Positions 1 to 64,000 of a stretch of DNA of 64,000 nucleotides are shown piece by piece. A program made the position numbers and the translations under genes. How positions within the stretch are numbered: the first letter of the stretch is position 1; each line of letters opens with the position of its first letter. The notes beneath the pieces are model-generated. The model saw nothing but the letters and a program-made list of their open reading frames with translations. It made no database searches and was not told the origin of the DNA. Source of the DNA: Thermodesulfovibrionales bacterium (GTDB taxonomy: Bacteria; Nitrospirota; Thermodesulfovibrionia; Thermodesulfovibrionales; UBA6898); assembly GCA_044450345.1 (NCBI GenBank), contig JBIOIY010000001.1, positions 64,001 through 128,000 on the forward strand, read 5' to 3'.

Positions 1-190
1 AAGGCTGGGTCCGGAAGGTCTTGTTGAGTTCCTCCTGCGGGCCCTCGAAACTCACTGACTTCAGGTCGTACCCGAGCGCGGCAGAGGCGTCTTCATATAG
101 CGCCTTTACTTCATCGAAGTTCTCCCAAAGGTCTTTGCCCATACCCACATATTGGGAACCCTGGCCCGGAAATACGAAGGCCGTTTTCAT
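1..190 (-). CDS. fabD: Malonyl-CoA:ACP transacylase, N-terminal part (runs off window)
   Basis: Hand translation from ATG at 190: MKTAFVFPGQGSQYVGMGKDLWENF...ELNKTFRTQP, with the FabD PGQGSQ and TQP motifs. ATGA overlap with the etfA stop. Not in the ORF track. Confidence 0.9.
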   Translation of the reverse strand, partial: MKTAFVFPGQGSQYVGMGKDLWENFDEVKALYEDASAALGYDLKSVSFEGPQEELNKTFRTQP

Positions 191-1374
191 ACTCCCCTCA
201 TCTCTCTTATCTTTTTCGTCAGCATAGGGACGATCTCGAAGATGTCTCCGACGATCCCATAGTTTGCCACAGTGAATATCGGAGCCTCGGGATTTTTGTT
301 TATCGCGACGATGATGTCGGAAGACTGCATCCCTACGAGGTGCTGTACTGCGCCGGATATGCCGCAGGCTATATATAATTTCGGACCGACGGTCTTTCCT
401 GTCTGGCCTATCTGGTGCCTGTAGGGGATCCATCCCTCGTCGACAGCGGCACGCGAGGCCCCGACACAGCCTCCAAGGGCATCGGCAAGTTCATACAATA
501 TCTGAAATCCCTTCTCACCGCCGGCCCCCCTGCCGCCGGCAACGATGATATTCGCCTCCTGGAGGTTCACCGCTACTTCGGATACCTCCTTGACCGTCTC
601 TATCACCCTGGTTCTCGATCTTATATCCCCGGCACCTACCGTGACGATCTCGCCCGTTCTCGATGCGTCGTACTCGCCCCTTTTCATCACCCTCGGCCTG
701 ACCGTCGCCATCTGCGGCCTTGTGTGGGGGCAGAGTATCGTCGCCATGATATTGCCGCCGAAGGCGGGCCTCACCTGGAGAAGGTTTTTCGTCTCCCTGT
801 CAATATCAAGAGCGGTGCAATCAGCCGTGAGACCGGTCCTCAGCCGTGCCGCTACCCGCGGGACAAAAGACCTGCCGATAGGGGTGGCCCCCGCCAACAC
901 GATTTCAGGCTTATGCAGGATGATCAGATCGGAGAGCAATGCCGCATAAGGCTCGTCATTGAAGTTCTTCACTATCTCTTCGGAGCAATAATATACGTGA
1001 TCTGCGCCCCACTTTATCAGTTCATCCGGGCCGGTTTCCGAGGGCCCGAAGAGGACAGCGGAGACCTTTGTGCCGAGCATACCGGCAAGCCTTCTGCCTG
1101 CGCCGAGGAGTTCGAAAGAAACCGCGGCGATGACACCTTCACGCTGTTCGGCGAAGACCCACACACCGCTCCCCTGGCTTTTCTCTTTTTTGTCATACTC
1201 GTCTTCGACCTCTTTGATCGCACCTTCCGGACATACGCTCAAACAAGCTCTGCAGAGCTGGCAGAGTTCGGTGATCCCGGCCTTTCCGTCCTTTATGACG
1301 ATCGCGTCATAGGGACATGAGGAAATGCACGTCTCGCATCCCGTACACTTATCTTTCGTTACCTCTATAAACAT
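187..1374 (-). CDS. etfA: Electron transfer flavoprotein alpha subunit with N-terminal 2x[4Fe-4S] ferredoxin domain
   Basis: CTGCETCISSCP and CQLCRACLSVCP at the N-terminus; RPAFGG, QIGQTGK and GISGAVQH FAD motifs. Confidence 0.95.
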   Translation of the reverse strand: MFIEVTKDKCTGCETCISSCPYDAIVIKDGKAGITELCQLCRACLSVCPEGAIKEVEDEYDKKEKSQGSGVWVFAEQREGVIAAVSFELLGAGRRLAGMLGTKVSAVLFGPSETGPDELIKWGADHVYYCSEEIVKNFNDEPYAALLSDLIILHKPEIVLAGATPIGRSFVPRVAARLRTGLTADCTALDIDRETKNLLQVRPAFGGNIMATILCPHTRPQMATVRPRVMKRGEYDASRTGEIVTVGAGDIRSRTRVIETVKEVSEVAVNLQEANIIVAGGRGAGGEKGFQILYELADALGGCVGASRAAVDEGWIPYRHQIGQTGKTVGPKLYIACGISGAVQHLVGMQSSDIIVAINKNPEAPIFTVANYGIVGDIFEIVPMLTKKIREMRGV

Positions 1375-2147
1375 TTCAGCCCCACGAGTTCCTTAACGAT
1401 CGAATCGATTTTTTCCTGGGCCGTGCCCTCGACCATCTTCCGGTCTTTCTTTGCATCCGGCGCAAAGATGTTCCTCACCTGTGTCGGAGACCCCTTCAGT
1501 CCGAGCTTGTCCTCTTCTGCCTTGATGTCGGCAGCGGACAATTTCTTTATCTCGGCCTTCTTGGCGGCCATCTTGCCCTTCAACGAAGGCATCCTCGGCA
1601 CGTTCAGCTCCCTCACTACCGTGAGCAGCACCGGAAGAGAGGATTCTATCACGTCGAAGCCGTCATCCATCAGCCTCTGGACAACGATCCTGCCGCTCTG
1701 TACGTCGTCGATCTTCCTGATATAGGCGACATGCGGTATATCAAGGAATTCCGCGATCTCGGGCCCGACCTGCGCCGTATCTCCGTCTATCGCCTGTTTG
1801 CCGCAGAGTATGACATCGGCGCCGAGGTATTCGATCGCCTTCGAAAGGGCATAGGCGGTCGCCCACGTATCGGACCCGGCAAAGGCCCTGTCGGTAAGAA
1901 GCACCGCGTTATCGACACCCATCGATATCGCCTCGCGAAGGGCGGTCTCTGCCTGGGGCGGACCCATCGTGACCACCGTCACCGTCCCCCCGACCTTTTC
2001 CCTGATCTGAAGACCTGCCTCTATCGCATGCATGTCGTAAGGGTTTATTATGCTTTGCACGCCGTCCCTGATAAGCGTGTTCGTTTCAGGGTTGATCCTC
2101 ACCTCGGCGGTGTCAGGGACCTGTTTTACACATACGACTATCTTCAC
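1365..2147 (-). CDS. etfB: Electron transfer flavoprotein beta subunit
   Basis: MKIVVCVKQVPD, INPYD, AGSDTWAT and GKQAIDGDTAQVGP motifs. Confidence 0.95.
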   Translation of the reverse strand: MKIVVCVKQVPDTAEVRINPETNTLIRDGVQSIINPYDMHAIEAGLQIREKVGGTVTVVTMGPPQAETALREAISMGVDNAVLLTDRAFAGSDTWATAYALSKAIEYLGADVILCGKQAIDGDTAQVGPEIAEFLDIPHVAYIRKIDDVQSGRIVVQRLMDDGFDVIESSLPVLLTVVRELNVPRMPSLKGKMAAKKAEIKKLSAADIKAEEDKLGLKGSPTQVRNIFAPDAKKDRKMVEGTAQEKIDSIVKELVGLKCL

Positions 2148-2180
2148 GGATTTTTCCTCCAGAATTATTGAAACGCCTCT

Positions 2181-2189
2181 ATTATATCA
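2181..2189 (-). promoter_or_regulatory. Extended -10 promoter element (TGnTATAAT) for etfB
   Basis: Minus strand reads TGATATAAT ~35 nt upstream of the etfB start; GGAGG SD at 2156-2160. Confidence 0.45.
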
Positions 2190-2261
2190 GACGGGAACAA
2201 ACTCTTAGCAATAGCATATGGGCAGATGCATACATACAAACCGACTGTTAAAAACCGTCAA

Positions 2262-3419
2262 TTATTTGTTTCTTGCGGCCTCTTTGATTAGCGCCTGCCC
2301 GATCACATTCCTCTGTATCTGGTTAGTCCCTTCGTAGATCTGAAGGATCTTCGCGTCCCTCATCATCTTCTCCACAGGATATTCCTTCATATAACCGGAC
2401 CCCCCCATCACCTGGACAGCGTCGACCGTTACTTTCATCGCCACGTCTGTCGCAAAGACCTTCGACATTGCAGACTCCTTGGAGACGTCCTTGGCGCCGC
2501 TGTCAACCAACCTGGCGACAGCGTACACGAGCGCACGTGCGGCCTCGATCGACGTCGCCATGTCGGCAAGCATATGCTGCACCGCCTGGAACGTGATGAC
2601 CGGATGGCCGAACTGTATCCTCTGCCGCGCAAATTTGACCGCCTCCTCGAAGGCGCCCTGAGCGACACCTACTCCCTGCGCACCCACGCCGGTCCTCGAA
2701 TTATCGAGGGTCTTCATCGCAACGACAAAACCAGCGCCTTCCTTGCCGATGAGGTTGTCCTTCGGTATGCGGCAATTATCGAAGATAAGTTCCGTAGTGC
2801 TCGAGGCCCTTATTCCCATCTTGTTCTCTTTCTTGCCGAATGAGAAGCCGGGTGTGCCTTTTTCCACGACAAAGGCAGATGCTCCCCGCGGCCCTTTCGA
2901 GCGGTCTGTTATCGCGATGATTGTATATATCTCGGCCTCTCCGCCGTTCGTGATCCACTGCTTAGTGCCGTTTAAGACATATTCGTTTCCTTCAGGACGC
3001 GCGGTCGTCTGTATTCCGCTTGCGTCGCTTCCCGCGTTCGCCTCCGTCAGACCGAAGGCGACGAGTCTCTTCCCGGCTGCTATGTCCGGCAAAAACTTCT
3101 TTTTCTGCCCATCGCTGCCGAATAGGAGGATGGGATATGTTCCCAGGGCATTCGCTGCGTACGTAGTCGATACCCCGAGGCATGCCCGCGATAATTCCTC
3201 GACCGCGATCGAGAGCTCCAGGCACCCCTTACCCAAACCGCCGAATTCCTCCGGTATAAAAAGGCCGAAAAGGTCGGATTGGGCCAACGTCTTCATAACA
3301 TCCCAGGGAAATTGCCCTGTTTCATCGAGCTCGGCCCTGACAGGCACGATCTTCTCTTCGGCGATCTGCCGCGCAAGGTCTCTTATCATAATCTGTTCTT
3401 CGTTGAAAAAATAATCCAT
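2262..3419 (-). CDS. Acyl-CoA dehydrogenase (butyryl-CoA dehydrogenase-like)
   Basis: FGLTEANAGSDA, LNGTKQWITNG and QIYEGTNQIQR motifs. Confidence 0.93.
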   Translation of the reverse strand: MDYFFNEEQIMIRDLARQIAEEKIVPVRAELDETGQFPWDVMKTLAQSDLFGLFIPEEFGGLGKGCLELSIAVEELSRACLGVSTTYAANALGTYPILLFGSDGQKKKFLPDIAAGKRLVAFGLTEANAGSDASGIQTTARPEGNEYVLNGTKQWITNGGEAEIYTIIAITDRSKGPRGASAFVVEKGTPGFSFGKKENKMGIRASSTTELIFDNCRIPKDNLIGKEGAGFVVAMKTLDNSRTGVGAQGVGVAQGAFEEAVKFARQRIQFGHPVITFQAVQHMLADMATSIEAARALVYAVARLVDSGAKDVSKESAMSKVFATDVAMKVTVDAVQVMGGSGYMKEYPVEKMMRDAKILQIYEGTNQIQRNVIGQALIKEAARNK

Positions 3420-3569
3420 CGTTACCTCCAGAGTTTCGCTCGACCAACAAAATAAAGATGTTCCGAATCATACAATAGCCAAACAACTGATAATTCTACC
3501 AGAATTAACGTATATTTTGGAAGGAAAGAATCAGGACATCGTATCGCTTCAGTCACGGATGAAAATAAG

Positions 3570-3730
3570 CAGCAGTAAGAAGGGTTCCCGACCTACCTGC
3601 CGGCAGGCAGGCGCGTTTCGCTTGCGGGAATGACAGAAAAAATCTCTTGTTCTCAAGGGTTGTCATTCCGGCTTGCCCGTTCGCAGCGACTCTCACCCAA
3701 GACTCGCATCGAGAATCTTTCTTCCTGCTG
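3570..3730. repeat. Composite REP-like palindromic repeat with nested 20-bp palindrome
   Basis: Outer imperfect IR CAGCAGTAAGAAGGGTTC / GAATCTTTCTTCCTGCTG; GCGGGAATGACA and TGTCATTCCGGCTTG units shared with 39254-39313; CCTACCTGCCGGCAGGCAGG at 3592-3611. Confidence 0.75.
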
Positions 3731-3749
3731 ATAATTGCATTTTTTGGAG

Positions 3750-4595
3750 TTAATGTCTGCTCAGTTGCTCCTTCGATGCGGTCACTGCTTTCAGCCCCGC
3801 TTTCTTAGCGGCCTTTCTCTTCCTCCCTAAGGTCTTGTAAAGGTCGAAGGCCTTCTGAGGCGAGGCGTTCTCATGAACAACCGCCCGGACAGCCTGTATC
3901 ATGGCAACAGGGTCATCGGCCTGGAAGATGTTCCTTCCCATGTCTACACCCGCCGCCCCCCTTTTGATTGCATTATGTGAAAGTTCCAGCGCTTCCAGCT
4001 CCGGAAGTTTCTTGCCCCCGGCCATCACGAGAGGGACAGGACACGTCCTTACAAGTTTTTCGAAGCCCTCGCAGTAATAGGTCTTTACAAGGTGGGCGCC
4101 GAGTTCGGCAGCAATACGACAGCAGAGGGCAAGATAACGGGCGTCCCTCGCCATGTCCTTGCCGACCGCCGTCACCGCAAGAACGGGGATACCGTAGCGA
4201 TGTCCTTCGTCTATCAGCTTCGTCAAATTGAGAAGCGTCTGCTTTTCGTTGGGCGAACCCACATAGATGGACAGGGCCACCGCAGAGACATTAAGCCTGA
4301 CCGCATCATCCATCGCCACTGTTATCCCCTCGTTTGAGAGTTCGCCCAAGATACTGTTGCCGCCTGAGACCCTCAGAACGATCGGCGTTTCAGTAGATGC
4401 ATCTACCGAGGTGCGGAGCACCCCTCTTGTGGGCATAAGCGCATCGGCGTAAGGCAAAAGAGGTTTGATCGTTTTGGCCGCATCTTCGAGCCCCGACGTC
4501 GGTCCAAGAAAATATCCATGGTCGACCGCAAGCATCACTGTCCTGCCGTCGGGCTTGATTATTCTTGAAAGACGGTTCTTGATTCCCCAATCCAT
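3750..4595 (-). CDS. lsrF: LsrF-like class I aldolase-fold thiolase
   Basis: [25 protein letters not shown], catalytic VKTYY, AGGKK and [10 protein letters not shown]. Confidence 0.85.
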
Positions 4596-4622
4596 AATAT
4601 ACCTCCTGATATTTTTTCCACG

Positions 4623-5645
4623 CTATGGCGTGATGATTACCTTAAGAGATTCCCCTGCCGTCTCGACGAGACGAAACCCCTCGGCCGTGCCGTTGAGGGG
4701 AAGCCTGTGCGTTATCATATCGGGCACGTTCACCTTTCCCTGCCTTATGAATTCCATAGATATCATATGCTCATTGTAGTTCGCGGCGTAGGACGAGGTG
4801 AGCGTTATTTCATTGCGCCAGAAGAGGTCGTTAACCGGAAGGGGGACCGACACCCCCTTATTGGCGGGCGCAAAAAAAAGGATTGTGCCGCCCCTGTCCA
4901 CGGACTGAAATGCCTGGATAATTGCCTTTTCCGCACCGGTGGTAAGTACGACGATATCGGCAGGTCTGCCCTTATTAATTCTTCTAAAAGTCCCCGGCAC
5001 GTCTCCTCCCGCATCGATCACCTCATCGGCGCCGAATCTTCCGGCAGCACTTAGTCTGTACTTATTGACGTCCGTCGCTACGACCAGCGAGGCCCCGAGT
5101 GCCCGCGCGAGCTGGACGTGCAAAAGTCCGGAGATACCGCTCCCTATGACCAGAACACTTTTATAGCTTCCCGTTCCCGCAATCCTCTGTCCGCGGTAGA
5201 CGCAGGCCAATGGCTCTATAAAAGTCGCCTCTTCAAAGGACATACCTTCCGGAAGCTTATAGACTCCCCTGTCCACGTTGATGGACGGCAGCCTGACATA
5301 TTCACTGAAACCTCCCGGGTAAAAATTCGTGCTCCTCAGGGTATCACAGACCGTCTCGTGCCCCTCCCGGCAGTAATGACAGGTATTGCAGGGCACGTGA
5401 TGGGAGGCGCTGACCCTGTCGCCCGCCTCAAAAACAGTCACTCCCTCGCCCACAGCGGCAACCTCGCCCCCGATCTCGTGGCCGAGTACAACGGGACCCC
5501 TGCCCTGCCTGTACCAGTGCATCACGTCGCTTCCGCATATCCCGCTCGCCCTGATGCGGATGACCATCTCACCGGGGCCGGCGTCAGGAACAGGTATCTC
5601 CTCGATCCTTATGTCTCCGGCACCATAGTATCTTGCAACCTTCAT
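4623..5645 (-). CDS. Zinc-dependent medium-chain alcohol/polyol dehydrogenase
   Basis: CGSD...GHE catalytic Zn; CNTCHYCREGHETVC structural Zn; GSGISG Rossmann motif. Confidence 0.9.
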   Translation of the reverse strand: MKVARYYGAGDIRIEEIPVPDAGPGEMVIRIRASGICGSDVMHWYRQGRGPVVLGHEIGGEVAAVGEGVTVFEAGDRVSASHHVPCNTCHYCREGHETVCDTLRSTNFYPGGFSEYVRLPSINVDRGVYKLPEGMSFEEATFIEPLACVYRGQRIAGTGSYKSVLVIGSGISGLLHVQLARALGASLVVATDVNKYRLSAAGRFGADEVIDAGGDVPGTFRRINKGRPADIVVLTTGAEKAIIQAFQSVDRGGTILFFAPANKGVSVPLPVNDLFWRNEITLTSSYAANYNEHMISMEFIRQGKVNVPDMITHRLPLNGTAEGFRLVETAGESLKVIITP

Positions 5646-5666
5646 GATCGGCCCTTTATTGACCTT

Positions 5667-7007
5667 TCACGCGCTTATGTCCGCACCGCAGATTATAAGA
5701 CTCGGGGCGCCTATATTTCCGAAGAACCTGAGGTCGTCTCCGACAGCCTCTATCTTGCCGAACAATTCGAGGATATTGCCCGAGAGGACAGCCTCTTTCA
5801 CAGGGAATGCGAGTTCTCCGCTTTCGATCCACAGACCGGTTACTCCAACGGAGAAGTCACCCGAAATGGGATTTGCCGTATGGACGCCCATCGCATCGGT
5901 CACATAAAGACCCCTGCCGATCTCGGCAAATAACCTCTCCTTCGGAACGACAGAAGTCCCCGAAACCGGTTCCAGAAAGAGATTCGAAACGCCGACAGAC
6001 GGCAGTGTCGAGAACCCTCCCCTCGCCGCATTCCCCGTTGAAACCGCACGGGCCTTGCGCGCGGTATACGTGTTGTAGAGATACGCCTTCAGGACCCCTT
6101 CATGGATTACAGTCTTCTCCTGCGAGGGGACCCCCTCATCATCCACAGGGCTGCTCCCCAATCTCCCGTTGAGAAGGCCGCTGTCGACCAGGTTTATCCC
6201 GGCGCTGATGACCCTACTGCCGAGCCTGCCCGCTAGGAGAGACTTGCCTTTCTGGACCGCCTCAGCAGAAAGAGACGAAGCAAATATTCCGAGAAATTCG
6301 GCCGTCACGGCGTTGTCTATTATCACATTGCCCTTCGTTCCCGCCATCTTTCTGGAACCCAGCAGCAATGCAGCCCTCCGGGCGGCCCCCATCCCTACAC
6401 CGTCGAATGAAATGTCTTTCAGAAAACAGCCCGCATCATAATCCCAGCCGACCTGACTTTCCCCGTTTTCCTCTGCAATCGCCATAACCTGCGCGCTGCA
6501 GGCAGTGGATTCATAGTACACTTTCACACCTTTGGAGTTCACTATCACCGTCCCGGAAGACGTAAATGAGCCTGAAGCCTTTCTCACCTTCTTGATACGA
6601 CGGTCCGCCCCGTACACAGACCTTTCCATGAGCATGACCGCTTTGATGGCCTCTCCCTCGTCCGTTGCCTGCAACTGCGGGTCCAGGACAGACACTGCAG
6701 CAGGCAGACCGGCCTCCGGAAGATCGAGAAAATTATCGGGATCGGAAAATCGTGCCGCATCGATGGCCTTCGTGATGATGGAATCCCTGTCGCCGGCAGC
6801 AGTCGCATAGGAAAAGCCGAGACGACCGTCCTTGATCACACGGAGTGAATACCCGATGCTCGCTGAAGATTTGAGAGAATCGACCGCCTGTTCCTTGATC
6901 TCGACGGACAGGCTTTTTGAAGACCTCATAAAGACCTCGGCCTGGTCCGCGCCGCTTTTTATCGCTTTCGAGACAACTTCCTCGGCAAAACCACGGTCAA
7001 TCTTCAT
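5667..7007 (-). CDS. TldD/PmbA family protein (PmbA-like)
   Basis: DDEGVP, STGNA, NPISGDFS and C-terminal APSLI; no HExxxH motif. Confidence 0.9.
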   Translation of the reverse strand: MKIDRGFAEEVVSKAIKSGADQAEVFMRSSKSLSVEIKEQAVDSLKSSASIGYSLRVIKDGRLGFSYATAAGDRDSIITKAIDAARFSDPDNFLDLPEAGLPAAVSVLDPQLQATDEGEAIKAVMLMERSVYGADRRIKKVRKASGSFTSSGTVIVNSKGVKVYYESTACSAQVMAIAEENGESQVGWDYDAGCFLKDISFDGVGMGAARRAALLLGSRKMAGTKGNVIIDNAVTAEFLGIFASSLSAEAVQKGKSLLAGRLGSRVISAGINLVDSGLLNGRLGSSPVDDEGVPSQEKTVIHEGVLKAYLYNTYTARKARAVSTGNAARGGFSTLPSVGVSNLFLEPVSGTSVVPKERLFAEIGRGLYVTDAMGVHTANPISGDFSVGVTGLWIESGELAFPVKEAVLSGNILELFGKIEAVGDDLRFFGNIGAPSLIICGADISA

Positions 7008-7368
7008 AATATGACGCTGATGCGTTTTCCGATTCCCATACCGTCACTGCTGCGGTCCGCAGGTTCCCGTTGTTGATCTTCTTCTTCAGCGAGTCGAATA
7101 TCCATTTCGCGATATTCTCCGATGAGGGGTTCTTTTCTGTAAAAGGAAAGACATCGTTCAGGAAGGCGTGGTCCAGAGGCGCAACAATCTCCTGCGCGAT
7201 CTTCTTCAGATCGTGAAAGTCTATCGCAATATCTATCTCGTTCAGCCTTTCGGCCAAAACGCTGATCTGCACCCGCCAATTATGGCCGTGCAGATTTTCG
7301 CACTTGCCTTTATACCCCCGCAGCTGATGCGCGGCAGCAAACCCAACTTCTATGGATAATTCATACAT
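6997..7368 (-). CDS. queD: 6-carboxytetrahydropterin synthase
   Basis: FAAAHQL, CENLHGHNW, LDHAFLN, NPSSENIA and VWES. Confidence 0.95.
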   Translation of the reverse strand: MYELSIEVGFAAAHQLRGYKGKCENLHGHNWRVQISVLAERLNEIDIAIDFHDLKKIAQEIVAPLDHAFLNDVFPFTEKNPSSENIAKWIFDSLKKKINNGNLRTAAVTVWESENASASYYED

Positions 7369-7383
7369 GCGTGTACCTCCGGA

Positions 7384-7905
7384 CTAAGTCGTCTTTTTAA
7401 AAGTGGATATATAGGGCAGGTTTCTGAATTTGTTGTCGTAGTCGAGGCCGTATCCCACCACAAATTCATTGGGTATCGAGAAACCGATGTAATCGAGCGG
7501 TATCTGGACTTCCCTCCTTCCGGCCTTGTCCAGGAACGTGCATATCCTGAGGCTCCTCGGACCTTTCATGAGTATCCGCTCCCTGATACAATTCAGCGTT
7601 ATGCCGGTGTCTACAATGTCCTCCACGAGAAGTATGTCCTTATCGGCGATCTCTTCCCTGATGTCATAATGCAATTTTACGTCACCCGTTGAGTCGCCCC
7701 TAAGATAACTCGATGCTATCAGAAAATCGACCATCAGCGGCGTTCTGATCATTCTTACGAGGTCGCTGAAAAAAACGAATGCCCCTTTCAGTATCCCGAC
7801 GGCAAGCAGGTTCTTTCCCTCGTAGTCATCAGAAATAACATCCGCAAGTTCCTTCACCTTTCTTTGTATCTGTTCTACGGTCAAAAAAGGCCTGCCGACT
7901 ACCAT
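7384..7905 (-). CDS. hpt: Hypoxanthine phosphoribosyltransferase
   Basis: ILKGAFVFFSDL, LLVEDIVDTGITL and FVVGYGLDY. Confidence 0.95.
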   Translation of the reverse strand: MVVGRPFLTVEQIQRKVKELADVISDDYEGKNLLAVGILKGAFVFFSDLVRMIRTPLMVDFLIASSYLRGDSTGDVKLHYDIREEIADKDILLVEDIVDTGITLNCIRERILMKGPRSLRICTFLDKAGRREVQIPLDYIGFSIPNEFVVGYGLDYDNKFRNLPYISTFKKTT

Positions 7906-8046
7906 TCACTCCTCCTCGAAAAGAATACGATTATATTAACCCATCCGCGGCAAGAAAGCATAGCCGATAATCTCCGAAAATGTGTTGCATTGTTGCATAC
8001 CTCTTATATTCTATGCTACCATTACCAAACGATCAAGGAGGTCATT

Positions 8047-8421
8047 ATGGAAAACAAGAAATTCGTTTTTATCCTTAACCACTCTTTCGATCAGCCGGAC
8101 CATGCGGCGGCCGCACTGCAATTGGCGGCGAATATGAAGGCGTTCGATGTCGAGCTCGATTTCTTTCTGATCAACGAAGGCGTCATGCTCGCAAAAAAAG
8201 GCTTTGCAGAAACGATAACAGGACAGAAGAAGAACGCCTTCTCTCCTATATACCAGCTGATGAAGACACTTACCGAAGATTTTGGCGTCAAATTCTACGT
8301 CTGTGCATCCTGCGTAAAGGCATACGAGCTTGAAGGGGCGGAACTCATACCGAACACAGAGATCAAGCCCGGATCTTTTCTGGGGGAACTCCTGATGGAA
8401 AGGCAGAACGTAAGTTTCTGA
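8047..8421 (+). CDS. DsrE/DsrF-like family protein
   Basis: AAGGAGG SD then MENKKFVFIL; FFLINEGVMLAKKG and FYVCASC. Start moved from the track's 7864 to the ATG at 8047. Confidence 0.8.
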   Translation: MENKKFVFILNHSFDQPDHAAAALQLAANMKAFDVELDFFLINEGVMLAKKGFAETITGQKKNAFSPIYQLMKTLTEDFGVKFYVCASCVKAYELEGAELIPNTEIKPGSFLGELLMERQNVSF

Positions 8422-8461
8422 ACGCCGCATGGCACTGCCGATCACAAAGGCCATAATGGAG

Positions 8462-8492
8462 AGACAGGCCGGGTTAATAACCCGGCCTGTCT
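8462..8492. terminator. Hairpin between convergent genes, likely bidirectional terminator
   Basis: AGACAGGCCGGGTTA-A-TAACCCGGCCTGTCT perfect IR between the DsrE gene and nrfA; weak U tracts. Confidence 0.65.
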
Positions 8493-8500
8493 TGTAAGAA

Positions 8501-9988
8501 CTATTTGGTTTGTTTCACTGTCAACAACTTATCCTGAACGCCAAAAGGGTCCTTGAATTCAACATCAGGACTAAATTTAAGTTTCTTCTTTCCCCTTTCA
8601 TCAAGATATTTGTTTAATTCGAGGTTTACCATAATCGGCACATCCACTCCTGCCTTGGCAAGTGCCTGCCTCAACAGCCCTTCTGCCTTGCCTGCAAAGG
8701 CTGTAGCGTCACCCAAGACCCTACCGGCCTCAGTAGGGTTATGAAACCCGACGGAGTTTTCAGCACCGACATAGACGACCCGGTAGAATGCTTCTTCATA
8801 GAAGTCCTTTGCCTTATCATAGAGCGCCTTATCGATATTTTTGCCTTCGGATTGCGCCTTGTGCGCAATCTCGAAAAGTTTAGCGACTGATGCGGTAGCA
8901 TACCCAGATCTCAGCATGAGTGATACTGTTCTGTCCTGGATTGTGGTGACCTGGTCCTTTAGCCATTCCGGGCTTTCTGTATGGCACTGCATGCATGCCC
9001 TCATGTCGTTTTTCAAAGGGCTCATAACCCGGTGGTCAGATACCTTATAGACGCCGACCTTTGTGTACGGCATATGGCAGTCCGCACAGGCGGCACCGGC
9101 CTTCCAGTGGACACTGTTGTTGGAGAAGAGCTCGAATTCGGGATGACGAATAAAGGCCATTTTAAAACCGGTTACCGTCTGTTTCCATTCTCCATAGGAG
9201 GGATCGCTGCGGAGTTTCTTAATAATATTTTCTATCGTGATGTTGCCCCACTTGCTCCCCTGCCATGGGAAGTACAGGCCCTTTGAGTGCATCTCCTCAT
9301 CCTTGGGAATACTGTAGGTTACATGACATTGGGCGCAGATAACGCTCCTCATTTCCTGACGGGTAAGTTTTGAAGAATCGACACCCATGTCCTTAAGGGC
9401 CGCCATTAGGGTGAAGCCCCTCGATATTTTAAGAGACATATCCTTGTTGTCATGGCAGTCAATGCAGGCAACTCCAAGTGTTCTGAATTTTTCGGGTACA
9501 TGAGAGAGGACTTCGTCGTAAGGTTTTTTGTAGTAATCAATCGCCATCTCTTTCTCGAGTTTCGGCGCAAAGGGGGTCTTGCATGAAAGGCAGACACCTC
9601 CTGCCTTCACCCTCGAAGGATCCACTTCAAGCTGATCGCGGAGCATCCTGGCGTGCCCCTTCGGCTCATTATATTCGATGCCAAACCCCCAGCCGCTAAA
9701 TAGCAAGGCCATGTACGGGAACTCCGACAGCTTATCGTAAGATATTCTGTCGGCGTCGAACCCTCTTTTGTATTTACTTTTTCCGGCTGGTTCCGGTTGC
9801 TCCGTTTTTTTCCATAACTCAAATTCCGGCGGGTACGCCTTGCCCCACTGCTCAGGATCAACTTCACCATCAGAGATTTTCACCGGTTTGACCTGTTCGG
9901 TCTTGGTCGGAGGGCAACCATACATAAATAATAACGCTATGCCTGCAATAATCACGGTGACGAACGTCACATGTTTTTCTTTTTTCAT
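8501..9988 (-). CDS. nrfA: Ammonia-forming cytochrome c nitrite reductase catalytic subunit
   Basis: Active-site CLSCK plus CIDCH, CAQCH, CADCH and CMQCH; RHPEFE and ENSVGFH; lipoprotein-like signal (MYGC). Confidence 0.95.
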   Translation of the reverse strand: MKKEKHVTFVTVIIAGIALLFMYGCPPTKTEQVKPVKISDGEVDPEQWGKAYPPEFELWKKTEQPEPAGKSKYKRGFDADRISYDKLSEFPYMALLFSGWGFGIEYNEPKGHARMLRDQLEVDPSRVKAGGVCLSCKTPFAPKLEKEMAIDYYKKPYDEVLSHVPEKFRTLGVACIDCHDNKDMSLKISRGFTLMAALKDMGVDSSKLTRQEMRSVICAQCHVTYSIPKDEEMHSKGLYFPWQGSKWGNITIENIIKKLRSDPSYGEWKQTVTGFKMAFIRHPEFELFSNNSVHWKAGAACADCHMPYTKVGVYKVSDHRVMSPLKNDMRACMQCHTESPEWLKDQVTTIQDRTVSLMLRSGYATASVAKLFEIAHKAQSEGKNIDKALYDKAKDFYEEAFYRVVYVGAENSVGFHNPTEAGRVLGDATAFAGKAEGLLRQALAKAGVDVPIMVNLELNKYLDERGKKKLKFSPDVEFKDPFGVQDKLLTVKQTK

Positions 9989-10004
9989 TTATTAACCTCC
10001 TTAC

Positions 10005-10475
10005 TTAAAGTGTTTCTATCGTTCCGCTGCGTTTATGTGCTATTCTCCTGTGGCATTCCCAACATCTTCTGTCATGATTTATGAATTCGACGGTGTTCTG
10101 ATGACATCTGATGCAGTTTGCCTGTAACACCTCTGCGCCATGAGACGTCAATTTGATCTGTTCGGGCACTCTGCCGGAATAAAAAAATGCCACATCTTTA
10201 AGACCATCAATAGATTTCCAGATGTAATGCATTCCCATATTCTCATTCGGCAGATGGCAGTCGACACATTTTTTTCTCCTGTGTGCGCCGGAATGTATCC
10301 ACGCTTCATATTCACTCTCCATCACATGGCACCGAGCACAAAAATCGGGCGATTCTGACTTGGCAAGCAATTTCGGCGGACCCAGCATAAGAAAAAGAGA
10401 CGCTACAAGCCCCCCTGTTACAATAACGGCAAGATAAAGGAAAACCTTCCTCTTTTTTGTGGTTTCCTCCATCAC
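10005..10475 (-). CDS. nrfH: Cytochrome c nitrite reductase small tetraheme subunit
   Basis: N-terminal TM helix; CARCHVM, CVDCH, CIRCH and CWECH; directly upstream of nrfA. Confidence 0.93.
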   Translation of the reverse strand: MMEETTKKRKVFLYLAVIVTGGLVASLFLMLGPPKLLAKSESPDFCARCHVMESEYEAWIHSGAHRRKKCVDCHLPNENMGMHYIWKSIDGLKDVAFFYSGRVPEQIKLTSHGAEVLQANCIRCHQNTVEFINHDRRCWECHRRIAHKRSGTIETL

Positions 10476-10624
10476 CTTACCCCCTTTTCTTTCCGGTTCA
10501 TACTATGGACATACTTTTGACCACATAGCCTTTATTTACAGTTTATCAAAACATAGGTAGCAGTCAATTTATTAATGCAAGGAATATTTAAAATTATAAT
10601 TAGAACATGATAATCACCTCATAA

Positions 10625-10638
10625 TTGACCATCATAAA
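10625..10638. promoter_or_regulatory. Possible Crp/Fnr-family binding site upstream of nrfH
   Basis: TTGAC-CATC-ATAAA matches TTGAT-N4-ATCAA at 8/10 in an AT-rich intergenic region, so a chance match is possible. Confidence 0.25.
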
Positions 10639-10704
10639 CAAAGAAGGAATTTAAGGCAGTTCGAAGCTATTGTGAAGAGATAAACTGCTATTTTCTTTTA
10701 TTTA

Positions 10705-11577
10705 TCAAGCTCGTGGATGGTATTTCTTAAAGATTTTCTTTATCCTGTCCGTTGTCACTTTGGTGTAGACCTGTGTGGTCGATATATCGGAGTGGCCGAG
10801 CATCTTCTGAACGGACCTAAGGTCTGCACCGCCTTCAAGGAGATGTGTTGCAAAGCAATGCCTTATCGTGTGGGGAGAAAGAACGACGCCCGCCCTTCCC
10901 CCGATGGTTTTCAGTGTCTGCCAGAACCTCTGTCTTGTCATCTGTCCGCCTATCCTCGTCACGAAAAGATAAAGCGACTCTCTCTTCTTCAGTATAGAGG
11001 GCCTCTCTTCCCGGATATACCTCTTTACCTTTTCCAGGGCGCGTGCGTTGACCGGTACTACCCGCTCCTTCGAGCCCTTTCCGAGGACCCTTATAAAGCC
11101 TGCCTCAAAATGGATATCCCCGAGCTTTATCGATACAAGTTCGCTGACGCGCAGACCCGATGAGTAGAGAAGTTCCACCATTGCAGAATCCCTCAGCGCA
11201 GTCTTGCCTGATGAACCCGTGTCAAGGAGTGTCCTGACATCCGAGACACTCAGCGCCTTCGGAAGTCTGTCCCACTTCTTCGGGGTCTGAATGTTTTCAG
11301 AAGGATCGTGGTCTATTTCGTTTTCCATAAGCATATATTTGTACAGAGCTTTTATTGAAGATATATACCTGCAGATACTGGCGGAGGAGTAGCTCCTGTT
11401 TCTCAGTACTTCGAGGAAATCGATGATATCGGCAGTAGTCGCAGATACGGGTGCGGTTTTTCTTTCGTCGAGAAAGAGCCCGTATCTCTTGAGGTCGGCA
11501 TTGTAGGAAGCGACGGTATTCCGGGCGAGGCCCTTTTCGACAGTCAGATATGTGAAAAAATTCTCAAACAACCTCAC
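10705..11577 (-). CDS. xerD: Site-specific tyrosine recombinase XerD
   Basis: EKGLARNTVASY, LYSSGLRVSEL, GKGSKER, SPHTIRHCFATHLL and LGHSDISTTQVY. Confidence 0.93.
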   Translation of the reverse strand: MRLFENFFTYLTVEKGLARNTVASYNADLKRYGLFLDERKTAPVSATTADIIDFLEVLRNRSYSSASICRYISSIKALYKYMLMENEIDHDPSENIQTPKKWDRLPKALSVSDVRTLLDTGSSGKTALRDSAMVELLYSSGLRVSELVSIKLGDIHFEAGFIRVLGKGSKERVVPVNARALEKVKRYIREERPSILKKRESLYLFVTRIGGQMTRQRFWQTLKTIGGRAGVVLSPHTIRHCFATHLLEGGADLRSVQKMLGHSDISTTQVYTKVTTDRIKKIFKKYHPRA

Positions 11578-12346
11578 AGGACAGATATTCCTCTATGCCC
11601 GTCGACTGCCGCAGCCGATCATAGAATATGGACGCGATCGGCATAAGGTTTACCGTATCTTCCCTGTTGTATCTTACGAGGGTCTCCATTGCTTCCCGGG
11701 AACCTCTCTTTGCATGCTCCCACAGCTTCACGGCATCGTAGCCGTCAAGCCCCTGCACAGACTCGTCCCTTATGATATCAAGCGCATGTTCAAGCCGCTT
11801 TAGTCCTCCCTTCATACCAAGCCTCTTTGCCGCAAAACAAAGGTCGAAATGCGGCAGATCGAATTTGATTTCGCTGAATGACCGCAGGATAAATGGGATA
11901 TCGAAGGCAGCACCGTAAAATGTGACCAGACATTTATACCTCGCCAGTTCCCTGCTCAGGTTTTCCGCAGTAAGGTTTTCGCCCCTTACAAGGCTCTTAT
12001 AGTCGTACCCGTCGTATAGCCCGATTACCGTCACGAATCCGCCGCTGTTTGGTTGCAACCCGTTTGTCTCGATGTCGAGACAAACGGCGTCCCCCTTAAA
12101 AAAATCAAAGAGACGCCAATGTTCTCTACGCTTTATCCTGCGGGAAAAATAGGCAGCATTATCCGCGAGCAGTTCCTTGGCATCCTGCAGGAGACAGTCG
12201 TCAAAGAAACTCTTTCTCTCCTCACTGAACCCAAGCAGTTCATCAGCCCCGGTAAAATCATCCCATGTAAGGACGCCTTCCCTCCAGAGCCTCCTTTCAA
12301 GCTTTTCACCTATCCCATCGAGTGTGCTAAATGTATTCCTGATCAT
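11564..12346 (-). CDS. RNase H-like (DEDD, YprB/RNase_H_2) exonuclease
   Basis: CLDIETNG, VTFYGAAFDIPF, GGLKRLE and YNREDT. Confidence 0.85.
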   Translation of the reverse strand: MIRNTFSTLDGIGEKLERRLWREGVLTWDDFTGADELLGFSEERKSFFDDCLLQDAKELLADNAAYFSRRIKRREHWRLFDFFKGDAVCLDIETNGLQPNSGGFVTVIGLYDGYDYKSLVRGENLTAENLSRELARYKCLVTFYGAAFDIPFILRSFSEIKFDLPHFDLCFAAKRLGMKGGLKRLEHALDIIRDESVQGLDGYDAVKLWEHAKRGSREAMETLVRYNREDTVNLMPIASIFYDRLRQSTGIEEYLSCEVV

Positions 12347-12585
12347 CGACTATCTTCTCTGTTTCTTCGATTGCCGGCAATAATCCCTTCAACCGAGGCG
12401 CTAGATATAATGGTCCAGCAAATTAGTTTATTATACAGAATGGGGATATCTTATTACTATCCATTCACCACAATCTTACACGCAGCGGCGCAGATTCATC
12501 TACTTTATCCCTTCGCACTTGTTGGTTGATAAGTCCCCGCACCATTGTTATACTCAAAATAATCTCACTACTCACCGGAGGCAGT

Positions 12586-14031
12586 ATGCCCAAATATGAC
12601 TTCGACATCGGGATTATAGGCGGCGGCGCCGGCGGCCTGACAGTCGCTGCGGGTGCTTCGCAACTCGGGGCAAGGACACTTTTAATCGAAAAAGAAAGAG
12701 AGCTTGGCGGGGATTGCCTCCATTTCGGCTGCGTGCCGAGCAAAACACTCATAAGGACAGCAAACGTTTATCATATCATGAAAAAAGCGGGGGATTTCGG
12801 CTTGCCGGCGTTCGATGGCAAGCCGGTCAATTTCGGGGATATCGCACAGAGGATCCAGTCGGTCATAGGCGCAATCCAAAGGCATGATTCGAAGGAGAGG
12901 TTCTGCAAACTCGGGGTCCGGGTTGAATTCGGTTACTCTTTTTTTAAAGACGAACATGCCGTAAATCTCAATGGAAAGACTTATTCGGCCAGGACGTGGG
13001 TAATCGCGACAGGGTCAAGCCCTTCCATTCCCGTAATTGACGGTCTGGACAAGATGCCCTATCTTACGAACAGGGAACTTTTTTCTCTTGACACCCTTCC
13101 GGATTCACTTATTATTATCGGCGGTGGCCCTATCGGAATCGAGATGGCCCAGGCATTTTGCCGTCTGGGGAGCCGTGTTTCCGTTATCCAGCGAGGCAGA
13201 CAGGTCCTGAGCAAGGAAGATGCCGACATCTCTGAAGATATCATGAACTACCTGGCCGGTGAAGGGGTGGTCTTCTATCTCAACACCTCGATCATCGCCG
13301 CAAGAGATCTTGGCAGCGAGAGGGAAATAGTTGTCAAGAAAGACGAGGGAACACTAAACCTCAGGGCAAAAGCGGTACTGATCGCCGCGGGAAGAGACGC
13401 GAATCTGCAATGTCTTGGACTGGAGGAGATCGGGATCGAATTTGATAGGAGAAGGCTCAAACTGGACAGAAGACTCAGGACGAGCCACCCGCACATCTAT
13501 GCAGCCGGAGACGTAACCGGCGACTACCAGTTCACACATGCGGCGGGATACGAGGGGGGTGTGGTCCTCGGTAATGCCGTCTTTCATATACCGAAGAAAG
13601 TGGACTACACCTTTTTCCCGTGGTGTACATTCACCGATCCTGAACTCGCCTGCATCGGCATGAACGAAAAAATGGCCGCTGAAGCCGGAATAGAATACAG
13701 CGTTTATGTAGAAAAATTCATAGATAATGACAGGAGCCTCGCAGAAGGCGAAAAAGAGGGTAAGATAAAGATGATCCTGGATATGAAAGAAAGGCTGCTC
13801 GGCGTGCAAATACTCGGCCCGCATGCAGGAGATCTTCTGTCCGAGTGGGTCGCGGTCATGAACGGCGGGGTAAGACTTGCAACGCTCGCATCGTCGGTCC
13901 ATCCATATCCCACACTCGGAGAAATCAATAAAAAAGTTGTGACCGGACTGTTTTCAAAAAAAATATTTTCCGATCGCATGAGGAAGGGCCTTACATTTCT
14001 ATTCAACCTGAAGGGAAGGGCATGCCCTTAA
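12586..14031 (+). CDS. Pyridine nucleotide-disulfide oxidoreductase (MerA/Lpd-like family)
   Basis: GGAGG SD then ATG at 12586; GGGAGG, GGDCLHFGCVPSK, GGGPIG and HPYPT; no NmerA domain and no C-terminal CC pair. Confidence 0.85.
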   Translation: MPKYDFDIGIIGGGAGGLTVAAGASQLGARTLLIEKERELGGDCLHFGCVPSKTLIRTANVYHIMKKAGDFGLPAFDGKPVNFGDIAQRIQSVIGAIQRHDSKERFCKLGVRVEFGYSFFKDEHAVNLNGKTYSARTWVIATGSSPSIPVIDGLDKMPYLTNRELFSLDTLPDSLIIIGGGPIGIEMAQAFCRLGSRVSVIQRGRQVLSKEDADISEDIMNYLAGEGVVFYLNTSIIAARDLGSEREIVVKKDEGTLNLRAKAVLIAAGRDANLQCLGLEEIGIEFDRRRLKLDRRLRTSHPHIYAAGDVTGDYQFTHAAGYEGGVVLGNAVFHIPKKVDYTFFPWCTFTDPELACIGMNEKMAAEAGIEYSVYVEKFIDNDRSLAEGEKEGKIKMILDMKERLLGVQILGPHAGDLLSEWVAVMNGGVRLATLASSVHPYPTLGEINKKVVTGLFSKKIFSDRMRKGLTFLFNLKGRACP

Positions 14032-14224
14032 CATCCGGTCCCGTTTCCCCATTCTTCTAAGCTATTCTTCGCCCTTTTTTTACGCTTGCGGTATCTTCAA
14101 AGACTGTTATGTGTCGTCCGTATTCTCCGGGGCATTTGGTTTGTGCGGCTACATTTGCGTAATTTCCCAGTTCGCAGACTTTTTTTATTTGCTTTATGAA
14201 CATAGAATTGTAAAATAGTAATAT

Positions 14225-14863
14225 ATGGACGAAGGTAAAGACGAAAGTCTCGCGGTATCAGTCCTCTATGTGGAAGATGAGCCTTTAACAAGGGCCGTAT
14301 TTGCCAGGATTCTTGCGAGGAAAGTATCGATCTTGTATCAGGCCGAAAATGGCGAAGAAGGACTGGAGCTGTTTAAAATGCACAGGCCCGATATAGTAAT
14401 ATCCGACGTCAGAATGCCCGTCATGGACGGGATCGAGATGTCAAGAAGGATCAAGTCTCTGGAAGGCAACAGTAAGATAATAATTACCACCGCACACAGT
14501 GATGCGACTATCTTGCTGAGTTCCATCGACGCCGGGATCGACAAATATATTTTAAAACCGGTTGAGGTGGAAATCCTATTTTCGGCGTTGGAGAATTGTG
14601 CCGAAACCATCATACTCGAAAGAAAAATCCAGGAACAAGCCAGAGAAAAGGATGAACTGATTACTAAGCTCCAGGATGCCCTCGATAACATAAAGAGATT
14701 GAGCGGACTCCTGCCTATCTGCTCTTCCTGCAAGAAAATCCGCGATGACAAGGGTTACTGGAACCAGATCGAAAGATATATAGCTGAACATTCCGAGGCC
14801 GAGTTCAGTCACGGTATCTGTCCTGAGTGTGTGAGAAAGCTTTATCCCCAATATAAACAGTGA
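14225..14863 (+). CDS. Response regulator: REC plus coiled coil plus Cys/His-rich C-terminal domain
   Basis: YVEDE, SDVRMP, KP; C-terminal LLPICSSCKKIRD...SHGICPEC. Confidence 0.88.
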   Translation: MDEGKDESLAVSVLYVEDEPLTRAVFARILARKVSILYQAENGEEGLELFKMHRPDIVISDVRMPVMDGIEMSRRIKSLEGNSKIIITTAHSDATILLSSIDAGIDKYILKPVEVEILFSALENCAETIILERKIQEQAREKDELITKLQDALDNIKRLSGLLPICSSCKKIRDDKGYWNQIERYIAEHSEAEFSHGICPECVRKLYPQYKQ

Positions 14864-15009
14864 TCCCCGAAAATCGATCACATGGTTAAGCAGTTTGCGC
14901 CTCCTTCATTAGAGGCCAAAAAAGATGAACTCACTACTCACGCAGCGAACGCCCAATACGGTGCGGAACTCCCTACAAAACTGCAGGCGAAAGCAATTGG
15001 TCCCAGTAC

Positions 15010-16254
15010 TTATCGCCTGACTATGACGTCCCTCGGCAGCCTTATCGTAAATGTCGTGCCTTTCTCCCCGCTTTCAAGGTGAACAGTCCCGCCGTGAGAT
15101 ACAACAACTTTATGAACGATAGATAGCCCCAGTCCGGTACCTCTTTCCTTGGTCGTATAAAAGGGGAGGAATATCTTGTCCCTGATGTTTTCCGGTATGC
15201 CGTGGCCGGTATCCGTGACCGAGATATCCAGACAATCACCCACGGAGCACGACACAATCACATCTCCTCCCTCAGGCATCGATTCCACAGCGTTCTGGAG
15301 AATATTCGTGACCGACTGCCTCAACAGCACCTCATCACCGTTAATTAAGGGCAACGACTCGATGCGCTCCACAATCCGCACGTTTTGCACGGAATCCGCA
15401 ACCGCAGTTATACAGCCCTTCAGCAGGCTTTTCAGGTCGATTTCTGTCAAGACTAGGTCGGTCTGTTTGGCAAACGAAAGGAAGTCCGATATGATCCGGT
15501 CCATTACCGCCACCTCCTTCAGGATCGCCTCGACAGTCGGGAACAAAACCCCATCCACTTTTTTTGATAACAGTTTCGCATACCCGGATATCACGCCGAG
15601 CGGATTCCTGAGTTCGTGAGCAATCCCTGCGGACATTTCGCCGAGTGTCGACAGCCTCTCCCTGAGTTCCATCTGAGACTGGAACGCCTTCAGTTCAGTA
15701 AGGTCCGTAAAGACAAAGATCTTGCCGATGGTCTTATTTGCACTATCTTTCAAAAGAGAGATATTAAGCCCGAGCCATATCCTCTTGCCGCTTTTCGTCA
15801 CGTATCCGATCTCCGCCCTCGACACTATCTGATTTTTCTCAATAATCCCGGCGACGGGCTCGCTGAATATCTCCGAATATTTTTTTCCTACGCTCTCTAT
15901 TTCCTTCATTTCGAGCATCTTTTCAGCCGACTGATTCATCTTCGTGATGCGGAGTTCCCGGTTCAGACTCACTACCCCGCTCGGCACGCTCTGGAGAATA
16001 TCTTCGTTGTATATTTCGACCGAAGAGGCCCTGTCCTCGGCCTGCCTCTTAAGGACCTCGAGTTCCCTCTCCTTCTCTTTCAGTTTTGAAACAAGGTCGT
16101 GAAATGTATCGACGACAAAGCCCACCTCGGTAGAGCCCTTGTTGGCGGCGTCAGGCCTCTTTCTGCTGCTGCCCATGATCCTGGCGATATAAAAGAAAAT
16201 GAAGAGCAAGACGGCAAGGGCAAGCGTTACCAGCATCAGGGTTAAGAGGTTCAT
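15010..16254 (-). CDS. PAS-domain sensor histidine kinase (NtrB/PilS-like)
   Basis: N-terminal TM helix, PAS, AHELRNPL H-box, N-box, DTGHG and GTGLGL. Confidence 0.9.
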   Translation of the reverse strand: MNLLTLMLVTLALAVLLFIFFYIARIMGSSRKRPDAANKGSTEVGFVVDTFHDLVSKLKEKERELEVLKRQAEDRASSVEIYNEDILQSVPSGVVSLNRELRITKMNQSAEKMLEMKEIESVGKKYSEIFSEPVAGIIEKNQIVSRAEIGYVTKSGKRIWLGLNISLLKDSANKTIGKIFVFTDLTELKAFQSQMELRERLSTLGEMSAGIAHELRNPLGVISGYAKLLSKKVDGVLFPTVEAILKEVAVMDRIISDFLSFAKQTDLVLTEIDLKSLLKGCITAVADSVQNVRIVERIESLPLINGDEVLLRQSVTNILQNAVESMPEGGDVIVSCSVGDCLDISVTDTGHGIPENIRDKIFLPFYTTKERGTGLGLSIVHKVVVSHGGTVHLESGEKGTTFTIRLPRDVIVRR

Positions 16255-16318
16255 ATCCTGATCGGCTCAAAAGAGTTTTCCAGGACCCGATGGGTCTCCC
16301 GAAGCCCGCGCACCTCGT

Positions 16319-17098
16319 TTAATGCAGATACCACAACAGTATTTCCTGTCCAAAAAAAAGAGTTATAAGGGCGCCCAAGGCCAGAAACGGGCCAAAAGGT
16401 ATCTTCGTCTTTCTTCCCCTGCCCTTTAAGATCATGAGAAAAACACCTATAAGAGATCCGGCAAGACTTCCCAAAAAAGTGGTGAGGAGGACCGATTTCC
16501 ATCCCGTCAGGGCGCCAACCATAGCCATCATCTTAATATCCCCGCCGCCCATGCCCTCCTGTTTCAGCAGCCGATAACTCAATTCGGCAACGAGGAAAAA
16601 AAGCAAAAAGCCGCCAAGGGCGCCGATGAGAGATGCCCTGTACCCGAGTAGTTCGGCCCGCATGAAGGGATCGGGCAGGAGAAAGGACCCGGTCACCAGC
16701 CCTAAGGGAATACCAGCGAGCGTTATGCGGTCAGGAATAATCTGGAATTCCAGATCGATAAAGGTTATTACGACCAGTGCCGAGCAGAGGACGGCGTAGA
16801 CAACGGAATTCCATCCGATTCCATACCTCCAGACAACTGCGGCGTACAAAAAAGCGTTCAGAGCCTCCACGAGGGGATATCTCAACGATATCTTCGCCTT
16901 GCAGTTCCTGCATCTCCCGCCTAAAAGGAGATAACTGATAACGGGAATATTGTCCCATGCACGTATCTCACTGTTGCAGGCAGTGCATCTCGACGAGGGA
17001 AACACTATCGAGAGATTCCTGGGTATCCGGTATATGCAGACGTTCAGGAATGAGCCTATGAGAAGACCAAAGACGACCGCCACGGTATATTCAGACAT
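16319..17098 (-). CDS. pilD: Prepilin peptidase/N-methyltransferase
   Basis: GSFLNVCIYRIP, CTAC/CRNC, GMGGGDIK and IPFGPFL. Confidence 0.95.
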   Translation of the reverse strand: MSEYTVAVVFGLLIGSFLNVCIYRIPRNLSIVFPSSRCTACNSEIRAWDNIPVISYLLLGGRCRNCKAKISLRYPLVEALNAFLYAAVVWRYGIGWNSVVYAVLCSALVVITFIDLEFQIIPDRITLAGIPLGLVTGSFLLPDPFMRAELLGYRASLIGALGGFLLFFLVAELSYRLLKQEGMGGGDIKMMAMVGALTGWKSVLLTTFLGSLAGSLIGVFLMILKGRGRKTKIPFGPFLALGALITLFFGQEILLWYLH

Positions 17099-17099
17099 T

Positions 17100-17414
17100 T
17101 TATACTCTCACACTGCTCATCTCCGAGACCTTCAGCTTCAGCTCATCGATATTTTTTTCTATTGTATCTATCTCCTCAAGCGCGCCCAGGACCATCCGGT
17201 CCTTGAGTATATTTTTGTCAGGGTTGCCCTTCAGTTCATATACACGTCGTCCTATCGTCTTAAGCAATTCTTCCTTTTTCTTTTCCATCTCATCCGACTG
17301 ATAAAGCAGCTCTATAACCGCGATCTCTATCTTCAGCCTTTCGGATAAGACGGCCGCAAACCACCTCACCTTGTTCAAACCCTTTTTAAAATTTTCTCTC
17401 AGTCTCTGAAGCAT
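17100..17414 (-). CDS. Hypothetical coiled-coil protein
   Basis: 104-aa ORF tightly packed between recG and pilD, with a GGGGAG SD. Confidence 0.75.
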   Translation of the reverse strand: MLQRLRENFKKGLNKVRWFAAVLSERLKIEIAVIELLYQSDEMEKKKEELLKTIGRRVYELKGNPDKNILKDRMVLGALEEIDTIEKNIDELKLKVSEMSSVRV

Positions 17415-17426
17415 TTGTTCTCCCCC

Positions 17427-19514
17427 TTACACTGTCTGATAACAATCTGTCTTTCCGAGCCAGAAAGACTCAAAGGACTTTCTCAGCAGCGGAAACTGAT
17501 CAATACCCTGTTTAGTATCGATCAGGTCAAAAGCTTCCCTCCTCGCCGCTTCCAGCAACCTCAGGTCTCTGGCGGGATCAGCGGCCTTAAAGTCAGGCAG
17601 TCCCGCCTGTCTTGTGCCGAAGAACTGTCCAGGCCCCCTGATGTCGAGGTCTTCCTCAGCTATTTTGAACCCGTCCGAAGTCCTGACCATAACATCAAGT
17701 CTTCGCCTCGCATCTTCGCCGAGAGGTTCGTACCCGATCAGGAGACAATGAGACAATTCGCCCCCGCGCCCTACCCGGCCCCTCAGCTGATGGAGCTGGG
17801 CAAGTCCAAACCTCTCGGCATGGACTATGACCATGACAGTGGCGTTCGGCACATCCACACCGACTTCAACGACAGTCGTAGAAATCAAAATGCGGGTTTC
17901 CCCGTTCTTAAAAGACATCATCGCGGCCCGTTTATCGGAAGGGCTCATTCTGCCGTGAAGAAGACCTATTCTAAATTCGGGGAATATTTTCCGGAATGCC
18001 TTGCAGCCTTCCACCGCTGACTTAAGGTCCGCCTTTTCTGATTCCTCTATGACCGGGTACACCACATATACCTGTCTCCCCTTCCGTATCTCTCCCTCCA
18101 TAATCCCGTAAATCGCCGCCTTCCGGGACGGCAAGAAAACCTCCGTCAATATCGGTTTCCTCCCCGATGGCATTTCATTGATGATCGAATAATCCATATC
18201 TCCGTATAGCGTGAGGGCCAAAGACCTGGGGATCGGAGTAGCCGTCATAACAAGAACATCCGGACTCTTTCCCTTTTTTCTCAGGATTCCCCTTTGCGTC
18301 ACGCCGAACTTGTGCTGCTCGTCGATCACGACAAGTCCGAGGTCCTTAAAACGAACCCCTTCCTGGATAAGCGCATGCGTGCCTACGACAACAGCCGCCT
18401 CTCCCGACGATATCATGTCAAGTGGTATTTCCTTTGCCCCTCCTGCTGCAAGTACCGCCTTAACACCCAGATCTTCCACTGCATTGCAGAGTGTATAGAA
18501 ATGCTGCTCTGCAAGTATCTCGGTGGGTGCCATAAACGCGGTCTGACAGCCGTATTCTACTGCGTGCAGCATCGCCATAAGTGCCACGATAGTTTTGCCG
18601 CATCCGACATCGCCCTGGAGAAGTCTCTGCATCGGATATACAGCCGCCATGTCGCGTACTATCTCGTCAAGCACTCTCTTCTGGTCGCCTGTCAATGCAT
18701 AAGGTAGTTTTTCTATAAGCCTTCGTTGAAGCATGCCCTGACAACGGATCGCTCTTCCTTTTTCGCGTTTTTTATTCTTCCTTATGGCCGCCACGCCGAG
18801 TTCGAAGGTAAAAAACTCATCGAAAGCCAGTCTTTTATGATATTTACTTTCCCGACGGTTGAGAGAGTCCGTGTCGCACCCGTCGGCAGGAAAATGCAAC
18901 TGTTTGATGCTTTCCCTGAGTGGGGGCAGATTGTGTCTCCTGATAATATCTTCAGGCATGGGATCGACGATATCTCCGGCATACTTTTCAACAATGCCGA
19001 ACATTATTTTTCTGAGTTGCTTCTGGCTCATGCCCTCGGTGAGACGATAGACAGGCACTATCCTGTCCGAATGAATCAGAGAATCTCCTTCTGCACCGAC
19101 AATTTCATATTCAGGATTGTCGAAAAACAACCAGCCGGCATCGCGGTCCCTCTTCACCTCTCCGCTCAGCAAGACCTCACAACCATCCGGCAGATTCTTC
19201 TTCATAAAAGGTTGGTTAAACCATCTCGCCTTCACGGAAGCCGTCCCGTCGCTCACGGTAATCGTGAATATGCCCGGTCTGCTGCCGCGAGACGCTTTTG
19301 CCCCGGCCGCAATGACCTTCCCGCGAACGGTCTCGGGCCGTCCCTCTTTTATAGTAAGGATGTTGTCGGCTGCGGATCTGTCTTCGTAGCGGTAGGGGAG
19401 ATAATAGAACGAGTCTTTCAGTGAAGTGATGCCGATTTCACCAAGCAATTTGGCCCTCTTGGGGCCTACACCCTTTGCACAGTGTATGAGTACTTCTGAT
19501 AGGTTGCTATCCAT
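17427..19514 (-). CDS. recG: ATP-dependent DNA helicase RecG
   Basis: LLQGDVGCGKT, DEQHKFG, MTATPIPRS and QLHQLRGRVGR. Confidence 0.96.
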   Translation of the reverse strand: MDSNLSEVLIHCAKGVGPKRAKLLGEIGITSLKDSFYYLPYRYEDRSAADNILTIKEGRPETVRGKVIAAGAKASRGSRPGIFTITVSDGTASVKARWFNQPFMKKNLPDGCEVLLSGEVKRDRDAGWLFFDNPEYEIVGAEGDSLIHSDRIVPVYRLTEGMSQKQLRKIMFGIVEKYAGDIVDPMPEDIIRRHNLPPLRESIKQLHFPADGCDTDSLNRRESKYHKRLAFDEFFTFELGVAAIRKNKKREKGRAIRCQGMLQRRLIEKLPYALTGDQKRVLDEIVRDMAAVYPMQRLLQGDVGCGKTIVALMAMLHAVEYGCQTAFMAPTEILAEQHFYTLCNAVEDLGVKAVLAAGGAKEIPLDMISSGEAAVVVGTHALIQEGVRFKDLGLVVIDEQHKFGVTQRGILRKKGKSPDVLVMTATPIPRSLALTLYGDMDYSIINEMPSGRKPILTEVFLPSRKAAIYGIMEGEIRKGRQVYVVYPVIEESEKADLKSAVEGCKAFRKIFPEFRIGLLHGRMSPSDKRAAMMSFKNGETRILISTTVVEVGVDVPNATVMVIVHAERFGLAQLHQLRGRVGRGGELSHCLLIGYEPLGEDARRRLDVMVRTSDGFKIAEEDLDIRGPGQFFGTRQAGLPDFKAADPARDLRLLEAARREAFDLIDTKQGIDQFPLLRKSFESFWLGKTDCYQTV

Positions 19515-20628
19515 CAGCAGATGGCTGATCTTTTTTCTGTGCTTCCTTCTTTAACGTTTCTTCGAGGTTCTTGTCGGTCTCTTCCATTCTGATCTTCGAA
19601 TATTCCGTATCGCTGATGATGTCGATGTCCCATCCGGTAAGTTTCATCGCGAGCCTCACGTTTTGGCCCTTCTTCCCGATCGCGAGAGAAAGCTGCTGGT
19701 CGTTCACCACGACCATAGCTGTCTTTCCTTCCTCGTTAATGCCTATTTTGTCGATCACCGCCGGGCTGAGCGCTCTGGCAATAAGCATTCTCGGGTCATC
19801 CGCCCACGGGATGATATCGATCCGCTCACCCCGGAGTTCACGCACGATCGTCTGAACCCTTGTCCCCTTCATGCCGACGCAAGAACCTACGGGATCGACG
19901 GCGCTGTTCTTCGAATACACGGCGATCTTCGTGCGTTCCCCGGGTTCTCTGACGATATTCTTTATCAGGACCAGCCCTTCGCTAATCTCCGGGACCTCCA
20001 TCTTGAACAGCCCGGCCACAAAGTCCGGAGAAGTCCTTGATACAAGGATAGCCGGACCCTTAGTCGTGATCCTCACATCCTCAATGATCGCTTTTACCGG
20101 ATCGCCTCTCTTGAGGTTCTCGGTCGGCAGCGTGTCTTTGATGGGAAGGATCGCCTCGGTCTTTCCAAGGTTGATGTAATAAAACCCCTTTTCCTTCCTC
20201 ATGACGGTTCCCGTGATGATCTGACCCGCCTTGTCCTTAAACTCGTTGTAGATAACGTCCCTTTCGGCCTCCCGTACCCTCTGGAATATAACCTGTTTGG
20301 CTGTTTGGGCAGCAATCCGTCCGAGGTCATGGAGATCGAGAGGAAGATCGACGGTTTCACCCTCGTTCTTATCCGGCTCGATCTTCTTTGCGTCCGCAAG
20401 AGATATTTCCTCAAGGGGGTCCTTGACAGCCGCAACAATAGTCTTGGTTTCAAAGACCCTTATATTGCATTTCTGCCGGTCGATGATGAGGTTGATGTTC
20501 GTCCTGCCGCCGTATTTCTTGCGCATTGCAGACAAAAGGGCAGATTCGAGGGCCTCTATCAAAACCTCCTTCGATATTCCTTTTTCCCTGCTGATCTGCT
20601 CTACGACGTGGCACAACTCCTTCGTCAT
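19507..20628 (-). CDS. nusA: Transcription termination/antitermination factor NusA
   Basis: GRIAAQTAKQVI, REPGERTKIAV and LAIGKKGQNVRLA. Confidence 0.97.
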   Translation of the reverse strand: MTKELCHVVEQISREKGISKEVLIEALESALLSAMRKKYGGRTNINLIIDRQKCNIRVFETKTIVAAVKDPLEEISLADAKKIEPDKNEGETVDLPLDLHDLGRIAAQTAKQVIFQRVREAERDVIYNEFKDKAGQIITGTVMRKEKGFYYINLGKTEAILPIKDTLPTENLKRGDPVKAIIEDVRITTKGPAILVSRTSPDFVAGLFKMEVPEISEGLVLIKNIVREPGERTKIAVYSKNSAVDPVGSCVGMKGTRVQTIVRELRGERIDIIPWADDPRMLIARALSPAVIDKIGINEEGKTAMVVVNDQQLSLAIGKKGQNVRLAMKLTGWDIDIISDTEYSKIRMEETDKNLEETLKKEAQKKDQPSADG

Positions 20629-21086
20629 TTCAGCTCTATCTCCAATCTCGCCTTCGAGACATTCTCAAATGGGATATCTATGACTCCATTATCTTTCATG
20701 GTCAATTTGATACTATTCTCGCGCACTTCAGTAATCCGGCCGACAAAAAAGTTTTGTCTTTCTATATTCTCCTTTATAATGATCCGGGCCAGTTTACCTA
20801 CACTCATCTCAAAGTCTCTCAACCTCTTCAACGGCCTGTCAAGTCCCGGAGACGAGACCTCGAGTACGTATGACGACTTTATCGGGTCTTCTACGTCCAA
20901 AACAGCCGAAACAGCCCGGCTGAAAAGAGCGCAGTCATCAAGGGTCACACCCCCCGTCTTGTCAATAAATATCCTCACCGTAAGCCTCCTCATACTCCCG
21001 GCAAATTCGATGTCAACAACATCCACTCCGTACTCAGCAGCCACCGAACCGGCCAACTCGGATATTTTCCCTTTGATATTTTCCAT
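20625..21086 (-). CDS. rimP: Ribosome maturation factor RimP
   Basis: IDKTGGVTLDDC and YVLEVSSPGLDRPL; start set to the ATG at 21086 (MENIKG). Confidence 0.95.
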   Translation of the reverse strand: MENIKGKISELAGSVAAEYGVDVVDIEFAGSMRRLTVRIFIDKTGGVTLDDCALFSRAVSAVLDVEDPIKSSYVLEVSSPGLDRPLKRLRDFEMSVGKLARIIIKENIERQNFFVGRITEVRENSIKLTMKDNGVIDIPFENVSKARLEIELK

Positions 21087-21087
21087 A

Positions 21088-21118
21088 TAAAACAAAAGAG
21101 TGGGATTGCCCACTCTTT
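21088..21118 (-). promoter_or_regulatory. rimP leader hairpin (terminator-like)
   Basis: AAAGAGTGGG-CAAT-CCCACTCTTT followed by a U-rich run immediately 5' of rimP, consistent with the described rimP leader. Confidence 0.7.
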
Positions 21119-21172
21119 AATCAAAACTCCGAAACGAATATGCACCTATTGTACAGAATTAGCATCAAAAAA

Positions 21173-22768
21173 TCAATTGTTATTCCCCTTCAGCACCTTA
21201 CCAGCCAACTTTCCCGACGGTACGCCCTCCCAAACCGCAGGGGTGCCGTTCACAAGGACATAGGCGACCCCTTCAGGCATCTGGAACGGATCTGCATAGG
21301 TCGATTTGTCCATGATCCTCCCGGCATCGAAGACCACTATATCGGCGTAGAAGCCTTCTTTCAGCCCGCCCCTTTTACTGAGTCCGAAAGTCCGCGCCGT
21401 CAGCCCGGTCGCCTTATATATGGCCTCTGGAAGAGAAAGAAGTCCCGCCTTTCGGACATAATTGCCAAAAAATCTCGGAAAGGTGCCGAAAGTCCTGGGA
21501 TGGGGTTTCCCTTTCTTAGTAGGCCCGTCGAAGCTCCTCGCGGAACTGTCGGAGCCTATCATGCAATAAGGCAGAGAAAGGAACTTTCTCAGATTTTCCT
21601 CTTTCATCGAAAGAAATATCGCCCCCACCCTCAGTTTTTCTTCCAGGAGTATCTCAAAGACCGTCTCCATCCCGCCATTTCTCCTGACGCGGCTGATTTC
21701 AGCGATAGTCTTTCCTTCCATCCATCTGTTTTTTTCAGATGCAACAGAGGAGACTATTACTTTTTCCCAATAGCCATGCGATCCCGATTGTTCCCGCATC
21801 TCCATCGCTATTTTGTCTTTTTCCTTTCGGTCCAGCAACCTTCGCAGCTCCTCTTCGTTACCCCCCTCGAAAACCCAGGAAGGCAATATCGCGTCGAGGT
21901 CGGTGCTTGACGCGATGTAGGGATAACGGTCGCAGGTTATCTTCAAACCCCGGCTGCGGGCCTCTTTAAGCAGGGAAAGGACGTCCTCTGCCTTCTGCCA
22001 GTTTCGCTCTCCCGCTGTCTTGATATGCGATATATGGACTTTTACGCCGCTTTCCTCTCCTATCCTGATGACTTCCTCCACAGCCTGGGTAAGACGGGCG
22101 CCTTCACTCCTCATGTGACTTGCGTAAATAAGGTCTCTGCTGAGGAGTACCCTTGCGATATGGATAAGCTCTTCAGTGCCGGAGTAAATGCCGGGGGGAT
22201 ATATCAGCCCTGTCGAAAGACCGATCGCACCCTGTCCTATCGCCTCTTCCATTAACGCCGCCATACCATCCAGTTCTTCCCGAGAAGGTTCTTTGTCATC
22301 GTATCCCACCACCGAGCCACGGATGTTGCCATGACCGGCCAGAAAGGCCATATTGACCGCAAAACCGCTCTTTGCGAGTAGAGCGAAATACTCACTGAAG
22401 GTATTCCACCTGTCCCTGATGCCGAGTTCCCTCAAGTCTTCTTCGCGTTTTTCTAAGGCCTTCTTAAAAAGAGGCGCTGCTGACATTCCGCAATTTCCAT
22501 TGATCTCGGTAGTTATCCCCTGGCATATCTTTCCCTCGGCGCGGGGGTCGGCAACAATAGTAAAATCTGAATGCGAATGGGCATCGATGAACCCCGGGCA
22601 CACGGCAAACCCCCTGGCGTCTATGGTCTTGTCAGCTTTTTTTTCGTCGGACCGTCCTATAAACCGTATCATGCCGTCGGCTATCCCGATGTCGGAAATA
22701 AACGGGGCCGAAAGACCTCCGTCATACAAAAGTCCGCCCTTAATAAGGATATCAAAGGTTTTGCCCAT
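21173..22768 (-). CDS. N-acyl-D-amino-acid deacylase (D-aminoacylase)
   Basis: PGFIDAHSHSD, GNCG, GLSTGLIYPPG, HMRSE, GSD and PHPRTFGTFPR. Confidence 0.9.
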   Translation of the reverse strand: MGKTFDILIKGGLLYDGGLSAPFISDIGIADGMIRFIGRSDEKKADKTIDARGFAVCPGFIDAHSHSDFTIVADPRAEGKICQGITTEINGNCGMSAAPLFKKALEKREEDLRELGIRDRWNTFSEYFALLAKSGFAVNMAFLAGHGNIRGSVVGYDDKEPSREELDGMAALMEEAIGQGAIGLSTGLIYPPGIYSGTEELIHIARVLLSRDLIYASHMRSEGARLTQAVEEVIRIGEESGVKVHISHIKTAGERNWQKAEDVLSLLKEARSRGLKITCDRYPYIASSTDLDAILPSWVFEGGNEEELRRLLDRKEKDKIAMEMREQSGSHGYWEKVIVSSVASEKNRWMEGKTIAEISRVRRNGGMETVFEILLEEKLRVGAIFLSMKEENLRKFLSLPYCMIGSDSSARSFDGPTKKGKPHPRTFGTFPRFFGNYVRKAGLLSLPEAIYKATGLTARTFGLSKRGGLKEGFYADIVVFDAGRIMDKSTYADPFQMPEGVAYVLVNGTPAVWEGVPSGKLAGKVLKGNNN

Positions 22769-22778
22769 TGGGTGAAAT

Positions 22779-23450
22779 CTATGGCCCTACATTTCTCTCG
22801 GCACCCGCCGGCCGGGCAGGCTGTTGTTTCTCAAAGAAAGATTCCGGATACTGAAGACTTCTCACAAAAAAGGGCATAAGGAATGCCGACACATTTCGGG
22901 CCCTACCCCAGAAACCCTGTTCAGAGGAGGTCTGTTTGTTTTCCCTGTAAGCTGCGGAGGCCATATTCTTCAGAACCGGGAAACACTTCATGGTCAGCCC
23001 CATGGTATGAAAGAAGTCCCTTATCGGCAATCCCACCCTCTCCAGCGGGCCGAATAGCCTTCCGAGACCGTCAACCATCTCTTCCGCCTCCGCAGAAGCC
23101 ACCAGGACCTTCGCCCCTCCTATCATAAGAAAAACCCGCAACGTCCTGACTGCGGCGATATGAAGTCCCTCGTCGGTGACCAGAAACAACCCCGTCGAAA
23201 GCAGTACACGGCCGTGCCGTCCGATAATATTACTTATGAAAGTAAAGAGGAGAAACACGCTTATCGGCAGCCATCCTGACTTCACGGCTCTTACGGGTAT
23301 CTTCAGAAAAAAAAGGCCCAGTAGCGCACAGGCGAACAGATACACGGTCAGATTGTCGAAAACAAAAAGGAGCGCGACAAAGAAAAAGTAAGAAATGATC
23401 TTCAGTTCCGGTTTAGTCTTTGGAGTCAACTGTTTTCCTGACATTTGCAA
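22779..23450 (-). CDS. ECF transporter transmembrane T component (CbiQ/EcfT-like); start uncertain
   Basis: Hydrophobic helices, PELKI N-terminal motif, GL..A...LR and GL.RL..PL pattern. Confidence 0.7.
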   Translation of the reverse strand: MQMSGKQLTPKTKPELKIISYFFFVALLFVFDNLTVYLFACALLGLFFLKIPVRAVKSGWLPISVFLLFTFISNIIGRHGRVLLSTGLFLVTDEGLHIAAVRTLRVFLMIGGAKVLVASAEAEEMVDGLGRLFGPLERVGLPIRDFFHTMGLTMKCFPVLKNMASAAYRENKQTSSEQGFWGRARNVSAFLMPFFVRSLQYPESFFEKQQPARPAGAERNVGP

Positions 23451-24585
23451 CCGTCTGGGTGTCGGACGACACGGACATGTATTTAGCTATCCCGGTCGCG
23501 ATGGATTTTGCAATCTCTTCTTTGTATGAATCTTTTGAAAGGAGTCTCTCTTCAAGCGGATTGCTTATAAAAGATACCTCGGCAAGCACCGAAGGCATGC
23601 GTGCACCGAAGAGTACGTAAAACATGGACCATTTCACCTTGAGGTCCACCACACCTGGAAACTTATCGGAAAGCCCATTTACCATCGCCATCTGGATATA
23701 ATTTGCAAGTTTATTAGATTCGTCTCTCTTATGGTCTCTTTTCAGGCTTGCCAGCTCCACGTCAAGAAAGTCCGCCTCGTTTTTCATCTCCTTCATTTTT
23801 TTAAGCGATATCTGGTTCTCCCTTGCAGCCACCTTCATCGATTCCACGTCGTCGGACCAGTTGAGAAAATATGTCTCTATGCCTTTAGCGTCTCTCCTCG
23901 GACTTGCATTCGCATGCACGGAGACAAAAAGGTCTGCATTTTTGCTGTTCGCTATCGCAGTGCGCTCTACAAGAGGGATAAAAACATCCCTGTCCCGCGT
24001 CAGAAACACCTCGAACCCTGGATTCTTGGATAGGATCGTCTTTACCTTGAGCGCAATATCGAGAACAACGTCCTTCTCGCAAAGTTTCTTCGGTCCGATC
24101 GCGCCGGGGTCATGGCCTCCGTGGCCCGGATCAATGACTATCCTCTTCCTCGAGGAGACAAGCGGCTGTGCCGATATCCCGTAGACATCGATTATTATCC
24201 TGACCGGATCTTCGAGGGTAATCATTTTATAGTCCTTGATCTTCTCCAGATCAAGCACGACCCTCACCGTGTTCTCGTTGAACTGGGCCGCACGCACGGA
24301 TCTAAGCATGCCGTTGCCTATAGGCAGATTCGTCTTCAACTCTTTCTTTATGGTGCTGCCCTTTATATCGAAATAAAGCCGGTCCGGATTAGCAAGGCGT
24401 TTTTTGGAATATTCAGCCCTATCAGAAAGTGTTACTACTACCCTTGTATAATCAGGATAGGACCAGAAACTGATGTCAGTGACATCAACGATCTCGAGAG
24501 ATTCTGAAAGGTGAGGGGAAAGGAAAAAAAGGAAGGCCGCCAGCAGGAACAAAACGGTTCGCCTGTATGCCCCTACCGCGCCCAA
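23413..24585 (-). CDS. N-acetylmuramoyl-L-alanine amidase (AMIN + Amidase_3)
   Basis: Signal peptide, YTRVVV/PDRLYFD AMIN, IDPGHGGHDPGA, SVHANA and LAEVSFISN. Confidence 0.93.
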   Translation of the reverse strand: MGAVGAYRRTVLFLLAAFLFFLSPHLSESLEIVDVTDISFWSYPDYTRVVVTLSDRAEYSKKRLANPDRLYFDIKGSTIKKELKTNLPIGNGMLRSVRAAQFNENTVRVVLDLEKIKDYKMITLEDPVRIIIDVYGISAQPLVSSRKRIVIDPGHGGHDPGAIGPKKLCEKDVVLDIALKVKTILSKNPGFEVFLTRDRDVFIPLVERTAIANSKNADLFVSVHANASPRRDAKGIETYFLNWSDDVESMKVAARENQISLKKMKEMKNEADFLDVELASLKRDHKRDESNKLANYIQMAMVNGLSDKFPGVVDLKVKWSMFYVLFGARMPSVLAEVSFISNPLEERLLSKDSYKEEIAKSIATGIAKYMSVSSDTQTVANVRKTVDSKD

Positions 24586-24621
24586 TTTAGCCCAATCTTC
24601 TCCCTATTTTCGCTATTCCCA

Positions 24622-24843
24622 TTATACCGACTGCACGGAGGTGATCTCCGGTATCTCTTTCCTGATGCTCGATTCCACCCAATTTTTCATGGTCAAGGAA
24701 GACATCGGACAGGTGCCGCAAGCGCCCTTCAACTTTACGTAGACGACGGTACCCTTGACGTCTACAAGTTCTATATCTCCGCCTTCGGACTTAAGTCCTG
24801 CCCTCACCTTATCTAGGATCTCTTCCACTCTTGCCCTCAGCAT
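24622..24843 (-). CDS. NifU C-terminal/NfuA-like Fe-S carrier
   Basis: EGGDIELV and LKGACGTCPMS. Confidence 0.9.
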   Translation of the reverse strand: MLRARVEEILDKVRAGLKSEGGDIELVDVKGTVVYVKLKGACGTCPMSSLTMKNWVESSIRKEIPEITSVQSV

Positions 24844-24972
24844 TGGATCACCACCTTCTCAATAATAAAGGAAAAGTCCGGAATATTCAAGTATCATACT
24901 ATGTTAAGCCTTCTTTGGTCTTGATATTAAGCGATTTTATCGCCTCTGCCGGGATAAGAGAACCGATGTATT

Positions 24973-25467
24973 TCAGCCGACTTTCCCGAATGCCTGCTTC
25001 TTTGCCTTGCAAACAGGACATTCATCAGGTGCCTCGCCTTCGGCAGTATAGCCGCAAACCTGGCATACGTAGTAGTCAGCTTCAATGTTCGTGCCAAGGC
25101 TTTCGAGGGCAGCCTGGTAGAGACGGGCATGTACCTTTTCGACTTCATTCGCAAGGCTAAAGCTCCTCAGGGCCGCGGCATGGCCCTCGGCCTTTGCTTC
25201 TTCGATCATTCTCGGGTACATTTTTTGAAATTCGTAGGATTCCCCGCTTATTGCCGCCACCAAATTTTCCCTTGTGCTCTTTATCCCGTTCAACCCTTTA
25301 AGGTGATTATGCGCATGAATGGTTTCGGCCTCGGCTGCCGCCCTGAACAACTTGGCGACCTGCGTATAACCCTCCTGTTCAGCCTTTACAGCAAAAGCGA
25401 GGTACTTTCTGTTTGCCTGCGATTCACCGGCAAACGCATCCTGAAGATTTTTTAAGGTATCCGACAT
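24973..25467 (-). CDS. Rubrerythrin
   Basis: AFAGESQA, ETIH, EKVH; C-terminal CQVCG...CPVC rubredoxin-like domain. Confidence 0.93.
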   Translation of the reverse strand: MSDTLKNLQDAFAGESQANRKYLAFAVKAEQEGYTQVAKLFRAAAEAETIHAHNHLKGLNGIKSTRENLVAAISGESYEFQKMYPRMIEEAKAEGHAAALRSFSLANEVEKVHARLYQAALESLGTNIEADYYVCQVCGYTAEGEAPDECPVCKAKKQAFGKVG

Positions 25468-25848
25468 AACGATTACTACCTCCTTTTTAAAATTACCCTT
25501 TACGCTTATTATATGACATTAACTCTTGCAACAGAATTATTATTCATTTCAACCAAAAATGAGTTTTAAGGAAAAGCCCATTACCTAGTGCGGCACTGCA
25601 CAGGGACACCCTCCTGGATTCAATCACAGTCAGGGGGCAGAAGAAGGTTGCCAAGACCAAGGAGATCATGGAAAAGGAGTTCGATCTCGCCAGATTTCTG
25701 GAGGAACTCAAAATCGGGAAATAGCGGGCAGTCGCGCCATCAAGATAGAGGATGTTTCGTGGCACGGCTCTTTTTTTGCCAAACCTTGCATTGCCCTGCC
25801 CTATTCTCCTATTCTATGTAGTAAATCACACACAGGGGGCCCTTATCT

Positions 25849-26529
25849 ATGGAAGACCTAAAGACGTCTGAAACATGGCGGGTGTTCAGGATTCAGTCCG
25901 AACTGGTAGAAGGTTTCGAGACCCTCCACGACCTCGGTCCGGCCGTTACTATATTCGGAAGTGCAAGACTGTCGCAGGAAAACAGATATTATGATGATGC
26001 CTTTACGCTGGCAAAGATGCTTGCTGACGACGGTTTTGCGATCATCACTGGAGGCGGCCCCGGTATCATGGAAGGCGCCAACAAAGGTGCAAAAAAGGGA
26101 AAGGCACATTCCGTAGGCCTGAACATAGAGATACCGAGCGAGCAGGTGCCCAATAGATATCAGGACGTCAGCCTCTCTTTCCGGTATTTCTTCATAAGGA
26201 AGCTGATGTTCATCAAATACGCCATCGCCTTCATCATCTTCCCCGGGGGCTTCGGAACCATGGATGAACTGTTCGAGGCATTGACCCTTTCCCAAACCAA
26301 AAGGATTCAGTCCTTCCCGATCATCCTCTATGGTTCCGAACACTGGAAGGGCCTTATCGACTGGATGAAAAACACGCTCGTCCGGAACGGAACGATCGCA
26401 CGGGAAGACTTCTCCCTCTTCTCCCTGGTCGATACGCCGGAAGAGGTCCGTTTCCTCATCAACGAGCATTACCGGGTATTCGGAGGAGTCAGGCCGAAGG
26501 CAAACAGCGAAAAGAAAAATCAGAAATAA
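25849..26529 (+). CDS. LOG family protein (TIGR00730-like)
   Basis: TIFGSAR, TGGGPGIM and PGGFGTMDE. Confidence 0.92.
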   Translation: MEDLKTSETWRVFRIQSELVEGFETLHDLGPAVTIFGSARLSQENRYYDDAFTLAKMLADDGFAIITGGGPGIMEGANKGAKKGKAHSVGLNIEIPSEQVPNRYQDVSLSFRYFFIRKLMFIKYAIAFIIFPGGFGTMDELFEALTLSQTKRIQSFPIILYGSEHWKGLIDWMKNTLVRNGTIAREDFSLFSLVDTPEEVRFLINEHYRVFGGVRPKANSEKKNQK

Positions 26530-26536
26530 GACTACT

Positions 26537-26575
26537 CCCTCTTCTTCCCCTCTCATCACGGGGGGAGGAAGAGGG
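26537..26575. terminator. Pyrimidine/purine hairpin between convergent LOG and hemE genes
   Basis: CCCTCTTCTTCCCC...GGGGAGGAAGAGGG followed by TATTTTT. Confidence 0.55.
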
Positions 26576-26626
26576 TATTTTTCAAGTTACGGCGGTGATT
26601 ATTTTCGCCACTTGAATTGCATCAAT

Positions 26627-27658
26627 TTACACTCTGCTCAGTCTGTGTACCGCCTCGACCATCGCGACGGCATTCTCCACCGGCGTTTCAGGCAGTATGC
26701 CATGCCCCAGATTAAAGATATGTCCGTGTGCGGTTTCGGCCTTGTTCAGGATGTCCTGCACCCTTTCCTCGATATGTTCCTTAGGTCCGAAAAGCACCAG
26801 GGGGTCGAGGTTCCCCTGGACCGATACCTTCTTGCCGAGTCCCTTTACCGCCCTGCCCATATCGACGCGCCAGTCTATGCCTATGACGTCGGCCCCTGAT
26901 TTTTTTGCTATATCCAGGACGCCCGCACAATCGTTTACAAAATAGATGATCGGGACATCATGACTTTTTTTCAACGCCTTTATCGCAGATTTCACGTAGG
27001 GGAATATCACATTTTCGTAATCAAAAGGCGAAAGTATGCCGGCCCATGAATCAAAGAGCTGCACCGCCTGAGCACCCGCCCTTATCTGGGCGGAAAGGTA
27101 ATCTATGACCGTCGACGTGATCTTGTCGAACAATGCGGAAAAAAGTCCGGGGTTTTGGTACATCATCTTCTTTGTATTGATAAAATTCTTGGAGCTTCCG
27201 CCTTCGATTATGTACGTCGCAAGGGTGAAAGGCGCGCCCGAAAAACCGATCAGAGGGACCCTGTTTGAGAGCTCTCGCCTGAGGATCCTTATCGTCTCGA
27301 GCACAAAGGGCATACTGTCCTCGGTGTCCGGGATGATCAGCTTGTCGACACCCGACTTGTTCCTGACCGGTTCGCCGAGGATAGGCCCTTTCTTGTCGGA
27401 AAACTCCAGATGCATCCCCATCGCCTCGACAGGGATAAGGATGTCGGAGAAGAGTATAGCCGCGTCGACTCCGAGTATATCGATCGGCTGGAGAGTGACC
27501 TTTGCGGCCAGCTCCGGAGTTTTGCAGAGGGTGAGAAAATCCACCTTCGCGCGCACTTCCTGATATTCCTTCAGGTACCGGCCTGCCTGCCTCATCAGCC
27601 ATACTGGAGTGTAATCCACCTTCTCGCCCCTGCAGGCCCTCAAAAAAGTATCGTTCAT
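26627..27658 (-). CDS. hemE: Uroporphyrinogen decarboxylase
   Basis: [25 protein letters not shown] and FNLGHG; true start MNDTFLRAC at 27658 with ATGA overlap. Confidence 0.96.
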
Positions 27659-28725
27659 TTTGCCACCTTTCCGATTTTCCTGGGGACATAACTGCAGAAC
27701 GGTTCTTCTTCGAGGTAATCTCCGTACACGGAATACGCCCTGGCACGGCAACCGCCGCAGACGTTGACAAACTCGCAGGAACCGCATTTCCCCTTGTATT
27801 TTTTGAAATCCCTCAGGTCCTTGAAAAGCGCCGAACCCTCCCAGATCTCCTTGAATGAACTCTCCCGAACATTGCCCGCGGGCTTCGGGAAGTAACTGCA
27901 TGGGAGCACATTGCCGTCTACATCGATCAGGCATATGAGCTGTCCCGCGATGCAGCCTTTGGAACCGCCCGTCGAAAACTTAAGGGTACGCTTCTTGAAC
28001 TTTTCCCCTTCTTTCTTTGACTGCTGCAAGACCACCCGGTAATAATGCGGCGCGCACGTCGGCCTCACAAGCATCATGTCCTCGTCCTTCTCCATCTGAT
28101 AATGCCAGTCGAGGATCTCCTCGTAATCCTCCTTCGAGATGAGCTCGTTCATGATCTCTTCACCCCGGCCCGTCGGCACGATCATGAACATGTACCAGGC
28201 CGTAGCCCCGAGTTCTTTCGCAAGACGATAGACCTTCGGTATCTCCTCCTGGTTTCTACGGGTAAAAGAGGAATTCACGATAAACTCTATCCCGTGCCTC
28301 TTGAAGAGCCTCGCCGCATTGATCGTTCCGGCAAAGGCCCCCTTCTGGCTCCTGAAATCGTCATGAACGCCCTCTTCGGAACCGTCAAGGCTGAGCGAAA
28401 CGATCCTGATACCCGAGGTCTTGATATTTTCGCAGGTTTCGTCGTTGACGAGCGTACCGTTCGTGGCAAGACACATCCTCAGGCCCTTGTCCGTTCCATA
28501 TCGGGCAATCTCGAAAACGTCCTTTCTCACAAGGGGCTCTCCCCCGGAAAGGACGACGACAGGTTTCGCATAGCTCACAATATCATCTATTACCCTGAAT
28601 GCCTCGGAAGTAGGAAAATCAGGGTGGCCCTTCGCCTCCATCTCCGAGGATGAGCGGCAATGGACACAGCGGAGGTTGCATCTCCTCGTTATCTCCCAGG
28701 CAATCCACTTGGGTGAAAATTCCAT
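27655..28725 (-). CDS. Radical SAM/SPASM heme biosynthesis protein (AhbD/NirJ-like)
   Basis: [23 protein letters not shown] and SPASM CIAG...PC...CGSC...CGGCRARA; coupled to hemE. Confidence 0.85.
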
Positions 28726-28769
28726 TAGCTATCTCCTTGCTTAAATAATAAAGAACCCTACCGACACTA

Positions 28770-30431
28770 TTATACCTTTGCCTCAATTAATTTTTCACCA
28801 AAGAGAATACCCTCGATTAAGCTGAGCAGGGTGCCGAAGGTGTTTGTGTCCAATGCGGAGACGCCTACCGCGCCGAACCGCGTTGTGAGGCTATCGATCT
28901 CCCCCCTGCCCAGTCTGTCTGTTTTATTAAAAACGAGAAGACGCTTTTTATCGCCAAGATTGAGATCGGAAAGGATCCGCTCTACAGATGCGATGTGCTG
29001 CTCGAACCTCGGGCTCGACGCGTCGACGACATGCAGCAGAAGGTCCGCGTCCTCAAGCTCCTCGAGCGTAGCCCTGAAGGCCGTCATCAGGTCCTTAGGA
29101 AGGTCCCTAATGAAGCCGACGGTATCGGTAATCACGACTTCACGTTCCCGCGGAAACCTGAGCCTCCTGCTGGCGGTGTCGAGAGTGGCAAACAGCTTGT
29201 CCTCCACGAAGGTCCGGCTTTTTGTAAGCGCGTTGAGAAGCGTCGATTTTCCCGCATTAGTGTATCCTATAATAGAGACTATAGGGATCTTTGCCTGCAC
29301 CCGCCGTGACTTTCTCTGGCTTCTCGCCTTGCTGAGGGTCTTGAGCTCCTTTTCGAGGAGCCCTATCCTGTCCCTCACCCGCCGCCTGTCTATCTCCAGT
29401 TTCATCTCCCCGGGGCCCCTGCCGCCGATCCCCCCCATGAGCCGCGACATAGCCGTACCTTTGCCGGTGAGTCGCGGCAGTCTGTACTTTAGTTGTGCAA
29501 GCTCCACCTGCACCTTACCGTCCCTGCTGTGAGCACGGCGGGCGAAGATGTCGAGGATCAGCTGGGAGCGGTCGATGACCTTCAGTTCCGTCAGCTCGCT
29601 TATCGACTTGATCTGTGACGGCGTGAGGTCCTGATCGAAGATAAGCAGTGTGGCGCCCTTGTTCATCGCGGTGATCACGAGTTCCTTGATCTTGCCTTCA
29701 CCCATAAGATATTTCGGGTTGATCTCCTTCGGTCTCTGTACGACCGAATCGAGCACAAAGACATCGCTCGACTCTGCGAGCTCCCTCAGTTCATCCGCAG
29801 AATCTTCCTGTTCGTACTTAGGCTTCAGGGAAACAGTGACGAGGATGGCCCTCTCACGGCCTGTTCTCTCGCTTCGGGTCGACCCCTTTCCTGGAACCTC
29901 GAACCCTCGCGCCCTTTCGAGCTCCTCCTCAAGGGCCGATATGAAGGGTTTGAAATCGACCGTATGCCTGTAAAAGTCTTCGACCGGCAGCACTTCGTAG
30001 GGAACCCCCGTACCCTGCGGCAGAAGATGCGCTACATACATACCGGCCGGTTGGCCGTCTTTTACCCCAACTGCGGCGATAATATCGAATCTGAGGAGTG
30101 AAAGGTCGGTAAGATCGTCCTGGTTGAGAGGTTCGTTGCTCAGATGGGTGTGAATAAACCTGAGTCCCCTGAGCGCCTTCCTGCCGATGGGATAGTCTGC
30201 AAGAGGAGGGATAAAAATGCCTTTCGCGTCCCCTATGACCACGTGGGTCACGTTCCCCTTTCGCGAGATTATGACCCCGACTTGCCGGTTTATTTCAGAG
30301 GATATCTGGGCCAGATATTTCCCAAGTTCAGTGCTTATCAGCTCGCCGTGAAGACGTCTTCGGTAGATCCTCTCGAGCGCGTATATCTGACTCCCTTTGA
30401 GACCTGTAAGTTTTCCGTAAAGTACCGGTAT
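28770..30431 (-). CDS. hflX: GTPase HflX, long form (probable ATA start at 30431)
   Basis: GYTNAGKS, DKLFATLD, DTVGF and NKTD; frame open 60 codons upstream of the track's GTG, to an ATA with GGAGG 7 nt upstream. Confidence 0.92.
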   Translation of the reverse strand: MPVLYGKLTGLKGSQIYALERIYRRRLHGELISTELGKYLAQISSEINRQVGVIISRKGNVTHVVIGDAKGIFIPPLADYPIGRKALRGLRFIHTHLSNEPLNQDDLTDLSLLRFDIIAAVGVKDGQPAGMYVAHLLPQGTGVPYEVLPVEDFYRHTVDFKPFISALEEELERARGFEVPGKGSTRSERTGRERAILVTVSLKPKYEQEDSADELRELAESSDVFVLDSVVQRPKEINPKYLMGEGKIKELVITAMNKGATLLIFDQDLTPSQIKSISELTELKVIDRSQLILDIFARRAHSRDGKVQVELAQLKYRLPRLTGKGTAMSRLMGGIGGRGPGEMKLEIDRRRVRDRIGLLEKELKTLSKARSQRKSRRVQAKIPIVSIIGYTNAGKSTLLNALTKSRTFVEDKLFATLDTASRRLRFPREREVVITDTVGFIRDLPKDLMTAFRATLEELEDADLLLHVVDASSPRFEQHIASVERILSDLNLGDKKRLLVFNKTDRLGRGEIDSLTTRFGAVGVSALDTNTFGTLLSLIEGILFGEKLIEAKV

Positions 30432-30540
30432 TCCCCTTCCTCCAAAAATTAGTTTAAACTTTCTCTATTTCCTAATATCATTGTACCATAGATAAGTTGC
30501 CGCTTAAGCATATTCGGCATTCTAAACAAAGGGAGGACAA

Positions 30541-31083
30541 ATGAAGATCATACTGGAACATAAAATCGCCGGAAAGACACTCCGCCTCGTGCAGGGTGAT
30601 ATCACGGAAAGAGACGTTGACGCCATCGTCAACGCGGCCAATTCCCATCTTCAGCACGGTGGCGGCGTTGCAGGCGCCATCGTAAAGAAAGGCGGCAATA
30701 TTATTCAGGAAGAAAGCGACAGGATAGGATTTACGCCGGTAGGGACGGCGGTTATCACAGGTGCGGGCAGACTTCCCTCAAAATTCGTGATACACGCGGT
30801 AGGACCGAGGATGGGTGAGGGGGACGAAGACAGCAAGCTCAAAAATGCAGTCCGCAACACTCTCGTGCTGGCCCACGAAAAGAACTTAAAAAGCATATCA
30901 CTTCCGGCGATAAGTTCCGGCATATTCGGGTTCCCTAAGGACAGGTGTGCCCGCATTCTTGTCGGCGAATCGGCATCTTTCCTTAAAGAACATAAAGGGT
31001 GCAATCTCGACGTTGTTGAGTTCTGCATATACGACGACATCACGCTGGGACATTTCATGAAGGAATTCGGGAGGCTTAAATAA
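30541..31083 (+). CDS. Macro domain protein (O-acetyl-ADP-ribose deacetylase-like)
   Basis: GDIT, DAIVNAAN, GGGVAGAI, IHAVGP and PAISSGIFGFP. Confidence 0.93.
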   Translation: MKIILEHKIAGKTLRLVQGDITERDVDAIVNAANSHLQHGGGVAGAIVKKGGNIIQEESDRIGFTPVGTAVITGAGRLPSKFVIHAVGPRMGEGDEDSKLKNAVRNTLVLAHEKNLKSISLPAISSGIFGFPKDRCARILVGESASFLKEHKGCNLDVVEFCIYDDITLGHFMKEFGRLK

Positions 31084-31140
31084 CGAATTATCTATTTCAG
31101 GCAAGTGTCAGCGTCCACCGGCCGACACGGGTATTAGACT

Positions 31141-32220
31141 CTATTTCATGCTTTTATTGTCGGCACGCATGAACTCGGCCTTTATTTTCTTATACAGCTC
31201 CTCGGGCGTAAATACTGCCCCTCCGGCCCTGCCATAAAACACCACCTCGCATTTCCCATTTACCGCCAGCCTTACATCATCGGCCATCTGCCCGGCGTTC
31301 ATCTCTACAACCATAAGCCTTTTTAACCCGCCCGACACTTCAGCGATCCTTTTTTCAGGAAAAGGGAACAGTGTAACAGGTCTGAAAAGGCCGACCTTCC
31401 TGCCCTCTTTCCTCAAGTCCCGCACGGAGGAAAGGGCGATCCGCGCGGCCACACCGAAGGCCACGACCACCAACTCGGCGTCCTCTACGTCATACTCATC
31501 GAACATGACCTCTCGTTTTTTTATCAGCTCATACTTATCAGACAGTTTGTTGTTTCTCTCTTCGAGTTCCCCCTGCCCCATGCAAAGCGAACGAATTACC
31601 CTTGGAGCGCGGTCTTTGCACCCGTTAAGGACCCAGTCTTTTTTCGGGAGGCGGGGCCGAACATATCTTGTCTGCTTAAACGGTTCCATCATCTGTCCGA
31701 TCACTCCGTCCCCGAGGATAATAGCGGTAATTCTGTATTCATCGGCCTTGTCGAACGCCCTTATCGTAAGATCCCACATCTCCTGAACGCTAAAGGGAGA
31801 ATATACTATACAACGGTAATCCCCATGTCCTCCGCCCTTTACGGCCTGATAATAATCGCCCTGGCTCGCAGTGATATTGCCCAGCCCCGGCCCGCCCCTC
31901 TGTATGTTGACGATTACCGCCGGCAATTCGGCTCCTGCAAGGAACGAGATCGCTTCCTGCATAAGACTTATGCCGGGACTGCTCGAAGACGTCATCGCCC
32001 GAACGCCGGCTGCTGATGCCCCGTATACCATATTGATAGAGGCGATCTCGCTCTCGGCCTGGATGAAGACCCCTCCGACCTCAGGCATCCTCCTGGCCAT
32101 ATACTCGGGGATCTCGTTCTGCGGCGTGATGGGATAGCCCGCGTAAAAACGGCATCCCGCCTGTATCGCGGCCTCTGCGACCGCCTCATTCCCCTTCATA
32201 AAGAATAATTTCTTTCTCAT
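31141..32220 (-). CDS. 2-oxoacid:ferredoxin oxidoreductase alpha subunit (VorB-like)
   Basis: MKGNEA, GYPITPQ, QAESE, RGGPGLG and VEMNAGQM. Confidence 0.9.
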   Translation of the reverse strand: MRKKLFFMKGNEAVAEAAIQAGCRFYAGYPITPQNEIPEYMARRMPEVGGVFIQAESEIASINMVYGASAAGVRAMTSSSSPGISLMQEAISFLAGAELPAVIVNIQRGGPGLGNITASQGDYYQAVKGGGHGDYRCIVYSPFSVQEMWDLTIRAFDKADEYRITAIILGDGVIGQMMEPFKQTRYVRPRLPKKDWVLNGCKDRAPRVIRSLCMGQGELEERNNKLSDKYELIKKREVMFDEYDVEDAELVVVAFGVAARIALSSVRDLRKEGRKVGLFRPVTLFPFPEKRIAEVSGGLKRLMVVEMNAGQMADDVRLAVNGKCEVVFYGRAGGAVFTPEELYKKIKAEFMRADNKSMK

Positions 32221-32482
32221 CCCTGGTCCTAGTATTTATTGTGCACCGCGAACAAATTTTGGGTTAATTATAGCACATCAGTCCCGTATCCAATATGTTG
32301 AGGATAAACGTCGTGCGTGTGGGATAAAAAGACAAAACGATACTATTCCGGACTGCTGATTGGGGACTCCAGTGCTTCAGCGGTATCGAATTCCGCTATA
32401 ATGCTCTTCGGGTATCTGACGAACTCCGATTGACAAACCCCCGGTCCTTTATTTAAGATTTTGTTTTACTTGAGGAGACTGA

Positions 32483-33358
32483 ATGTATTTTCAGGAACTG
32501 ATTCTATCACTACAGAATTTTTGGGCAAAAAAAGGTTGTTTGCTGCTTCAGCCTTATGATATCGAGGTCGGAGCAGGCACCTTCCATCCCGCGACTTTCT
32601 TCAGGGTCATCGGTCCCGAACCCTGGAAGACGGCTTATGTCCAGCCTTCCCGAAGGCCCACCGACGGCAGGTACGGCGAGAATCCTAACAGGCTTCAGCA
32701 TTACTATCAATATCAGGTAATCATAAAACCTTCCCCTGCAGACAGTCAGGGGATTTACCTCGAGAGTCTCACCGAGATCGGGATCGACCCGACGAAACAC
32801 GACATCAGGTTCGTCGAAGACGATTGGGAATCGCCCACTCTCGGGGCCTGGGGACTCGGCTGGGAGGTATGGCTGGACGGCATGGAAGTCACCCAGTTCA
32901 CCTATTTTCAGCAGGTCGGAGGCATAGACCTGAGGCCGGTATCTCTTGAAATAACCTACGGGCTCGAACGGATCGCGATGTACCTCCAGGGCGTAGACAA
33001 CGTCTATCACCTCAAATGGAACAAAGAGCTGATGTACGGGGACGTACACCATATGAGCGAAGTCGAGGGATCGAAATACAATTTCGACCATTCAAATGCC
33101 GAACTGCTTGTCCGCCATTTCGAGGACTGTGAAAGGGAGTCGATCAGAATGAACTCCCTTGGTCTTGTTATTCCTTCTTACGAGTTCTGTCTCAAATGTT
33201 CTCATCTCTTCAATCTCCTCGACGCAAGAGGGGCGATATCGGTGACCGAGCGGACCAAATATATAGCGAGGGTCCGAAACCTCGCCAAGCTCTCCGCCGA
33301 GGCTTTCTATAAACAAAGGGAAGAGATGGGATTTCCATTGCTGAGGACTAAAAAGTGA
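32483..33358 (+). CDS. glyQ: Glycine-tRNA ligase alpha subunit
   Basis: [19 protein letters not shown] and EITYGLER. Confidence 0.98.
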
Positions 33359-35454
33359 ATTCTACTAATTCTGAAGCTACAACAGTCGGCTCGCAGACAG
33401 ACCGGCCCCTGCTGCTCGAGATAGGCACCGAGGAGATACCGGCGAGATTTCTTCCGACTTCAATTGCGGACCTGAAAAATATTGCAACAGCGGTCTTCGA
33501 AGAATACCGCATACCCTTCCGCGAGGCGCGGTCGTATGCAACTCCGAGGAGGCTTGTTCTCATAATGAAAGACGTGGCCCCCATGCAGGACGACATTGTA
33601 AAAGAGGTCTTCGGTCCCTCCAGGAAAGTCGCCTTCGACGAGCAGGGAAATGCGACAAAGGCGGTTACCGGATTCGCGGGCTCCCTCGGACTTAATGTCT
33701 CAGATCTCGTTGTAAAGATGAAGGGCAAGGGCGAATACATGGCTGCCGTCATACATGAAAAAGGCATGGAAACAAAGCGGGTGCTGCCCGAAGTCTTCAA
33801 AAAGATCGTGCTCTCTCTGCGTTTTCCGAAATCCATGCGGTGGGGGAGCGGCGATCTCCTGTTCGTCAGGCCGATCCACTGGCTGGTCACCCTTTATGGC
33901 CCCGACACAATACAGATAGACATAGACGGCATCAAGAGCGGAAACATGACACGCGGACACCGGTTCCTCTCCCCCGCTTCTTTCCAGATAAAGGAGATTT
34001 CGTCCTTCATGAATCTTCTCGAAAACAACTTCGTTCTGCTCGACCAGGAAGAGCGCCGAAAAAAGATACGTGCCGGGATTACCGCCTTCGCGGCCCAGTC
34101 CGGCGGTCAGCCTGTCATGGACGAGGACCTTCTTGGACTCGTGAATTATCTGGTCGAATATCCTATGTCTGTCCTATGCGGCTTTGACCGCGAATATCTA
34201 AAACTTCCGAAAGAACTCCTCATCACCGTGATGAAGGACCATCAGAAGTACTTCGGGATCCAGGACGACGAAGGTAATTTACTTAATCAGTTCATCGTGA
34301 TCAGCAATACCCTTGCGGAAAACAGCGAAACCGTCAGGACCGGCGCCGAAAAAGTCATCAAGGCGCGGTTCGACGACGCCAAGTTTTATTATTATGAAGA
34401 CATGAAAAGACCACTCATCGACAGGGTCGACGATTTAAAGAGTGTCACGTTCCATGATCAACTCGGCAGTCTGCATGACAAGACAGAGAGGATCGTATCG
34501 ATGGGGACCTTCCTGGCGGAGAAACTTCTCCCGGCCCTGCTTGACAAAGTCGTAAGGGCGGCGGGTCTTTCAAAGACCGATCTGATCACCGGCGTTGTCA
34601 GAGAATTTCCTGAACTTCAGGGTGTGATGGGAAAATATTATGCCTTGCATGACGGCGAGGACAAAGGGATACCTGAGTCGCTCGAAGAACAGTATTTTCC
34701 AAAGTCTCTGGGAGGCCGGATGCCTGAAACAGACATCGGCGCTCTACTCAGCCTTTCCGACAAGATCGACAATATAGCCTCTTTTTTCTCGATCGGACTA
34801 ATGCCGACGGGCTCAGAGGACCCCTTCGCGCTCAGAAGGCAGGCGATCGGAGTTGTGTCGCTACTGATCGACCGGGGCTACGCAGTGACCATCGAGGAGA
34901 TTTTCAGGAAGGCGCTTCAGAGCGTGCCGATAAGGTCCGCACGCGACATGTCAGGCGACATACTGGATTTTATGGGGCAGAGGGTAGAATTCGTACTCTC
35001 CTCAAAAGGCCATGCTCAAGACCTCGTGAAGTCCCTTCTTCCCTTGATATCAAGCCGACCGCTGAAGACCGTTGTGGCCCGGATCGAGGCCCTTCAGATC
35101 TTTAGGCAGGATGAAATCTTTCCTCAATTTCTCCTGGCGATAAAGAGGGTCAACAACATCATGCCCAAAACAGACCTTCCGCAGCTGTCCGAAGATCTCC
35201 TGGCCCAGGAAGAAGAAAAAAGTCTCTACGGCGCGTTTATGCTGTTGAGGGAACGGATCTCTCCGCTTCTCGGGGAAGAGAATTATGTGGGCGGACTCAT
35301 GGCATTGTCCGAGATAACGCCTGCCGTCAACAACTTCTTCGACAAGATCCTCGTCATGGACAAAGATGAGGACATTAAATCAAACAGGCTGGCACTGCTG
35401 AAAGAGATCTGGTCGACGGCCTTATTGTTCGCAGACTTCTCTAAACTTTCGTGA
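33355..35454 (+). CDS. glyS: Glycine-tRNA ligase beta subunit
   Basis: [22 protein letters not shown] and [10 protein letters not shown]. Confidence 0.97.
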
Positions 35455-35457
35455 ACT

Positions 35458-36225
35458 TCACAAACCTGCAACCCTGAGCACTATCACACTTATGTTGTCC
35501 ATCCCCCTGGCAGAAATGGCCCTATCGAAGAGACATTGCACCGTTCTTTCCTGATCTGTAAAACATTCCTCCATTTCTGTGCGTCTCACGCTCTCCCACA
35601 AACCATCGGTGCAGATAAGAAAAGTGCTGTCGCCGGAAATGCCCACCGTCTTAACATCAAATTCCGGCAGGCTGCCCCGCAGGTCGGCGATAGCCGCAGA
35701 AGTAATAATATTCTTTTGCGGGTGAGACCTCATCTCGTCCTCCGTTATCGTCCCGAAGTCGGCAAGCTCCTGCACGACGGAATGATCTCTTGTAAGCCTT
35801 TCGAGAGAGCCGCCTTGCAGACGATAGACCCTGCTGTCGCCGCAATTAAAGACAAATGCATCTTTATCCGCAAGAAAAATTCCGGAGACTGTAGTGCCCA
35901 TCCCATAGTTATTTCCGTCATCCCTGGCAAGCATGTTCAGAGTTTCCTTAGAAGACAACATGATCTCACTGATATCACCGGCCTTTTGAATGTACTGATA
36001 TCGTTTCTTAAAAACCTGAAGGACGGTCCTGCTCGCGACCTCTCCCCTATGATGTCCACCCATGCCGTCTGCAACAACATAGATCTGCCCTGCTTCGGAG
36101 GACTGCACACACGCCGCTCTGTCCATGCTGACCCCCGAAACAAGCAGGTCGTTTACCAGGAGGGAATCTTCATTCTTTTCTCTGGCTTTGCCGATATTCG
36201 AGATGTAACAGGCATCTACCCGCAT
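35458..36225 (-). CDS. PP2C-family Ser/Thr protein phosphatase
   Basis: REKNED, VADGMGG, GDSRVY, CTDGL and DNIS. Confidence 0.92.
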   Translation of the reverse strand: MRVDACYISNIGKAREKNEDSLLVNDLLVSGVSMDRAACVQSSEAGQIYVVADGMGGHHRGEVASRTVLQVFKKRYQYIQKAGDISEIMLSSKETLNMLARDDGNNYGMGTTVSGIFLADKDAFVFNCGDSRVYRLQGGSLERLTRDHSVVQELADFGTITEDEMRSHPQKNIITSAAIADLRGSLPEFDVKTVGISGDSTFLICTDGLWESVRRTEMEECFTDQERTVQCLFDRAISARGMDNISVIVLRVAGL

Positions 36226-36441
36226 ATCATTCCACCCTTTCCTCTTTCTACCGGAGCCCTGACTTTTTTACAGTATACAGGAGAACGGCATATACGGCAT
36301 TCACGAATTATTATGGCAGTGACTCAGTCACTACCATTATTATCTGAATACAGTCCCCTTGACAAGTCCGGGCATCGGCGGTAATTTTCAGTATACTTGC
36401 ATGAGGTCTTTTTTAGGGTAGTAAAAAGGAAAGAGTAAACC

Positions 36442-37086
36442 ATGTTCCTGGACAGAAGAGATGCAGGAGCCAAACTGGCATCAAAACTCCTCAAGTACAA
36501 GGACAATAAAGACGTCCTTGTCCTGGCGCTGCCCCGTGGCGGAGTAATGACCGGCTACGAGACGGCGCGGGCGCTGCGGGTGCAGATGGATGTTCTGATC
36601 GTCCGCAAAATAGGAGTCCCCTGGCAGCCGGAATTCGCTGCCGGGGCCCTCTCAGAAACAGGCGCCCTCGTCATTAACAAACTCGTAGTGTCGGGCTACA
36701 AAATATCAAAGGAATTTCTGGAAAAAGAAGTCTCGAGACAGAAAGAGGAGATATCGAGAAGGATCGAACTTTATCGCAACGGAAAGGGCATCGCCGGCCT
36801 GGAGGACAAGATCATCATCCTTATAGACGACGGCGCCGCCACGGGGGCGACGATGAAGGCCGCGGTCGAAACCTTGGGGGAGGCCAAGATCATGAAACTC
36901 GTCGTTGCCCTCCCGGTTTCCCCCGCCGACACGGCAGAAGAACTGCGGGGGATGTCGGATGAATTTGTCTGCATCGAAACCCACGACGATTTTCTTGCCG
37001 TCGGCAACTATTACCGGGACTTTACCCAGGTTTCGGACGAGGAGGTGGTTGACCTTCTTGAGCGGTCAAAAAAGGAAAAAGGTTGA
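36442..37086 (+). CDS. Putative phosphoribosyltransferase
   Basis: FLDRRDAG, LPRGG and LIDDGAATGAT. Confidence 0.88.
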   Translation: MFLDRRDAGAKLASKLLKYKDNKDVLVLALPRGGVMTGYETARALRVQMDVLIVRKIGVPWQPEFAAGALSETGALVINKLVVSGYKISKEFLEKEVSRQKEEISRRIELYRNGKGIAGLEDKIIILIDDGAATGATMKAAVETLGEAKIMKLVVALPVSPADTAEELRGMSDEFVCIETHDDFLAVGNYYRDFTQVSDEEVVDLLERSKKEKG

Positions 37087-37230
37087 TGCATAGCGCATAT
37101 ACGTCCGCTTTCCGCTTCATGTGATATATTGCTGAAAAATTGCTGCGCAAGAAATATTGACAATTCCTCTTTGATTCTAGTATGTTATATAGTTCTTAAA
37201 TATTTCATAAGAAAGTAAAGAGGTTTGATA

Positions 37231-37656
37231 ATGAAGACTCAGTTCGCAAAAAAAGGTGATTTCGACCGGAAGTGGTATGTAGTCGACGCCAAAGACGCGG
37301 TGCTCGGGAGGCTTGCGGTAAAAGTCGCAACTTACCTCAGGGGCAAAAATAAACCGGTCTTTACGCCGAACGTCGACACCGGTGATTTTATCATCGTGAT
37401 CAATGCAGAGAAAGTACGTCTGACGGGAAATAAGCAGACCGACAAGATGTACTATCATCATTCCGGCTACGTCGGCGGCATCAAGGCGAAGAGCGCCAAA
37501 GACTTGCTGGAAGATCATCCGGAAAAGATCATCGAGCAGGCTGTATGGGGCATGCTTCCGAAGAACAGGCTCGGAAGGACGATGATCAAGAAACTTAAAG
37601 TATACAGGGGAGCGGAGCATCCACACAGGGCGCAGTCCCCGGAAATTCTGCAATAA
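37231..37656 (+). CDS. rplM: 50S ribosomal protein L13
   Basis: WYVVDA...LGRLA and [15 protein letters not shown] at 37157 upstream. Confidence 0.98.
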
Positions 37657-37666
37657 AGGAGTTTAC

Positions 37667-38059
37667 ATGGCCGAGATAAAATATACAGCAACCGGAAGAA
37701 GGAAGACCTCGATAGCACAGGTGAGTATGATGACTGGGAACGGGAAGATAACGGTGAATAAGAAGCCGGTTGAAACCTATTTCCCGAGAGAGGTCCTGCG
37801 CATGATCATCCGCCAGCCGCTCGAACTTGTGGGCGCTACGGGCAAGCATGACATCACTATAAAGGTTGAAGGCGGTGGACCGACCGGACAGGCGGGCGCG
37901 GTCAGACACGGCATTTCGCGTGCGCTCCTCAAAATGGACGCGGACCTGAGAGGCAGGCTGAAGAAAGAAGGCTTTCTGACGAGAGACCCCAGGGAGAAAG
38001 AAAGAAAGAAATACGGACTCAAGGGCGCCAGGAAACGCTTCCAGTTCTCCAAGAGATAA
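37667..38059 (+). CDS. rpsI: 30S ribosomal protein S9
   Basis: [15 protein letters not shown] and C-terminal FQFSKR. Confidence 0.98.
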
Positions 38060-38102
38060 TTGCATCCTAAGAGCGCAAGCTCTGAAGTCTTTTTTGATTT
38101 GT

Positions 38103-38136
38103 GAGGGCCCGTTCTTGAAACGGGCCCTTGCTTTTT
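38103..38136 (+). terminator. Rho-independent terminator after rpsI
   Basis: GAGGGCCCGTT-CTTGA-AACGGGCCCTT then GCTTTTT. Confidence 0.75.
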
Positions 38137-38185
38137 GTAGAATTGGAAAAACCATACACTTACCTTGGAAGATGAGGGAGTCACA

Positions 38186-39226
38186 ATGATAAAAATTGCT
38201 ATTTGCGGAGGCAGCGGTTATACAGGGATAGAACTCCTGCGGATACTGTCGGGCCATCCGGACGCGATAATAACGGCGATAACGTCGGAGAAATCAGCAG
38301 GCAAGAGACTGGCCGGGCTATTCCCCCATCTGCATAAATACGGGGACCTGGTATATGAGCCCCTGAACAAGGAAAAACTTCTCGCTAAAGCGGATGTCTT
38401 CTTCCTTGCGCTCCCGCATGGGGCCTCGCAGGAAGCGGTAAACTTCTTCTTCAGAAACGGGAAGAAGGTCATAGACCTCTCTGCTGATTTCAGGCTGAGA
38501 GATCCTGAGACGTACAAGGACTGGTACGGGCTGCCTCACGACTTTGTTCCGACCCTGAAAAAAGCGGTCTACGGTCTGCCCGAGATATACCGCAACAAGA
38601 TAAGAAAGGCAGGGCTCATCGCCAATCCGGGCTGCTACCCCACGGGCGCGATCCTCGGCCTGCTGCCGGCGATCAAGTCCGGGCTTGTCGATCTGTCCTC
38701 GATAGTCATTGACTCGAAATCCGGCACGAGCGGAGCGGGAAGGAAGGCGGACCTTGCGGTCTCTTTTTGCGAGGTGAACGAGGGGTTCAAGGCATACGGG
38801 ATCGGCACACACAGGCACACACCCGAGATAGAGCAGGAACTTTCCGCTCTTTCAGGCAGGGAGATAATCGTCAATTTCACTCCCCATCTGCTGCCCATAG
38901 ACAGGGGCATATTGACGACGACATACGCAAGACTTATAAAAAAGACGGACACTGCCTCGGTATTGAATCTATATAAGAAAAAATATGCCGGCGAGCCCTT
39001 CGTTGAGGTGCTTCCGGAAGGGATATTCCCGAACATCAAGAATGTGAGGGGCACGAATTTTTGCGAAATCGGCGTCAAAGTCAATGCAAGGACAAACGCG
39101 CTCATTATCGTGTCTGCCATCGACAATCTTGTAAAGGGCGCTTCGGGCCAGGCGGTCCATAACATGAACATCATGATGGGAATTGAAGAGGAGAGGGGCC
39201 TAGGCAATCTGGCCCTATTCCCGTGA
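38186..39226 (+). CDS. argC: N-acetyl-gamma-glutamyl-phosphate reductase
   Basis: GGSGYTG, IANPGCYPT and DNLVKGASGQA; ATG at 38186 after GAGGGAG. Confidence 0.97.
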   Translation: MIKIAICGGSGYTGIELLRILSGHPDAIITAITSEKSAGKRLAGLFPHLHKYGDLVYEPLNKEKLLAKADVFFLALPHGASQEAVNFFFRNGKKVIDLSADFRLRDPETYKDWYGLPHDFVPTLKKAVYGLPEIYRNKIRKAGLIANPGCYPTGAILGLLPAIKSGLVDLSSIVIDSKSGTSGAGRKADLAVSFCEVNEGFKAYGIGTHRHTPEIEQELSALSGREIIVNFTPHLLPIDRGILTTTYARLIKKTDTASVLNLYKKKYAGEPFVEVLPEGIFPNIKNVRGTNFCEIGVKVNARTNALIIVSAIDNLVKGASGQAVHNMNIMMGIEEERGLGNLALFP

Positions 39227-39253
39227 TCTCCAGGATTATGCGGAACAATTGTT

Positions 39254-39313
39254 TGTCATCCCGGCTTGTCCGGGATCATTTTCAAGAAGGATTCCCGGCA
39301 AGCGGGAATGACA
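39254..39313. repeat. REP-like double-hairpin repeat
   Basis: TGTCATCCCGGCTTGTCCGGGATC...GATTCCCGGCAAGCGGGAATGACA; same family as 3570-3730. Confidence 0.8.
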
Positions 39314-39346
39314 GAGCGCAATGTCTTTGTCAGGAACGACAACTAA

Positions 39347-40543
39347 ATGTCTGAACATAACGCCATAAAAACCCCCCAGGGGTTTCTCTTCTCCGTTGCA
39401 GAGGCTGCCGTCAAGAAACCCGGCCGTAAGGACATCGCGCTGATCGTCTCTGAAGTGGACGCGACTATTGCGGGTACCTTTACGACAAATGCGGTAAAGG
39501 CGGCGCCGGTAAGGCTCTGCATGCAAAATATCAAGTCCGGCCGCGGCAGGACGATAGTCGTGAACAGCGGCAACGCCAACGCCTGCACCGGAGCACAGGG
39601 GCTTAAGGATGCCGGGAAGATCGCCTCTCATATTTCGCACTCCCTGGGAGTAAAGCCATCTCTGTCGTATGTCTGCTCCACCGGCGTCATAGGCGTCCCG
39701 CTGCCTATGGAGAGGATCACTCCTGCCCTCGGCATATTGCTGGAGAATGCCGGAGATCATTCTCTCCTCGACGTTGCGAAGGCCATCATGACAACTGATA
39801 CCTTTCCAAAGATAACGTCACAGGAAGTCACCATCGGAGAGAAGACAGGGGTGATCGCAGGGATATGCAAGGGCTCAGGGATGATCCAGCCGCACATGGC
39901 TACGATGCTCTGTTTTATTATCACGGACATCGCGGTTGAACGGAAGGCCCTTCAGGCGCTGTTGAAGGATTCAGTGGGGCGGTCTTTTAACCGTATCACC
40001 ATTGATGGTGATATGTCGACTAACGACACGGTACTTCTGATGGCCAATAGCATGCTCGGTAACAAGCCGATCACTGCGAATTCGAAATGTGTCAGGGCGT
40101 TCAAGGCTGCTCTCGATAAAGTGACTTATGGACTGGCCAGACTCGTAGTCAGGGACGGCGAAGGTGCAACAAAACTGATCGAGGTCACTGTGAAGGGGGC
40201 CGGGAATGAAGCTCACGCCGAAAAAGTCGCATTTGCGGTCGCAAATTCAAATCTCGTAAAAACGGCGATATACGGGAATGACGCTAATTGGGGCAGGATC
40301 ATGTGTGCGGTGGGATATTCAGGAGTACCTTTCCGGGAGGATAAGACAGATATTTTCTTCAACGGGACACAGGTGGTCAGAGGTGGCATCTCTAACAACA
40401 AGGATAAAGAGGCTACCGAGGTTTTGAAGTCGAAAGAGATAGGGATTACGATCGATCTCCATTCAGGCAAGTCCTCTGCAAGCGTCCTCACCTGCGACTT
40501 AACAGAAGATTACATCCGCATCAACGCGGAATACAGGACATAA
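39347..40543 (+). CDS. argJ: Bifunctional ornithine acetyltransferase
   Basis: NSGNANAC, STGVIG, KGSGMIQPHMATML, DGEGATK and NAEYRT. Confidence 0.97.
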   Translation: MSEHNAIKTPQGFLFSVAEAAVKKPGRKDIALIVSEVDATIAGTFTTNAVKAAPVRLCMQNIKSGRGRTIVVNSGNANACTGAQGLKDAGKIASHISHSLGVKPSLSYVCSTGVIGVPLPMERITPALGILLENAGDHSLLDVAKAIMTTDTFPKITSQEVTIGEKTGVIAGICKGSGMIQPHMATMLCFIITDIAVERKALQALLKDSVGRSFNRITIDGDMSTNDTVLLMANSMLGNKPITANSKCVRAFKAALDKVTYGLARLVVRDGEGATKLIEVTVKGAGNEAHAEKVAFAVANSNLVKTAIYGNDANWGRIMCAVGYSGVPFREDKTDIFFNGTQVVRGGISNNKDKEATEVLKSKEIGITIDLHSGKSSASVLTCDLTEDYIRINAEYRT

Positions 40544-40563
40544 TAGGTTTTATCCTGGTGCAT

Positions 40564-40764
40564 GTGGGGCTTTGCCCCACACCCCAGGTACCCTTCTTGC
40601 TTGCTCCAAGAAGCGTACCCGTAAGAAGGTCACCCCGACGAACCTTCCCGGGCGGTTCGCACTGCCGTCCTCGGTAGATTTTAGGAACTCGCCCTTCGGG
40701 CTCAGACAGCCTAAAATCTTTCACCCTGCGGGCGACAGCACTCACCTGGAAGTTTCGAAGGGGG
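40564..40764 (+). repeat. ~200-nt structured intergenic element, copy A
   Basis: Series of nested IRs with an AACTCGCCC-TTCG-GGCTCAGACA core; same architecture as copy B. Strand shows relative orientation only. Confidence 0.7.
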
Positions 40765-40809
40765 TTGATAGACCTAGAGGCATTTTCAAAAAGGTATTGT
40801 ATTAATGGG

Positions 40810-41001
40810 CCCCTTCTAAAATTTAGGTTGGCTGAAGCGTATAAAATTTTCGCATGTTTGAGCCCCGACTTTGGGGCGAGTTCGAAAATTTAGTAAAGCC
40901 GACCGTCACGATAGTGAAATTTTAGCTGGGGTGTGTTCTTTTGCGGCGGTTTTCTGTCGCATCACAGAAAAGCGCCCGGGGTATAAGGGGCAGAGACCCT
41001 T
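40810..41001 (-). repeat. ~190-nt structured intergenic element, copy B (inverted relative to A)
   Basis: Minus strand has an AACTCGCCCC-AAAGTC-GGGGCTCAAACA core, CACCCC...GAAGGGG closing stem and the same order of hairpins. Confidence 0.7.
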
Positions 41002-41021
41002 TCTCAGATGAGGGGCAAGGC

Positions 41022-41789
41022 CTATCGGATGGAAAACGAGTCCAGAATACCGTAAAATGCCGTCACCGCCACTGAATCGGCGGGAAGTTCTACGATGCCT
41101 TTGCCCTGCAGGTCGTATTCGAAGATTTGATGGTCCTGTGGGACAATCCCTGCAACGGTCAGCCCCATCTCCTCCGCGAGTTTCCTGAGATCCTGCCCTT
41201 CGTCACCCGAAACGCGGTTAATGATCAGGGCGTGTTTGGCGACGTCGAGTTCGAGCTCCTTTACCAGTCCGTCTATCCTCTGTGCGGTGCGCACACCTCT
41301 GACCGTCGGGTCGCTGACGATGAGGAGAAGATCGACCTTATGCGTTGTCCGCCTGCTTAAATGCTCCATTCCTGCCTCGTTGTCGATGACCACATATGAA
41401 TATGTTTCGGACAGCTTGTCGGTATATTTTCTGATGATGTTATTTGCCGCGCAGTAACATCCGGGGCCCTCAGGCCTTCCCATGACCATCAGGTCGAACC
41501 CCTTCGCCTCCACAACAGACTGCTGGACCTGATAGTCGAAGAGCTGCTCCATCGCCATGCCGCCCGGCCGGTCGCCGCCGCTACGTATAGCCTGGAGCGA
41601 CTCCTCCCTTAGGCCGCCTATCGTAGCGTGTACATCCACACCCAACGCTTCGTTCAAACAGGAATTGCTGTCTGCATCGACCGCAAGCACGGGTTTTTTC
41701 TTTTTTTCCATAAGATACTTAACGGTCAGAGCGGCAATGCTCGTCTTACCTGTGCCGCCCTTCCCTGCCAGTGCGATTACGTATGCCAT
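41022..41789 (-). CDS. CooC/AcsF-like CO dehydrogenase maturation ATPase
   Basis: GKGGTGKT, DAD, GPGCYC and DNEAGMEHLSR. Confidence 0.9.
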   Translation of the reverse strand: MAYVIALAGKGGTGKTSIAALTVKYLMEKKKKPVLAVDADSNSCLNEALGVDVHATIGGLREESLQAIRSGGDRPGGMAMEQLFDYQVQQSVVEAKGFDLMVMGRPEGPGCYCAANNIIRKYTDKLSETYSYVVIDNEAGMEHLSRRTTHKVDLLLIVSDPTVRGVRTAQRIDGLVKELELDVAKHALIINRVSGDEGQDLRKLAEEMGLTVAGIVPQDHQIFEYDLQGKGIVELPADSVAVTAFYGILDSFSIR

Positions 41790-42015
41790 ATATGTTTACC
41801 CCACTCTCTTCATTTTTAATATATATATTATACCGCTCGCCACTCTGAAAATTCTCCATTGCATTAATGGAACCGGATTGCGCTTATCGAAAACATGAGC
41901 GTTCATGAATAATCCAGGCCAAACTTGATATAATGTTGCAGATCATGCCGGAAGTTATGAGCAGTATTATTGATCTGTTTTTCAAAGATCGTGTATCTGG
42001 AGGATTCTATTTTTA

Positions 42016-44571
42016 GTGAAAAAGACCACTGAAGAAATTTCCAATAAAAATTTCACATTCTGGCAGCAGGATTTTGCGGCGTTATTTGAACACCTTGAAG
42101 CAACACCAAAGGGCCTCACGAGTACCGAAGCGGCCCGCCGTCTGACACAATTTGGTCCTAATCTTTTGCATCCGGCAAAGAAACGCGTAATCGTATTACA
42201 GTTTCTGGCGAAGTTCCTCAACCCGCTGGTACTTATTCTTCTGGCAGCCTGTGTTGTACTGGCGCTGACCGGGGATATAACCAGCTTCATCATTATTTCC
42301 ATCATAGTGCTGATAAGCGTGACTCTGGACTTTGTGCAGGAACATAGGGCCGGCCAGGCGGCCGAACGTCTGCGCAAGTCAGTATCCGTGCGCGTGAATG
42401 TCCTCCGTGATAGTAAGACGCTGGAGATCCCAATTGCTGAACTTGTTCAGGGGGATGTCATGTTTTTGTCCGCAGGTGATCTGGTCCCCGGGGACGGACG
42501 TATTATCGAGGCGAAGGATTTCTTCGTGAATCAGGCCCTTCTGACCGGCGAGCCCTATCCAGTCGAAAAGAATCCCGGGCAAGCGCAAGATGCCCCAGAG
42601 GTCATCGCTGCAAACAACGCCGTGCTTCTTGGGACCTCGGTAATCAGCGGTTGTGCAACTGTATTAATATGCCGCACCGGTTCAGACACGGTTTTAGGTG
42701 AGATTGCCGATACCCTTGTAGCCTCGGCGCCGCCCACTGCCTTCGAACTTGGCACGCGTCGATTCGGGATGCTCATTATGCGACTGACCGTTCTTTTGGT
42801 GCTCTTCGTTCTTCTTATGAATGCGTTCTTTCACAGGCCATGGCTGCAGTCCTTTCTCTTTGCCGTAGCCCTTGCGGTGGGACTCACCCCTGAGCTTCTC
42901 CCTATGGTAGTCTCCGTGACGCTTGCGCGAGGCGCCCAGCGTATGGCTTCGAAGAAGGTGATAGTCAAACGGTTGGCCGCAATCCAGAACCTCGGAAGTA
43001 TGGACGTCCTCTGCACCGATAAAACCGGGACACTTACAGAGGCGCGTATCAAACTGGAACGTCACGTGGACAGCTTTGGCCGCGACAGCAGTCGAGTACT
43101 CGAGCTTGCGTACCTTAACAGTTTTTTTGAAACCGGGTTGAAAAGTCCTCTTGACAACGCCATCCTCGAACATGTCGAGGTCGACGTGGCTTCATGGAGC
43201 AAGATAGATGAGTGTCCCTTCGATTTCGAACGCCGCCGGGTCTCTGTCCTTGTTGACAACGGCAAAACAAGACTGCTCGTGGTGAAAGGGGCGCCTGAGG
43301 ATATCCTAAGGCTCTCAACCAGATATGAGGGGGACGGCGATATTGACCTACGACCATTCGACAAGACATCGCGGTCATCTGTCCAGGCGATTTTTGAATC
43401 TCTGGGGCGGGAAGGGTTTCGCGTGCTCGGCGCTGCCTGGCGGCGGGTGGACCCCGACCATCCCCACGCCGTTGTGGATGACGAAACAGAACTTGTCTTT
43501 GCAGGTTTCGCCGCCTTTCTTGACCCTCCTAAAGAAAGCGCCAAAGAAGCCTTGACCAAACTTGCAGCCGCAGGTATAGCCGTCAAGATCGTATCCGGCG
43601 ACAATGAGCTCGTGACGGAGCATGTCTGCAGAGAGTTAGGCCTGCCGATCTCCGGGATCTTGACCGGTACGGACATCCAGCAGATGGACGATCAGGCGCT
43701 TTCAGCCCGGGTCGAGAGCGTAAACCTCTTCTGCCGCGTCAACCCGTCGCAAAAAAACAGGATAATCCTCGCCCTAAAAAAAAGGGGACATGCAGTAGGC
43801 TACCTGGGCGACGGTATCAATGATGCCCCGTCGCTTCATTCTGCAGATATAGGTATTTCCGTTGAAGGCGCCGTCGACGTTGCCAAGGATGCTGCGGAGA
43901 TGATCCTGCTTGAGCAAGATCTCGGGGTCCTCTATGAAGGGGTAAGCGAGGGACGTCGCACCTTCGGCAATGTGATGAAGTACATAATGATGGGCACCAG
44001 TTCTAATTTCGGCAATATGTTCAGTATGGCAGGAGGATCGCTTTTTCTTCCCTTCATTCCGATGCTGCCTGCCCAGATATTGCTGAACAACATGTTGTAT
44101 GATTTTTCCGAAGTCCCCATCCCGCTGGACAATGTCGATGAGGAATACCTCACACACCCCCGGCAATGGGACATCGGATTTGTACGCAAGTTCATGCTGG
44201 CGGTCGGCCCTGTCAGTTCCCTCTTCGATTTCCTTACTTTTTTTGTTATGCTTAAACTTTTCCACGCCGGGGAATCGCTCTTTCATACCGGCTGGTTCGT
44301 AGAGTCCCTTGCCACGCAGGTACTGGTCATATTTGTCATTCGCACCCACAAGAACCCGTTCAAGAGCCGGCCAAATCCATGGCTGACAGGCTGCTCACTC
44401 CTGGTCGTGGCGATAGCGATCGCCCTTCCATTTACCCCATTGGCCGGATACCTCGGCTTTGAACCGCTCCCGCCTCTATTCTTCCTGGTGTTGGCAGGGA
44501 TGGTCCTGTTCTATCTGTTGATCGTCGAACAGGTCAAACAGTGGTTTTTCCGCAGGTATATTTTCAGATGA
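42016..44571 (+). CDS. mgtA: Magnesium-translocating P-type ATPase
   Basis: LTGE, AVGLTPELLP, DKTGTLT, PFDFERRR, GDGINDAP and SSNFGNMFS. Confidence 0.92.
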   Translation: MKKTTEEISNKNFTFWQQDFAALFEHLEATPKGLTSTEAARRLTQFGPNLLHPAKKRVIVLQFLAKFLNPLVLILLAACVVLALTGDITSFIIISIIVLISVTLDFVQEHRAGQAAERLRKSVSVRVNVLRDSKTLEIPIAELVQGDVMFLSAGDLVPGDGRIIEAKDFFVNQALLTGEPYPVEKNPGQAQDAPEVIAANNAVLLGTSVISGCATVLICRTGSDTVLGEIADTLVASAPPTAFELGTRRFGMLIMRLTVLLVLFVLLMNAFFHRPWLQSFLFAVALAVGLTPELLPMVVSVTLARGAQRMASKKVIVKRLAAIQNLGSMDVLCTDKTGTLTEARIKLERHVDSFGRDSSRVLELAYLNSFFETGLKSPLDNAILEHVEVDVASWSKIDECPFDFERRRVSVLVDNGKTRLLVVKGAPEDILRLSTRYEGDGDIDLRPFDKTSRSSVQAIFESLGREGFRVLGAAWRRVDPDHPHAVVDDETELVFAGFAAFLDPPKESAKEALTKLAAAGIAVKIVSGDNELVTEHVCRELGLPISGILTGTDIQQMDDQALSARVESVNLFCRVNPSQKNRIILALKKRGHAVGYLGDGINDAPSLHSADIGISVEGAVDVAKDAAEMILLEQDLGVLYEGVSEGRRTFGNVMKYIMMGTSSNFGNMFSMAGGSLFLPFIPMLPAQILLNNMLYDFSEVPIPLDNVDEEYLTHPRQWDIGFVRKFMLAVGPVSSLFDFLTFFVMLKLFHAGESLFHTGWFVESLATQVLVIFVIRTHKNPFKSRPNPWLTGCSLLVVAIAIALPFTPLAGYLGFEPLPPLFFLVLAGMVLFYLLIVEQVKQWFFRRYIFR

Positions 44572-44804
44572 AAACAGGCATGGAAGATTTTATATTAGAA
44601 GGCAGCGAATTCATCGAATTAAACAAACTCCTGAAGATCACGGGATTATGCGAAAGCGGAGGGATGGCGAAGGCAGTGATCGCGGAGGGCAAAGTCAAAG
44701 TCGATGGTAAAGCAGAACTGCGAAAGCGGTGCAAAATACACGCTGGCCAGGTCGTAGAATTTGAGGGTCACAAAATGCATATAAGAAATGCATCCACTAC
44801 CTGA
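44568..44804 (+). CDS. S4-domain RNA-binding protein (YbcJ/YaaA-like)
   Basis: FIELNKLLK, SGGMAK and ELRKRCKI; start at 44568 or 44580. Confidence 0.88.
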   Translation: MKTGMEDFILEGSEFIELNKLLKITGLCESGGMAKAVIAEGKVKVDGKAELRKRCKIHAGQVVEFEGHKMHIRNASTT

Positions 44805-44850
44805 CCCAACTTTACTTGCAATGTTTATGGATTTAAAGTAATATTTCCGC

Positions 44851-46059
44851 ATGCAAAAATTGATTCGCGGCTTAATTCAAACCAACACAACCAAAATCGT
44901 GCTTGTCATCCTCGACGGACTCGGGGGGCTTCCTGTAAACGGCAAGACCGAACTGGAGACGGCAAATGCCCCGTACATGGATGGGCTCGCACAGTCATCC
45001 GCGTGCGGACTTCACCTCCCTGTTGCTTGCGGCATCACGCCGGGCAGCGGCCCGGGCCACCTCTCTCTCTTCGGATATAATCCGCTCGAATATCAGATCG
45101 GCAGAGGGATCCTCGAAGCGCTCGGTCTCGGCATGGACGTAAGAAGGACCGACATCGCCTTACGCTGCAATTATGCTACGATCGAAAAAGGCATAGTGAA
45201 AGACAGGCGGGCGGGCAGGATACCGACAGAGCAGAGCAGAAAGATTACAGAGAAACTGCAGTCGGCGATAACCAAAATAGACGACGCCGAGATACATTTT
45301 GCGCCGGGCATGGAGCACAGGTTCGCGGTGCTGATGAGGTTCCCCGAGCCGCTCGCCCCCGGCGCCGACTCCATAAACGACACAGACCCGCAGAAAGAAG
45401 GTAAGGCACCTATCCCCCCGGTCGCAACGTCGCCTGCAGGGGAACGCGTAGCACGGGTTGCCGAGAAGTTTATTACGAAAGTCTCGGAGGTGTTGAAGGG
45501 AGAAGAAAAGGCTAACTATGTGCTCCTCAGAGGGTTCTCCGTCATGCCCCATCTTACTACGTTTAAAGAGGCATACGGACTGAATGCCGTTGCAATCGCC
45601 ACCTACCCCATGTACGGCGGACTCGCAAAGCTTGTCGGCATGGCCACGCCGGTAGTTTCCGGAGGGGTGCAGGAAGAGATCGATTTTCTCAAGGCTAACT
45701 ACGATAAGTACGATTTCTTTTTCCTGCATGTAAAAAAAGTGGACTCCTACGGCGAAGACGGCGACTTCGCCGGAAAATGCAAACGGATCGAGGAATTCGA
45801 CGCCCTCCTTCCTCAGATACTTTCTCTTAATCCCGATGTGCTCATCATCACAGGCGACCATTCCACTCCGGCCCTTATGAAGGGCCATAGCTGGCACCCT
45901 GTCCCCTTACTCCTTAAGTCGCCATATGTGCTCGGAGGGCTCTGTAAAGGGTTTTCCGAGAGGGAATGCACAAAAGGGGAACTCGGTATCTTCCCGACCG
46001 TTAACCTCATGCCCCTCGCCCTCGCCAACGCCGGCAGATTGAAAAAGTTCGGCGCGTAA
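44851..46059 (+). CDS. apgM: 2,3-bisphosphoglycerate-independent phosphoglycerate mutase (ApgM type)
   Basis: LDGLGG, TPGSGPGHL, GRGILEALG and TGDHSTP. Confidence 0.92.
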   Translation: MQKLIRGLIQTNTTKIVLVILDGLGGLPVNGKTELETANAPYMDGLAQSSACGLHLPVACGITPGSGPGHLSLFGYNPLEYQIGRGILEALGLGMDVRRTDIALRCNYATIEKGIVKDRRAGRIPTEQSRKITEKLQSAITKIDDAEIHFAPGMEHRFAVLMRFPEPLAPGADSINDTDPQKEGKAPIPPVATSPAGERVARVAEKFITKVSEVLKGEEKANYVLLRGFSVMPHLTTFKEAYGLNAVAIATYPMYGGLAKLVGMATPVVSGGVQEEIDFLKANYDKYDFFFLHVKKVDSYGEDGDFAGKCKRIEEFDALLPQILSLNPDVLIITGDHSTPALMKGHSWHPVPLLLKSPYVLGGLCKGFSERECTKGELGIFPTVNLMPLALANAGRLKKFGA

Positions 46060-46161
46060 TACCGGTCTGCTGCATGACAACGCAACCCGGATTGTCGTAA
46101 CATAAAAGTCGCACGGACAAAATATATCTTAATAGAAAGTCATGCAGAGGACCGTAGACTG

Positions 46162-47592
46162 GTGAAAAATGATAACCAAAAGAGAGAGGCACCTTTAGAC
46201 TCAGGAAACCGTTTTCCTGAAGTCATTGTTCCCCTGATCGATACACACTGCCACCTCGAGATGCCTCAGTTCGACGGCGACCGTGAAGAGGTGATCGGTC
46301 GGGCAAAAAAAGCGGGGTTCGAGGCATTGATAACCGTTGGCTCCGACCTGGAAGGAACGTGTAAGGCCTTAAAACTCGCCGAACAATACGATTTCATCTA
46401 TGCCTCGGTCGGCGTTCATCCCCACGATGCAAAGGATTTCTCGCAACGAAGTTATGAAGATCTGAAGGAGATGACAAAAAACAAAAAGGTCGTCGCCATA
46501 GGCGAGACGGGCCTCGACTATCATTACGATCACTCGCCGCGTGACGTCCAGAGGGGGGTATTCAGAAGACACCTTGCGCTTTCTAAAGAGACCGGTCTTC
46601 CCGTCATTGTCCATAGCCGGGAGGCGGAAGAAGACACGATGGCCATCCTCAATGAATCCGGGATCGACAGGGGGGTCCTCCACTGCTTTTCAGGGGACTC
46701 GGAAATGGCAGAACAGGCGATGTCGATGGGCCTTGCCATTTCGATTGCCGGACCAGTGACCTTCAAAAAATCAGCAGGGCTGAGGGAAATAGCCCGCATT
46801 ATCCCTGACGACTACCTCCTGGTAGAAACGGATGCCCCCTACCTGGCGCCCGAGCCCTTCAGGGGCAAAAGGAACGAACCATATTATATGCGTCTTACTG
46901 CAGGATATGTCGCACAACTGCGCGGAATAAGCTTCGAGGACTTGGCGCGGATTACTACTCTTAACGCTAAACGGCTCTTTGGTATAGGGTCCATTTCTGA
47001 AGAAGCCGCGATCGCGTATCAGATCAGGGACAGCCTCTACCTGAACATAACAAACCGTTGTACCAACGCCTGTTCCTTCTGCGTTAAGTTCAGGTCGGAC
47101 TTCGTGAAGGGACACAGATTGAGGCTCGGTCATGAACCCACCGAGGACGAGATAATAGAGGCCATCGGCGATCCCTCCCGCTACCACGAAGTGGTTTTTT
47201 GCGGTTACGGAGAGCCTCTCCAGAGAATTGACATTGTAAAGAATGTCGCACGATGGATAAAAAGGCACAACGGAAGGGTCAGGATCAATACGAACGGACA
47301 CGCCAACTTGATCCACAAACGCGACATCCTGCCCGAGTTGAAAGGGCTTGTCGACCGTATCTCGGTAAGCCTCGATGCCCATGACGAAATAACCTATAAC
47401 AGGCTCTGCAAGCCGGCATACAAAGATGCATTTCACGAGGTCATCGGGTTTATACGCAGGGCAAAGGAGCTTATACCCGATGTCCAGGCGACCGTAGTCG
47501 ACGTTGAAGGCGTGGACCTCGAAAAATGCAGGGAATTAGCTGGGCAGATCGGGGTAACGCTCAGAATACGGAAACTCGATGCGGTGGGGTAA
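46162..47592 (+). CDS. TatD family hydrolase fused to TatD-associated radical SAM domain
   Basis: DTHCH, GVHPH, GETGLD and ETDAPY, then YLNITNRCTNACSFC and FCGYGEP; start uncertain. Confidence 0.9.
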   Translation: MKNDNQKREAPLDSGNRFPEVIVPLIDTHCHLEMPQFDGDREEVIGRAKKAGFEALITVGSDLEGTCKALKLAEQYDFIYASVGVHPHDAKDFSQRSYEDLKEMTKNKKVVAIGETGLDYHYDHSPRDVQRGVFRRHLALSKETGLPVIVHSREAEEDTMAILNESGIDRGVLHCFSGDSEMAEQAMSMGLAISIAGPVTFKKSAGLREIARIIPDDYLLVETDAPYLAPEPFRGKRNEPYYMRLTAGYVAQLRGISFEDLARITTLNAKRLFGIGSISEEAAIAYQIRDSLYLNITNRCTNACSFCVKFRSDFVKGHRLRLGHEPTEDEIIEAIGDPSRYHEVVFCGYGEPLQRIDIVKNVARWIKRHNGRVRINTNGHANLIHKRDILPELKGLVDRISVSLDAHDEITYNRLCKPAYKDAFHEVIGFIRRAKELIPDVQATVVDVEGVDLEKCRELAGQIGVTLRIRKLDAVG

Positions 47593-48673
47593 AGTCCTTT
47601 ACCCAGGTGAGGAATGCCTGAACCACAAAAGGGTCGAACTGCGTTCCGGAGCATCGTTCAATTTCTTCGATAGCCTCCGCTTTTGTCTTCATCTGCCTAT
47701 ACGGTCTGTCTGAAGTCATTGCATCAAAGGCGTCCGCTACGGACAGGATCCTTGCCATAAGAGGTATTTTCTCCCCTTGCAGCCCGAAGATGCCGTCTTG
47801 CCCGTCCCAGTGCTCGTGATGATATTTCACGCTCTTGATTATCTCATCAAACTGCTTCAGTTCCACGAGTATTTCGGCCCCGAGAACCGCATGTCTCTTA
47901 ATCTCGGACCACTCCTCCTTTCCGAGCATGCCGTTCTTGTTTAGAATCTCCTTCGGTGTGGCGATCTTACCGATATCATGGAGTAGCGCACTGATCTTCA
48001 GTTTTTCCATCAGCCCGGCTTCGAGTCCCATGACCCTGCCTATTCCGAGGGAATAACTGGTAACACGCTCCGTATGGCCGGCCGTCCAGTATGACGATGC
48101 CTCGAGCGCTTTTACCAATGACCGTATGGCCCCCAGCATCAGCGCTTCCAACTCACCATAAAGCATGGCATTTTCAATGGCAAGGCCTGCCTGGGCAGCG
48201 ATCGTCGACAAAAGTTTCGAATCATTTGAGAAGAACTCCTCGCCGGATTCCTTGTCGGCGACCACGATCGCGCCGATCACTCTCGCCTTGCCGATAATCG
48301 GACAGATCATCAACGATGACAGCTCCGGGAGATGGTCCTTATGTTCGGCCTCGATAAGCCTGCAGTATGCCGATGCCTTCCGGGAGTCGATCGACTTCCA
48401 GAAAACCTCCATGGTTTTGTCGATCACCCGCCCGCAGTCCCACTTTCCTTTGCAGGTCTTTGTATGCAGCGTCTCTCCCTTGCCGTCGAGGAAAAGCACC
48501 GCGGCGGTCCGGACGCCGATGGTGTTGACCGCTTCTCTGGTGATCCTCGCACAGATCTCGTCTATACTGAGGAAAGAAAAAACCTCGGACATCCTGTGGA
48601 GCAAAGAAAGCTCCTCGTAGGTGTTACTCAGTTCCCGGACTGTCAGTGAAAGGTCATGCTCCGGGCTCGTCAC
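47561..48673 (-). CDS. GAF + HD-GYP domain protein
   Basis: GAF region; GHTERV, LHDIGK, HHEHWDG and ADAFDAMTSDRPYR. Confidence 0.88.
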   Translation of the reverse strand: MTSPEHDLSLTVRELSNTYEELSLLHRMSEVFSFLSIDEICARITREAVNTIGVRTAAVLFLDGKGETLHTKTCKGKWDCGRVIDKTMEVFWKSIDSRKASAYCRLIEAEHKDHLPELSSLMICPIIGKARVIGAIVVADKESGEEFFSNDSKLLSTIAAQAGLAIENAMLYGELEALMLGAIRSLVKALEASSYWTAGHTERVTSYSLGIGRVMGLEAGLMEKLKISALLHDIGKIATPKEILNKNGMLGKEEWSEIKRHAVLGAEILVELKQFDEIIKSVKYHHEHWDGQDGIFGLQGEKIPLMARILSVADAFDAMTSDRPYRQMKTKAEAIEEIERCSGTQFDPFVVQAFLTWVKDFTPPHRVSVF

Positions 48674-49034
48674 TACCTATTACCTCCTGTACCATTTCCA
48701 AAAGCGCCTTAGGGCTGAAAGGTTTTGTGATATACCTGGCCACGCCGCTTTGCAGCCCCAGTTGTTCGTCGGCGTCCTGCCCCCTGGCGGTCAGCATAAA
48801 AATAGGAATATCCGACGTTTCACTGTCCTGTTTGAGAATCCTGCAAACCTCTATCCCGCTGATTTCCGGCATCATCCAGTCGAGTATGACTAGGCCCGGC
48901 TTCTCTTTTTTGATGACCTCGACCGCATTTACGCTGCTCCTCATGGTCACCACATCGATCCTCGCAGTCCTTAATTTATCCTCTATCATCATAAGGATAA
49001 AGGGCTCATCGTCTATGACAACGACCTTTTTCAT
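48654..49034 (-). CDS. Single-domain response regulator
   Basis: VIDDE, LDWMMP, LTA and KPF; GGAGG SD. Confidence 0.92.
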   Translation of the reverse strand: MKKVVVIDDEPFILMMIEDKLRTARIDVVTMRSSVNAVEVIKKEKPGLVILDWMMPEISGIEVCRILKQDSETSDIPIFMLTARGQDADEQLGLQSGVARYITKPFSPKALLEMVQEVIGSDEPGA

Positions 49035-49267
49035 GCTGCCTCCCTCTTTTCCCTTTCGCCTTCAGGCTCAGCTTCGAAGCATTCACCGAGAGATAACCTG
49101 AAATCGCCGTTCTCTTCGGAAAATCTGAAAACATAGCAGATCGGAAAGCCCACCGCCTCATGTGCCGGCACGCAAGTCATCTTTTCAAGCGCCTCACTGA
49201 CAAAAATAATCCTGCCGTTACCATCGACCTTAATTATACCACCCGCAACGCTCTGAAGGACAACTGC
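49031..49267 (-). pseudogene. PAS-like open frame lacking a proper start, in frame with hisS after its UGA
   Basis: 78 sense codons AVVLQSVAGGIIKVDGNGRIIFVSEALEKMTCVPAHEAVGFPICYVFRF...EAA*; stop overlaps the ATG of the REC gene. Confidence 0.55.
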
Positions 49268-50527
49268 TCACGCACCGGCAATGAAATCCCTTATGCCGGT
49301 AATCCGCAGTTCGCCTGTCGCCGAATCCGCAAGTCTCTTCCATCCCACCATCCCGGACTTTATTTCATCGTCTCCGATGATGAACACATATTTGGCGGAC
49401 AGTCTGTCGGCCCTCCTCATCTGGCTCTTTAGCGACGAAGACCCTTCACCCAGTTCTACCCAAATGCCCTTTTCCCTGAGACCGTCGGCGATGCGAACCC
49501 CTTCTTTGCCTGCCTGCTCACCGACCGCTGCGATGAAGACTTCAGGGGCCGGAAGATCATATTTCACCGACATCTTCAGCAACTCCACGATCCTCTCCAT
49601 CCCCAAAGCAAAACCGATAGCCGGGGTTTCAGGTCCGCCGAATTCCTTTACAAGACGGTCGTATCTCCCGCCCGCAGCAATCGCGTTTTGGGCGCCGAGG
49701 TTTTCGCTCGTGACCTCAAATGTAGTCCTGGTGTAATAATCGAGCCCCCTTACCATCTCCGGATTGACCGTATGGGGAATCCCGAGCATTTCGAGCAGGG
49801 CCAGAAACCTTTCAAAATGATTACGGCAGTCCTCGCAGAGATAGTCGACGACGCGGGGCGCGTCTTTTCTTATCTCTCTGCACCTGTCGACTTTACAGTC
49901 GAGTATCCTGAGAGGATTCTGGTCATACCTCCTCCGGCAGTCGGTGCAAAGGTCATCCAGACTGCCGGCAAAAAATGCCAGGAGCGCTTCTTTAAACACG
50001 GGGCGGCATTTCTCGCATCCGATTGAATTGACCTGAAAATGCGGCGACTCGAGGCCGATACCCCTCAGCAGGCGGTTGAGCATGGATATCACCTCCGCAT
50101 CCATCTCCGGCTTGGAAGATCCGAACGCCTCCACCCCTATCTGGTAGAATTGCCTGAAGCGCCCGGACTGCGGCCTTTCATATCTGAACATCGGCCCCGT
50201 GTAATAGAACTTCTGGGGTGACGGCAGGGTATACAGATGGTTTTCTGTGTAGCACCGCACAACCGAAGCAGTGCCCTCCGGCCTGAGCGTGATGCTCCTC
50301 CCTCCCTTGTCTTCGAAGGTGTACATTTCCTTTTCGACAATGTCGGTGTTCTCGCCTATACTTCGCGCAAAGACCGATGTGGATTCGACTATCGGGGTCC
50401 TTATCTCAAGAAAGCCGTAAGACGCAAATACCTCTCTCGCCTTCCTCTCCACCTCCTGCCATATGTGTATGTCCGAGGGCATGATGTCCTTCATGCCCTT
50501 CAGCGCCTTGTACCGTTCAGAACTCAC
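49268..50527 (-). CDS. hisS: Histidine-tRNA ligase
   Basis: LRPEGTA, FRYERPQSGRFRQF, VRGLDYY, GGRYD and GMER. Confidence 0.98.
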   Translation of the reverse strand: MSSERYKALKGMKDIMPSDIHIWQEVERKAREVFASYGFLEIRTPIVESTSVFARSIGENTDIVEKEMYTFEDKGGRSITLRPEGTASVVRCYTENHLYTLPSPQKFYYTGPMFRYERPQSGRFRQFYQIGVEAFGSSKPEMDAEVISMLNRLLRGIGLESPHFQVNSIGCEKCRPVFKEALLAFFAGSLDDLCTDCRRRYDQNPLRILDCKVDRCREIRKDAPRVVDYLCEDCRNHFERFLALLEMLGIPHTVNPEMVRGLDYYTRTTFEVTSENLGAQNAIAAGGRYDRLVKEFGGPETPAIGFALGMERIVELLKMSVKYDLPAPEVFIAAVGEQAGKEGVRIADGLREKGIWVELGEGSSSLKSQMRRADRLSAKYVFIIGDDEIKSGMVGWKRLADSATGELRITGIRDFIAGA

Positions 50528-51003
50528 TCGACGACCTCTTCCCTGTTTTCTCCTTCTCTGTAGGAATCATGTTCCAGCATCCTCGTGTGGTTTTCGATAA
50601 GCCGCTTCAATTCCTCTCTGAAATGACGGCGTATCCCTTTGAGGTCGACGATATCTTCATGGATCTTGATGACCTTTTCCTGTGCGTCTTTGATCAATTC
50701 GTCCGCCCTGATCTCAGCCTCTCTAATGAGAAGCTCCGCCTCTTTTCTCGCGTTCGTCTTGTAATCCTCGACCATCTGCTGGGCGGTCATGAGGGTTTCG
50801 CGCAGCGTCGTTTCCATGTCCTTGTATTCCTTGATATGGTTTGCGGCCCTCTGCACGTTTTCCTTCAGTGACGCATTCTCCCTCAGAAGTTCCTCCATCT
50901 CCTCCCTGATCACTTCGAGAAACGCATAGACCTCTTCTACATCAAACCCCCTGAATTTCATCGGGAATTGTTTCTGCTGGATATCAAGCGGCGTGATTCT
51001 CAT
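50524..51003 (-). CDS. DivIVA domain protein
   Basis: MRITPLDIQQKQF..FRGFDVEEV followed by a coiled coil. Confidence 0.92.
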   Translation of the reverse strand: MRITPLDIQQKQFPMKFRGFDVEEVYAFLEVIREEMEELLRENASLKENVQRAANHIKEYKDMETTLRETLMTAQQMVEDYKTNARKEAELLIREAEIRADELIKDAQEKVIKIHEDIVDLKGIRRHFREELKRLIENHTRMLEHDSYREGENREEVVE

Positions 51004-51006
51004 ATA

Positions 51007-51312
51007 TCATCCTCCTCCAAACTGCTGACCGATTTTTATTACTGTCCTTACCAGAAACGACTGCAGGAATATAATAACAAGAATTACTACTATTGGAGAA
51101 ATATCGATCGGCCCGAGCCGGTACCCTATGAGCCGCCGTATGGGCCTGAACACCGGTTCAGTGACCGCATGGAGAAACCTCACTATCGGATTATAGGGGT
51201 CAGGGTTCACCCAACTTATCAGCGCAGCGATGATGACGACCCATTTATACAATCCGAGAAGATAATCAAGAATTGTCGCGATGGATATGAGCAGGTCGCC
51301 GAAAACGAACAT
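51007..51312 (-). CDS. YggT family membrane protein
   Basis: SWVNPDPYNP, TEP and IDISP. Confidence 0.92.
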   Translation of the reverse strand: MFVFGDLLISIATILDYLLGLYKWVVIIAALISWVNPDPYNPIVRFLHAVTEPVFRPIRRLIGYRLGPIDISPIVVILVIIFLQSFLVRTVIKIGQQFGGG

Positions 51313-52100
51313 TATTCCCTCCTCCCGAGCTCCTCCGCCCTCTTCCTCGCGGCAAGCAGTGCTTCGCTTACCGTGGCCTTGAGAGACCTTTCCTCAAACA
51401 CCTTCAACCCTGCCTCGGTAGTCCCTCCCGGCGACGTGACCATTATTCTCAACCGCTCGGGCGTCATGCCCGTATCTAAGAGTTTTGCGGTGCCGAGCAG
51501 GGTCTGCGCAGCCAGTTCTGCCGAGTCGGAGGCAGAAAGTCCCATCTTCTCCCCGCTCCCTATCATCGCCTCAATGAACAATGCGATAAATGCAGGCCCG
51601 CTTCCCGACAAGGCGGTCACGGCATTCATCATCTCTTCCGGCAACACAAGGACCTTCCCTATGGACATCAGTATGCTCTTCACTACATTGAGTTCAGGAC
51701 CGTATGAGCACCCGCACAACGACATCACCGACATGCCCTCCTGCACCAGGGCTGGGGTATTGGGCATGACCCTTATCAATTGTCTTGTCTTAAGTCTCGC
51801 TTCAAGATAGGAAAGGGTAATCCCGGCGGCAATCGAAACGACCGTTTTCGTGTCGTTCACAGAGGGTGCAATTTCAGTCAGGACCGCATCCATATTCTGG
51901 GGTTTCACGGCAAGTAATATGATTTCGCAGGCAGATGCGACTTCCGCATTGGAAGCGGCCACCCTTATCCCATATGCCTCCTTAAGTTCCCTGCGCCTAT
52001 CCTCCCTAAGTTCCGAAACAAAGATGTCCTTCATGCCCTTTGCCGTCATCCCCTTGATCAATGCTTCCGCCATGTTTCCGCCGCCGATAAAACCGATCAT
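51312..52100 (-). CDS. proC: Pyrroline-5-carboxylate reductase
   Basis: GFIGGGNM, RVMPNTP, SGSGPA and VTSPGGTT. Confidence 0.97.
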   Translation of the reverse strand: MIGFIGGGNMAEALIKGMTAKGMKDIFVSELREDRRRELKEAYGIRVAASNAEVASACEIILLAVKPQNMDAVLTEIAPSVNDTKTVVSIAAGITLSYLEARLKTRQLIRVMPNTPALVQEGMSVMSLCGCSYGPELNVVKSILMSIGKVLVLPEEMMNAVTALSGSGPAFIALFIEAMIGSGEKMGLSASDSAELAAQTLLGTAKLLDTGMTPERLRIMVTSPGGTTEAGLKVFEERSLKATVSEALLAARKRAEELGRRE

Positions 52101-52831
52101 GCCGTCTCCTTTTTCCTTTCACCAAAAATGGCCGTACCCACCCTTACAATAGTCGCACCCTCCTGGATCGCAACCTCAAAATCGTGCGACATGCCCATCG
52201 ACAGTTCGATTAAGCTGAATCCCTGGGCAGCGGCCCTGTCCCTTGCCTCTCGCAGTTCACTAAAGAAGGGCCTCACCTTTTCAGAATCATCAAAAAATGG
52301 CGGTATCGTCATAAGCCCTTCGACCCGCAGGTTTTTCATTACAGCCGTTGCATCAAGGATATCCATAAGTTCTTCTTTTAATATTCCATACTTGCTTTCT
52401 TCATCTGAAAGTTTTACTTGAACAAGTATTCCCTGTATTTTTCCAATGTTTCCGGCAAACTTGTTAATCAGACCGGCCAGTTCCAGCGAATCCACGGAGT
52501 GGATGAGGTCAAACAACTCGACCGCAGCCTTCGCCTTGTTCTTCTGTAAGTGACCGATAAGATGCCACCGGACACGGTATCCGAACGGCGCCTCCGGAGA
52601 GTAAAGGTCGATGTCCCGCGCAAACAGTCCGCGTTTTGCAATAAACTCCTGCACCCTGTTCTCGCCGAAATCTCTCATGCCCGCCTCAATCGCTTCCCTC
52701 ACAGCAGAAGCTGACACGTTCTTGCTCACCGCAATCAACTTGACCTCTCCCGGCCCCCTTCCCGCTCTCATCGCGGCATGGGCGATCCTCTTGTAGATAT
52801 TATTTATGTTTTCCGACAGCCTGTTTTTCAT
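52097..52831 (-). CDS. YggS family PLP homeostasis protein
   Basis: AVSK, FGENRVQE, WHLIGHLQKNK and LSMGMS; start set to MKNRLSEN at 52831. Confidence 0.93.
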   Translation of the reverse strand: MKNRLSENINNIYKRIAHAAMRAGRGPGEVKLIAVSKNVSASAVREAIEAGMRDFGENRVQEFIAKRGLFARDIDLYSPEAPFGYRVRWHLIGHLQKNKAKAAVELFDLIHSVDSLELAGLINKFAGNIGKIQGILVQVKLSDEESKYGILKEELMDILDATAVMKNLRVEGLMTIPPFFDDSEKVRPFFSELREARDRAAAQGFSLIELSMGMSHDFEVAIQEGATIVRVGTAIFGERKKETA

Positions 52832-52919
52832 GTTTTTTTTGGAAATATTATAGTAGTATCTCTCCCGTGAAAATTCAATAAATATCCCCGGCAAGTCTTA
52901 TCTCCCCGTCACAAGGATA

Positions 52920-53543
52920 TCACCTCGCCGCCCATGAGATAAACCATCCCCCGAAGGCTATCAGAAAAAAGCCGCAGCCATAAAGCATAAACCTGTATCC
53001 CCTGTCACCGATCATCCTCCTGCCTTTCGATACCGCAAGCGCCAACAGGCTGTACCAGGCAAGGTCGGCAGCGATATGACCGGCGAAGAAGGCAGCAACT
53101 CCCGCGAAGCCATACTTCACTGAGCCGACAAGATAACCAAGGCCTGCAGTCGCCCACCAGATAAGCCAGTAAGGATTTGAGAGACTTCCCACTATGCCCG
53201 ATATGACCGGATGAAGGCCCCTTTCATTCCTCCCGGTCTTCATAACCAACCTCGCCCCGGCAGCATCTTTTATCATCATCCCGCCCATGACAAGAAGGAT
53301 AGCGCCTCCTGTTACGGCGATTGCAATTTTGGCACCCTCTCCCGCGAGAAACGGGGTGACGCCCATCACAAGAAGTAAAACAAGGATCAACTCCAGAATA
53401 CCGTGGCCGAGAATAATCAGAGGACCCGCGATAAAGCCCCTCTTGACCGATTCGCCCACGGTTATCGTAAAAAGAGGTCCCGGCACAAGTGCACCCGAGA
53501 ACGCCACGATAAAGGAGGATAATGCGATAAGCGCCACATTCAT
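52920..53543 (-). CDS. LysE family translocator
   Basis: GALVPGP, GHGILE and SNPYW; hydrophobic. Confidence 0.88.
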   Translation of the reverse strand: MNVALIALSSFIVAFSGALVPGPLFTITVGESVKRGFIAGPLIILGHGILELILVLLLVMGVTPFLAGEGAKIAIAVTGGAILLVMGGMMIKDAAGARLVMKTGRNERGLHPVISGIVGSLSNPYWLIWWATAGLGYLVGSVKYGFAGVAAFFAGHIAADLAWYSLLALAVSKGRRMIGDRGYRFMLYGCGFFLIAFGGWFISWAAR

Positions 53544-55171
53544 ATACCCACCGCCTCTTTATATTCCATCCAGAGTTCTTCCCTGGGGACCCCGATATCG
53601 ATGAAGTCCCAGGGAAGCATCTCTTCCCGGTCTTTATGTCTGAAGATATAGAAATCCCTGTCGATGCCTGCCGCTCCGTTCCTCACATAAAGGTCATTTC
53701 CCGATGCGATCTGCTCGGCAGTCTGCGATACCCGCCTGTCACCCAGTGAGAAGACACCCTGCATGTATGCGTATTTCGGCACGTCATTAAAAACCTTCAC
53801 CCCCTTTACCATTGTAAGCCCCTTTTTCAGGTGCTTCAGCCTTTCCTTCACTTCCTTCAGAGGCGCCATTGGATGCCACTGAAACGGCGTAAAGGGCTTA
53901 GGCACAAAAGTGCTGACGCTGAGCGTAATATAGCCCCTCGCGGTATTCCCGCGTATTTTCTCAACGAGGGTGATTATACCTTCGATATCGGCCATGGTCT
54001 CTGTCGGCAGGCCTATCATAAAGTAGAGCCTCAGGGTCTCTATCCCGCCGTCAAGGATGATCTTCGCCGTCTCGAATATATCTTCATCCCTGATCTTTTT
54101 GTTGACGACGTCCCTGAGCCGCTGGGTACCTGCCTCGGGCGCTATCGAAACACTCTTATGCCCTTTCATCAACCCCACTATCCTGCCGCTCCTCGGGCTC
54201 GCCCTGAGAGATGTGATCGAAAAATGCACTCCCTGGATCTGTAGTATCTCCTCGGCATGAGGATAATCGGAGAGTGATGGACCTATGAGGCCGATCTTAG
54301 ACGTCATTGCGGATGCGTCTTCGATTTCCCGTCTGAGTACTTCGATATCTTTCCTCCTTGCGGGTTTGTATATCCGGCCGGCAACGCAGAACCTGCATGC
54401 CCAGACACAGCCGCGCATCGCCTCAATCAGAAACATGTCGGAGAACTCGGCCTCCGGCGTCGTGATGACCGGCTTCAGCGGCGATTTAGAGATATCGAAG
54501 ACCGTCCTTTTCCGGATGACGGCCGGGGCGTCATGAGTACTTCTTCTCGCCAGTATCCGGCCATCGGCGGCATATTCGACCTTGTAATAGCCGGGCACGT
54601 AAATGCCTTCGACCCCGGCGGCCTTTTCATATAGATCGTCCTTTGATGAAGAGCCCCTAAACACAGAGAGAAATTCCGGGAGCATCTCTTCGGCCTCCCC
54701 GATAAAACAGATATCGAAGAAGTCCGCAAGCGGCTCTGGATTATAGAAGGCGCAGACCCCGCCCATCACAACGACCGGGTGTCCCGCGCTCCTTTCGCCG
54801 GCCTTCGGCGGAATATTAGCCATTGTTAATATCTTCACTATATTCGGGTAATCATTTTCGAAAGAGACTGAAAAGGCCACGATATCGAACCTCGACAACT
54901 GCCTCTTCGATTCAAGCGTAAAGATCTCCGCCCCCGTTCTCAGGTGTTCCTCAATCTCCTCCGGCCCCGGCAGAAAGGCCCTTTCGCATACCACGTCATT
55001 CATGGCGTTCAAAAGTCCGTATATACCTTGAAAGCCCAGGTTCGACATGCCCACCGGATAGGTATTAGGATACACAAGAGCGATATTGATCTTGCCTCCG
55101 GGGTCCTTGAAAACAGTCCCCTTCTCTTTCGAAAGGAGATATTCGGCTCTCTCTAGTAATTTCTTATTCAT
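53540..55171 (-). CDS. Uncharacterised radical SAM protein (TIGR03960-like)
   Basis: YPNTYPVGMSNLG, RGCVWACRFC, APEAG, YFMIGLPTE and FVPKPFTPFQW. Confidence 0.85.
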   Translation of the reverse strand: MNKKLLERAEYLLSKEKGTVFKDPGGKINIALVYPNTYPVGMSNLGFQGIYGLLNAMNDVVCERAFLPGPEEIEEHLRTGAEIFTLESKRQLSRFDIVAFSVSFENDYPNIVKILTMANIPPKAGERSAGHPVVVMGGVCAFYNPEPLADFFDICFIGEAEEMLPEFLSVFRGSSSKDDLYEKAAGVEGIYVPGYYKVEYAADGRILARRSTHDAPAVIRKRTVFDISKSPLKPVITTPEAEFSDMFLIEAMRGCVWACRFCVAGRIYKPARRKDIEVLRREIEDASAMTSKIGLIGPSLSDYPHAEEILQIQGVHFSITSLRASPRSGRIVGLMKGHKSVSIAPEAGTQRLRDVVNKKIRDEDIFETAKIILDGGIETLRLYFMIGLPTETMADIEGIITLVEKIRGNTARGYITLSVSTFVPKPFTPFQWHPMAPLKEVKERLKHLKKGLTMVKGVKVFNDVPKYAYMQGVFSLGDRRVSQTAEQIASGNDLYVRNGAAGIDRDFYIFRHKDREEMLPWDFIDIGVPREELWMEYKEAVGI

Positions 55172-55302
55172 AGGGAAATAAACGCTCCATACTATTATAC
55201 TTTTTTATTTCCCGCGGTGACAGTCTCGCATGAGACTTCAGCAATACAAAGCAAGGGAGGGCATGTCCTTTCATTTGTTCTGCCGGCATGGTAAAATTTC
55301 GC

Positions 55303-55746
55303 ATGAAAATCGTTGCTCAGAACCGCAAGGCATTCCACGACTATTCGATAGAGGAAACAATCGAGGCGGGCATTGTCCTGACCGGGACCGAGGTAAAATC
55401 TTTAAGGGAGGGCAAGGCGAATCTGAAGGACAGCTACGTCTTAATAAAGGATGAGGAAGTCTTGCTTCTCAATTGCCATATCAGCCCTTACACCCACGGA
55501 AACATCATGAACCACGACCCTGTGCGCACACGAAAACTCCTGCTCCACAAAAAGGAGATCGCACGGATCCAGGCAAAGGCGCTGCAAAAGGGATATTCCC
55601 TCATTCCGCTCAAGATCTACTTCAAGGAATCCCGGGCCAAAGTGGAGATAGGCCTCGCCAGGGGGAAGAAGATGTACGAGAAGAGAGACACGATCAAAAA
55701 GAGAGAGGCGGACAGGGAGATAGAGCGGGCGATGAAGAGCCGTTAA
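55303..55746 (+). CDS. smpB: SsrA-binding protein
   Basis: [23 protein letters not shown] and RTRKLLLHK. Confidence 0.98.
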
Positions 55747-55757
55747 CACTCCTCAGT

Positions 55758-55882
55758 GACAGATGCAGCACGGATCTGTCCCTTCGCTCATTCCCTGCCT
55801 GCCGGCAGGCAGGTCGTCCCGATGAATCGGGACTCCGAGGCAATTTCTCGCCACGCCTACGGCTCTACAAAACGAGAAATTG
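55758..55882. repeat. Cluster of short palindromes including perfect 20-bp CCTGCCTGCCGGCAGGCAGG
   Basis: IRs at 55758-55780, 55794-55813, 55816-55833 (GTCCCGATGAATCGGGAC) and 55841-55882. Confidence 0.75.
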
Positions 55883-56019
55883 AAGCCGCTCAGACACAGC
55901 TCCATGCTGCATGTTATTGATGCCATGGACAAAGAAGCTCCAGTAAGGTTAACAGCCCCTCAAAGTTATTCCCTGTTTTTGTTAAGTGCGGTGCTTGTGG
56001 TAAACTATATGTATAGAAA

Positions 56020-56365
<346 letters not shown>

Positions 56366-56369
56366 ATTA

Positions 56370-56400
56370 AGCCTTTGGCAACAAAGGCTGTTCTTTTTTT
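56370..56400 (+). terminator. Rho-independent terminator after ssrA
   Basis: AGCCTTTG-GCAA-CAAAGGCT followed by a U-rich run. Confidence 0.8.
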
Positions 56401-56506
56401 ATGTGAAGTAGACTGTCCCGGCCTATCCTATCGATGGAATTCCGTTTTTGCCGTCGACCTGCGACGTTGAAGAAATTATCTCGCCGTTTAAATGCTATAA
56501 TGGGAT

Positions 56507-56728
56507 ATGGGTAAAGCAGATAAACTGAAGGCCACATTCTGTTTCAGCCGTTTGCCTGACGGCAACGTAATCGGCGAGATCATTGACGAAGCGGGCGTCA
56601 TCGTGGATTCTAAAAACTTCGGTGTGATGTCGGTGGTGGAATTCGAGGGGGTCCTCGACCTTGCAAATCAGGAATACCCGATGCTTGCAGGCAAGATATT
56701 ACCGACAGTCGAGTTGACGTGGAGCTGA
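56507..56728 (+). CDS. Small hypothetical protein
   Basis: 73-aa ORF with protein-like composition; TGCTATAAT only ~6 nt upstream, so possibly leaderless. Confidence 0.55.
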   Translation: MGKADKLKATFCFSRLPDGNVIGEIIDEAGVIVDSKNFGVMSVVEFEGVLDLANQEYPMLAGKILPTVELTWS

Positions 56729-57165
56729 ACTACCCCTCTTCTGACCCTGACCCCCCGGCAGCCCCTGGAGGCGACCGCCGCGGCAATGGCGAGGATTATG
56801 ACTGCAACGAATATACTTTTTATACTTAGCATCGGGGACTTCATGAATAATGATTATACCCGAAGATGTAACTTTCGATCCGAATTTGTTCAGCGCTTCT
56901 TTCTTCCTCCGCAACAGCTTAGATCATTGATTCCTGTTTAATTCCCCTCAACTGCGCAAAATGGCGAGGACTCTTTCGACGCGGTGTATTCCCTATAACG
57001 AGTGTGCGCAACGATGCCATCAAAATTACGGCTTACCTTCGGAAACAGTTACCGCGATTCTGCAAGGTGAGGGAAACGCTCGACGCGTAAAAAAAATTTA
57101 TTACGCGTCGGGACCGGGCATTGCTGAAGCCATTCAACATTCCTTATCTGAGTCTGAAAAGGTCT

Positions 57166-58110
57166 CTATTCCCTGGCGGCGACTTCCACTCTGTTCTTAC
57201 CCTTCCTTTTTGCCTCATACAGGGCGGTGTCGGCGTCTTTGAACAATTTTTCGTATGTACTTGAGGAAGCACCGGAAAAAGCAAGGCCGATGCTTACAGT
57301 TATACGCCTCTCCGGTATCTGCGCGAATTTGTGACTCGAAACCTTTGCCAGTATCCTTTCTGCGACCATTATTCCATGATCTGGGGACGCATGAGGAAGA
57401 ATGGCGATAAACTCCTCACCGCCCCATCTCGCGACAGTATCTGTTTCCCTTTGATTCCTCTCCAGTATTCGTGCAACCTCCACCAGCGCCGAATCGCCTG
57501 CACTGTGGCCGTATATATCATTGACCGCCTTGAAATCGTCCATGTCCATTAAAAGGCACGTGATGGATTGTCCATATCTTTTCATCTTTTTCCATTCTGC
57601 CTCAATCACCGTCTCAAGATGTCTTCTGTTGAAAAGCCCCGTCAGGGGATCGGTAATGGAGAGGGTTTCCACCTTCGATAGTAGTTGACTCAGCTGTCGG
57701 TTCTTCTCTCTTAGCTCATCCTGGAGCGCCGTGGTCCTCAATGCGGCATAAATTCTCATATTGAGCTCAGTTTCGTTGTAAGGCTTCGGAAGATAGTCGT
57801 CGGCTCCTGCCTCAATGCCCAAAACCTTGTCGTCAATAGTGCCCCTGGCGGTAAGCATGATTACGGGGATGCCTTTTGTGTCGTCGTTCGCCTTTATCCA
57901 GCGGCAGACCGCCAAGCCGCTCATATCAGGGAGGAGAAGATCCAGTAGAACTATATGCGGAGAAGCAGTCTTAACAGCCTTTATTGCCGACGCGCCGTCT
58001 TGCGCCAAGATTACCTCATACCCGTTCTTTTCAAGGCCTCCCGTGGTAATCTTTGCCTGTGCCCGGCTGTCTTCAACAAGAAGGATTCTTGCCTTTAGCA
58101 CGTTACCCAT
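57166..58110 (-). CDS. REC-GGDEF diguanylate cyclase
   Basis: LLVEDS, LDLLLP, DPLTGLFNRR, RETD I-site and RWGGEEF; start set to MGNVLK at 58110. Confidence 0.92.
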   Translation of the reverse strand: MGNVLKARILLVEDSRAQAKITTGGLEKNGYEVILAQDGASAIKAVKTASPHIVLLDLLLPDMSGLAVCRWIKANDDTKGIPVIMLTARGTIDDKVLGIEAGADDYLPKPYNETELNMRIYAALRTTALQDELREKNRQLSQLLSKVETLSITDPLTGLFNRRHLETVIEAEWKKMKRYGQSITCLLMDMDDFKAVNDIYGHSAGDSALVEVARILERNQRETDTVARWGGEEFIAILPHASPDHGIMVAERILAKVSSHKFAQIPERRITVSIGLAFSGASSSTYEKLFKDADTALYEAKRKGKNRVEVAARE

Positions 58111-58224
58111 CTGAAAATTATAACAGATTCCATCTGGCTTTAGTGCCAGTTCCTGAGGCCACGGAAAGCTACATCCCCGTCCTATCATAAGCAGTTTCTT
58201 TTGCACGGGTCGAGCCGTTGATCA

Positions 58225-58761
58225 TTGCGGAAAAAGATGTTACTATTTTTTATACTGGATCTTTTCATGTTGACCACCTTTTTACCCAGATGCCGCAGAG
58301 ACGGGGATATCACTCTCAGGCCGCTTAGGATATCGGATGGACGATCTCTTTCCAGGATCCTGGAGCAGGAAGATATACTGAAATCGGGCGGCCGCAAGAG
58401 GCTACGCAGGACTCATTGGATATTCTTTTACTTCTGGCTTCGAAGGACGTTCTTTGCCGCCTATTGCATTGAACATCAGGCGGAGAAGATAGGATTTGTC
58501 GGGCTTCATAATTTAGTGCCCGGCGAGTCTGCGGAGATTTCTCTCGTCCTATTCGATCCCGCCGACAGGAGGAGAGGGTATGGCACCCGCGCGTTTAAGC
58601 TCTTGTGCGAAAACTCATTCACGATCTCGTTCGCAGATACGCTTATCGCAAAAGTCAGAAATGATAATGGGCCGGCGCGCTCGTTCTGGACGAGTCTTGG
58701 ATTTGTGACCCTTAGGAGCGACGGAGACGTGATGGTGATGGAGCTCAGAGGAGGCAAATAA
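58225..58761 (+). CDS. GNAT family N-acetyltransferase (start uncertain)
   Basis: ITLRPL, RRRGYGTRA and N..ARSFWTSLGF. Confidence 0.75.
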   Translation: MRKKMLLFFILDLFMLTTFLPRCRRDGDITLRPLRISDGRSLSRILEQEDILKSGGRKRLRRTHWIFFYFWLRRTFFAAYCIEHQAEKIGFVGLHNLVPGESAEISLVLFDPADRRRGYGTRAFKLLCENSFTISFADTLIAKVRNDNGPARSFWTSLGFVTLRSDGDVMVMELRGGK

Positions 58762-58869
58762 CTCCCCCAGGCGCCATGCCGGCCGGCAGGCATGGCGCCT
58801 CTCCCCCTCTTTCCGCACTCAGGCGGATTCGCCGAGGTGAAAAGATAAGAGGGGGTTAAGGGGAGTTAT
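58758..58869. repeat. BoxC-like hairpin repeat with nested palindromes
   Basis: Outer IR ATAACTCCCC / GGGGAGTTAT and CCCCCTCTT / AAGAGGGGG; inner AGGCGC-CATGCCGGCCGGCAGGCATG-GCGCCT. Confidence 0.7.
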
Positions 58870-58932
58870 GATTTCCGAAGGGGGACTACCAGTTTGCATA
58901 TCTCCGGCTTCTTGTTTTACGCTGTATACGTC

Positions 58933-59892
58933 ATGGAAACGAATGCCCATACCGTCGGCGAATTCAGAATCAATGACGAAAATGCGGGTAAAAGGATCGA
59001 CATACTTTCGTCTGAATTGTCGGGATTGTCGCGTTCCAGGATACACCATCTCATAGAGAAAGGTCTCCTCACCGTCAATACGCAAAGAACAAAGCCGAAT
59101 TACAAGGCCAAACCTGGTGATATGATCTTACTTCACTTTCCCGTTGAGGAACAGAAACTCATAAAAGAGGACCTGCCAGTCGAAATCCTTTTTAAGGATG
59201 ATTTTCTCATAGTTGTCGAAAAGCCCGCAGGCTTGGTCGTCTATCCCGCCGCCGGCCACCCCACCGGTACGCTCATGAATGCCGTAGCATATCACAGCCC
59301 TACCCTTGCATCTGTCGGCGCACCGCTGAGGCCCGGCGTTGTTCACCGCCTCGACAAGGACACCTCCGGAGTTATGGTCGTTGCGCTCGACGACGGCGCT
59401 TACTACGGACTTGTCGAACAATTCAGGGAGCGGACGATCGACAGGAGATACAAGGCCCTTATTTACGGGAACCTACGGGAAGATCGCGGACAAATTTCCC
59501 TCCGGATAGGAAGATCGGGGTCCGACAGGAAAAAGATGTCTACGCGGGTAAAAAGAGGCAAGGAAGCGGTCACCACCTGGAATGTGGTCGAGCGGTTCGG
59601 TGTTGCCACTCTGATCGAGGCGAAATTGGGGACCGGCAGGACGCATCAGATACGGGTGCATTTCGCATCCATTGGACATCCGGTCCTCGGAGATCTGACC
59701 TACGGCAAAAAAACCCAGGTTGAGGCCTGCAGGAAGACGATAGTCTTCCCCCGGCAGATGCTTCACGCAGAATTACTCGGGTTCACTCACCCGGTGAACA
59801 GTCGATATATGAAGTTCAGAAGAGACCTGCCGGAAGATATGCGGCTAATAATCGAAGCGCTTAGAGAATTGAAGCCTGCTCAGGTCAGCTAG
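58933..59892 (+). CDS. rluD: RluA family pseudouridine synthase (RluD-like)
   Basis: S4 domain, KPAGLVV, VHRLDKDTSG and TGRTHQIRVH. Confidence 0.92.
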   Translation: METNAHTVGEFRINDENAGKRIDILSSELSGLSRSRIHHLIEKGLLTVNTQRTKPNYKAKPGDMILLHFPVEEQKLIKEDLPVEILFKDDFLIVVEKPAGLVVYPAAGHPTGTLMNAVAYHSPTLASVGAPLRPGVVHRLDKDTSGVMVVALDDGAYYGLVEQFRERTIDRRYKALIYGNLREDRGQISLRIGRSGSDRKKMSTRVKRGKEAVTTWNVVERFGVATLIEAKLGTGRTHQIRVHFASIGHPVLGDLTYGKKTQVEACRKTIVFPRQMLHAELLGFTHPVNSRYMKFRRDLPEDMRLIIEALRELKPAQVS

Positions 59893-59972
59893 TTCACGCA
59901 TGGACAGAGACCCTTTGGAAGATGTCCCTGCAATATTCTATTTTGAAGCATTTTCCCGGTCATTATTTTTTT

Positions 59973-60587
59973 TTAGAGAACCCGAAAAAGATTATCGTGC
60001 CTTATAATGTCGTCGATTCTGTCCACATCCGACAATGTCTTTACAGTCGAATAACTCAGCCCCATCCTTTCGATTATACGGACGGTTTCGTCAAAGACCT
60101 TCCCTGTCGACCATGAAATACCCTGAAAAATTTCCGGATATTCGGTCTTCATCCCGATAAGATAGTATCCTCCGTCCTCTGCAGGCCCTATCACCACATC
60201 GGCATTCTCCAACTTAAGAAAAGCGTCGCTGATAATAGTTCTGTTCAGGTCCGGGATGTCCACGCCGGTAATGACCGCTTTTGACGCTCCCCGATCAAGC
60301 AGGTCTTGCAACGCATTTCCCATAATTTCCCCGATGTCTCTTCCCCTTTGAGGAAGCAATCCCTCGCCGGGTATCCAGGATTCAAAAAGGCCCTCGTCTC
60401 CTGGAGGGGAATAGAAAATCATCCTCCCGAAACCCGCATCTCTATCCGGAGAGGTATCCCGGAAGACGCGCTCTGCAATGATTTTGTAAACTCTTGCCGC
60501 GCCCTCACCGCCAATGTGCCGTGCAAGGCGCGTCTTTACCTTTCCCGCTTCGGGGTACTTGGCTAGGAGGCCGAAGAGATTCTTCAT
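59973..60587 (-). CDS. TIGR04282/DUF2064-like glycosyltransferase
   Basis: AKYPEAGKVKTRL, Q.G.DIG, GPAEDGGYYLIG and DVD; start at 60587 or 60590. Confidence 0.88.
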   Translation of the reverse strand: MKNLFGLLAKYPEAGKVKTRLARHIGGEGAARVYKIIAERVFRDTSPDRDAGFGRMIFYSPPGDEGLFESWIPGEGLLPQRGRDIGEIMGNALQDLLDRGASKAVITGVDIPDLNRTIISDAFLKLENADVVIGPAEDGGYYLIGMKTEYPEIFQGISWSTGKVFDETVRIIERMGLSYSTVKTLSDVDRIDDIIRHDNLFRVL

Positions 60588-61261
60588 CACCGGTAATAGA
60601 GCCTCGCCAGTGTATGCGGGTCTATCCCCATTTTGTACATAAGCATCACCAGCTGGTTCAAAACAGACGCCCGCATCCAGCCCTTCCTGACCCATCTGCG
60701 GTCGTGGGTAACGGCACACTTCTTCAGGAGTCCCAGCCTCCCCTCCTTTTTCAGCCCGCCGATGATCTCCACATCTTCCATCAGCGGAATGTCCCGGTAT
60801 CCGCCTATCTTTTCGAAAATGCCCCTGCGGACATATATACCCTGGTCGCCATAAGGGAGACTGAAGAGGGTGCACCTGAGTTTCACCCACAACTCAATAA
60901 GCCTGTATCGCATGGCAGGGTTGTCTATCTTAAAAGTAAATGCGCCGCCGACAATTGATTCATCGGCCAGCGCAGAGAGCAGCTCTCGTGACCACCCTCT
61001 CTCCAGCTTTGTATCTGCGTGGAGGAATAGAAGTACCTCTCCCTTGGCAACTGCTGCGCCCTTGTTCATTTGAGAGCCCCTGCCCTTTCCCGTCTCCATC
61101 AAGATCACATCGTCGTATTCTCTTACAATTTGGACGGTCGCGTCCGAACTCCCCCCGTCGCAGACGATTATCTCAAGATCTCCATCACCGGCCTTGACGC
61201 ATTCGATGCACCCCTGAATATTCTCGGCCTCGTTGAGGGTCGGGATAATGACCGATATCAT
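60587..61261 (-). CDS. TIGR04283-like family 2 glycosyltransferase
   Basis: ISVIIPTLNE, DGGSSD, FLHADT, PYGDQG and PLMED. Confidence 0.9.
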   Translation of the reverse strand: MISVIIPTLNEAENIQGCIECVKAGDGDLEIIVCDGGSSDATVQIVREYDDVILMETGKGRGSQMNKGAAVAKGEVLLFLHADTKLERGWSRELLSALADESIVGGAFTFKIDNPAMRYRLIELWVKLRCTLFSLPYGDQGIYVRRGIFEKIGGYRDIPLMEDVEIIGGLKKEGRLGLLKKCAVTHDRRWVRKGWMRASVLNQLVMLMYKMGIDPHTLARLYYR

Positions 61262-62049
61262 CTGGCAGGCCGCCCAAGCGGCATTAAAAGCAAATGATTG
61301 ATAAGAAGCGCTTTAGGATCGCGATATGCACCGAGACCGATAACAATCTTCTCCTGGTCGACTTCTTTGAGAAGTGTGCCGAATATTCTGTCCCAAAGCG
61401 AAAAGATAGTCCCGTAATTCGTATTTCGCTCCCTGATAACAACCGAATGGTGGATGCGGTGCATCGCAGGGGGGACAAAGAGAAGCCAATAAATGCGCCC
61501 GAACCCTGCGGGTACCTTCACACTGCTGTGTTGAAATTGGGCCGCAAAGACCAGGAGGCACTCGAAGACGATGACCCCGAGGATTTCAGCACCAAGGAAA
61601 TAGATCAGCGCAATTTTGACCGCGGATGACATCATGATCTCACCTGTATGAAAACGCGACGCGGTAGATACATCCATATTGAGATCGCTATGGTGGACCT
61701 GGTGAAAGCGCCACAACAAGGGCATCTCATGGTTAAGCAGGTGCCAGATATAAAGGACAAAATCCATAACCACTACCGTAACAAGCAGCCTGCCCCAATA
61801 GGGGATGGCGAGCATGTTCAGCAACCCGAAACGCGCCTCGTTTACATAGAAGACGGCCTTCATCGTCAAAGCCCTGAAAAGCAGAGTCACGATGACGCCG
61901 TTCAATAACGCAATCGCCAGATTGATGGCGACACGCCTCACTTTTGAGACAGTATTAGGTCGATACGGCATCAGGAGTTCGAGTGATAAAAATAATACGA
62001 AGCCACCCCAAAAAACCGCTGTCCTGACAAAGAGTTCATCCCCAGGCAC
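61258..62049 (-). CDS. Sterol desaturase/fatty acid hydroxylase family protein
   Basis: His boxes WHLLNH, HQVHHSD and HRIHHS; NYG...WDRIFGT; probable GTG start at 62049. Confidence 0.88.
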   Translation of the reverse strand: MPGDELFVRTAVFWGGFVLFLSLELLMPYRPNTVSKVRRVAINLAIALLNGVIVTLLFRALTMKAVFYVNEARFGLLNMLAIPYWGRLLVTVVVMDFVLYIWHLLNHEMPLLWRFHQVHHSDLNMDVSTASRFHTGEIMMSSAVKIALIYFLGAEILGVIVFECLLVFAAQFQHSSVKVPAGFGRIYWLLFVPPAMHRIHHSVVIRERNTNYGTIFSLWDRIFGTLLKEVDQEKIVIGLGAYRDPKALLINHLLLMPLGRPAR

Positions 62050-62083
62050 TGCCTTCAGGGCCCCGTCGCGTGCTTCATTTTTC

Positions 62084-63604
62084 TCAGAGGGCCCTCCATA
62101 CGCGACCATCCTTCGCGATAAGCGCATCCGCCTCAGCCGGACCCGATGTGCCTGCCGCATAGTTCGGGAACTTCATAACATCCGTACCGGCGTCCAGCCA
62201 TTCGAGAAGAGGCGAAAGTATTTCCCAAGCCTGTTCCACGCCGTCCTCCCTCACAAAGAGCATCTGATCGCCCTCCATACAGTCGAGCAATATCCTCTCA
62301 TAATCGTTCAGAGAAGATATCTTGCGGTAGACAAAGTCCATAGTCGAAGTACTGAGACAGACTCTCGTGCCCTGCGTTTTTGTCTGAAAAATGAGATTGA
62401 TACCTTCGTCGGGCTGGACCCTGAGCACAATCGTATTCGGCTCTATTCTTTCTTCAAGCGTACTTTCGAACATAAGATGCGGCACTGACTTGAACTGCAC
62501 CGATATCTCGGCCTTTCTCTTCGAAAGTCTCTTCCCGGAACGGAGATAGAAGGGCACGCCGTTCCACCTCCAGTTGTCGATATGGACCTTGAGAGCAGCA
62601 TAGGTGGGTGTGACCGAATCCGCCGGTATCCCGGGCTCGCTTCTGTACCCGATGGCCTTTTTTCCCTCAATCTCACCCTCTCCGTATTGGCCGACTACCA
62701 GAAAATCTTCCACCCCTTTCAGGGGAAAAGGCCTGATAGAGCTGAACACCTTCATCCTTTCGTCCCTCACACGCTCGGCCTCGAAGGCCGCCGGAGGTTC
62801 CATCGCTGTCAGGGCCAGGAGCTGAAACAGATGGTTCTGGAACATGTCCCTTATCACTCCCGCCCTGTCGTAGTAACCCGCCCTGTGTTCCACTCCAAGC
62901 GTCTCGGCAACGGTTATTTGTATGTGGTCTATGTACCTCCTGTCCCACAGGGGCTCGAAAACCGCGTTCGCGAACCTGAACATAAGGATATTCTGCACGG
63001 TCTCTTTTGCAAGGTAGTGGTCCATCCGGTAAACCTGCTTTTCCGAGAAGGAGCTTCTCAAAAACGTATTCAGTCTTCTCGCAGAGGGGAGATCATGACC
63101 GAACGGCTTCTCAACAATTATTCGCGTATGTCCCCCTTCTTCGATGGAAAGTCCGGCTTCACCAAGGTTGACTATCACAGGCTCGTATGCTTCGGGGGGG
63201 ATAGCAAGATAGAAGATGCGGTTGCCCAAAGTCTCACATTCTTTCTCGATTTTTGCGATCGACTCCTTCATTGCCCTGTACATATCGACCCGATCGTATT
63301 CCACTCTCACAAAATACAGTTTACTTTCAAATGCGGTCCAGGCACCGGCGTCGAAATCCTCCGGAAATGCCGCTTGCACCGCATCCCGCATCATCGTACG
63401 AAAGGTCGAGTGGTCCAGCTCAGTCCTCGCAGCACCCAATATAAAAAACCTTTTGGGAAGCAACTCGTCTTTGCTGAGACGGTAAAGAGACGGGATGATC
63501 TTCCTTTTCGAAAGGTCTCCGGACGCGCCGAAAAGGATAAGACAGAATGGCTCCGGAATATGCAATTCGCAATCGTTTACGATTTTAATGCGGCCGGGAT
63601 CCAT
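62084..63604 (-). CDS. zwf: Glucose-6-phosphate 1-dehydrogenase
   Basis: FGASGDL, VEKPFG, RMDHYLAKE and WNGVPFYLRSGK. Confidence 0.96.
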   Translation of the reverse strand: MDPGRIKIVNDCELHIPEPFCLILFGASGDLSKRKIIPSLYRLSKDELLPKRFFILGAARTELDHSTFRTMMRDAVQAAFPEDFDAGAWTAFESKLYFVRVEYDRVDMYRAMKESIAKIEKECETLGNRIFYLAIPPEAYEPVIVNLGEAGLSIEEGGHTRIIVEKPFGHDLPSARRLNTFLRSSFSEKQVYRMDHYLAKETVQNILMFRFANAVFEPLWDRRYIDHIQITVAETLGVEHRAGYYDRAGVIRDMFQNHLFQLLALTAMEPPAAFEAERVRDERMKVFSSIRPFPLKGVEDFLVVGQYGEGEIEGKKAIGYRSEPGIPADSVTPTYAALKVHIDNWRWNGVPFYLRSGKRLSKRKAEISVQFKSVPHLMFESTLEERIEPNTIVLRVQPDEGINLIFQTKTQGTRVCLSTSTMDFVYRKISSLNDYERILLDCMEGDQMLFVREDGVEQAWEILSPLLEWLDAGTDVMKFPNYAAGTSGPAEADALIAKDGRVWRAL

Positions 63605-63710
63605 AAGGCAATTGTATCAGAATTCAAAGACATCTTGAAGCTTCCCCGTAAGATATTGAGAAAGTGCGGTACGGGACTTTATTTGAGCGGTTAGGTGACG
63701 GCAGCTAACG

Positions 63711-64000
<290 letters not shown>

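Follow-up and report, generated by a model that had tools for sequence, protein, structure and literature searches.

What are two intergenic elements, each of about 200 nt, that face each other with their 3' ends between argJ and a ParA-like gene of a Thermodesulfovibrionales bacterium? They lie in a window of 64,000 nucleotides (the whole stretch of DNA that was analysed), and a reading made from the letters alone (the sequence-only reading) had taken them for two copies of one folded element, either a structured RNA or a single-stranded mobile element. Both copies, A and B, are real, and they are copies of an undescribed, multi-copy, non-coding repeat family. The features of the locus are the following.

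39347..40543, plus strand: argJ, an open reading frame (Pfam ArgJ, E 2.7e-147); upstream neighbour, outside the element.
40560..40771, plus strand: copy A, an A-type unit (covariance model R1, full length 1-214, 195.8 bits, a match by construction as copy A is among the eight sequences used to build R1); 3' end ...TTTCGAAGGGGG.
40563..40581, plus strand: P1 of copy A, the GC-rich hairpin TGTGGGGC-TTT-GCCCCACA (fold of copy A).
40581-40585, plus strand: unpaired ACCCC of copy A, 3' of P1.
40587..40619, plus strand: P2 hairpin of copy A (fold); 5' strand CCCTTCTTG (pyrimidine), 3' strand CAAGAAG (purine).
40620..40632, plus strand: linker of copy A, between P2 and P3.
40621-40627, plus strand: purine 'mirror' strand of copy A, GTAAGAA (letters read in the sequence).
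40628-40632, plus strand: pseudoknot strand of copy A, GGTCA, whose partner in the family is the P2 loop.
40633..40763, plus strand: P3, the long arm of copy A (fold), closed by CCCC 40633-40636 and GGGG 40760-40763; helices 3-12 of the family.
40686..40724, plus strand: apical core of copy A (cross-phylum alignment A5).
40772..40799, no strand: middle of the spacer that separates the 3' ends of A and B (sequence common to two pairs in a sister genome).
40800..41005, minus strand: copy B, a B-type unit (R1, full length, 155.0 bits, likewise a training sequence; fold); 3' end ...TTTTAGAAGGGGCCC.
40810..40931, minus strand: P3, the long arm of copy B (sequence and fold).
40855-40882, minus strand: apical core of copy B, TGTTTGA ... 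GAGTT as read on the plus strand.
40945..40977, minus strand: P2 of copy B, GGCGCTTTTCTGT...ACAGAAAACCGCC on the minus strand (fold).
40985..41001, minus strand: P1 of copy B, AAGGGTCTCTGCCCCTT on the minus strand (sequence and fold).
41022..41789, minus strand: ParA/MinD-type ATPase gene, an open reading frame (Pfam CbiA 9.2e-14, AAA_31 4.9e-08); convergent downstream neighbour, outside the element.

The order of parts first described for copy A (GGGGC-TTT-GCCCC, ACCCC, TTCTTG..CAAGAA, AAGAA, CACCCC, the long arm and GAAGGGG) is present in full on the plus strand, and copy B repeats it on the minus strand with TTTTCTG..CAGAAAA as its second hairpin. The C.A mismatch at pair 4 could be read directly in both copies (CTGCCGTCC/GGGCGACAG in A, GGTCGGCT/AGCCAACC in B), and the apical AACTCG-stem-CTCARACA is likewise in both. 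The elements do lie at the limits given before, 40564-40764 and 40810-41001, but the model extends each by a few bases. Copy A begins 17 nt downstream of the argJ stop codon, and the full A/B spacer, from GGGGCCC to CCCCC, is 42 nt. The core of copy A consists, in order, of AACTC (40686-40690), the hairpin GCCC-TTC-GGGC (40691-40701), TCAGACA (40702-40708), the helix CCTAAAATCT and the bulge TTCAC (40720-40724), which is TTAAC in most other copies. In copy A the pairing of its own P2 loop with the linker GGTCA is imperfect; in copy B, which has the linker AAAAGAA-CACA directly 3' of P2 on the minus strand, the loop TGCG pairs with the linker CGCA (type TGCG/CGCA).

Copy A and the reverse complement of copy B share 75% mean column identity. 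Folding carried out independently of R1 gave both the same three-part structure (z = -3.58 for A, with 2 of 200 shuffles equally good; z = -3.42 for B, with 0 of 200). Contigs from four public DNA runs, none of which spans all of 40100-41500, show the same arrangement over that region, with neither an excision joint nor a copy-less variant; in copy B they carry one extra G/C behind 40806 (GGGGCCCC).

The absence of a named RNA family, asserted earlier, was borne out: Rfam scans gave no match on copy A or copy B, on either strand. At gathering scores, only a tmRNA (56020-56365) passes in the whole window in Rfam 15; in region 40400-41150, with E up to 10, there is one chance-level match to DUF2815, which lies in the spacer and scores 17 bits where the cut-off is 41.2, and 15 loci from other phyla gave nothing on the element with E up to 1. 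A full-text search of the literature, which included the motif words GAACTCG and CTCAAACA and the end words of the Desulfobacterales form described below, returned nothing on the element among the papers listed. Copy A had no blastn match in plasmid and phage collections, nor had a Peptoniphilus copy, and a pattern scan of viral contigs returned one stretch. As a search for an autonomous parent, megablast of the genome against itself detected no IS-like multi-copy repeat.

The covariance model gives matches both in the bacterium's own genome (18, copies A and B among them) and in 20 of 41 relatives (1-38 matches each); the element is multi-copy and non-coding, present in some sister species and absent from others. 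Within the phylum, 27 of 151 genomes carry it, concentrated in two families (17/24 and 21/27); several matches end at contig ends, the contigs breaking inside copies. The copies in the own genome are all intergenic, beside housekeeping genes, and about 72-78% alike; three have a 75-nt insert within P2, and solo copies are as frequent as pairs. At the argJ site there is a pair in genome G000, a single copy in G006, a 5' remnant in G004 and an empty site in G002 and G001; at the MatE-ClpS site G000 and G004 have a pair, and G002 and G007 have empty spacers of 118-125 nt. At one orthologous site, the copies of two species fall into different subfamilies. Gene conversion among copies is another possible cause of such differences, and would inflate apparent covariation. 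The family is probably mobile. The Nitrospirota form (the window copies and 31 Nitrospirota flanks) has no inverted ends, no target duplication or flanking direct repeat and no shared target motif, and its mobility is therefore deduced from distribution alone; no transposition event was caught.

The reading that we favour, and to which we give an even chance of being right, is that A and B are the A-type and B-type units of a non-coding, non-autonomous, dispersed, mobile-like family of about 205-215 nt, built around a folded single-strand module. The fold itself is strongly supported. The family model has 214 positions in three domains, and each unit, taken as a single strand, forms the GC hairpin P1, the second hairpin P2 and the long arm P3. 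Already among eight own copies 22 of 57 pairs are compensatory. In 57 distinct members (alignment A3), 91.0% of cells are paired, against 73.3 +/- 0.4% after shuffling and at most 62.2% when the partners are slid, and 50 of the 57 pairs show changes on both sides, as expected from the covarying stems claimed earlier; these counts come from alignments fitted to the model, and with related sequences the cells count relatives, not events. Helix 1 (P1) has a compensatory change at all 6 of its pairs, and helix 2 (P2), 96.1% paired, at 11 of 12. The tip of P3 is an invariant asymmetric internal loop, AACUC / UCARACA, with a UUAAC bulge.

A pseudoknot and a mirror purine strand are new in this analysis. 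The P2 loop pairs with the strand before P3 (columns 52-55 / 173-176, 83.3% paired), and pair 52-176 is CG in 21 and UA in 19 members. The longest complementary run between loop and linker has a mean of 3.51, against 2.69 +/- 0.09 when both loops and linkers are re-dealt (0 of 2000 permutations as high), with at least eight different complementary word pairs. Judged by this covarying pairing of its loop with a flanking strand, the P2 domain is predicted to be of the H-type pseudoknot fold class. The purine strand after P2 mirrors the 3' strand of P2 in register in 279 of 319 cells (87%), and in no more than 62% once the register is moved. Since most layers consist of A with U-A, few cases are informative for a base-triple rule; the main one is column 169 with pair 46-152 (35 G/C-G, 10 A/U-A, 1 exception), next to three rarer variants. 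The mirror strand has the pattern that successive base triples would require; the triples themselves are putative, read from covariation. An alternative helix, in which the 5' strand of P2 pairs with the purine linker, was rejected: it accounts for no more than 67% of cells, fewer than the 87% that fit the mirror, and fails on the variants in which the G moves.

Could the elements simply be structured non-coding RNA genes or modules, with a functional transcript (such as a self-cleaving ribozyme, a nuclease-resistant end structure, or a sponge or recruiter of proteins) and MITE spread as a secondary matter? This is the most serious rival, a possibility that we nonetheless doubt. On the complementary strand the P2 domain would be a classical H-type pseudoknot with loop 1 in the major groove, forming U.A-U and C+.G-C triples; SAM-II riboswitch and telomerase RNA are H-type pseudoknots with major-groove triples. 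A pseudoknot and a strict mirror register are characteristic of compact RNA folds, and a palindrome by itself would hardly produce them; across at least four phyla the unpaired motifs are invariant and the stems vary. Many of the position-specific C.A mismatches seen in the modelled strand become G.U wobbles on the complementary strand, where the A-run before P1 of B-type copies (5 of 6 B-type flanks, counted by eye) also becomes a GC hairpin followed by a U-run. However, the overall count of G.U against A.C (84 versus 108) is ambiguous and gives no clear folding strand, and orientation relative to neighbouring genes is unbiased (4 sense versus 6 antisense between co-directional genes). A scan of 40300-41300 for promoters and terminators returned no terminator-like site and, outside the element, a single weak promoter-like site; the spacers of four of the seven pairs read are unconserved, and solo copies share no upstream sequence.

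The sequence-only reading had also pointed to similar AACTCG..CTCARACA cores in other bacteria, and the core is indeed found in intergenic repeats there. It recurs, with its UUAAC bulge, in Desulfobacterales, Bacteroidales, Dysgonomonas, Peptoniphilus and Cloacimonadota, and thus spans Nitrospirota, Desulfobacterota, Bacteroidota, Firmicutes and Cloacimonadota. Isolates of Dysgonomonas have 9 matches and those of Peptoniphilus 4-15. The ends over this core are of at least three kinds, depending on the phylum, whereas its apical loop is invariant; in Nitrospirota and Dysgonomonas the P3 tip is joined to the putative pseudoknot-triplex domain.

In Desulfobacterales the element takes the form of a true MITE: its inverted ends are GATGAACTCGTAAAAAGTC, and its target duplication is 6 bp long (perfect in 16 of 37 copies, at least 5 of 6 positions in 20 of 37; 0-1 with shifted boundaries; control 2.2%). 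A core-less 65-bp form also has a target duplication, and a 1.6-kb interval between two Desulfobacterales ends, considered as an autonomous parent, turned out to be two distinct 65-bp mini-MITEs flanking ordinary genes. In Dysgonomonas the unit measures about 257 nt. Its copies are 92-97% alike in core-unit alignments and 82-85% where the alignment to copy C10 is longer; this copy lies between 20-nt inverted ends (7 copies aligned), and the same ends recur in the genome. All pairs of these inverted ends are 235-650 bp apart, and no autonomous parent was found among them. In Peptoniphilus the arm stands between A7 and T7 runs, like a two-way terminator. Three of the four copies in Peptoniphilus hominis fall within 15 kb; as a genomic island with a partner this cluster was dismissed, its genes being ordinary or toxin-antitoxin with no candidate among them.

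Such MITE relatives raise the question whether the elements are functionless relics of palindromic MITEs in decay, their covariation stemming from few master copies, subfamilies, hairpin-templated correction or gene conversion. The close Desulfobacterales relatives are ordinary MITEs, chimeric copies exist (C25a combines B-type outer parts with an A-type inner arm), subfamilies differ by genome at orthologous sites, and the pairing counts reflect relatives. We nevertheless think this explanation improbable. The ends of a MITE should be conserved, whereas here they vary between phyla and the asymmetric apical loop does not; hairpin-templated repair cannot maintain a pseudoknot or a mirror (not inverted) repeat; and the own copies are only about three-quarters alike, yet 91% of cells are paired in the wider alignment A3.

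The placement of one copy at each 3' end of two convergent genes, seen by the sequence-only reading, holds at this locus but is not a rule; elsewhere such pairs are also found between divergent genes. Likewise A and B do belong to one family but are unequal, being the A-type and B-type of a recurrent heterotypic pair. All seven pairs read are a B-type followed by an inverted A-type, with spacers of 42-50 nt in six of the seven (about 45 nt) that are alike in sequence in three; A-type and B-type arms are about 65-75% alike. Units adjoin each other and other small repeats, which yields mosaics such as the A/B pair. A REP/BIME-like chromosomal DNA signal, in the form of a cruciform or a host-protein site (gyrase, IHF-like or recombinase) for domain organisation, termination or insulation with the inverted pair as its working unit, would suit the strictly intergenic, orientation-unbiased placement, the fixed pair spacing and the terminator-like Peptoniphilus arm, but is highly improbable: what is conserved lies in unpaired, asymmetric motifs, a pseudoknot can form only in a single strand, copies occur alone as often as in pairs, and 1-38 copies among close relatives fit an essential host signal poorly.

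Which enzyme could move or read such a unit? RT and HUH/Y1 transposase had been put forward as genes that might co-occur with it, and neither tracks the element in a partner search that covered five candidate protein families. Of 20 carriers, 14 have Y1_Tnp (PF01797), as do 16 of 21 non-carriers. Among the carriers in which it was not detected are G004 (25 matches, 95% complete), G025 (38 matches, 100% complete) and two closed genomes, G018 and G030; nor was it detected in Dysgonomonas G043, though the copies there are highly alike. RVT_1 was not found in G004 or G025, nor beside own copies. IS110 and TnpB, added to the search here, do not track the element either: IS110 (PF01548) was not found in three of five carriers (G018, G025 and G030; G004 carries it), and TnpB (PF07282) was found in none of five. 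No nuclease or recombinase reading frame adjoins the own copies.

Membership in known mobile or RNA families was rejected accordingly. REP/REPIN-RAYT does not fit, with no RAYT tracking, a 214-position three-domain unit and doublet arms of different subtypes. Neither do the window copies belong to cut-and-paste, DDE-type MITEs (ends not inverted repeats, no flanking direct repeat), to IS200/IS605 derivatives such as PATE or omega-RNA carriers (TnpB 0/5, Y1 not tracking, a local hairpin only at the 5' end), to IS110/IS1111 bridge or seek RNAs (PF01548 missing in the three genomes above, no recombinase neighbour) or to retroelement RNAs (retron msr/msd, group II intron, DRT ncRNA), given the RVT_1 result. 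An integron attC site is an imperfect palindrome with RYYYAAC on its 5' side and GTTRRRY on its 3' side; here the GTTRRRY-like GCTAAAT lies 5' and the RYYYAAC-like TTTTAAC 3', the reverse order, and there are no cassette arrays. The known self-cleaving ribozyme classes (hammerhead, twister, pistol, hatchet, HDV-like) have no Rfam match on either strand. A type I toxin reading frame was discarded, the ATG of copy A not being conserved; an IHF site and a hammerhead core were each dropped on reading the sequences, as were Ssn/NTS targets as outlined in PMC11893778.

Under the favoured reading of a mobile-like family built around a folded single-strand module, that module would be the functional part, recognised as a single strand, either as RNA or as ssDNA exposed in replication or transfer. 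Its reader would be a trans-acting protein, and the module may travel alone, as in the Nitrospirota form, or as cargo in cut-and-paste MITEs, as in the Desulfobacterales and Dysgonomonas forms. More speculatively, and in our view rather unlikely, the module could be a new structured-RNA class (the AACUC/UCARACA tip and UUAAC bulge, with the pseudoknot-triplex in Nitrospirota and Dysgonomonas), spread horizontally through at least four phyla of mostly anaerobes while riding on or constituting small mobile elements; it would then be a candidate new ribozyme that cleaves or processes itself, or would serve a mobilising protein as its RNA handle.

Small intergenic repeats are usually dismissed as hairpin junk that a transposase recognises through its ends. 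This family departs from that view in three ways: its conserved part is an asymmetric arm-tip loop with a pseudoknot and a triplex-like strand, which together read as a signature of selection for three-dimensional shape; one tip stands under different ends in five phyla; and in the richest carriers the known single-strand readers were not found (Y1/HUH, RT and TnpB; IS110 was not found in G025 and is present in G004). If the module is functional, it may be a widespread RNA class missing from Rfam, or a pointer to an undescribed way of moving DNA; if it is not, it is a clear case of covariation-like signals arising in repeats. The cultured carriers, isolates of Dysgonomonas and Peptoniphilus, make it testable.

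Among known systems, the element resembles REP/REPIN elements, which are mobilised by RAYT (Y1 HUH) transposases, in being multi-copy, strictly intergenic, hairpin-forming, patchy between relatives and often in inverted doublets with a short spacer. Unlike the 20-40-nt palindrome of REP, however, it is about 210 nt long, with three domains, a pseudoknot, an asymmetric conserved loop and a heterotypic doublet. With the Correia/CREE, ERIC and RUP MITEs it shares small size, lack of coding and long hairpins, and its Desulfobacterales relatives are MITE-like also in having inverted ends and a target duplication, here of 6 bp, its Dysgonomonas relatives sitting inside 20-nt inverted ends; the window copies and their Nitrospirota kin, in contrast, are without such ends or duplication, and their apical loop, not their ends, is most conserved. 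BOX of Streptococcus pneumoniae, a modular boxA-boxB-boxC repeat, is alike in its length of about 200 nt, intergenic location, strong predicted structure, lack of coding and lack of a known transposase. We saw no sequence relation between the two, and the core of the element spans several phyla, whereas BOX is to our knowledge confined to one genus, and we know of no pseudoknot or triplex described in it. HEARO/IscB and TnpB omega RNAs and the IS110 bridge RNA likewise have several domains and pseudoknots within about 150-300 nt, ride on mobile DNA and are sometimes multi-copy; HEARO is in Rfam, whereas the element has neither an Rfam match nor an adjacent nuclease or recombinase reading frame. 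Finally, the element has no sequence similarity to SAM-II riboswitch, telomerase RNA or the triple-helix ENE of transposon RNAs, and no riboswitch-like gene-specific location, but like them it has loop-flank pairing, and it may add to this an in-register homopurine/homopyrimidine third strand, a likeness of possible fold rather than of membership.

The sequence-only reading had described two elements built of the same parts in the same order, and both are present, between argJ and an ATPase gene. The features of this region of the window are:

39347-40543, + strand: argJ (Pfam ArgJ, E 2.7e-147)
40560-40771, + strand: copy A, covariance-model limits
40800-41005, - strand: copy B, covariance-model limits
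41022-41789, - strand: ParA/MinD-type ATPase gene, convergent to argJ

In an alignment of copy A with reverse-complemented copy B the mean column identity is 75%, and each copy folds separately into a small GC hairpin (P1), a second hairpin (P2) and a long arm (P3); tested against shuffles, folding gave z = -3.58 (2 of 200 equally good) and z = -3.42 (0 of 200). The C.A mismatch that the same reading placed at pair 4 of the mid-arm helix can be read directly in both copies, and, as in that reading, no named family could be assigned, the element having no match to any Rfam family. Contigs from four public DNA runs (four studies) show the two copies in an unchanged arrangement, and none of them contains an excision joint over the region. 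All four have one extra G at window position 40806, in the 3' end of copy B (GGGGCCCC versus GGGCCCC), which is either an assembly homopolymer error or genuine. Elsewhere in the window lies a tmRNA gene (56020-56365, +; Rfam RF00023, 194.4 bits).

The two copies belong to a larger family. Copy A as a BLAST query found further copies on contigs C68, C25, C3, C4 and C76 of its own genome (G000), and an nhmmer profile from four copies gave 19 hits at E < 0.001. The covariance model R1 (214 positions, 57 pairs), derived from an alignment (A2) of eight full-length own copies, has 18 matches in this genome at E <= 1, 8 of which are its training sequences. All are intergenic, and the 24 neighbouring ORFs scanned with Pfam are ordinary genes (ArgJ, ABC-F, MatE, Clp ATPase, Leu/Phe transferase, Usp, desulfoferrodoxin, DXS, M24 peptidase, LptD and amidase among them) or have no match. 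R1 (E <= 0.01) found carriers in 20 of 41 related genomes, with 1 to 38 matches apiece; of 24 genomes in the source genome's own taxonomic family, 17 have a match. Of 151 genomes sampled evenly across the phylum 27 have one, with a concentration in a second taxonomic family (21/27). In these counts 'not found' is distinct from 'absent' because many of the genomes, which are mostly metagenome bins, are incomplete. The listings returned by a full-text literature search contained no description of the element.

For the eight own copies RNAalifold predicted 57 pairs, in 22 of which at least one sequence is changed on both sides. In a wider alignment fitted to R1 (A3; 57 distinct rows, from 60 matches in 42 sources), 91.0% of the cells at pair positions are paired; shuffling lowers this to 73.3 +/- 0.4%, and sliding the partners to 62.2% at most. 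Double changes occur in 50 of 57 pairs versus 33.2 +/- 2.5. Because A3 is model-fitted and made up of relatives, these figures overstate independent events. Scanning A3 for mutual information revealed two signals beyond the nested helices. The first is a pseudoknot, in which the P2 loop pairs with the strand directly 5' of the CCCC that closes P3; its four-pair helix is 83.3% paired, and pair 52-176 is CG in 21 rows and UA in 19. Per sequence, the mean length of the longest complementary stretch shared by loop and linker is 3.51, versus 2.69 +/- 0.09 for re-dealt partners (0 of 2000 as high), and at least eight different word pairs occur, such as CGCC/GGCG, TGCG/CGCA, CGACC/GGTCG, CGGCC/GGCCG and TGACC/GGTCA. 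The second is a mirror strand: columns 165-171, the purine linker that follows P2, mirror the P2 3' strand in 279 of 319 cells (87%) in register, and in at most 62% when shifted. At column 169, G accompanies a C-G pair 35 times and A a T-A pair 10 times, with one exception, and in another subfamily the G stands at column 167 and the C-G pair has moved along with it. An alternative-helix model for this linker was rejected, fitting at most 67% of cells versus 87% for the mirror. A mirror repeat is a requirement of base triples, and hairpin formation is unable to yield one.

These features bear on the strand and medium of the fold. On the strand read here the purine third strand would form G.G-C and A.A-T triples, the antiparallel motif, which is known mainly from DNA. 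On the complementary strand the mirror columns would give U.A-U and C+.G-C. The third strand would there be loop 1 of an H-type pseudoknot and occupy the major groove, the standard geometry in RNA. Over all pairs, mismatch cells comprise 84 G.U, 108 A.C, 140 pyrimidine-pyrimidine and 26 purine-purine; both kinds of mismatch cluster at certain positions, frequently helix ends. The folded module could be RNA or ssDNA, on either strand. We give about even chances to the element being non-autonomous mobile DNA around a module selected for its single-strand three-dimensional fold. The main rival, that the element is a class of structured RNA acting through its transcript, draws on the pseudoknot with its putative triplex and on the invariant unpaired motifs. 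We hold it possible but doubtful, because the element is unbiased in orientation relative to its neighbours (25 of 28 copies examined had both neighbours identified by crude ORF calls: co-directional genes flank 10, of which 4 are sense and 6 antisense, convergent genes flank 8 and divergent genes 7), and because a scan of 40300-41300 found no terminator-like sites and one promoter-like site, weak and outside the element.

The mobile-DNA reading is addressed by comparison of sites, which are both filled and empty among relatives. At the site 3' of argJ, G000 has the pair, genome G006 a single copy oriented as A, G004 a 5' remnant, G002 an element-free 63-nt spacer and G001 unrelated repeats. 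The MatE-ClpS site holds pairs in G000 and G004 and spacers of 125 nt (G002) and 118 nt (G007). The copies at this site differ in subfamily between G000 and G004, and a chimeric G000 copy combines B-type outer with A-type inner parts, which together point to turnover of the copies or gene conversion between them. Each of the seven legible tail-to-tail pairs joins a B-type unit (3' end ...GGGGCCCC) to an A-type unit (...CGAAGGGG) in inverted orientation, separated by 42-50 nt in six and 78 nt in one, with spacer sequence alike in three only. Next to two solo A-type copies a different small hairpin repeat stands at roughly the pair-spacer distance. Such repeats, of the GTCATTCCGG...CCGGAATC type, lie ~42-46 nt 3' of solo A-type copies (locus L020 at ~13855-13900, L021 at ~7000-7050, and L025; the window is unaffected), the distance of B-type partners within pairs. 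No inverted ends, target duplication or common target word were found in 31 Nitrospirota flanks.

Individual copies are also interrupted. Three own copies carry a 75-nt insert, 93-100% alike, at the identical place in the P2 5' strand (L020, on contig C25, 13555-13629 and 411-485; L026, on contig C4, ~6783-6856); in this genome it was found nowhere except inside elements, and could represent a mini-element nested in them or an expansion segment belonging to a single subfamily. A diverged second copy lies in the arm of the C4 element. In several copies (L020 ~570-615 and 1906-1975; L052, the G006 copy 3' of argJ) a 44-nt palindromic word of the GGGCGTATCGC.ATACGCCCC type, with four BLAST hits in the own genome, replaces the conserved arm tip, which marks the tip as a replacement or insertion hot spot. 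L023 (contig C3, ~6041-6906) carries the 5' half of a copy, then a short ORF that has a ribosome-binding site and looks like a small antitoxin-type gene, and ~560 nt off a full inverted copy; this may be a pair split by later insertion. Runs of imperfect 7-base words (CACGATT/CACGTTT type) fill some spacers beside pairs (L068, L022 and L203, from sister genomes and contig C77). A 4.7-kb stretch is shared at ~90% identity by G000 contigs C7, C57 and C67, and may be due to mixed strains in the bin or to a multi-copy region.

The core of the element extends across phyla. A pattern search for the arm tip returned at least 121 stretches, and R1 on 80 of these loci gave 77 matches. Matches were mostly full-length in Nitrospirae/Nitrospirota/Nitrospira/Thermodesulfovibrionia records (three stop at contig ends), full-length at 34-66 bits in Bacteroidales, Dysgonomonas and Cloacimonadota, confined to the arm (model positions ~72-206) in Desulfobacterales, Desulfosarcina, Desulfonema and similar records, and confined to the arm tip in one Peptoniphilus record. 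Independently of the pattern, R1 found 4, 15, 9, 15 and 13 matches in five of these genomes, and the copies read share the tip. Among 55 aligned tips (A5), AACTC, TC-A-ACA and an AAATT/AATTT helix are invariant, the pattern's own letters being so by construction in pattern-fetched loci; a TTAAC bulge is present in nearly all, and four loop-adjacent pairs covary. In Peptoniphilus copies the arm is accompanied by a P1-like hairpin and C-rich linkers, with no clear P2 in those read.

Two of these forms are MITEs. The Desulfobacterales form has the ends GATGAACTCGTAAAAAGTC and is a plain MITE: of the 37 elements for which both ends and the flanking sequence were available, a perfect 6-bp direct repeat borders 16, and in 20 at least 5 of the 6 positions agree, versus 0-1 with boundaries shifted by 1-3 bases and 2.2% for flanks of different elements. 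Its end words number 43-115 per strand in each of five genomes searched, so that this MITE superfamily accounts for a considerable part of the DNA between their genes. A 65-bp form that lacks the core also shows a duplication, and the core is therefore unnecessary for transposition in Desulfobacterales. Two such mini-MITEs, consisting of the two element ends only, lie at 573-629 and 2124-2188 of L236 (Desulfobacterales G047, contig C274), one of them bordered by an AAGCTT duplication. The Dysgonomonas unit is ~257 nt, with core-unit alignments 92-97% alike and longer alignments to copy C10 82-85%; C10 lies inside 20-nt inverted ends (7 copies aligned), which bound other small elements as well. 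The P2 loop ATGCC is complementary to linker GGCAT there, so the pseudoknot is kept.

Functionless relics, their covariation arising from subfamilies and gene conversion, would fit the chimeric copies. They are improbable, since they account for neither the mirror repeat nor the pseudoknot, and the tip is conserved, not the ends.

On the mobile-DNA reading the Nitrospirota form would move, its fold presumably read by a trans-acting protein. Five families were tested as partner enzymes, and the co-occurring RT or HUH enzyme of the sequence-only reading was not borne out. Y1_Tnp (IS200/IS605 TnpA and RAYT) was found in 30 of 41 relatives, namely 14 of 20 carriers versus 16 of 21 non-carriers, and was not found in G004 (25 matches), G025 (38 matches), the closed genomes G018 and G030, or Dysgonomonas. 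RVT_1 was not found in G004 and G025, nor IS110 in G018, G025 and G030, and none of 5 carriers gave a hit to the TnpB zinc-ribbon family. The own genome, an incomplete assembly of 91% completeness, contains no IS-like multi-copy repeat.

A REP/BIME-like double-strand host signal would suit the location and pairing, but is very improbable given the single-strand features. The element differs from REPIN-RAYT in the tests that define that system, as its Nitrospirota form does from MITEs, and it matches none of the transposon RNA systems tested. Structured intergenic repeats as a kind are already known, and the module may be a new RNA class; in the way it works, the element most resembles REP/REPIN, BOX or MITE repeats.
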